Assembly: GCA_026625185.1 (NCBI GenBank)
Contig: CP113000.1
Location: 1,665,622 to 1,697,621 of the forward strand
Length of the DNA stretch: 32,000 nt
Reading direction: 5' to 3'
Origin: Thermodesulfobacteriota bacterium
GTDB lineage: Bacteria; Desulfobacterota; WTBG01; JAGOGO01
This document shows, piece after piece, positions 1 to 32,000 of the stretch. The translations under genes were made by a program, and so were the position numbers. How positions within the stretch are numbered: the first letter of the stretch is position 1; every line of letters starts with the position of its first letter. Below the pieces are notes generated by a model, which was given only the letters and a program-made list of their open reading frames with translations, searched no databases and was not told where the DNA came from.

Positions 1-1
1 G

Positions 2-91
2 CCTTTCGCTCCCGAGAAACCGACTGTCGCTTCGGGAGATTCCGGTAGGACGGAGGCGAAACCTTCCCCGGCTCCAATGAAAAAGAGGTAA
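2..91 (+). CDS. 3' end of a periplasmic adaptor (MFP) gene of the first RND efflux operon (partial, runs off the window)
   Basis: Frame 2 is open from the window edge and stops at TAA 89-91, 6 nt before the pump start. The Pro/Ala/Ser/Lys-rich tail (..KPSPAPMKKR*) resembles the tail of the complete adaptor at 5353-6576. Operon logic is adaptor-pump-OMF. Confidence 0.35.
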   Translation, partial: PFAPEKPTVASGDSGRTEAKPSPAPMKKR

Positions 92-97
92 GGCACT

Positions 98-3000
98 ATG
101 TCGAAGTTCTTCATCAACAGACCAATCGTGGCCATGGTCATTTCCATACTGATGGTCATCGTCGGCCTCGTCGCTGCTACGGGGCTCCCCATCGCTCAGT
201 TCCCGAACATTGTTCCTCCGGCGATCCAAGTAAACGCTACTTACACCGGGGCTGACGCCCTTACTGTTGAGCAGTCGGTTGCCACGCCCATCGAGCAGCA
301 GATGTCCGGGGTCGACAACCTGGACTACATGTACTCCATCAACACCAACAACGGGATGATGACCCTTTACAACTACTTCAACCTGAAAACCGAGGCCAAC
401 ACCGACCAGATTCTCTCCCAGATGCGGCAGAATCAGGCACAGTCGCAGCTTCCCAAGGATGTCGTTGATTATGGGGTGACGGTGCAGAAATCCACCTCGT
501 CGCCCCTCATCATGTTCGCCCTTTACTCCCCCAACGGGACCTACGATGCCGTCTTCCTCGCAAACTATTCCTACATCAACATCAACGACCAGATGACCCG
601 GATCAAGGGGATCGCCAGCGTCACGGTATACGGTGTCGGCCAATACGCCATGCGGCTCTGGGTCAAGCCGGACCAGCTCGCCAAGTTAAACATCACTATT
701 CCGGAGATCATGAACGCGGTCAAGGCCCAGAATACCGTCAACCCATCAGGCATGGTGGGCGCCGAGCCGGTACCGAAAGGCCAGGAGTTTACCTACTCCG
801 TTCGGTCCCAGGGAAGACTCCAGACCGAGGAGCAGTTCGGTGACATCGTGCTCCGTGCTAATCCCGACGGCTCCATTGTCAGGGTCAGGGACGTGGCGCG
901 CATCGCGCTGGGGTCCCAGACTTACAACGTGCAAAGTCGCTTCAACGGCAAGCCGTGCGCCCTCATCGCCCTCTTCCAGATGCCTGGAACCAACGCTCTG
1001 GATGCCGCCAACGGCACCAAAAAGCTGATGGAGGAGCTGAAGAAGAGCTTCCCGCCCGATCTAGACTATGAGGTAACGCTGGATACCACTTTGGCAGTTA
1101 CTGAAGGAATGCAGGAGATGAAAAAGACCTTTTTCGAGGCTCTCTTCCTCGTTGTTCTGGTCGTCTTCGTCTTCCTCCAGGGGTGGCGGGCGACCCTTAT
1201 TCCGCTCCTGGCAGTACCGGTCTCGTTGGTGGGGACCTTTGCGGTCTTTCCCCTCCTCGGCTTTTCGATCAATACGCTGTCCCTCTTCGGCCTTATCCTC
1301 GCTATTGGCCTGGTAGTGGACGATGCCATCGTCGTGGTTGAGGCCGTGGAGCACCACATTGAGCACGGCCTCTCGCCCAAGGATGCGGCACTCAAGGCCA
1401 TGGAGGAGGTCTCAGGCCCGGTCATCGCCATTGCCATTATTCTCGCGGCGGTCTTTGTCCCGACCGCCTTCATCCCCGGCATCACCGGCCAGCTTTACCA
1501 GCAGTTCGCGGTGACCATCGCTGTCTCGGTAATCCTCTCCGCTTTCAACGCCCTCTCCCTCTCCCCGGCGCTCTGCGCGCTGCTGCTGAAGCCCAAGAAG
1601 AAGGGTGCCGGTCCGCTCCAGAAGTTCTACGACTGGTTCAACCGGGTCTTCGGCCGGGCCACCGACGGCTACGTGGGAATCTGCGGCGTCGCCGTTCGGA
1701 AGAGTTTAATTAGCTTCCTCTTATTAGGGGGGGTCACGGTCCTGGCTGGGGTATCGGGCAAAGCCATCCCCACCAGCTTCCTCCCGGACGAGGACCAAGG
1801 GTTCATCTTTGCCGGCGTGCAGCTGCCCGACGCCGCCTCGCTCCAGCGGACCCGCGAGGTAGCCCGGCAGGCCGAAGAAATCATCATGAAGACCCCGGGC
1901 GTCAATTACTGCTCCTCGATTATCGGTTACAACATGCTCAGCCAGGTGCAGAACACTTATAGCGCTTTCTTCTTCATTTCCCTTGAGGAATGGTCCACTC
2001 GGAAGGAGCCGGAAGCGCAGTATGAGGCAATCAAGGCGTCGATCTCGAAGAGGATGGCCGGCATTCCCGGTGCCATCGGTTTCGCCTTCCCGCCGCCAGC
2101 AATCATGGGGGTTGGCACCTCGGGTGGGGTCACTTTTATCCTTCAGGACCGGGCCGGCAAGGACATCGGTTTTCTTGCCGAGAACACGCAAAAGTTCATC
2201 GAAGAGGCCAAAAAACGACCCGAGCTGGCGCGCGTCACCACCACCTTCCTCCCCACCGTGCCACAACTCTATGTGGATGTAGATCGGGACAAGGTGCTCA
2301 AGCAGGGGGTCAACATCTCAGATATGTATAAAGTCCTGCAATGCTTCATGGGGAGTGGCTTCATCAACTACTTTAACCGGTTCGGCCGCCAGTGGCAGGT
2401 ATTCCTACAGGCCGAGGGGGACTACCGGACCAACATTGAAAACATAGGCCAGTTCTACGTGCGCAACAGCGACGGGAAATCGGTTCCGCTCTCGGCACTC
2501 ACCTCGGTTCGCAACATCACCGGGCCGGAATTTACCATGCGCTACAATCTCTACCGTTCAGCCCAGATCAATGCCTCGGCGTCCCCGGGGTATAGTTCGG
2601 CACAGGCCATGCAGGCGCTCGAGGAGGTCTTCGCCCAGACCATGCCGCGCGAAATGGGGTACGACTATAGCGGCATGTCATTCCAGGAGAAGAAAGCCCA
2701 ACAGGGGGTCTCGCCGGCGGTGATCTTCGCCTTCTCGTTTCTCTGTGTCTTCTTGATCCTGGCGGCCCAGTACGAGAGCTGGTCGCTGCCGTTCTCGGTA
2801 CTTCTCGGAACACCCATTGCAGTGGCCGGGGCTTTCGGCGGACTTTTAATGCGACACTTTGAAAATAACGTCTATGCCCAGATCGGTCTGGTCATGCTGA
2901 TCGGCCTGGCGGCCAAGAACGCAATCCTGATCGTCGAGTTTGCCAAGATGGAGTATGAGAAGGGCAAGCCGCTGGTCGAAGCGACCCTTGAGGGGGCGCG

Positions 3001-3250
3001 GCTCCGGCTTCGGCCCATCCTGATGACCTCCTTCGCCTTTATCCTCGGCTGTGTGCCGCTGGCTATCGCCAGTGGGGCCGGTGCGATATCGCGCCAGGTC
3101 ATGGGCACGGCGGTCATCGGCGGCATGCTGGCGGCCTCCTTCATCGCCATCTTCCTCATACCGGTTACCTTTTATGTCGTGGAAAAAATCTCCCATCGAG
3201 GCACTCATTCGGATTCTTCAATGAACAAGGAGGATAAACCTCATGGGTAA
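98..3250 (+). CDS. RND (HAE1/AcrB-MexB type) inner-membrane multidrug efflux permease, 1050 aa
   Basis: N-terminus MSKFFINRPIVAMVISILMVIVGL is typical of this family, as are the length, the 12-TM pattern with two large periplasmic loops, and conserved VVDDAIVVVE and AKNAILIVEF motifs. GAGG lies upstream of the ATG. Confidence 0.95.
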   Translation: MSKFFINRPIVAMVISILMVIVGLVAATGLPIAQFPNIVPPAIQVNATYTGADALTVEQSVATPIEQQMSGVDNLDYMYSINTNNGMMTLYNYFNLKTEANTDQILSQMRQNQAQSQLPKDVVDYGVTVQKSTSSPLIMFALYSPNGTYDAVFLANYSYININDQMTRIKGIASVTVYGVGQYAMRLWVKPDQLAKLNITIPEIMNAVKAQNTVNPSGMVGAEPVPKGQEFTYSVRSQGRLQTEEQFGDIVLRANPDGSIVRVRDVARIALGSQTYNVQSRFNGKPCALIALFQMPGTNALDAANGTKKLMEELKKSFPPDLDYEVTLDTTLAVTEGMQEMKKTFFEALFLVVLVVFVFLQGWRATLIPLLAVPVSLVGTFAVFPLLGFSINTLSLFGLILAIGLVVDDAIVVVEAVEHHIEHGLSPKDAALKAMEEVSGPVIAIAIILAAVFVPTAFIPGITGQLYQQFAVTIAVSVILSAFNALSLSPALCALLLKPKKKGAGPLQKFYDWFNRVFGRATDGYVGICGVAVRKSLISFLLLGGVTVLAGVSGKAIPTSFLPDEDQGFIFAGVQLPDAASLQRTREVARQAEEIIMKTPGVNYCSSIIGYNMLSQVQNTYSAFFFISLEEWSTRKEPEAQYEAIKASISKRMAGIPGAIGFAFPPPAIMGVGTSGGVTFILQDRAGKDIGFLAENTQKFIEEAKKRPELARVTTTFLPTVPQLYVDVDRDKVLKQGVNISDMYKVLQCFMGSGFINYFNRFGRQWQVFLQAEGDYRTNIENIGQFYVRNSDGKSVPLSALTSVRNITGPEFTMRYNLYRSAQINASASPGYSSAQAMQALEEVFAQTMPREMGYDYSGMSFQEKKAQQGVSPAVIFAFSFLCVFLILAAQYESWSLPFSVLLGTPIAVAGAFGGLLMRHFENNVYAQIGLVMLIGLAAKNAILIVEFAKMEYEKGKPLVEATLEGARLRLRPILMTSFAFILGCVPLAIASGAGAISRQVMGTAVIGGMLAASFIAIFLIPVTFYVVEKISHRGTHSDSSMNKEDKPHG

Positions 3251-4745
3251 GCTTATTAATGAACAGATCTCCTTCACAATTGCACTTCTTATGTTTTTTA
3301 TGGTCGCTTGTGCTATTGGTCCTGATTACCAAAGGCCGAAGGTAGATATTTCGCAAGCCTGGCGTTTTGAGGAAAAAGAAGCTTTGGATGTTGCCAATAC
3401 TGCCTGGTGGGAGCAGTTCAATGACCCGGTTTTAAATGAATTGATTCAGATTGCCCTCAAAGAAAATAAAGACCTGATGGTTGCTTCAGCACGGATCGAG
3501 GAGTTTATCGGCCGCTACCGCACCACCCGCTCCTATTTGTTTCCCAAAATTAACGCCCAAGCAGTGGGGGGAAGATCCCGTGCAACCGAGGAAGGGCCTT
3601 CTCCGTTGTCACCGAGCATTGAAAATCCTTCTGACTTTTTTCAAGGGTTTTTCTTTGGAAGTTGGGAAATTGACCTCTGGGGAAAGCTGCGGCGGGCCAA
3701 GGAAGCAGCCCGGGCTGATTTGCTGGGCACCGAAGAAGGTCGGCGAGGAGTGATTTTAACTCTGGTGGCCGCGGTGGCCAATGGCTATATTAACCTGCGA
3801 GACTTAGACCGGGAGCTGGAGATTTCCAAGCGCACTGCCACGACCCGTGACGGAACCTATAAGATGTTTAAGCTTCGTTTCGAAGCCGGTGTCATTTCTG
3901 AGCTTGAGCTCAGCCAGGTAAAATCAGAATACGAGGCGGCCCTGGCCGCCATCCCGCAGTTTGAAAAGGCCATTGCCCAGCAGGAGAATGCCTTAAGCAT
4001 TTTACTCGGCCGTAATCCTGGGGTTATTACCCGGGGAAAGATGATTGATGAGTTAGCTCTGCCTGTAGTTCCCCAAGGGGTTCCTTCCGATGTGCTCGAC
4101 CGGCGGCCGGATATTCGGCAGGCGGAACAAGATCTCATTGCTGCCAATGCACGAATTGGTGTTGCTAAGGCAGCGTATTTCCCCAGCATCTCCCTGACGG
4201 GAGATTATGGTTATGCCAGTACGGAACTTTCAAATTTGTTTGATGGTCCGGCGAAGGCCTGGAGCTGGACTGCGCCCATTGTTGCTCCCATCTTTACTGC
4301 CGGACAAATTTCCGGCGAAGTAAAGGCAGCAAATGCTATGCAGCAACAGGCTCTTTTTCGTTACCAGCAGGTGATACAAAATGCTTTTCGCGAAGTGGAT
4401 GATTCGCTCATTGACCAAAACAAAACAAGGGAGCAACTTGGTGCTCAAGGAAGGCAAGTAGAGGCTTTGCGCCAATATGCTCGATTAGCGCGGCTGCGTT
4501 TTGATGAAGGGTATACTAGCTATATTGAGGTGCTTGATGCGGAGCGGAGCCTTTTTGATGTTGAGCTTTCCTATACTCAAACCCAGGCTACCGTGTTTCA
4601 GGCGCTCGTAAATCTTTACAAGTCAATGGGTGGTGGTTGGGTGAACGAGGCAGATAAGCTGACGATTGACATGTCTGGTACAGGGAAGCCGGCTCAGGAA
4701 ACTCTTTGGGAGCGGATGAAAGGGGCACTGCAACTCATAAATTAA
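3243..4745 (+). CDS. Outer-membrane efflux lipoprotein, NodT/OprM family (OMF), 500 aa
   Basis: The start overlaps the pump stop (ATGGGTAA), implying translational coupling. Signal peptide with lipobox FMVAC followed by GPDYQRP. Family motifs WWxxFxDPxLNxLI, RPDIRQAE and LYKSMGGGW are present. Confidence 0.9.
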   Translation: MGKLINEQISFTIALLMFFMVACAIGPDYQRPKVDISQAWRFEEKEALDVANTAWWEQFNDPVLNELIQIALKENKDLMVASARIEEFIGRYRTTRSYLFPKINAQAVGGRSRATEEGPSPLSPSIENPSDFFQGFFFGSWEIDLWGKLRRAKEAARADLLGTEEGRRGVILTLVAAVANGYINLRDLDRELEISKRTATTRDGTYKMFKLRFEAGVISELELSQVKSEYEAALAAIPQFEKAIAQQENALSILLGRNPGVITRGKMIDELALPVVPQGVPSDVLDRRPDIRQAEQDLIAANARIGVAKAAYFPSISLTGDYGYASTELSNLFDGPAKAWSWTAPIVAPIFTAGQISGEVKAANAMQQQALFRYQQVIQNAFREVDDSLIDQNKTREQLGAQGRQVEALRQYARLARLRFDEGYTSYIEVLDAERSLFDVELSYTQTQATVFQALVNLYKSMGGGWVNEADKLTIDMSGTGKPAQETLWERMKGALQLIN

Positions 4746-4763
4746 ACCGTCTCTGTTTCTTTT

Positions 4764-4883
4764 TTAGGTATTACCCGTAGCTTCATATACCAAGTCTAAA
4801 GTGCGCTGAACGCCCAGGGTTGATGCTACTTCACAACCCGGCGCCCTACCTTGATATGCCAGCCTTCTTCTCTCGATTCAATG
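4764..4883 (-). pseudogene. trmB: Frameshifted 3'-terminal fragment (about 39 codons) of a trmB paralog
   Basis: Aligns by eye to 11338-11455, the 3' end of the intact trmB. It encodes ..IESREEGWHIKVG / RAPGCEVASTLGVQRTLDLVYEATGNT*, against ..IESREESWHIKVAPGCEVASTVGVQRALDLVYEAAGDI* in the intact gene. A 2-nt insertion (cc) breaks the frame. Homology stops abruptly at 4883/4884. Confidence 0.8.
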
Positions 4884-5352
4884 TCGTTTTGTCTTTCCGC
4901 CTTAACACCCCTTCCTGTCTGCTGTCATTTGTGATCATGGCAGTCACTTTCGATCTTATTGAGTGAATATCTCCCGGAAAATCAGTATCCCTCACAGGAC
5001 GAAAACCCGACATTTATTTTTATTTTATTTTTTAAATAAATATGAAATAATAGCCGAAAAAAAAGGACACGATTATCCCAATGATATGACTATCATTTTC
5101 GGTAAGGGGAGGTTATTAAGGCTTCACGGGTTTTTTGTTTTCAAAAGGTGCAGATTATAGCCCAAAACCAAATTTTTTCCGAGGGGTAATGATAAAAAAT
5201 TGTGTGGCAGGTTTATCTGGTGGTGTTGGTTGCCCGTCTGGTAACACTTTTTAGAGGGTCTCCGAAATGATAAAAAAAGCAGAGGAACTGTTTGAGAAAC
5301 CCTTTTAAAAAAAATTTGTTTGAATAACCACCCCTACTTTGAGGTTAACACC

Positions 5353-6576
5353 ATGAAATCATTTTCCATCCTGCGATCTTCTTTTTTGTTCGTCTTTTTA
5401 ATTAGTTATTGTTTGGTGTTTTTCCTTTTTCCCGGCTGCAAAAAAGCAGACGTATCCCAGGCACGGCCGCCTGCACAGGTGTCGGTTATTAAGATCGAAC
5501 TCAAAGACATGCCGGTGAGCCTCGAGTTCGTAGGCCAGACCCAGAGCTCGCACCAAGTGGAGATCCGGGCGCGGGTAAACGGTTTTCTTGACGAACGAAC
5601 GTACGTTGAAGGAACCCTTGTCCATGACGGCGATGTTATGTTCAGGATGGACCCGAAACCTTACCAGGCGCAACTGCAGGCGGCACAGGGCGAGCTCGCC
5701 CAACAGCAGGCGCGACTGACCACGGCCCGGGCAAACCTCGCGAGGGTCAAACCGCTCGTTGAGCAGGACGCTTTGTCGCAAAAGGATCTCGATGACGCTA
5801 CGGGCCAGGAACAGACTGCCGCAGCAGCCGTGGAATCGGCCAAGGCCAACGTAGAGGAAACCAAGCTCAATCTGGGGTACACAACGATAATCACACCGGT
5901 GACCGGACTTTCGAGCTATGCCCGCGTGCAGGACGGCGCTTACGTCAACCAGTCGAACAGTCTTCTTACCTATGTCTCTCAGATTGATCCGATATGGGTT
6001 ACCTTCAGTCTGTCGGAGAACGATGTTCTCAAATCTCGCAGTGAGGCGGAACGTGGCCAGCTTGTGTTGCCGAAGGAAGATGCCTATGAAGTGGAGGTCG
6101 AGCTTGGGGATGGTTCGATATTTCCCGAGAGAGGTCGCATTACCTTCGCAGACGCGGAATATAACCAGCAAACAGGCACGTTCCTGCTTCGGGCCACCCT
6201 TCCGAATCCCAAAGGCCATTTGCGGCCTGGGCAGTTTGTCCGCGTGCACATCCTGGGCGTCATACGGCCGAAAGCGATCCTCGTCCCTCTACGTGCCGTA
6301 CAGCAGGGGGACAAAGGCCACTTCATCTGGGTGGTGAATAAAGAGGGCAAGGCTGAGCAAAGGCCGGTAGTAGTGGGCGATTGGATGGGAAATAACTGGT
6401 TCATCAACGAGGGACTCATTGCCGGCGACCAGGTGGTCGTTGATGGTGGCCTCACCTTGCGGCCCGGCGATCCGGTTACGGTTAAGTCCCAGATGTCCAC
6501 CGTGGAATCTGCCCCCGGCAGCGCTGTTCTGAAAGCAGACGCTGGGAAAACCGAACCTACCATGAGCCAAAAATAA
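5353..6576 (+). CDS. RND efflux periplasmic adaptor (membrane fusion protein), lipoprotein
   Basis: ATG 5353 is preceded by GAGG at 5341-5344, so it is preferred over the TTG at 5320 used by the ORF track. Lipobox FPGC. HlyD/AcrA-like features include a coiled-coil hairpin QAQLQAAQGELAQQQARL and LGYTTIITPVTG. Confidence 0.9.
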   Translation: MKSFSILRSSFLFVFLISYCLVFFLFPGCKKADVSQARPPAQVSVIKIELKDMPVSLEFVGQTQSSHQVEIRARVNGFLDERTYVEGTLVHDGDVMFRMDPKPYQAQLQAAQGELAQQQARLTTARANLARVKPLVEQDALSQKDLDDATGQEQTAAAAVESAKANVEETKLNLGYTTIITPVTGLSSYARVQDGAYVNQSNSLLTYVSQIDPIWVTFSLSENDVLKSRSEAERGQLVLPKEDAYEVEVELGDGSIFPERGRITFADAEYNQQTGTFLLRATLPNPKGHLRPGQFVRVHILGVIRPKAILVPLRAVQQGDKGHFIWVVNKEGKAEQRPVVVGDWMGNNWFINEGLIAGDQVVVDGGLTLRPGDPVTVKSQMSTVESAPGSAVLKADAGKTEPTMSQK

Positions 6577-6591
6577 GGGAGGGACCGGGTA

Positions 6592-9500
6592 ATGACGTTT
6601 TCCAAATTCTTCATCGAGCGGCCGATTTTCGCTACGGTCGTTTCTTGTATCATCGTGATTGCCGGACTGGTGGCAATGAAAGCCCTACCGGTGGCCATGT
6701 ATCCAACGATCACGCCGGTCACGGTCCAGGTGACGACAACCTATCCCGGGGCTGACTCGAAGACGGTCGGCGATTCAGTGGCGGCACCTATTGAAGCCCA
6801 GATCAACGGCGTCGACAACATGCTTTACATGACATCAACCAGTTCCAACACAGGACAGATGACGATAACGGTCTACTTTACGCTGGACACGGATCCTGAC
6901 ATCGCTCAGGTACTGGTGCAGAACCGCGTCAACCTCGCCATGCCGCAACTTCCTGAAGCCGTCACCCAGTACGGGGTCTCGGTGCAGAAAAAATCATCTT
7001 CTCCCTTGATGGTCATTTCGGTTTTCAACCGGGACGGTCGGTACAGCCCGGAATATGTGACCAACTATGCCAATGTCTATGTTCTGGATGCAATCAAGCG
7101 GGTGAACGGCGCCGGGCAGGCTCAGATTTTAGGTATGCCGGACCAGGCCATGCGTATCTGGATGAATCCGGACCGGATGGCCTCCATGTCAATCACGACG
7201 ACCGATATCCAGAATGCTATCTCCAGGCAGAATGCGTTGTTCGGGGCGGGTCAGGTGGGTCAGCAGCCGGGTGACAAGGACGTGCAGTTGACGTTCCCCG
7301 TTGTGACTCAGGCCCCGTTTATGAAGCCTTCAGAATATGAAGACATCATTCTCCGCGCTAACCCGGACGGAAGCGCCATCGTGCGTGTCAAAGATGTTGC
7401 CCGCGCTGAAGTCGGCCGCAGACAGTATATTGATGACAATAAGCTGAATGGAGCGCCGGCAACTCCGATCATGGTCTACCAGCAGCCCGGGGCAAACGGG
7501 CTTGAGGTTTCCAAACAGGTTCGCAAGGTGATGGAAGACCTGAAGGCGACGATGCCCGAAGGCATTGAGTACGTCATAGCGCTTGATAATACCGATTTCG
7601 TGCGCATCTCCATCAAAGAGGTAATCCATACCCTTTTTGAAGCGGTACTGCTGGTGATTCTGGTCGTTTACTTCTTCCTGCAGAGTTTTCGTTCCACTTT
7701 CATCTGCATAGTCGCTATTTTGGTTTCGTTGATCGGCACTTTCGCCGGTATGCTCGCGCTCGGTTTTTCCATCAATCTTCTGACGCTTTTCGGCCTCGTG
7801 CTGGCTATCGGGATGGTGGTGGATGATGCGATTGTCGTGGTGGAAAACGTGGAGCGAATCATGACCAAGGAGCACATTTCCGTTAAACAGGCCACGATCA
7901 TGGCCATGGAGCAGATAAGCACCGCGCTTATCGCTGTTGTTCTCGTAATGGCTTCGGTCTTTATCCCCGCTGCGTTTCTTCCCGGAACCACCGGGCAACT
8001 TTATAAGCAGTTCGCCATAACCATCATTATTTCTGTAACCATCTCCGGATTTGTGGCTCTCACCCTGAGCCCCGCGATGTGCGGCCTCCTGCTGAAGCCC
8101 AGCACGCCCTCGCAGCGCGGTATCATGGGAGCGGTCAACCGTTTTTTTGCCTGGTTCAACCGGGGATTCCACCGCTTTACGCTCGGCTTCGGGGATGCGG
8201 TGGTACTCATGATCAAACGGACGACTATCGCTTTTATACTCCTTGTCTTTTTCATTTATGCGCTGGCGCACCTGTTCCGCACAACCCCGACCGCCTTTGT
8301 GCCCAACGAAGACCAGGGGTATGTGATGGGGCAGCTTATCATGCCCGACTCTGCCAGTGTGAACCGCACGGTTCAGACCTCCAGCCATATAGAGGGGTTG
8401 TTCGCGAAAAGTCCCGCAGTCGAATACCGAACGGTTATCAACGGCTACAGCTTAATCGACGCCCAGTTCAAGTCCAATGTGGCAACTTTCTTCATTAAGT
8501 TCAAAGACTTCGAGGAGCGTTATTCTTCCCTGGCCCGTGCCCGCACTGAAAACGCCCGCGCCGTCCTGAGAGGGGTAGCCGACGGCGCGCGGGCAATTGA
8601 AACCGGCCGCTTCATCCCGATACCGCCGCCGGCCATTCCGGGGATCGGCACCACGGGCGGTTTTGAGTTCTGGATCCAGGACAAGGGGGCAGGAGATCCG
8701 GCGCGTCTGAACGAGATCACCCAGCAGTTTCTGGCTAAGGCTCGCACACGACCAGAGCTTGCCGGCCTGAACACCACGTTCCGATCCGCATCCCAACAGT
8801 TGCGGGCTGAAGTCGACCGATCCAAGGCAGTGCTCCTCAGAGTGCCGATATCCGATGTGTATAGCGCCCTGCAGGGTCAGTTCGGTTCGATTGCGGTGAG
8901 CCAGTTTAATCAGTACAGCCGCGTCTGGAATGTTATCCTTCAGTCCGATGCCCCCTACCGTCGGACTCCTAACGACATCACCAAGCTTTACACAAGATCA
9001 AATGACGGCAATATGGTCCCGCTTTCGGCTCTGGTGACTACCAGGTACGTTACCGGCCCCGACCTGGTGCCGCATTTCAACGGATTCCCTGCTGCCCAGA
9101 TCACCGGTGACGCTGCGCCCGGCTATAGTTCAGGTACGACAATTAAGGCAATGGAGGAAGTCGCCAAGGAGGTGCTTCCCGCAGGATATGGTTTCTCCTG
9201 GTCAGGCATGGCTTTTGAGGAAAAGCAATCGGGCGGGACCTCAGCCAACGCCTTTATCTTCGGGATCATCATCGTCTTCTTGGTGCTTGCAGCCCAGTTT
9301 GAGTCATGGATCCTACCCGGCGCTGTGTTGACAGCGGTGCCGTTCGGCATCCTTGGCGCCCTGGTCTTTAACTGGCTCCGCGGCCTCAACAATGATGTTT
9401 ATTTCCAGATCGGGCTTTTGGTGCTGATTGGCCTCGGCGCCAAGAACGCAGTTTTGAGGGTTGCCTTTGCCGTGGATCTGCGCAAGCAGGGTCTGTCGGT

Positions 9501-9834
9501 CATGGACGCCACAATCCAGGCTGGCGAGGAGCGGCTGCGGCCGATCGTTATGACCTCGCTCGCGTTCATCTTCGGCGTGCTTCCGCTAGCCATTGCCACG
9601 GGTGCCGGCGCTAATGCTCGTCACTCTATCGGCACTGGTATCATGGGTGGCATGATTGGTGAGACCACCCTGGCCATGCTCTATGTGCCGCTTTTCTTTT
9701 ATCTCTTCGATACTCTCTCCGAACGGTCGGCAAAAAAAAAGGAAGCGAAGTCTTCATTCGAACCGTCGCCCGGGGCTACACCTGTCGGCAGCACCCAAGA
9801 GGGGCCAGTCCCCGACATAGAGGGGGGTAACTAA
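6592..9834 (+). CDS. RND (HAE1/AcrB type) inner-membrane efflux permease, 1080 aa
   Basis: N-terminus MTFSKFFIERPIFATVVSCIIVIAGL, motifs VVDDAIVVVENVER and GAKNAVL, and the expected size. GGGAGGG SD upstream. By eye it is a clearly diverged paralog of 98-3250. Confidence 0.95.
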   Translation: MTFSKFFIERPIFATVVSCIIVIAGLVAMKALPVAMYPTITPVTVQVTTTYPGADSKTVGDSVAAPIEAQINGVDNMLYMTSTSSNTGQMTITVYFTLDTDPDIAQVLVQNRVNLAMPQLPEAVTQYGVSVQKKSSSPLMVISVFNRDGRYSPEYVTNYANVYVLDAIKRVNGAGQAQILGMPDQAMRIWMNPDRMASMSITTTDIQNAISRQNALFGAGQVGQQPGDKDVQLTFPVVTQAPFMKPSEYEDIILRANPDGSAIVRVKDVARAEVGRRQYIDDNKLNGAPATPIMVYQQPGANGLEVSKQVRKVMEDLKATMPEGIEYVIALDNTDFVRISIKEVIHTLFEAVLLVILVVYFFLQSFRSTFICIVAILVSLIGTFAGMLALGFSINLLTLFGLVLAIGMVVDDAIVVVENVERIMTKEHISVKQATIMAMEQISTALIAVVLVMASVFIPAAFLPGTTGQLYKQFAITIIISVTISGFVALTLSPAMCGLLLKPSTPSQRGIMGAVNRFFAWFNRGFHRFTLGFGDAVVLMIKRTTIAFILLVFFIYALAHLFRTTPTAFVPNEDQGYVMGQLIMPDSASVNRTVQTSSHIEGLFAKSPAVEYRTVINGYSLIDAQFKSNVATFFIKFKDFEERYSSLARARTENARAVLRGVADGARAIETGRFIPIPPPAIPGIGTTGGFEFWIQDKGAGDPARLNEITQQFLAKARTRPELAGLNTTFRSASQQLRAEVDRSKAVLLRVPISDVYSALQGQFGSIAVSQFNQYSRVWNVILQSDAPYRRTPNDITKLYTRSNDGNMVPLSALVTTRYVTGPDLVPHFNGFPAAQITGDAAPGYSSGTTIKAMEEVAKEVLPAGYGFSWSGMAFEEKQSGGTSANAFIFGIIIVFLVLAAQFESWILPGAVLTAVPFGILGALVFNWLRGLNNDVYFQIGLLVLIGLGAKNAVLRVAFAVDLRKQGLSVMDATIQAGEERLRPIVMTSLAFIFGVLPLAIATGAGANARHSIGTGIMGGMIGETTLAMLYVPLFFYLFDTLSERSAKKKEAKSSFEPSPGATPVGSTQEGPVPDIEGGN

Positions 9835-9835
9835 C

Positions 9836-11263
9836 ATGCGTCGAACGCTGATCGTTTCTCTATTGGTCGCCGTCTATTTTGCAGGTTGCATGCTCGGCCC
9901 CGACTATAAACGTCCCGGGGTCACGACTCCGCAGTCTTTTGAGTACCAGCCTCAGGAGGTGGCTGAGACTGCCAATACCGAATGGTGGAAACAGTTCGAT
10001 GACCCGGTGCTTGACCAGTTCATCGCCGAGGCTCTGGCCAACAACAAAAGTGTGAAGATCGCGGCTGCCAATGTGGAGCAGGCAGCGGGTCTATTGATGA
10101 CCACCCGCGCAGATCTTTTTCCGCAGGTGAATTACAGCGCCTCAACTACTCGTGAACGTTCCTCCGAAAACAACATTACCCCCGCACCCCTTAAAAATCC
10201 ATTTAACAGCCGACAAATTCTGGGAGGCGTTACCTGGGAGATCGACCTCTGGGGTCGGATACGGCGGCTCACTGAGGCGGCACAGGCCGAGCTTTTCGCG
10301 AGCGACGAGGCGCGGCGCGGGGTTATTCTTTCCCTGGTTGCCGAAGTTGCGACTTCGTATATCCAGCTATGCGCCTTTGATGAGCAACTTGCGATTTCAC
10401 AACGCACGCTCAAGACCTACGAAGATTCTCTGAGACTCTTCGAACTGCAGCACAGGTATGGCCAGGTTTCAAAGATGACGGTTGAACAGTCACGCTCGCA
10501 GTATGAAACTGCGGCAGCGACCATTCCGCAGATCGAAAGTCAGGTCGTGCAAACCGAAAATGCCCTCTCCATCCTTCTCGGGCGTAACCCGGGGACCATC
10601 ACGCGAGGGCGCAAGCTGGCAGAACTCGCCATGCCCCCGGTCCCCGCGGGCTTGCCGTCGCAACTGCTCGAACGACGTCCCGACATCCTTCAGGCTGAAC
10701 AGAATTTAATCGCGGCGAATGCGCAGATAGGCGCTGCTAAAGCGCTCTACTTTCCCACTATCTCGCTGACCGGTGCATTCGGAAGGTCCAGCAGTGAGCT
10801 GTCTGACATCTTCAAGGGGGCTAGCAAGACCTGGAGCTATAGCGGATCGATTATCGGACCAATCTTTACCGCGGGCGCTATCAGGGGTCAGGTAAAGCAA
10901 GCGGAAGCAGCCCAGAAGGCAGCGCTCTCGGCGTACGAGCAGACCATTCAGAACTCTTTTGCCGACACCGAGAATGCGCTCGTCTCCCGAGAGAAACTGG
11001 AAGAGCAGCTTACCGCTGAACAGAAGCGGGTAGGGGCTTACCAGGAATACAGCCGCCTTGCGTGGCTCAAATACAACGGAGGTTATACGGACTATCTCGA
11101 CGTGCTCTATGCTGAAACGCAGCTTTTTCCGGCAGAGCTGAGCCTTGCACAGACGCAGGCAGCGACGTTAACCAGCCTCGTGAACATTTACAAGGCCATG
11201 GGAGGCGGTTGGGTGAACGAAGCAGATAAGCTGACGATTGACATGGCGGGTGGAGGGAAGTAG
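9836..11263 (+). CDS. Outer-membrane efflux lipoprotein, NodT/OprM family (OMF), 475 aa
   Basis: Starts 1 nt after the pump stop. Lipobox FAGC followed by GPDYKRP. Motifs WWKQFDDPVLDQFI, RPDILQAE and IYKAMGGGW are present. Confidence 0.9.
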   Translation: MRRTLIVSLLVAVYFAGCMLGPDYKRPGVTTPQSFEYQPQEVAETANTEWWKQFDDPVLDQFIAEALANNKSVKIAAANVEQAAGLLMTTRADLFPQVNYSASTTRERSSENNITPAPLKNPFNSRQILGGVTWEIDLWGRIRRLTEAAQAELFASDEARRGVILSLVAEVATSYIQLCAFDEQLAISQRTLKTYEDSLRLFELQHRYGQVSKMTVEQSRSQYETAAATIPQIESQVVQTENALSILLGRNPGTITRGRKLAELAMPPVPAGLPSQLLERRPDILQAEQNLIAANAQIGAAKALYFPTISLTGAFGRSSSELSDIFKGASKTWSYSGSIIGPIFTAGAIRGQVKQAEAAQKAALSAYEQTIQNSFADTENALVSREKLEEQLTAEQKRVGAYQEYSRLAWLKYNGGYTDYLDVLYAETQLFPAELSLAQTQAATLTSLVNIYKAMGGGWVNEADKLTIDMAGGGK

Positions 11264-11337
11264 GGTTAGGAAACTTTTTGAGAGCGGGTAAAAAAGGAGT
11301 ACTACAACTCATACATTAAACCGTCTCGGTTTCACTT

Positions 11338-12258
11338 TTAAATGTCACCCGCGGCTTCATAGACCAAATCTAAAGCGCGCTGCACCCCCACGGTTGATGC
11401 TACTTCACAACCAGGCGCTACTTTGATATGCCAGCTTTCTTCTCGTGATTCAATGGCGATCCAAAAATCCTGAGTAAAAAGATCTTCCACGACAATAACG
11501 CGAACCATTCCCCTTTGACGGTTGTGGTCAAAAAGAAAGTCTTGGAATTTGACTACTATCTCACCTCGTTCGTCCTTCGGGGAAAATTTTTCCGGATCAA
11601 AATGGTTAAGGGAATAGGTTCTCAAGGCCGCCTCCTTTTTTTCTGATATTTCCCGGTGTTCGAGTTTTACTAAATTTATTTCAAAAAATTTATTTTGTCC
11701 TTTTTCTTGCCATTTGCGCTCATACTTGGTATTGAATTGTGGGCAAGAAATTTTTGTCTCCACCGTAAAACCTGTTCCGGGTAATTGTTCGAGAACCCAA
11801 TTAAAATAAGGTTCACAGTCGGTAACAATGTGCACCGCTCGCTTGTCCATTAAGCGATTATTAAGCAGGTTTAAAAAATTATGTGAAAAAAGACGATTAC
11901 GTTCATGATGCCGTTTGGGCCACGGCATGGGAAAAAGCGAGCATACGTAGTCTACCGATTGGGGCCTGAAAAGTCGATCAAAGGCCACCCGACTGTCTAT
12001 TTGCAGGAGCCGAACATTGCTCAATCCTGCGTGCGCAATCTGGCGCAAACCTCTTCGTATGGAACCCCACTTAAGTTCCATTCCCACGAAGTTTTTTTCT
12101 GGGGAAGAGAGCGCCTGCCGCGTCAAGAACTCCCCATTGCCAAACCCGATTTCAACCTCCAACAATGCTTTTCGCCCAAAAATGTTTGCCCACTCCAGCG
12201 GGTGTTCTTTTGTTTGCCACAGAAGGTAAGGTCGGAGAGAAAGATAACGCTTTTTCAT
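11338..12258 (-). CDS. trmB: tRNA (guanine46-N7)-methyltransferase TrmB with a C-terminal extension of about 105 aa
   Basis: TrmB-like core includes VEIGFGNGEF (SAM-binding G-x-G-x-G), FPMPWPKRHHERNRL and KYERKW. The ATG at 12258 (MKKRYLSL..) is preferred, because the longer ORF-track start at 12396 would overlap the upstream mgtE-like gene. Confidence 0.8.
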   Translation of the reverse strand: MKKRYLSLRPYLLWQTKEHPLEWANIFGRKALLEVEIGFGNGEFLTRQALSSPEKNFVGMELKWGSIRRGLRQIAHAGLSNVRLLQIDSRVAFDRLFRPQSVDYVCSLFPMPWPKRHHERNRLFSHNFLNLLNNRLMDKRAVHIVTDCEPYFNWVLEQLPGTGFTVETKISCPQFNTKYERKWQEKGQNKFFEINLVKLEHREISEKKEAALRTYSLNHFDPEKFSPKDERGEIVVKFQDFLFDHNRQRGMVRVIVVEDLFTQDFWIAIESREESWHIKVAPGCEVASTVGVQRALDLVYEAAGDI

Positions 12259-12301
12259 CTTTAAAAATATTTTGTTGACATTCGCTATTATATCGGTGAT
12301 T

Positions 12302-13276
12302 TCATAGCAAAAGGGTTGCAAGGCTGAAATAAATAAGGATTGTGGAGATATCCGTGATTGCCAAAGTGACCGGTCCGGCTGCGATTTTGGGATCAAGTTT
12401 CATTTTGTGCAAAAGCGTCGGAACACTCAGCCCCAAAATGCTTCCGGCGCAAATCGTCAGGAGAATGCTGCTTCCAATTGATACTGCTGCCATTCCAGCC
12501 CCGTACCAGAGCCACACAATCAGACCCACCGTGAAGCCGCAGGCTGCCCCAAGCAGGAGCGCCGTCACGATTTCGCGCCAAAATTCCCTTATATACCATC
12601 GCAGAGTCGGACGTCTCGCACGCAAGGCATGAATCGCCACTGTCATTGACTGAGTGCCGACACTATCGCCCAGCCCCAACATCAGTGTCAGGAAAAACGC
12701 CAGCACAAGAGCTTTAGCCAGCGTTAATTCGTAGGCGCTGGTGAGCAAAGCACAAATCGTTCCACTTGTGAGGGTGGCCATCAGCCACGGAAGCCGAAAA
12801 TGGACCGCACGGACCGGCGAGGCCTCCTGTACCTGTTTGACGCGAAGGCCGATGTTTTCAAAAAGCTCCTCCATCTGCTCCCGTTCGGACAGGTCGAAGA
12901 CCTCGTCTGAAAACATGCTGACATCAACCACGCCTACGATATGCCTTTGCTGGTCAACAACCGGAAACGCTAAAAGCCTGTGAATAGAAAAGAACTCGCA
13001 TGCCTCTAATACCGTCGCCGTCTGCGGAATCGTTGCCACACGTCTAATCATTACCTCAGAGAGGCGCTGTTCCAAAGGTGCGATGAGTAAACGCCGAGTC
13101 GGTACTACACCCACTAAAACATCCTCGTCGTTCACCACATAGAAATAGACAATTCTTTCGCCCAGTCCATGTGAGCGAATGTCATCCAAGGCCTTGTTAA
13201 CAGTAGAATTCTCATGCAACGTTGCCGCGTCCTTGCGCGCCACGGTCATAATTGACTGATTCATATGGTTTATCAT
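12302..13276 (-). CDS. mgtE: MgtE-family Mg2+ channel-like protein (CBS pair plus MgtE transmembrane domain, no N-domain)
   Basis: The N-terminal half has two CBS-like repeats (..VVNDEDVLVGVVPTRRLL.., ..FPVVDQQRHIVGVVDV..). The C-terminal half has 5 hydrophobic helices with GLGDSVGTQS and DPKIAAGPVTLAITD motifs typical of MgtE. GGAGGA lies 8 nt upstream of ATG 13276. Confidence 0.8.
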   Translation of the reverse strand: MINHMNQSIMTVARKDAATLHENSTVNKALDDIRSHGLGERIVYFYVVNDEDVLVGVVPTRRLLIAPLEQRLSEVMIRRVATIPQTATVLEACEFFSIHRLLAFPVVDQQRHIVGVVDVSMFSDEVFDLSEREQMEELFENIGLRVKQVQEASPVRAVHFRLPWLMATLTSGTICALLTSAYELTLAKALVLAFFLTLMLGLGDSVGTQSMTVAIHALRARRPTLRWYIREFWREIVTALLLGAACGFTVGLIVWLWYGAGMAAVSIGSSILLTICAGSILGLSVPTLLHKMKLDPKIAAGPVTLAITDISTILIYFSLATLLL

Positions 13277-13308
13277 GGTGATCGTCCTCCGAAAAAACAG
13301 GCAGTGTT

Positions 13309-16290
13309 TTAAAGCGGTATCTTGGTTATATTGTTTTTGAGTTCATTCAGTTGATCACCGGCAGCTTCAATTGCTTTCTCATTTGACATCACGACCGCGT
13401 AGCCATTATCAAACTGGTTCATCAGTTTCTCCGCCGCCAACGCAAGGGACGTGCGATTAACGGACAAGATATACTCCCGCCGTTTCTGTCTCAGGTCATC
13501 AGTGATGCCATAAAGCTTTCGTTTGAAATTGGTGAAGCCTTTTTCTCCGGGGTCGAGGGGTTTTTCATCTTTTCCGACACTGCCGATAATAGCTTTTTCG
13601 ATCTGGTCAGCATCAATGTTTCCCTGGTAAGCGTAGTCGAGTGAGTCACGAAAAGCATTAAGAGTGTCAATAATATTGGGGTCGCGATAGGAGGAGAAAA
13701 TAAAAACCCCTTCAGTTCCCTGGGGGACGGCAAAAGCTCCATAGGCGCCACCCCGCATTCGTATTTTTTCCCAGAGATAACCGGTCCGCAGAAAATGGGA
13801 AAGCACTGCTTCATATCCATTTTCAGGACTGCCAAAACGAGCTCCATACATTGCTTTAGCCACATATCCGACCGGGGACGTGATGATTAAAGATTCAACC
13901 TTGGTTGGGTCTTTTTCTTCTTTCGTCGATTGGCGCACACGATCGGAAGAAGCTTTTTTCGGCAAGGAAGTGACGATCGACTCAAGCTCACCCCGTACCT
14001 CCTTAAACGAAGATTCTTCCGCGGTTACATTTATGGTGGCGTTGGTGCTGGTAAAAAGCATTTTTCTTATTTTTTTTAAGGTGGCAATGACAGCATCCGA
14101 GTTTTTTTCTAAACCAGAGGCAAGCTCAGAGAGAAAGAAAAGTTGGTCTATTCCTTCAAAGTGCTCTTGAATTTTTATGGCCGGAGAAAGCCGGCTTCCT
14201 GCTCGGGTGGAAACAAACTGGTGGCCATGCGGTATGACTGCGGCTTTAAACTCGTTTTTGATTTCGAGGATAAGGTCTTTCACGCGTTCTTGGTCGTCAA
14301 AATCAGCTTCGATTAAAAGCCGTTTGAGGAGATCAATGGTCTCATGCAGGTTTTCTTTGAGAGTTCTGATCCGAAAAAATATATGCGCTTTTTTATTCAG
14401 TGGTTGATGAATGTCTCCGCTGGCCGCAAGTTGATAGGTGAAACCACCGGTATACAAAGAGAGAAGCTGGGCTACCTTATCATAGGTGATGCCCGGAAGA
14501 CCGGAACCGCAGATGGCTTTACCCAATAAGGGAAGGAAGGTGAGAGAGCCTTCGGCAAGACTGTGGGTGTCGAAGGCAACGTCCACATAGATAACCCCAT
14601 TGGTAAAAATATTATGAAAATAAGAGTAAACCCCCTGGGAAAGCACAATCTGTTTGCTCGGCACGACTTCTACCTTTCGAGGAAGGTCCTGAAGCTTAAG
14701 AAAAGGTATTTTGTTGATCATCTCAGGTGGATCGGGTTCTTCCTGAAATTGTCGAAGCTCCTTGAGCGAGAGCACCAGCGCTTTTTTTTCTTGGGCGCTG
14801 AGGTTATTCTCAGCGTTTGTAAGCCATTGGTTTAATCGCGCCCCTTCTCGGTGCAGGTGTTCCGGGTCCGGCCGGACGATGAGCGTGCTTCGGTGGGGAT
14901 TATCAACAAAGTGCTCTTCGATCAGATGAGTGAAGAATTTTTTATCTTCACCAATCGTTTGTTTCAGCTTTTTCATCCATTTGTTAAATTCCAGCGTAGT
15001 TTCGGGTTCGCCATCATGGAGCCATCCGCGAAAGGTTTTTCTCATTAACCGAAGCGCATAGGGTTCCATGCCGCCTTTAATTTCACGATTCCGAAACTCG
15101 ACTCTCTGGATTGCCGCTTGCAGGATTTGTTCATCAAGTGCATTATCCCGCAGGTTCTCTAAAGTTTTGATAATAAGCGCTTCAGTTTTTCCCGCACAGT
15201 CAGGGTCGGTTCCGCGGATGCCGGCAGTAAATACCAGTTCCTTAAGTTCCGTTTCCAAACCGGTTGAAGGAGACAAATCTTCTCCGAGCTTGGATTCAAC
15301 CAGAGCCTTTCTCAAGGGAGAACCGGCATTGCCCACCAAAACTTCCGATAAGACCTCGAGCGCGATTACCCGGAAAGGATCGGTGACCGGGACGGTAAGC
15401 CAGTTAACGGTAATATTCGTTTTTTTGTTAACCGGATCTCCTTCTTTTATGGGATAGGTTATTTCCAGGCTTCTGGGGGAAGACCATCGTGGCTCAAGCG
15501 GGATGTTTGATGGTATGGTGAGACGGGAAAATTGAGATAAGAAATTTTCCTGCAAGAAGGCTAAATGCTTTACGGTCGGGATATTGCCATAGAGAAAAAT
15601 TTTGCAGTTGGAAGGATGGTAGTATTGTTTATGAAAATTAACAAAAGCCTCATAAGTGAGTTCAGGAATATGCACCGGGTCGCCGCCGGAATCGAACCCG
15701 TAGGGTGTTCCCGGGAAAAGTGATTGATACGACCAGTCAGCGGTCAAAGCCTCCGGGCTGGAATATTTACCCTGCATTTCATTATAAACCACGCCGACAA
15801 TTTTTAGACCGCTGGTTGCGTCGTCAATGGTTTTAAATTCCAGGTGATGCCCTTCCTGTTTAAACAATTCTTGTTTTAAAAGAGGGGAAAAAACCGCATC
15901 TCCGTAAACCAGCATCAGGTTAAAGAGGTCTTTCTCATTCATGCTGCTCGCGGGATACACGGTCTTGTCCGGGAAGGTAAAGGCATTAAGAAAAGTTTGC
16001 ATGCTTCCTTTGAGAAGGGTGACAAAAGGATCTTTTATGGGGAAGCGGCGAGAGCCGGCTAAAACCGAATGTTCTAAAATATGCGGAAGCCCGGTGTTGT
16101 CATAAGGAGGGGTCCGAAACGTAAATGAGAACAGATTTTCCTGGTCTTTATTATAGAGGTGATATACCTCAGCGCCGGTTTCACAATGTATCAATCGAAT
16201 GCCGGTTGACCGGTATTCGGGAAGCTCTTTTTGAGAAATAACCTGAAAGCCGTAATAAATTTTCCCTTCGTCCAATTCGTGAGTGGCCAC
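13309..16290 (-). CDS. Peptidase M16C family zinc metalloprotease (PreP/presequence-protease-like insulinase), 993 aa
   Basis: Inverted zinc motif HILEH with a downstream E, the roughly 1000-aa size, and PreP-like motifs (YNEMQG, GGAYGA). GTG start 16290 has AAGGAG 5 nt upstream. Confidence 0.9.
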   Translation of the reverse strand: MATHELDEGKIYYGFQVISQKELPEYRSTGIRLIHCETGAEVYHLYNKDQENLFSFTFRTPPYDNTGLPHILEHSVLAGSRRFPIKDPFVTLLKGSMQTFLNAFTFPDKTVYPASSMNEKDLFNLMLVYGDAVFSPLLKQELFKQEGHHLEFKTIDDATSGLKIVGVVYNEMQGKYSSPEALTADWSYQSLFPGTPYGFDSGGDPVHIPELTYEAFVNFHKQYYHPSNCKIFLYGNIPTVKHLAFLQENFLSQFSRLTIPSNIPLEPRWSSPRSLEITYPIKEGDPVNKKTNITVNWLTVPVTDPFRVIALEVLSEVLVGNAGSPLRKALVESKLGEDLSPSTGLETELKELVFTAGIRGTDPDCAGKTEALIIKTLENLRDNALDEQILQAAIQRVEFRNREIKGGMEPYALRLMRKTFRGWLHDGEPETTLEFNKWMKKLKQTIGEDKKFFTHLIEEHFVDNPHRSTLIVRPDPEHLHREGARLNQWLTNAENNLSAQEKKALVLSLKELRQFQEEPDPPEMINKIPFLKLQDLPRKVEVVPSKQIVLSQGVYSYFHNIFTNGVIYVDVAFDTHSLAEGSLTFLPLLGKAICGSGLPGITYDKVAQLLSLYTGGFTYQLAASGDIHQPLNKKAHIFFRIRTLKENLHETIDLLKRLLIEADFDDQERVKDLILEIKNEFKAAVIPHGHQFVSTRAGSRLSPAIKIQEHFEGIDQLFFLSELASGLEKNSDAVIATLKKIRKMLFTSTNATINVTAEESSFKEVRGELESIVTSLPKKASSDRVRQSTKEEKDPTKVESLIITSPVGYVAKAMYGARFGSPENGYEAVLSHFLRTGYLWEKIRMRGGAYGAFAVPQGTEGVFIFSSYRDPNIIDTLNAFRDSLDYAYQGNIDADQIEKAIIGSVGKDEKPLDPGEKGFTNFKRKLYGITDDLRQKRREYILSVNRTSLALAAEKLMNQFDNGYAVVMSNEKAIEAAGDQLNELKNNITKIPL

Positions 16291-16404
16291 AATCGCTCCT
16301 TTTTTTCATTAAAAAAATATGGTAACAGACAAAAAAAACAACATACCATATTTGCTGGCTGATTACTACCCGACAGGAAAGGAAGTGGAATTTTTTAAAT
16401 TTGG

Positions 16405-16433
16405 TTGACTTTTTTAAAAATTTAGTTAATAAA
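16405..16433 (+). promoter_or_regulatory. Candidate sigma-70 promoter (TTGACT, 16-17 nt spacer, TAATAA) in a divergent intergenic region
   Basis: TTGACT at 16405-16410 with an AT-rich -10-like hexamer 16-17 nt downstream. No annotated gene starts nearby. Paired with the terminator at 16502-16538. Confidence 0.35.
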
Positions 16434-16501
16434 TCAGGGAAAAACCAACCGGGGAGTATCAGTCCAATGGTTTCATTTAATAAAGCACAAAAATAAATAA
16501 G

Positions 16502-16538
16502 GCCAACTCGCCGGAGAAAAAGGCGAGGGGGCTTTTTT
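16502..16538 (+). terminator. Orphan intrinsic terminator
   Basis: GCC-AA-CTCGCC [GGAGAAAAA] GGCGAG-GG-GGC followed directly by TTTTTT (16533-16538). No CDS lies upstream on this strand. Confidence 0.6.
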
Positions 16539-16679
16539 GTTTGTAAATCCCCTCTAACTCCCCTTTAAAAAATGGTAGTACCTCTTCTTCATCCTCCTTT
16601 TCTAAAGGAGGATTGAGGAGGATTTTATTGGCGTCTTATACGGATCAATATAATTGTTGTTAGCCTCGAGAAACACTTT

Positions 16680-17264
16680 ATGCGTATTAGCATTCTTGCC
16701 ATTGCAATGATCGGTGGTCTCGTTGTTGGTAACGCCTCAGGACAATGCCCGACCCCTGGAGCCCCACAGGCGAACATAAGTCAAATCGAAGCAGGGGAAT
16801 ATAAGGTTGTGTTCGTCGCAACCAACGGGAGATGGGAGGGTGAAATAGCATCTGGTACCCTGGTTCTTCGCAAAACCTCCCCTTATGACCGCTCACCCCG
16901 AACAGGAGAAAAAGCCCAGGATCATCAGATTGCTCCGCTATTCGGTTGGCTTGATGCCGATCTGTCGAGTGTTGGCGCACCAATTATGCCCGATAAGGTT
17001 GTGCCTTCGCCACAATCTCGAGACCCTGTCTACCCTGGAGTCCTTGTGCTTTCAATCGATTGGGGAAAAGACTATCCGCCGGGCACGCCTGTTTTGACAG
17101 TTTCAACCCTATCCAATCTTAGAAATGGCATACTATGGACAGATGGTGCGGGTATAGGACTCTGGGTTCACTCCGTGACCCCTGAAGGTTTTTCCGGCCT
17201 GTGGCGAGAGTGGGGAATAGTTGTTGGCGGACGTGGCCATTTCTGTGCAACGAAAACTAAATAG
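16680..17264 (+). CDS. Hypothetical secreted protein, 194 aa
   Basis: Long ORF with a plausible signal peptide (MRISILAIAMIGGLVVGNASGQ). I recognise no family. There is no SD directly upstream. Its GC content is visibly higher than the flanks. Confidence 0.45.
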   Translation: MRISILAIAMIGGLVVGNASGQCPTPGAPQANISQIEAGEYKVVFVATNGRWEGEIASGTLVLRKTSPYDRSPRTGEKAQDHQIAPLFGWLDADLSSVGAPIMPDKVVPSPQSRDPVYPGVLVLSIDWGKDYPPGTPVLTVSTLSNLRNGILWTDGAGIGLWVHSVTPEGFSGLWREWGIVVGGRGHFCATKTK

Positions 17265-17591
17265 GACTTAATAGCCATATGCACCGGATTAGCGAAATAA
17301 GGCGTTTCGCCTCCCGGTTATGCTGGCGTTAAACACGCACTAAACTTGACCGCCTACCTCTATAATCCTGTTCTTTTCGAGGCATTGTAGGAATCGGCCA
17401 CTTCGACAGGCTAATGGTGACACCTTAAAGATAACAGCATCGAATGCTCAGAATACTAAACCGAGAATTTCTATAATGCGAAGAAGATAGTTGCCTAACT
17501 ATCTTAAAATTCTAAAATTTTTTTACCTCAAATTTTTCCTTGGAAAAATAATTTGACAGCCCAAAAAAATAAAGTAACTTAAATTTATAAC

Positions 17592-17605
17592 CTGGAATCA
17601 TTCCG
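17592..17605. promoter_or_regulatory. Candidate Fur/PerR-type operator (palindrome GGAATCATTCC) 16 nt upstream of the fur-family gene
   Basis: CTGGAATCATTCCG contains the AAT-N-ATT core of Fur-family boxes. A near-identical copy lies upstream of katG at 18117-18131. Confidence 0.4.
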
Positions 17606-17620
17606 AATTGCAGAAAATCC

Positions 17621-18037
17621 ATGAAAACATCCATTATCAAAAAGATGAAGGAGCAGGGTTTTAAAATTACTCCCCAACGAGCAGCTATTATTGAGGTATT
17701 AGCTGACGAAACCCTGCACCATCCGGGAGCGAACGATATTTATCGGCAGGCCAGAAAAAAAACTAAACGCCTGGGTTTATCCACCGTCTATGCTACGCTT
17801 AATGAACTTTGCCGGCTTGGCATAATCAAGATGTTGGAATTTGATAAAAAGGAAAATCGTTATGAAGGAAATATTAACCCTCATATCAATTTGATTTGTA
17901 AAAATTGCAACCGGATTTTGGATTACAACCTTCCCGTTTCTATTGATCCCAAAGAATTTCTTAAAAAATCCCGATTTTGGGTTACGGACACGAGGCTTGA
18001 ATACTACGGTTATTGCCGGGAGTGTAGAAAAAAATGA
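17621..18037 (+). CDS. Fur-family transcriptional regulator (PerR-like by context), 138 aa
   Basis: Fur-family features: a winged-helix N-domain (..TPQRAAIIEVL..HHPGANDIY..LSTVYATLNEL..) and two CxxC pairs (CKNC, CREC). Located immediately upstream of katG. Confidence 0.85.
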   Translation: MKTSIIKKMKEQGFKITPQRAAIIEVLADETLHHPGANDIYRQARKKTKRLGLSTVYATLNELCRLGIIKMLEFDKKENRYEGNINPHINLICKNCNRILDYNLPVSIDPKEFLKKSRFWVTDTRLEYYGYCRECRKK

Positions 18038-18116
18038 GCATTGATCAGATCGGGTTTTTTCAAAAGCAGAGGTTTCAAGCTGAAAGGATAATACGCTAAT
18101 TTTTTGGCCTTTTTAA

Positions 18117-18131
18117 CTGGAACCATTCCAG
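18117..18131. promoter_or_regulatory. Candidate Fur/PerR-type operator (palindrome CTGGAA-CCA-TTCCAG) upstream of katG
   Basis: 6-3-6 palindrome 42 nt upstream of the katG ATG. By eye it matches the site at 17591-17609 at 14 of 19 positions. Confidence 0.4.
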
Positions 18132-18169
18132 ATTAACCATTTTAGATAAATCAAACACGAAAGGAGTAG

Positions 18170-20338
<2,169 letters not shown>

Positions 20339-20482
20339 GGAGGGATAGGTTCGAGGAACGAGGGTTGAGGAGCGAGGTGTTGAATCGTGAAACGTAAAAA
20401 CTAATAGTGCGCTATGCGCACCCTACGTAACTGCATGAAGTTTAGGCCACTCGCCAGCGGGGTGTGTTCTTTGATGAGAGAA

Positions 20483-20516
20483 GTTGTAGGGGCGACCGGC
20501 CGGTCGCCCCTACAAC
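20483..20516. terminator. 34-nt perfect palindrome, likely bidirectional terminator between the convergent katG and TonB-receptor genes
   Basis: GTTGTAGGGGCGACCGG|CCGGTCGCCCCTACAAC forms a 17-bp stem and is followed by TATTTTT on the + strand. Confidence 0.65.
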
Positions 20517-20525
20517 TATTTTTGG

Positions 20526-22478
20526 TTAAAAAGAGAGCTTTACTCCTCCAAACGCGGAAATTCCCGCGGTATCGTAACCTTTTATTTCCTGATAGTGCTC
20601 GTTGAAAAGGTTTTCAATCCTCGAGAACAATTGAAAATGCTCATTGATGGTATAAGTCCCCGCAAGATCAACCCGGGTATAGGATTTTACCATTTCATTT
20701 TCGGGCCACCAGTAATTCAGCCGTCGTCCAATGTGATTCGCACTGAGCGTTGTCTGAAATTTTTTAAAAACATAATTGACCGACATACCGGCTTTGTTTT
20801 TCGGGCGGTTCAGCAACTGTCCACCATTTGTTTTATCTCTGGTTTCGGTGCGGGTATAGTTGGCAGAGATAGTGAGATTTTCTAAAGGATTAACAGCAAC
20901 TTCAACTTCGTACCCTTTTGCTTTAGCTTTGTTTAGGTTTATATACGTACTGGTATAGTCAGGATAGGTGTAATAGGTTATGTAGTCTTCATAATCATTA
21001 TGAAAATAAACAAAACTAAAACGGCATCGTTCATCAAACAACGTTTGTTCTATGCCCACATCAAAGCTTTTACTTTCTTCAGGGTTGAGATTTGGGTTTC
21101 CCCCTAAAAACCCATAATCTACGATGGCCGGGGCATACAGCTGATAGAGGGTCGGAGCCTTGAAGCCGGTGCCCCAGGTTCCTTTAAATTTAGTGCCGGT
21201 TTGGTGGACAAGATACGCCAAAGCAACTTTATAGGTGGTTTCGGTCCCGAACATCTCGTGGTCATCAACGCGGACACCTCCGGTTAAAAAAAGCTGGTCG
21301 AACAGCTTGAGCTGGTTCTGAAAATACCAGGCTTTGTTGTCAATTGTTTTTTTGGGAAACACGGACACTCCCCAGTTGTCAGCATAAAATGATTCTCCGG
21401 TCTCTTCCTTGTATTCAAACCCCGCGGTGATCACGTCAAAATCGCCGAGATACCAGTTGTTCTGCCATTCACCTTTAATGTTTGACGCGTCATACCAGCC
21501 TTTGGCTGAATAGAAGGGTTCATGGTCGTCCGGTTTATCCCGGTCATCCCGCTGAATGGTGTAGTAACCGAACTTCAGAATAGAGTCCCAGTAATCGGTA
21601 ATTTGTTGATTGTAACGGGCAAGATAAAGCTGAGAGTTGGTCTCTTCAGTATAGTTGGGATCATTGACCGTGCTGAGCGTATAATTAAAGAAATCATAAT
21701 TCCAATCGTCCAGATGCACCTTGGCGTCCTCCGAGCGGAAAACAAAATCAAGATTTCCTTTTTCGAACACCTGATAGCCCAGCCGTCCTGAGAACGCATT
21801 GTTTTCATAATTGTCATCCGCGCTAATCCCATTGCTGTCAACGCGTGCGCCGGAAAAGGAATAATCCCACTTTCCGATTTTGCCGTCTCCGCTTAAAATC
21901 TCCCGGAACGTTTCATCCGAGCCCCCTTCGGTGAGGAGAGAAAATTTGGGTTTGCCGGCGCCTTTTTTGGTGATGATATTGACCACCCCGCCGATCGCGT
22001 CAGAACCGTAGAGGGTGGATTGGGGCCCGCGGACAACCTCGATGCGGTCGATATTATCAGTCAACAGATCGGAAAAATTAAAAGCGCGGCCGGGACTGAT
22101 GGGGTCGTTTATTTCCATGCCGTCCATCATGACCAGGGTATCTTCCGAACGGCCTCCCCGGATAAAGACCGCTGTTTTTCTCCCCAGACCTCCTTCGCTG
22201 GAGACAGTCAGTCCGGGGACTTCCTGGAGGGCCTGTTTTACGGTCATGTTTTTGGCGTTATCCATATCCTCCGCCGTGACGACACTGACCGAGCTGGCGG
22301 TCTCTTCGATGCTTTGTTCCGTTTTGGTGGCGGTCACTACAATCGGTTTAAGGGTAACTTTTTTCGCTTGCTCTTCGGTTTGGTTTTCTTCTTCGGCTGC
22401 AAAACCAGCCGAAGAGAAAATCAGCGAGGTTAAGGAGACCACAAATAAACTTTTCATTAGATTCATGCTCGACTTCAT
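20526..22478 (-). CDS. btuB: TonB-dependent outer-membrane receptor, BtuB-like (cobalamin/corrinoid uptake), 650 aa
   Basis: Signal peptide, TonB box (KPIVVTATK), plug motifs ([27 protein letters not shown]) and a C-terminal beta-barrel ending in ..GGVKLSF. Preceded by a cobalamin riboswitch. GAGGG SD upstream of ATG 22478. Confidence 0.9.
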   Translation of the reverse strand: [650 protein letters not shown]

Positions 22479-22580
22479 TTTTTTTCCCTCTTTAATACGT
22501 TAATAGGTTAATTAGATTGTTTTTTTGCGAACGTTCTCTTCACCTCCCTCGGGGAAAAGGGTTGGATGAGAGGAGATCAG

Positions 22581-22619
22581 AAAATAAAAAAATCCCTGAA
22601 CCCAATGGATTCAAGGATT
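22581..22619 (-). terminator. Intrinsic terminator forming the expression platform of the cobalamin riboswitch
   Basis: On the minus strand, AAUCCUUGAA [9-nt loop] UUCAGGGAUU (10 bp including one G-U) is followed by UUUUUAUUUU. It sits between the aptamer and the btuB-like start. Confidence 0.7.
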
Positions 22620-22675
22620 GCACCCAGCTTGCTTCACCCTTTATCCGCGAAAGTGGCAAAAGTTATGTTTCTTAA

Positions 22676-22875
22676 GAGGCAGGTCTTCTGACTTTCTCGC
22701 GCCTTGAACTAACCTTCCCATTCCGATAAATCGGAGCAGTGGTTATGTCCGCAAAAAAAATTTTTGCGTAAGTTAAAGGCATTTACCTTACTTTTTTTGT
22801 AAGGTGCGGGATTACAGCGGCGGGACCGTTCCCGATTTTAACGGGATTCCCTTTTAAACCCCTTAGGGGTGCCTC
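22676..22875 (-). promoter_or_regulatory. Cobalamin (B12) riboswitch aptamer
   Basis: The minus strand reads AGAGGCACCCCUAAGGGGUUUAAAAGGGAAUCCCGUUAAAAUCGGGAACGGUCCCGCCGCUGUAA ... CCACUG...GGGAAGG ... then the B12 box AGUCAGAAGACCUGCC (22678-22693). P1 AGAGGCA/UGCCUCU closes the aptamer. Confidence 0.9.
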
Positions 22876-22892
22876 TTTTAATTTATTTTTTA

Positions 22893-22922
22893 ATAATAAG
22901 ATCATCCCACCAAATTTGTCAA
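22893..22922 (-). promoter_or_regulatory. Candidate promoter of the riboswitch-btuB transcript (TTGACA, 18 nt spacer, TATTAT)
   Basis: On the minus strand, TTGACA (22922-22917) and TATTAT (22898-22893) lie just upstream of the riboswitch 5' end. The -35 lies at the proposed IS boundary. Confidence 0.45.
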
Positions 22923-22924
22923 TG

Positions 22925-22964
22925 AAAAATTTTGGTGATTATCTATTTGACAAAGGTAAATGAG
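22925..22964. repeat. Left terminal inverted repeat of the IS1595-like element
   Basis: AAAATTTTGGTGATTATCTATTTGACAAAGGTAAAT matches the reverse complement of 25071-25110 (AAAATTTTGGTGATTATTTACTTGACAAAGGGTAAAT). There are 2 mismatches and 1 indel over about 37 nt. Confidence 0.85.
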
Positions 22965-22981
22965 ATTGATAATATGAAAAA

Positions 22982-23767
22982 ATGCAAATTAAAACAAGGA
23001 AAAGAAAACAATCTAAAAAAGTTGCGGGGGGGATTATTTTAACATTGGGTATCCCCATTGCATTTTATCAAGAGTATTTTAAGTATAATCCATATCTGCT
23101 TCCAATTATAGGTTTTGTAGCTATACTGTTTTATTTATGGGCCTTCATAACTTGGGATAAATTTTATAAATGGGAATGGTATTTTTATTCGAGGAGCAAA
23201 ATGATAAGTCTTGTAATTTTTATAGTCATTGGGTCGTGTGTGGGGGCTATGCTTGGGGCTGCCGAATGGTTTGCTATCCATAAAAGCAAAGAACACGTCT
23301 TGTCTTTAAAACCAGAAAAATCGCCACCAAAACAACTCACCCCAGAAGAAATAAAAGAAATAGCAAAGAAAGCTGCAAAAGATGAAGTCCTTAACATCAG
23401 TAAAATCCAACAAAATGAACTTACTAAAGAGTTTCCAGAAGGATTTGTTACTTTTGGAATTATAAAATCAGGAGAACCTTTAATTCCTGGTTTTGTCCCT
23501 GAGGGTGTTACAGTAAATTGGAACACTGGGGGAACTAGAAGTGTAACCCAAACGATGGTGTTGATTGAATTACCCGATATGACCATTAAACGAGGAGGTG
23601 GTACTATCAATTTCATCCACAACAGTGCCACCCTGCCACGAAAAACAGGATATATTGAGCGGGGTTTTGGTATGGAAGATTTACTCCTTCAGATTAAAGT
23701 TCTAAATGCCACCGAACCCGTCATTATTGCATTGGGGTTTGTGAAAGAAAAACAAAAAGAAAGATAA
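22982..23767 (+). CDS. Hypothetical membrane protein (passenger gene of the IS element), 261 aa
   Basis: Lys/Arg-rich N-terminus, three hydrophobic helices, then a soluble C-terminal domain of about 150 aa. No family recognised and no SD. The ATG sits about 7 nt after a TAATAT -10 box, which suggests a leaderless mRNA. Confidence 0.55.
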   Translation: MQIKTRKRKQSKKVAGGIILTLGIPIAFYQEYFKYNPYLLPIIGFVAILFYLWAFITWDKFYKWEWYFYSRSKMISLVIFIVIGSCVGAMLGAAEWFAIHKSKEHVLSLKPEKSPPKQLTPEEIKEIAKKAAKDEVLNISKIQQNELTKEFPEGFVTFGIIKSGEPLIPGFVPEGVTVNWNTGGTRSVTQTMVLIELPDMTIKRGGGTINFIHNSATLPRKTGYIERGFGMEDLLLQIKVLNATEPVIIALGFVKEKQKER

Positions 23768-23792
23768 ATGATGGAAAACCATATACTTAAAG

Positions 23793-23865
23793 TGCCCCCG
23801 CTGAGCCTCGAACTCAGAGCAACTAATTTAGCAGATTAGTTTCTTTCCAGTTGATTTACGGGGGC
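23793..23865 (-). ncRNA. tRNA-like cloverleaf (degenerate tRNA, anticodon-position GCU) inside the IS element
   Basis: The minus strand folds as a 7-bp acceptor stem GCCCCCG/CGGGGGC with A73. The 19-nt D region carries U8, A14, G18G19 and A21 but has no D-stem. The anticodon stem is CUAAU/AUUAG (extendable to 7 bp) with loop CUGCUAA (U33, A37). There is a 5-nt variable loop and a T-arm CUGAG-UUCGAGG-CUCAG. No CCA is encoded. Confidence 0.35.
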
Positions 23866-23867
23866 AC

Positions 23868-23916
23868 AAAACAAAAGGCGAGGCTTGCGACCAACCATAA
23901 AATCACTTACCTCGCC
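23868..23916 (-). terminator. Likely intrinsic terminator of the transposase transcript
   Basis: On the minus strand, GGCGAGG [26-nt loop] CCUCGCC is followed by UUUUGUUUU. It lies about 80 nt downstream of the transposase stop and ends 2 nt before the tRNA-like element. Confidence 0.5.
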
Positions 23917-23995
23917 TCGTTGTCTGAGTTCTCAACTCAACTAATCTGCTAAAAAAATAAAATATTCTTTTAAAATATAAAAATCAAGATATTTT

Positions 23996-24889
23996 TTAGG
24001 CAGATTTCCCAACAAGTTCCTTAAATTCCATTTTAGGAGCATTAAGCAGTTTTATAATAGTATCTCTAAATAAATATGGGTTCTCTCTATTGTTAAACCT
24101 CCATTCAAATTCATCAAGGTAAGCGTCCATGTGTTTTGCGCTGATTTGATGGTAAGACCCAATAATAGACCTTTTAAACAAAGACCAAGCGTTTTCAACC
24201 CCATTATTATGAATATTACCTCTTACCCATTCTTCCATACTATGATTAACTTTTTCATGGTTAAAGGTATTAATAAGGGATTTATAGGCTGGGAGTTCGT
24301 CAGTCATTACATTAGAACCTTTAGCGACTCTATCATTTACAATTCCAATAAGTATTTTTTTGCTCGCAGTTCTAATTTTTCTTGCCTCAAAGTTACCACC
24401 CCTTTTCAAAATTCCGATAACTGGTTGTTTTTCATATTTCTCTCTTTTTCTTCGGGGATCATATTTGCCGCCTACATAGGTTTCATCTACTTCAACTATT
24501 CCGTCAAGTTTGGGTTTGTTGGGTATTTCCTCGATAGCCTTTCTTATTCTGTGGCAAAGATACCAGGCGGTTTTATAGGCTATTTTAAGAGTTCTTTTAA
24601 GTTGAAGGGCAGATATGCCTTTTTTTGATTCAACCATGAGATATACAGCTATTAACCATTTCCAAAGCGGTAAATGAGAATCGTGAAAGATAGTTCCAGC
24701 AGTTACGGAGAATTGATAGCGACAGGAATCACACTCAAACTTTTTTTCTTTATATAGGTGAGAGATTTTATCAGAACCACAACGAGGGCATTTAACCCCC
24801 TCGGGCCATTTAAGGGATTCAAAGTATTTGCGACATTTATCGTCATCACCCTTGTATTTAGCAACAAGGTCAATTAAGTTATCTTCCAT
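23996..24889 (-). CDS. IS1595-family transposase (N-terminal zinc ribbon plus ISXO2-like DDE domain), 297 aa
   Basis: WPEGVKCPRCGS..FECDSCRYQFSVTAGTIFHDSHLPLWKWLIAVYL, then IVEVDETYVGGK, MTDELPAYKSL, HEKVNHS and NGVENAWSLFKR.. HMDAYLDEFEWRFNNR. ATG 24889 with GAGGTG 4 nt upstream is preferred over the TTG at 24901. Confidence 0.9.
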   Translation of the reverse strand: MEDNLIDLVAKYKGDDDKCRKYFESLKWPEGVKCPRCGSDKISHLYKEKKFECDSCRYQFSVTAGTIFHDSHLPLWKWLIAVYLMVESKKGISALQLKRTLKIAYKTAWYLCHRIRKAIEEIPNKPKLDGIVEVDETYVGGKYDPRRKREKYEKQPVIGILKRGGNFEARKIRTASKKILIGIVNDRVAKGSNVMTDELPAYKSLINTFNHEKVNHSMEEWVRGNIHNNGVENAWSLFKRSIIGSYHQISAKHMDAYLDEFEWRFNNRENPYLFRDTIIKLLNAPKMEFKELVGKSA

Positions 24890-25070
24890 AGGACACCTCA
24901 ATGAAAAAGAAGAAAAAACACCCTAAAGATATGAAAGCAAATGAAGTAATGGAACATGTTTTCCACCCCAAGGTTGCCAAACACCTGAGAAAACACGTTG
25001 AAAAGCTGTCTAAAGAAAAAGAAAAGTCTAAATAATTAATTAATTCCTTCATATATCCCACCTTACTCCC

Positions 25071-25110
25071 CTATTTACCCTTTGTCAAGTAAATAATCAC
25101 CAAAATTTTA
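25071..25110. repeat. Right terminal inverted repeat of the IS1595-like element
   Basis: Reverse complement of the left IR (see 22925-22964). On the minus strand it contains an inward-facing TTGACA (25088-25083) that could serve as the -35 of the transposase promoter. Confidence 0.85.
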
Positions 25111-25322
25111 AAATCTACCAAATTTTTTTATAATCATTTTGAAGTATTACAAATGGCCAGGATTATCTGGCTTCCTCCGACAAAGGGGGTCATTTGAGAC
25201 CAACCTAACGATCGGTTATAAAATTCATGAACTTTATTATGGTGATTTGGTCGATAAAATCGATTTGATTTTTAAAGATTTGAAAGATGTTGAATGGAAA
25301 ATAAATACTTCTTGATTTTTTT

Positions 25323-25350
25323 GTAAATTTTAAGATAATGTCAAGCCTTT
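25323..25350 (+). promoter_or_regulatory. Candidate sigma-70 promoter upstream of rpoZ (TTGATT, 16 nt spacer, GATAAT)
   Basis: Hexamers at 25323-25328 and 25345-25350, about 170 nt upstream of the rpoZ ATG. Confidence 0.35.
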
Positions 25351-25519
25351 TTAAAATAAAGGATTTTCTGGCGTTAAATACATAAAATCCCTTATAGCAG
25401 CTTTTTACCGTTTGAAATACACTTTTTCATAAAACATATCCATCTTCCAAAGTATTCCTGGAGTGAAATTTTAGGAAAAATAAAAAATCATTGCATTGAT
25501 TTCAAGGAGGATTAGCAGT

Positions 25520-25750
25520 ATGGCACGAGTGACGATTGAAGATTGTTTGAAGCAGGAAGGAAATCGTTATGTTCTGATTCATGGAGCCATTAAGAGAACC
25601 ATCCAGTTAAAAAAAGGATCAACTCCATTAATAAATTCTCCTGGTGAAAAATTGACTGTAATCGCTTTGCGCGAAATTGCTCAAGGGAAAGTAAAGATTA
25701 ATAGCCACATAACAAACGGGATACCCGGGGGAAATTCCACCCTCACCTAA
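25520..25750 (+). CDS. rpoZ: DNA-directed RNA polymerase subunit omega, 76 aa
   Basis: MARVTIEDCLKQEGNRYVLIHGAIKRTIQL...TVIALREIAQGKV matches the RpoZ consensus (MARVTVEDC..NRF.L...A.KRA.QL....ALREIA.GK). AAGGAGG lies 9 nt upstream of ATG 25520, so the ORF-track start at 25496 is rejected. Confidence 0.85.
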   Translation: MARVTIEDCLKQEGNRYVLIHGAIKRTIQLKKGSTPLINSPGEKLTVIALREIAQGKVKINSHITNGIPGGNSTLT

Positions 25751-25969
25751 TTTCTACCCTTGGTTTGTGCCAAAAGGACCGGTCATGGTTGTTACTGTCT
25801 ATTAAACATTTCCATTGGGCGGAGAAAGTTTTTTGTCCGCTCATGACGATTTTTGTTTTTTTGTTAGATTTGCGAACCCCTTTTTTTGACTTAAGTCATG
25901 GATTTTTTCGCGATCCGGGATTACTTTTCACTGTAACCAGGCACGAGGAAAGAGCGTTTATTTTTGAAG

Positions 25970-25997
25970 TTGACTCGAATAAAATCGTGCTTATTAT
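25970..25997 (+). promoter_or_regulatory. Candidate promoter of the sigma-factor gene (TTGACT, 16 nt spacer, TATTAT)
   Basis: Hexamers at 25970-25975 and 25992-25997. Confidence 0.4.
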
Positions 25998-26009
25998 TAG
26001 CATCACCAT

Positions 26010-27569
26010 ATGACGTGGTGTTATTTTGTAAGGCAAAAAGGAATGCTAAAAATAAATACAATCGAAGAAACTGAAGTTGTTGAACAAGGGTTTGATGAAA
26101 AGTCTGGAGACTACGATTCAATAACCCATCAATTTTCTTCTTTTGATTTAGAGGGGTTTTGGGATTTCGATGCCCGGAATTCTCTTCAACAAAAGGGCTC
26201 TTTTCTTCCTGAGGATGGGATCGACCATCTTTCTTCTAATCCCTCGGGAAATAATGAGGATGATGAAAAAGAGGCGGCTGAGGAAAAAGCGCTCAATATC
26301 GCCCACCTTTACTTTAAAGACATGGGCAAGCACAGCTTGATTGACCGCAAAAAAGAAAGTCATCTGTATTGGATGCTCTCTTTGAGAAAATCAGCGCTGG
26401 CGCGCATTCTGTTTACCATTCCTTTGATTCAGAACGAAGTCTTTCAATTAAGGAAAGAGGTTTCCACCGGGTCAACCACCATTGGTGATCTTCTCCATCT
26501 GCCACGGCAGGACAATGATTCTGATCTGGAAAAGATAAAAAAACACTTTCTGGCAACGATTCGTAAAGCTCGTGCGTTACAAAAGAGAAAATCCCGGTTT
26601 TCACAAGACCTTAAAAGAAAAAAGGTCGCCCGTTTTCTGGCCGGTTTGAACTGGAACGATTCTGCCATTAATAAATTCATCGATAATGTGGTTAAAGCTC
26701 AGGAAAGGATGCTTCAGGAAGAAAAAAGTGGTCGAGGGAATAAGAAGCGCAGCGAGAAAATAGCTCACATGGAAAAGGAAATGGGGGTGTCTCGCTCAAA
26801 ACTCTTCAGCTATTTAGCCGGCATAAACCGGTTAATACAACGCAACCAAAAGGATAAAAATAAGTTAATCGAGGCAAACCTCAGATTGGTTATCAAGTTA
26901 GCTCAGCGATATACTAACCGAGGATTACAGCTTTTGGACCTAATTCAAGAAGGCAACATCGGGCTTATCAAAGCGGTAGAAAGGTTTGAGTACGAGAGGG
27001 GTAATAAGTTCAGCACGTATGCTTCGTGGTGGATCAAACAGTCTATAAATCGAGCAATTGCCGACCAAAGGAATCTCGTGAGAGTACCCGTACATTTAAC
27101 TGAAGCTCTTGGCCGGTATTTTAAGGTGCGAAATTCTCTTGCCCAAACCTTGGCACGGGAGCCAAAGGGCGAGGAAATTGCTAAAGAAATGAAACTTTCC
27201 CTTGCCAAGGTAAATAATTTTCAGCTTCTTTCAAAGATTTCTCTGCCGCCTGTTTCTCTGGATACGCCAATTGGAGAAGATGAGGACAGCTCTTTAGGAG
27301 ACCTTATGGAAAATGCTGATACTCCTGATCCGGTTTATGCGTTGAATAAAAAAGATGAGATCAATGAAATTCACGAGTTTTTATCTTCCTTGAGTCCTCG
27401 CGAACAAAAGGTGCTCCGGATGCGGTTTGGAATTGATCAAGAGACTGAACACACCCTGGAGGAAGTGGGGATAAGTTTTAATCTCACGCGAGAAAGAATT
27501 CGCCAGATCGAAAAAGAAGCTATTCACAAACTTCGAAAGCCAATACAAAAACAACTTCTTAACCGGTAG
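26010..27569 (+). CDS. RNA polymerase sigma factor, sigma-70 family (RpoD/RpoS-like group 1/2) with a long atypical N-terminal region
   Basis: Region 2 ([64 protein letters not shown]), region 3, and region 4 ([30 protein letters not shown]). The true start may be ATG 26043 (MLKINTIEE..), given the promoter at 25970-25997. Confidence 0.9.
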
Positions 27570-27579
27570 GAATCAGGAA

Positions 27580-28293
27580 GTGGTGAACTTTCGGGTTCGG
27601 AATTTTTTGACTCTTTCCGGGTTTATTTTTGCCAACCTCGTTTTTGGCCAGGATGACCCCTTCGCTCGCGAACGCAAACGGATGGTACAGGAAGATCTCG
27701 CCGGCCGGGACATCACCGACAAAAAAGTTCTGGACGCCATGGGCAAGGTAAAACGGCATCTTTTTGTGGATAAGAATCTCTGGGATCAGGCCTATAACGA
27801 TCATCCTCTACCCATAGGTGAAGGACAGACCATTTCCCAGCCGTATGTTGTTGCTCTTATGACCCAGGCTCTTACTATCACGCCCGGGCAGAAAGTGCTT
27901 GAAATTGGCACTGGTGCTGGCTACCAGGCGGCAGTCCTGGCTGAGCTTACCGACAATGTCTATACGATTGAAATTCTGCCGGGCCTAGCCCAAAAAGCAG
28001 CCCAGCGGTTGCGCGCATTAGGGTATGCCTCAGTAAAAGTAAAATGCGGTGATGGGTATGCTGGATGGGAAGAATACGCTCCGTTTGATGCCATCATCAT
28101 CACCTGCGCGGCAACCCATATTCCTCCTCTCCTGTTGAAACAATTAAAAATAGGCGGCAAACTTATCATGCCGCTGGGTGATACCTTCTTTACCCAGGAC
28201 CTCACCTTGGTGATAAAAAAAGAAAGCGGGAACGAAGTGACATCTATCACCGGAGTTGTCTTTGTTCCCATGACCGGCGAGGCCCAACACTGA
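27580..28293 (+). CDS. pcm: Protein-L-isoaspartate O-methyltransferase with an N-terminal signal-peptide-like extension
   Basis: [19 protein letters not shown] and [18 protein letters not shown] (SAM motif), and the C-terminal ..VFVPMTG. GTG start; N-terminal [17 protein letters not shown] is hydrophobic. Confidence 0.9.
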
Positions 28294-28438
28294 TTTTACG
28301 ATCTTCAATTGTTGTTAATCACAGCATAAATAATGATAATATAATATCCCCTTCACCTCATTTCGCTCCAAAAGGTCGCAGGGTCAAAAAGTCGCAAGGT
28401 CGAATAGGGGAACATTATTTTTTAACCGGAGAGAAAAA

Positions 28439-28559
28439 CTATATGGTTCCTCTAAAAATGTAATTCCTGCGAAAGCAGGAATCCAAAACTAATCGAAATT
28501 ACTGGACTCCCCTCTTCGCGGGAGTGACAACCTGGAAATTATTAGAGGTGCCCTATAAT
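28439..28559. repeat. MITE-like structured repeat element (imperfect terminal inverted repeats plus two internal GC-rich hairpins)
   Basis: Ends are CTATATGGTTCCTCTAAAAATGTAATT and AATTATTAGAGGTGCCCTATAAT, which are imperfect reverse complements. Internal hairpins are ATTCCTGC-GAAA-GCAGGAAT (28463-28482) and ACTCCC-CTCTTCGC-GGGAGT (28506-28525). Confidence 0.45.
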
Positions 28560-28637
28560 TTTACAAACCCCTAACTCCTCTTCCCAGCTTTGTGCTCCGA
28601 TTAATACCTTGCCTGTATTTTTAGATTGTAAACCCGG

Positions 28638-28666
28638 TTGACATTCTGTCGCTTCTGGCGTATAAA
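28638..28666 (+). promoter_or_regulatory. Candidate sigma-70 promoter of uppP (TTGACA, 17 nt spacer, TATAAA)
   Basis: Near-consensus hexamers at 28638-28643 and 28661-28666, about 90 nt upstream of the uppP start. Confidence 0.55.
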
Positions 28667-28758
28667 ATCTTTACCGCGTTAGAAAGACTTTTCGTAAAGT
28701 TCAAAGCGGCGCGTGAAGGATCAGAGATAATCTTTAATCATATCAGAGGAAAGCGGAC

Positions 28759-29547
28759 GTGACTATCCTGCAGGCAGTAATGCTCGGACTGGTTCAAGGG
28801 TTGGGCGAGTTTTTGCCCATATCAAGTTCAGCGCATTTGGTGTTGGTCCCCTGGTTTTTCGGGTGGACCGATCCGGGGCTTACCTTTGATATCGCCTTGC
28901 ACCTGGGAACTTTGTTTGCGGTAGTGCTCTATTTCTGGAAAGACTGGCGGCAGCTCATTACCAAGGGCCTCACCGATGTCCGCAGCGTTCAGGGCCGACT
29001 GTTTTGGTATTTGGCGGCGGCCAGCGTTCCCGGGGGGATAGCGGGATTTCTGTTAGAAAAAAAAGCAGAAACCATATTCCGGGCGCCGGTGTTAATCGCC
29101 ATCATGCTGATCGTGATGGGGGGGCTTTTATGCTGGGCTGACCGAAAAAGCCCGAAGACGACCGGGATAAACCACATCAGCTTTGGAACCAGCATACTCA
29201 TCGGGGTATCCCAGGCGCTGGCGATTATTCCTGGTGTTTCCCGTTCGGGCATTACGATGACCAGCGGATTGTTGCTGGGCCTTACGAGAGAAGGAGCGGC
29301 CCGGTTTTCGTTTTTGTTGTCAACACCCATTATTTTTGGCGCTGCCATGGTTAAACTGCCGCACGTTACGGCAGATCCTTCTGCTCTGGGCGTGAACTTT
29401 ATGGCGGGCGTGCTGACCTCCTGCCTTATTGGTATCGCCAGTATCGGTTTTTTGCTCCGCTATGTTCAGACAAAGGATTTTTTACCCTTCGTCTGGTACA
29501 GATTTATACTCGGCGGTCTGGTTATTGTGGCAACGATGGCGCGTTGA
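28759..29547 (+). CDS. uppP: Undecaprenyl-diphosphate phosphatase (UppP/BacA), 262 aa
   Basis: GLGEFLPISSSAHL and PGVSRSGITMT motifs with 8 hydrophobic segments. GTG start with GAGGA upstream. Confidence 0.92.
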   Translation: MTILQAVMLGLVQGLGEFLPISSSAHLVLVPWFFGWTDPGLTFDIALHLGTLFAVVLYFWKDWRQLITKGLTDVRSVQGRLFWYLAAASVPGGIAGFLLEKKAETIFRAPVLIAIMLIVMGGLLCWADRKSPKTTGINHISFGTSILIGVSQALAIIPGVSRSGITMTSGLLLGLTREGAARFSFLLSTPIIFGAAMVKLPHVTADPSALGVNFMAGVLTSCLIGIASIGFLLRYVQTKDFLPFVWYRFILGGLVIVATMAR

Positions 29548-29933
29548 TAAGAAAATGTTTTTCCTTTATTGACCAACAACGTTTTTACCGATAGTACTTT
29601 TTTGGTTGACTTTGCCACATGTTAGGATTAAAAAAATATTCATCTCATCAGTAGTGTCTCAACGTTAATCAAATAGCGACAACTGGTTATAGCTTTGCTG
29701 AACGTGAATCGGTGCATATTTTTGAGAAAAAGCTTTTAGGATGGGAATGTTCTCAAATAATGACCCGCTTAAAACTTGTAAAATTGCGTAAAGAGACTGT
29801 TCCAGTCTTAACTCCTTTTTCATGATAGCAACAAGCAGATAGGTAGGTATTGCAGGATTAAATTTTATAAATTTTTAAATTAACTCACAAAAGGCTTATC
29901 TTTTGGGGAGACAAAAAACTGTAGGCATTATCT

Positions 29934-30857
29934 ATGAATATTAATAAAGTGGCGGAAAACACATGCGCGGTTGATGCTGGCGTCTTTGGCGTCCGTGGAT
30001 TTACTTCGGTCTACCTTTTGGTTGGTGACACTCTTGCTCTCATTGATAGTGGTTCACCTAAATCAACTCCTTTGATTTTAGAGAGTATAAATTCTTTAGG
30101 CTATAATCCTAAGGATGTTACCAAAATAATTCTTTCTCACATTCATTTCGACCATGGTTCCGGCGCTGGAGAACTATTGAAATTTATGCCTCAAGCCTCA
30201 GTCTATGCTCACTATAGTGGCTGTAAACACCTCATTGACCCCTCACGTCTAACCATAAGTGCTAAAAAGGTGTTTGGGAAAAAGATTGAAGAATGGTACG
30301 GTTGGTTTGCGTCTGTTCCGAAAGAAAGGATTGTTCCGATAAATGATGGAGATATTATAGAATTAGGGGCCAACTATAAACTCAGAGTTTTAGAAACTTC
30401 CGGACACGCCAAACATGAAATTTGTCTTTACGATCCGGCAAGTGGAGGATTATTTGTTGGGGACGAGGCTGGCATATATTTCCCTGAAGCTTCAGCCATA
30501 ATTCCCGCCTCACCTCCTCCTGATTTTGACCCTGACCATAACATAGAAACTATCAAGCGATTACAGGCCCTCAGACCGGAACAACTTTTTTTTGCTCACT
30601 ATTTAACAACCAAAGTGGTGGATGAAACTCTAAGAGCTTATATTGATATTCTGAGTTCTTGGAAGAAAATCGTTGAAGGTGCATTAAACGAAGGGCTTGA
30701 TTTTGACGCTATAGTCAATGCTCTAATAATCCATGCTGCAAAGGTATTAAAAGGCATAGAAAGGCGTGAAGATTTACATGCATTTATTAGGGATCACCAT
30801 ATTCCTATGTGTGCAAATGGGTATATTCATTATTTTAAAAAAACAAGACAAAAGTAA
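29934..30857 (+). CDS. MBL-fold metallo-hydrolase, 307 aa
   Basis: HIHFDHGSG (HxHxDH) motif, with downstream SGHAKHE and FVGDEAG. The substrate cannot be assigned. Confidence 0.8.
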   Translation: MNINKVAENTCAVDAGVFGVRGFTSVYLLVGDTLALIDSGSPKSTPLILESINSLGYNPKDVTKIILSHIHFDHGSGAGELLKFMPQASVYAHYSGCKHLIDPSRLTISAKKVFGKKIEEWYGWFASVPKERIVPINDGDIIELGANYKLRVLETSGHAKHEICLYDPASGGLFVGDEAGIYFPEASAIIPASPPPDFDPDHNIETIKRLQALRPEQLFFAHYLTTKVVDETLRAYIDILSSWKKIVEGALNEGLDFDAIVNALIIHAAKVLKGIERREDLHAFIRDHHIPMCANGYIHYFKKTRQK

Positions 30858-30874
30858 AAACTTTTGTCTTGTTT
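30838..30874 (+). terminator. Intrinsic terminator overlapping the MBL-hydrolase stop codon
   Basis: AAAACAAGACAAAAG [TAAAAA] CTTTTGTCTTGTTTT forms a perfect 15-bp stem ending in a T-run. Confidence 0.7.
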
Positions 30875-30962
30875 TCCATCAAACTTTTTAAAATTATGAA
30901 AAAGGTTTAAATTCGAGGTCCTTTTTTATTGGCTTTAAAAAAGAAATAATATAAGCCAAAAT

Positions 30963-31664
30963 TCACTTGGATAAATTTTTCAGTTCGTTCCGAGCTTTAT
31001 CCGACTGAGGAGTGTTCGGATACTTGTCGATGACTTGCTGCAGGATAAATCGTGCATTATCCTTCTCTCCCAGAAGTTTAAAGCAAATACCTTGCTTTAC
31101 TAAAGCCTCCGGCACTTTATTTCCCTGAGGATATTTGCTAACCGCATCATCAAAAGCAAAAATAGCTTCTATGGTTTTTCCTTCCTTAAAATAGGTCTCC
31201 CCGATCCAGTACTGAGCATCACCTGCCAATTTTGATTGAGGAAATTGCTCGATAAAATTTGAAAATGCTATTTCCGATTCAGGATAACGACCTTCTTTAA
31301 AAATACGGCAGGCATCATTATAAATTTTTTCAGGATCCAAAGGGGTAGTCGGTGGACTTGAAGACACGCAAACTGGTTTATTTTTTTCCAAAGAACCAAT
31401 ACGTGCCCTTATTTCATTCAAGCTTTTATTTGCCGAACACTGGTTTTCATCAACCCGACGGAGGTTGTTTTGTAAATCATCAACTTGTGCTGATAGTTCG
31501 GCTAGCTGTTTTCTAACATCCGTGAAGCTTTGGTTTTCTTTTTTGAGATCTGCAACATCTGATTTGAGGGTATCTATATCCTCATTCATCCGATCTAAAC
31601 TTGCACAGGCGGTGAAAGATAGTAACGGTAGGATCAACAAAATTAGTTTTATTTTAATGAGCAT
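30963..31664 (-). CDS. cpoB: Tol-Pal system protein YbgF/CpoB-like (N-terminal coiled coil plus C-terminal TPR), probable lipoprotein
   Basis: Signal peptide ending in FTAC, a heptad-rich segment (DIDTLKSDVADLKKENQ..LAELSAQVDDLQNNL), and a TPR-like C-terminus (AQYWIGETYFKEGKTIEAIFAFDDAVSKYPQGNKVPEALVKQGICFKLLGEKDNAR). Confidence 0.7.
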   Translation of the reverse strand: MLIKIKLILLILPLLSFTACASLDRMNEDIDTLKSDVADLKKENQSFTDVRKQLAELSAQVDDLQNNLRRVDENQCSANKSLNEIRARIGSLEKNKPVCVSSSPPTTPLDPEKIYNDACRIFKEGRYPESEIAFSNFIEQFPQSKLAGDAQYWIGETYFKEGKTIEAIFAFDDAVSKYPQGNKVPEALVKQGICFKLLGEKDNARFILQQVIDKYPNTPQSDKARNELKNLSK

Positions 31665-31830
31665 AATTTTAGGCCTTTATATTTTGGTTATTCGCTGGCG
31701 AAAATAAATTTTTCCCGGTGCACATTTTGTTAATTTACTACTTCAAAATCAAGCCGCCGAACTTTGTGAAGGCGACTTCGTCATGGTATCCCTTTATTAA
31801 AATAAAATGTTTTCCCAACAAATCTTTTGA

Positions 31831-32000
31831 TTATCCAAAGTGCGCATCAAGGGGCAAAGGATGTCCTCGAAGGAAGAGCGCGGAAGACATTCGCTTATGG
31901 TTTTCTAATTGAATTTCCGTAATAAGAATATGACCTTCACCAGTTGCGACCAAGACACCTTCATCAGAGGTCTTTACGACCTTGCCCGACTCGTGGGAAG
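31831..32000 (-). CDS. fmt: 3' end of methionyl-tRNA formyltransferase (partial, runs off the window)
   Basis: The minus-strand frame reads ..SHESGKVVKTSDEGVLVATGEGHILITEIQLENHKRMSSALFLRGHPLPLDAHFG*. This is the typical Fmt C-terminal pattern (G.I..V..DG..VA.G.G.L.I.E.Q.EGKK.M.A.DFLRG). Stop at 31831-31833. Confidence 0.6.
   Translation of the reverse strand, partial: SHESGKVVKTSDEGVLVATGEGHILITEIQLENHKRMSSALFLRGHPLPLDAHFG

Follow-up and report, generated by a model that had tools for sequence, protein, structure and literature searches.

Can a bacterial insertion sequence carry a tRNA gene, and if so, which tRNA was it, and does it still do anything for the element? These questions are raised by a 73-nt, tRNA-shaped sequence between the two main genes of an IS1595-like element. 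We analyzed it within a window comprising the whole 32,000-nucleotide stretch of DNA that contains the element.

The host element is an intact IS1595-family insertion sequence

The element has the following parts.

Positions 22918 to 25117, no strand: complete IS1595-family element of 2.2 kb (from inverted repeats, target duplication, and transposase domains)
Positions 22982 to 23767, plus strand: passenger gene encoding 261 amino acids (aa), with N-terminal transmembrane helices and a C-terminal all-beta domain (from the open reading frame [ORF] and an AF2 model)
Positions 23768 to 23995, no strand: 228-bp spacer between the convergent passenger and transposase genes (missing from all related elements examined)
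Positions 23996 to 24901, minus strand: IS1595-family transposase, a 301-aa ORF that is 297 aa in public assemblies (from Pfam)
Positions 24901 to 25035, plus strand: lysine-rich small ORF of 44 aa, divergent from the transposase (from the ORF and from relatives)

The 31-nt inverted repeats (22926-22956 and 25079-25109) are 94% complementary, and the element is flanked by an 8-bp target-site duplication, CCAAATTT (22910-22917 and 25118-25125). The transposase, which has thousands of homologues, matches PF12762 (DDE_Tnp_IS1595; 1.1e-39) and PF12760 (zinc ribbon; 4e-13). The hallmarks of the IS1595 family (the DDE_Tnp_IS1595 domain, an N-terminal zinc ribbon, terminal inverted repeats, and an 8-bp target duplication) are thus all present, and the element is intact and single copy. 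A first-pass annotation of this DNA had placed the tRNA-shaped sequence inside an IS1595-like element, between the passenger gene and the transposase, and the transposase domain, the inverted repeats, and the duplication bear this out. The bacterium that carries the element is an uncultured member of the Thermodesulfobacteriota of the sulfate-reducer type. At the position of the 44-aa ORF, related elements have ORFs of 44 to 49 aa, and nucleotide similarity extends across it.

No family in Pfam, PADLOC, or PHROGs matched the passenger protein. An exhaustive HMMER search showed it to be modular, with the N-terminal transmembrane module and the C-terminal domain recurring separately, each in more than 100 proteins. 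Its AF2 model has a pLDDT of 87.9 (>95 in the C-terminal all-beta domain), and a Foldseek search of this model against the PDB gave no match better than an E value of 0.03. Neither the family searches nor Foldseek yielded a functional link between the passenger protein and tRNA biology.

The tRNA-shaped sequence belongs to the tRNA family

At default settings, ARAGORN called a tRNA-Ser(gct) at positions 23792 to 23865 on the minus strand, the sole tRNA in the 32-kb window. In a search of the 501 nt around the locus, the Rfam model RF00005 matched 23793-23865 on the minus strand with 41.2 bits (E = 2e-7) and over its full length (model positions 1 to 71 of 71), which exceeds the gathering score of 29 bits and places the sequence in the tRNA family. 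A gathering-mode scan of the whole window missed it because of speed filters, not because of a low score. Under identical conditions, a bona fide tRNA-Arg(CCG) from a related metagenome-assembled genome (MAG) scored 68.6 bits, leaving the tRNA-like sequence 27 bits lower. RF00005 was the only significant family in an Rfam scan of positions 23600 to 24100, with no match to the T-box or any other family model; the other hits were far below their gathering scores. The 74-nt fold is more stable than 200 of 200 shuffled sequences (z = -3.2), and the surrounding 221-nt region also folds more stably than its shuffles (z = -4.85).

ARAGORN and the Rfam covariance models were among the checks that the first-pass annotation had proposed for its 73-nt fold on the minus strand of 23793-23865, and both agree with it; the covariance-model score is not in the noise, where that annotation would have abandoned the idea. 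Given this match, it is in our view beyond reasonable doubt that the 73-nt sequence descends from a true tRNA gene and is not a chance set of hairpins. The notion that it has no tRNA kinship, and that the hairpins merely terminate two convergent genes and look like a cloverleaf by accident, can appeal to the position of the region between convergent genes and to the terminator-like hairpin that it does hold, but is ruled out by the default ARAGORN call, by the full-length RF00005 match at this score and E value, and by the T-loop, the GG of the D-loop, U8, U33, and the tertiary partners, all of which are in register.

Anatomy of the tRNA-like sequence

We parsed the sequence from the cmscan alignment and by setting each domain beside its counterpart in real E. 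coli tRNA-Arg genes.

Positions 23793 to 23865, minus strand: tRNA-derived sequence with a class I body, a GCU anticodon, and a weakened D-stem, without CCA (from ARAGORN, RF00005, and the domain comparison with E. coli argU and argQ)

The acceptor stem, GCCCCCG/CGGGGGC, forms seven of seven pairs, and U(-1) and G(-2) can pair with A73 and C74 to extend the helix by 2 bp, to 9 bp. U8 and A9 follow its 5′ strand. The D-arm reads AAUC-AACUGGAAA-GAAA as RNA; in the canonical register, U12-A23 and C13-G22 are kept, and positions 10-25 and 11-24 are A·A. The D-stem is therefore reduced to two pairs, compared with the usual 3 to 4 bp with G10, Y11-R24, and C25. Position 26 is missing, which brings the D and anticodon stems one nucleotide closer together. 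The anticodon stem (CUAAU/AUUAG; five of five pairs) closes the loop CUGCUAA, the variable loop (UUGCU) has 5 nt, and the T-arm, CUGAG-UUCGAGG-CUCAG, again forms five of five pairs. At the 3′ end, A73 is followed by CUUU, so that CCA is not encoded.

The acceptor, anticodon, and T stems have 17 pairs between them, every one a perfect Watson-Crick pair, and overall 19 of 21 pairs are intact; the damage consists of two adjacent D-stem pairs and the wobble base. In the anticodon loop, C32, U33, A37, and A38 are canonical, as is the T-loop. By inspection, the conserved tRNA core (U8, A14, R15-Y48, G18, G19, A21, U33, G53, U54, U55, C56, A58, and C61) is complete. The tertiary contacts U8-A14-A21, A15-U48, G18/G19 opposite U55/C56, U54-A58, and G53-C61 are in register, as are A9 over U12-A23 and G46 over C13-G22. 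Far from being a ruin, the predicted molecule is an almost complete L-shape in which the D-stem is loosened.

Most of the first-pass description survives this parse: the 7-bp acceptor stem extendable by 2 bp and the canonical placement of U8, A14, G18-G19, and A21 are supported by the RF00005 alignment together with the sequence and the domain split, and the 5-bp anticodon stem with its loop CUGCUAA, the 5-nt variable loop, the T-arm, A73, and the lack of an encoded CCA all hold. Its statement that the D-stem cannot pair, with only U12-G23 forming, was overstated and used a shifted register; the register of real tRNA-Arg D-arms gives U12-A23 and C13-G22.

An arginine-type body with a serine anticodon

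The serine call by ARAGORN follows from the anticodon, as GCU corresponds to the serine codons AGY. In bacteria, a tRNA owes its serine identity to a long variable arm rather than to the anticodon (PMC9976931). The class II long variable arm and the G73 of bacterial tRNA-Ser are not present here; because the sequence has a short variable loop (5 nt) and A73, it is not a serine tRNA. The mismatch pointed out in the first-pass annotation, a GCU (Ser) anticodon on a short-variable-arm body, is real, and the anticodon is unsuited to the body. Annotators should be warned that a "tRNA-Ser(GCU)" call in the host genome does not denote a serine tRNA.

The arginine identity set consists of A20, C35, U/G36, and A/G73 (PMC9976931). 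The tRNA-like sequence has A20, C35, U36, and A73, the full identity of a bacterial tRNA-Arg, in combination with an anticodon, GCU, that is not of the arginine type (NCG or YCU). Its D-arm (AATC-AACTGGAAA-GAAA) shares 11 of 17 positions with that of E. coli argQ (GCTC-AGCTGGATA-GAGT), and in each of the six that differ, the change is to A. The anticodon loop, CUGCUAA, differs from that of E. coli argU (UCU anticodon; CUUCUAA) solely at position 34. Overall identity did not discriminate among 18 class I tRNAs (17 phage T5 tRNAs and the related MAG's tRNA-Arg(CCG)): the best match was to a tRNA-Glu (40 of 73 positions), and the T5 tRNA-Arg matched at 33 of 71. We infer an arginine ancestry from the identity positions, which is not the same as a demonstrated relationship.

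The comparison can be made for the class as a whole. The tRNA-like sequence resembles bacterial class I tRNA-Arg(UCU/CCU), such as E. coli argU, in its acceptor, anticodon, and T stems of 7, 5, and 5 bp, its 9-nt D-loop with A14, G18, G19, A20, and A21, its 5-nt variable loop, A73, C35, and U36. It differs from these tRNAs in G34, in A·A at 10-25 and 11-24, in the nucleotide lost between the D and anticodon stems, in lacking CCA and a promoter-like site, in lying inside an insertion sequence, and in its score (41 bits versus 69 for a real tRNA).

Codon usage was compared between the three ORFs of the element and 14 host ORFs in the window. AGA and AGG make up 75% of arginine codons in the element (21 of 28) and 16% in the host ORFs (62 of 382) (Fisher p = 1e-10), and the AGY share of serine codons shows no difference between element and host ORFs. 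For an element rich in AGA and AGG whose host avoids these codons, a tRNA-Arg(YCU) would be useful cargo, and a tRNA reading AGY would make no sense. We regard the codon usage as a supporting coincidence for a former tRNA-Arg(YCU).

A D-armless tRNA-Ser(GCU) is known from metazoan mitochondria (PMC9976931). It has the GCU anticodon, the short variable region, and the defective D-arm in common with the tRNA-like sequence; however, the latter is bacterial and keeps a G18-G19 D-loop, two D-stem pairs, and a canonical T-loop. We see no sign of common descent and prefer to regard the resemblance as coincidental.

A predicted terminator precedes the tRNA-like sequence

The spacer holds three further features.

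Positions 23866 to 23923, minus strand: intrinsic-terminator-like hairpin (fold, -29.3 kcal/mol; also in the MFE structure of the 221-nt region)
Positions 23924 to 23940, plus strand: small T-arm-like hairpin (read from the sequence, with local alignment context)
Positions 23939 to 23953, plus strand: inverted copy of the anticodon-arm 5′ strand and loop, AACTAATCTGCTAAA (exact reverse complement of 23827-23841)

Read along the minus strand, the transposase stop (23996) is followed by an AT-rich tract, the 15-mer (23953-23939), and the T-arm-like hairpin, and then by a long hairpin, UUUUGUUUUGU, and G1 of the tRNA-like sequence (23865). The stem of the long hairpin is formed by GGCGAGG (23916-23910) and CCUCGCC (23883-23877), with an A-rich tract before it and UUUUGUUUUGU (23876-23866) after it. 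As the first-pass annotation had it, the tRNA-like sequence starts 2 nt after the U-run, UUUUGUUUU, of the putative transposase terminator. The sequence at 23866-23923 thus combines what defines an intrinsic terminator, a stable GC-rich hairpin followed by a U-run on the transcribed strand; a simple terminator scan omitted it because the loop limit of the scan is 8 nt. The hairpin and U-run have the textbook shape of an intrinsic terminator and, if the predicted fold forms, should end the transposase transcript. An upstream scan for sigma-70-like promoters found none between the transposase and the tRNA-like sequence. With no promoter-like site and a terminator-like hairpin in front, the tRNA-like sequence would be produced only by read-through.

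The 15-mer TTTAGCAGATTAGTT (23827-23841) covers tRNA positions 25 to 39, i.e., the anticodon loop and the 5′ strand of its stem, and recurs in inverted form at 23939-23953. The first-pass annotation had reported this repeat as an exact reverse complement, which it is, and it is nonrandom (0 of 100 shuffles gave two matches). Local alignment allows a possible extension of TCAACT after a 6-nt gap. The hairpin beside the copy, CTGAG-TTCTCAA-CTCAA, was likewise correctly described as T-arm-like, as it agrees with the T-arm (CTGAG-TTCGAGG-CTCAG) at 12 of 17 positions. A longer palindrome beyond the 15-mer and the terminator stem was not significant, being equaled by 84 of 1,000 shuffles. On the simplest reading of the sequence, the 15-mer would be a partial, scrambled inverted duplication of the tRNA-like sequence.

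Two other candidates were rejected. A MITE with 15-bp terminal repeats inserted in a tRNA would not fit, as it lacks a target duplication and its repeat would run across the anticodon hairpin; in an attC-like site, the core motif would be in the wrong orientation.

The spacer is confined to one lineage

We examined 50 GTDB loci with full-length matches to the transposase (33 to 74% identity), from Nitrospirota, "delta proteobacteria," Acidobacteriota, and others. None of the 50 had a tRNA downstream of the transposase, and blastn of the element against them found no similarity to the spacer stretch. ARAGORN at relaxed or mitochondrial settings gave only scattered false positives in the related loci and nothing consistent, and a covariance model built from the tRNA-like sequence (a single sequence) detected no further copy, either in an unfiltered search of the window or in 58 loci. 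The loci of eight further relatives likewise had no tRNA, and relatives of the passenger protein had no tRNA-like sequence beside them.

Related elements for which both inverted repeats were located are 1.8 to 2.5 kb long and contain one convergent passenger ORF. The passenger ORF of relatives abuts or overlaps the transposase stop or leaves a gap of at most 52 bp; the 52-bp gap is found at the locus encoding the passenger protein's only close relative. In the protein collection, the nearest transposases are 84%, 80%, and 75% identical, and the spacer is absent at the 80%-identity transposase (the closest with DNA compared) and at two with 75% identity. Altogether, about 60 related elements were examined, and none has the 228-bp spacer or a tRNA. 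The element described here resembles IS1595-family elements with passengers in its DDE_Tnp_IS1595 domain and zinc ribbon, its terminal inverted repeats and 8-bp duplication, and its single passenger ORF, and differs from the approximately 60 relatives in having an RNA gene and spacer between transposase and passenger. In five assemblies from one Thermodesulfobacteriota population, it occupies the same chromosomal site and is 100% identical. Judging from these comparisons, the 228-bp spacer was inserted in this lineage alone, into a two-gene arrangement that is otherwise compact. Conservation among other copies, the lack of which the first-pass annotation would have held against the structure, is indeed missing, insofar as these searches found no other copy.

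Searches farther afield gave no source for the sequence. A metagenome scan with the 20-mer GTTCGAGGCTCAGCGGGGGC returned seven chance matches in high-GC DNA and did not recover the locus itself, the host evidently being outside the collection, so that this negative result carries little weight. A viral pattern scan for the tRNA-like sequence gave no match, and blastn against phage and plasmid records gave no usable similarity to it. We found no parent tRNA, and the host contig shows no further tRNA within 10 kb of either window edge. In our literature search, no earlier report of a tRNA or tRNA-like sequence within an IS1595-family element came up, in agreement with the first-pass annotation, which knew of no such element. 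tRNA pseudogenes and tRNA-like RNAs on mobile genomes are already known.

The locus as a probable stranded tRNA relic

On balance, the locus is probably a gene derived from tRNA-Arg(YCU) and stranded in an insert specific to this lineage; what works in that insert would be a terminator between convergent genes. One IS1595-family element would have gained a 228-bp stretch between its convergent transposase and passenger genes. The hairpin and U-run are the part most likely to act today; they would halt transposase transcription 2 nt before the tRNA-like sequence and separate the two converging transcription units. The tRNA-like sequence itself is most likely a stranded relic, silent or nearly so, since it has no promoter-like site of its own, would be reached only by read-through, has lost the two outer D-stem pairs, and bears an anticodon unsuited to its body. 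The first-pass annotation had offered three readings: a decayed tRNA captured by the element, a tRNA-mimic cargo, and an RNA switch. The first is favored by the tRNA homology, the restriction to a single element, the combination of no promoter-like site with an adjacent terminator, and the mismatch between anticodon and body; the other two are not favored.

The main argument against simple decay is that the damage is oddly selective: only pairs 10-25 and 11-24 are broken, and neutral decay would be expected to strike the other stems too. Such selective damage may reflect either very recent capture or continued selection on the fold, and the exactness of the 15-nt inverted copy also suggests recency or constraint. 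If the tRNA-like sequence is a relic, the insertion sequences of this clade can take up noncoding host DNA, a tRNA gene included, between two genes. If the fold is still under selection, the element would be an unusual case of an insertion sequence with a structured RNA.

Functional readings of the tRNA-like sequence

Read-through transcripts could also be cut by RNase P at G1 (23865) and trimmed on the 3′ side, giving a functional, nondecoding tRNA-like RNA. Such an RNA might define or stabilize the 3′ end of the transposase mRNA or be released as a tRNA-shaped decoy or cofactor. We consider this unlikely. It would be helped by the intact acceptor/T-arm minihelix, which is what processing enzymes recognize, by the canonical tertiary core, and by the stability of the fold relative to shuffles (z = -3.2 for 74 nt and z = -4.85 for 221 nt). 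The tRNA-like sequence also lies directly downstream of the transposase on the same strand. A tRNA-shaped element directly downstream of a same-strand transcription unit is the arrangement of MALAT1-mascRNA-type 3′-end modules and of RNase P-cleaved bacterial mRNAs; the difference here is that an intrinsic-terminator-like hairpin precedes the tRNA-like sequence. Furthermore, the annotation of phage T5 lists several "tRNA-like stable RNAs with unknown functions," and mobile genomes thus keep such RNAs. As in tRNA pseudogenes and in the T5 RNAs annotated as tRNA-like (RNA1, RNA2, and RNA3), we are dealing with a tRNA-shaped sequence on a mobile element, but the T5 RNAs belong to a large expressed tRNA cluster with promoters, whereas the sequence studied here is a singleton behind a predicted terminator in a 2.2-kb insertion sequence. 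Against a nondecoding function, every related element manages without the tRNA-like sequence, a strong predicted terminator stands in front of it, the pairing of U(-1) and G(-2) with A73 and C74 is unfavorable for RNase P, and the passenger protein shows no tRNA link.

The inverted 15-mer allows for an RNA switch, a reading that we find very improbable. In read-through transcripts, the 15-mer (23953-23939) would pair with the anticodon arm (23841-23827) and unfold the cloverleaf; the resulting 15-bp helix would enclose the terminator hairpin, and the RNA would toggle between a tRNA-shaped and an extended form. The complement is exact over 15 nt and nonrandom, and forcing the helix in a 211-nt minus-strand RNA costs only 1.4 kcal/mol (-66.5 versus -67.9 kcal/mol for the MFE). 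The helix nevertheless has a predicted ensemble probability of about 3%, and because the predicted terminator separates the two arms, most transcripts would never hold both. There is no obvious ligand or partner, no Rfam family other than tRNA matches the spacer, and no second example was found that could lend comparative support. A partial inverted duplication accounts for the repeat without any function.

It is harder still to believe that the sequence is an active decoding tRNA cargo, charged by ArgRS via A20, C35, U36, and A73 and inserting arginine at serine codons by reading AGC and AGU, or, in a variant, charged some other way and supplementing AGY decoding. The arginine identity set is complete, the context U36-A37-A38 is typical of tRNAs reading ANN codons, and the other stems and the core are intact. 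However, Ser-to-Arg mistranslation should be harmful, the D-stem has two pairs with no position 26, and there is neither a promoter-like site nor a CCA. The element genes are not enriched in AGY codons, and the sequence scores 27 bits below the bona fide tRNA and is missing from relatives.

Just as hard to credit is the combined proposal of a working insertion sequence cargo, either an ArgRS-chargeable tRNA with an AGY anticodon or a tRNA-shaped regulator, made by read-through only and with its anticodon arm masked in cis by the 15-mer. If this is true, insertion sequences would have here their first known RNA gene and their first known potentially mistranslating tRNA.

Relative to the plus-strand passenger gene, the tRNA-like sequence is antisense and lies in the gene's 3′ region, 25 nt past the stop codon.

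Detection of the tRNA-like sequence

The tRNA-derived sequence at 23793-23865 (-), which lies in the spacer between the passenger gene and the transposase, scored 41.2 bits against a threshold of 29 in an Rfam search of a 501-nt stretch. The same sequence went unreported by a gathering-mode Rfam scan over the whole 32-kb window; speed filters in such scans can hide atypical tRNAs.

Composition and gene plan of the element

Codon usage was compared between the element genes (window 22982-25035) and 14 neighboring host open reading frames (ORFs). AGA and AGG made up 75% of the arginine codons in the former and 16% in the latter (p = 1e-10). The GC content of the element is 35.5%, against 48% for the window, a difference consistent with a foreign origin.

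The related IS1595 elements (the 50 GTDB loci L001-L050 together with L056, L057, and L070-L073) all follow a single plan, in which a small, lysine-rich ORF runs divergently from the transposase gene and a passenger ORF converges on that gene, in contact with the transposase stop. The passengers are membrane proteins and are extremely diverse. One related copy (L005, 4971-7206) has a 3.2-kb cargo region with two extra ORFs of 243 and 504 amino acids, apparently brought in by a second element that inserted into this one.

Passenger protein

The window passenger (22982-23767 [+]) is modular, with an N-terminal transmembrane module and a C-terminal all-beta domain, each of which also occurs separately (>100 proteins). 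Its AlphaFold2 model is confident and had no match in the PDB. P0123, the closest relative of the C-terminal domain, is encoded at L074 without an adjacent transposase. Its gene is flanked there by genes for a HigB-like toxin and a SocA/Panacea-domain protein (243-524 and 2824-3273), a toxin-antitoxin or defense-type neighborhood.

Insertion site

The IS sits upstream of a cobalamin riboswitch, at a distance of 27 nt, and the riboswitch precedes a receptor gene:

20526-22478 (-), TonB-dependent receptor gene
22661-22891 (-), cobalamin riboswitch (83 bits)

A sigma-70-like site (22893-22922 [-]; 11/12 promoter match) is directed into the riboswitch. Its TTGACA hexamer comes from the IS end and its TATTAT from the flanking DNA, 18 nt apart. 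This putative hybrid promoter could be a product of the insertion.
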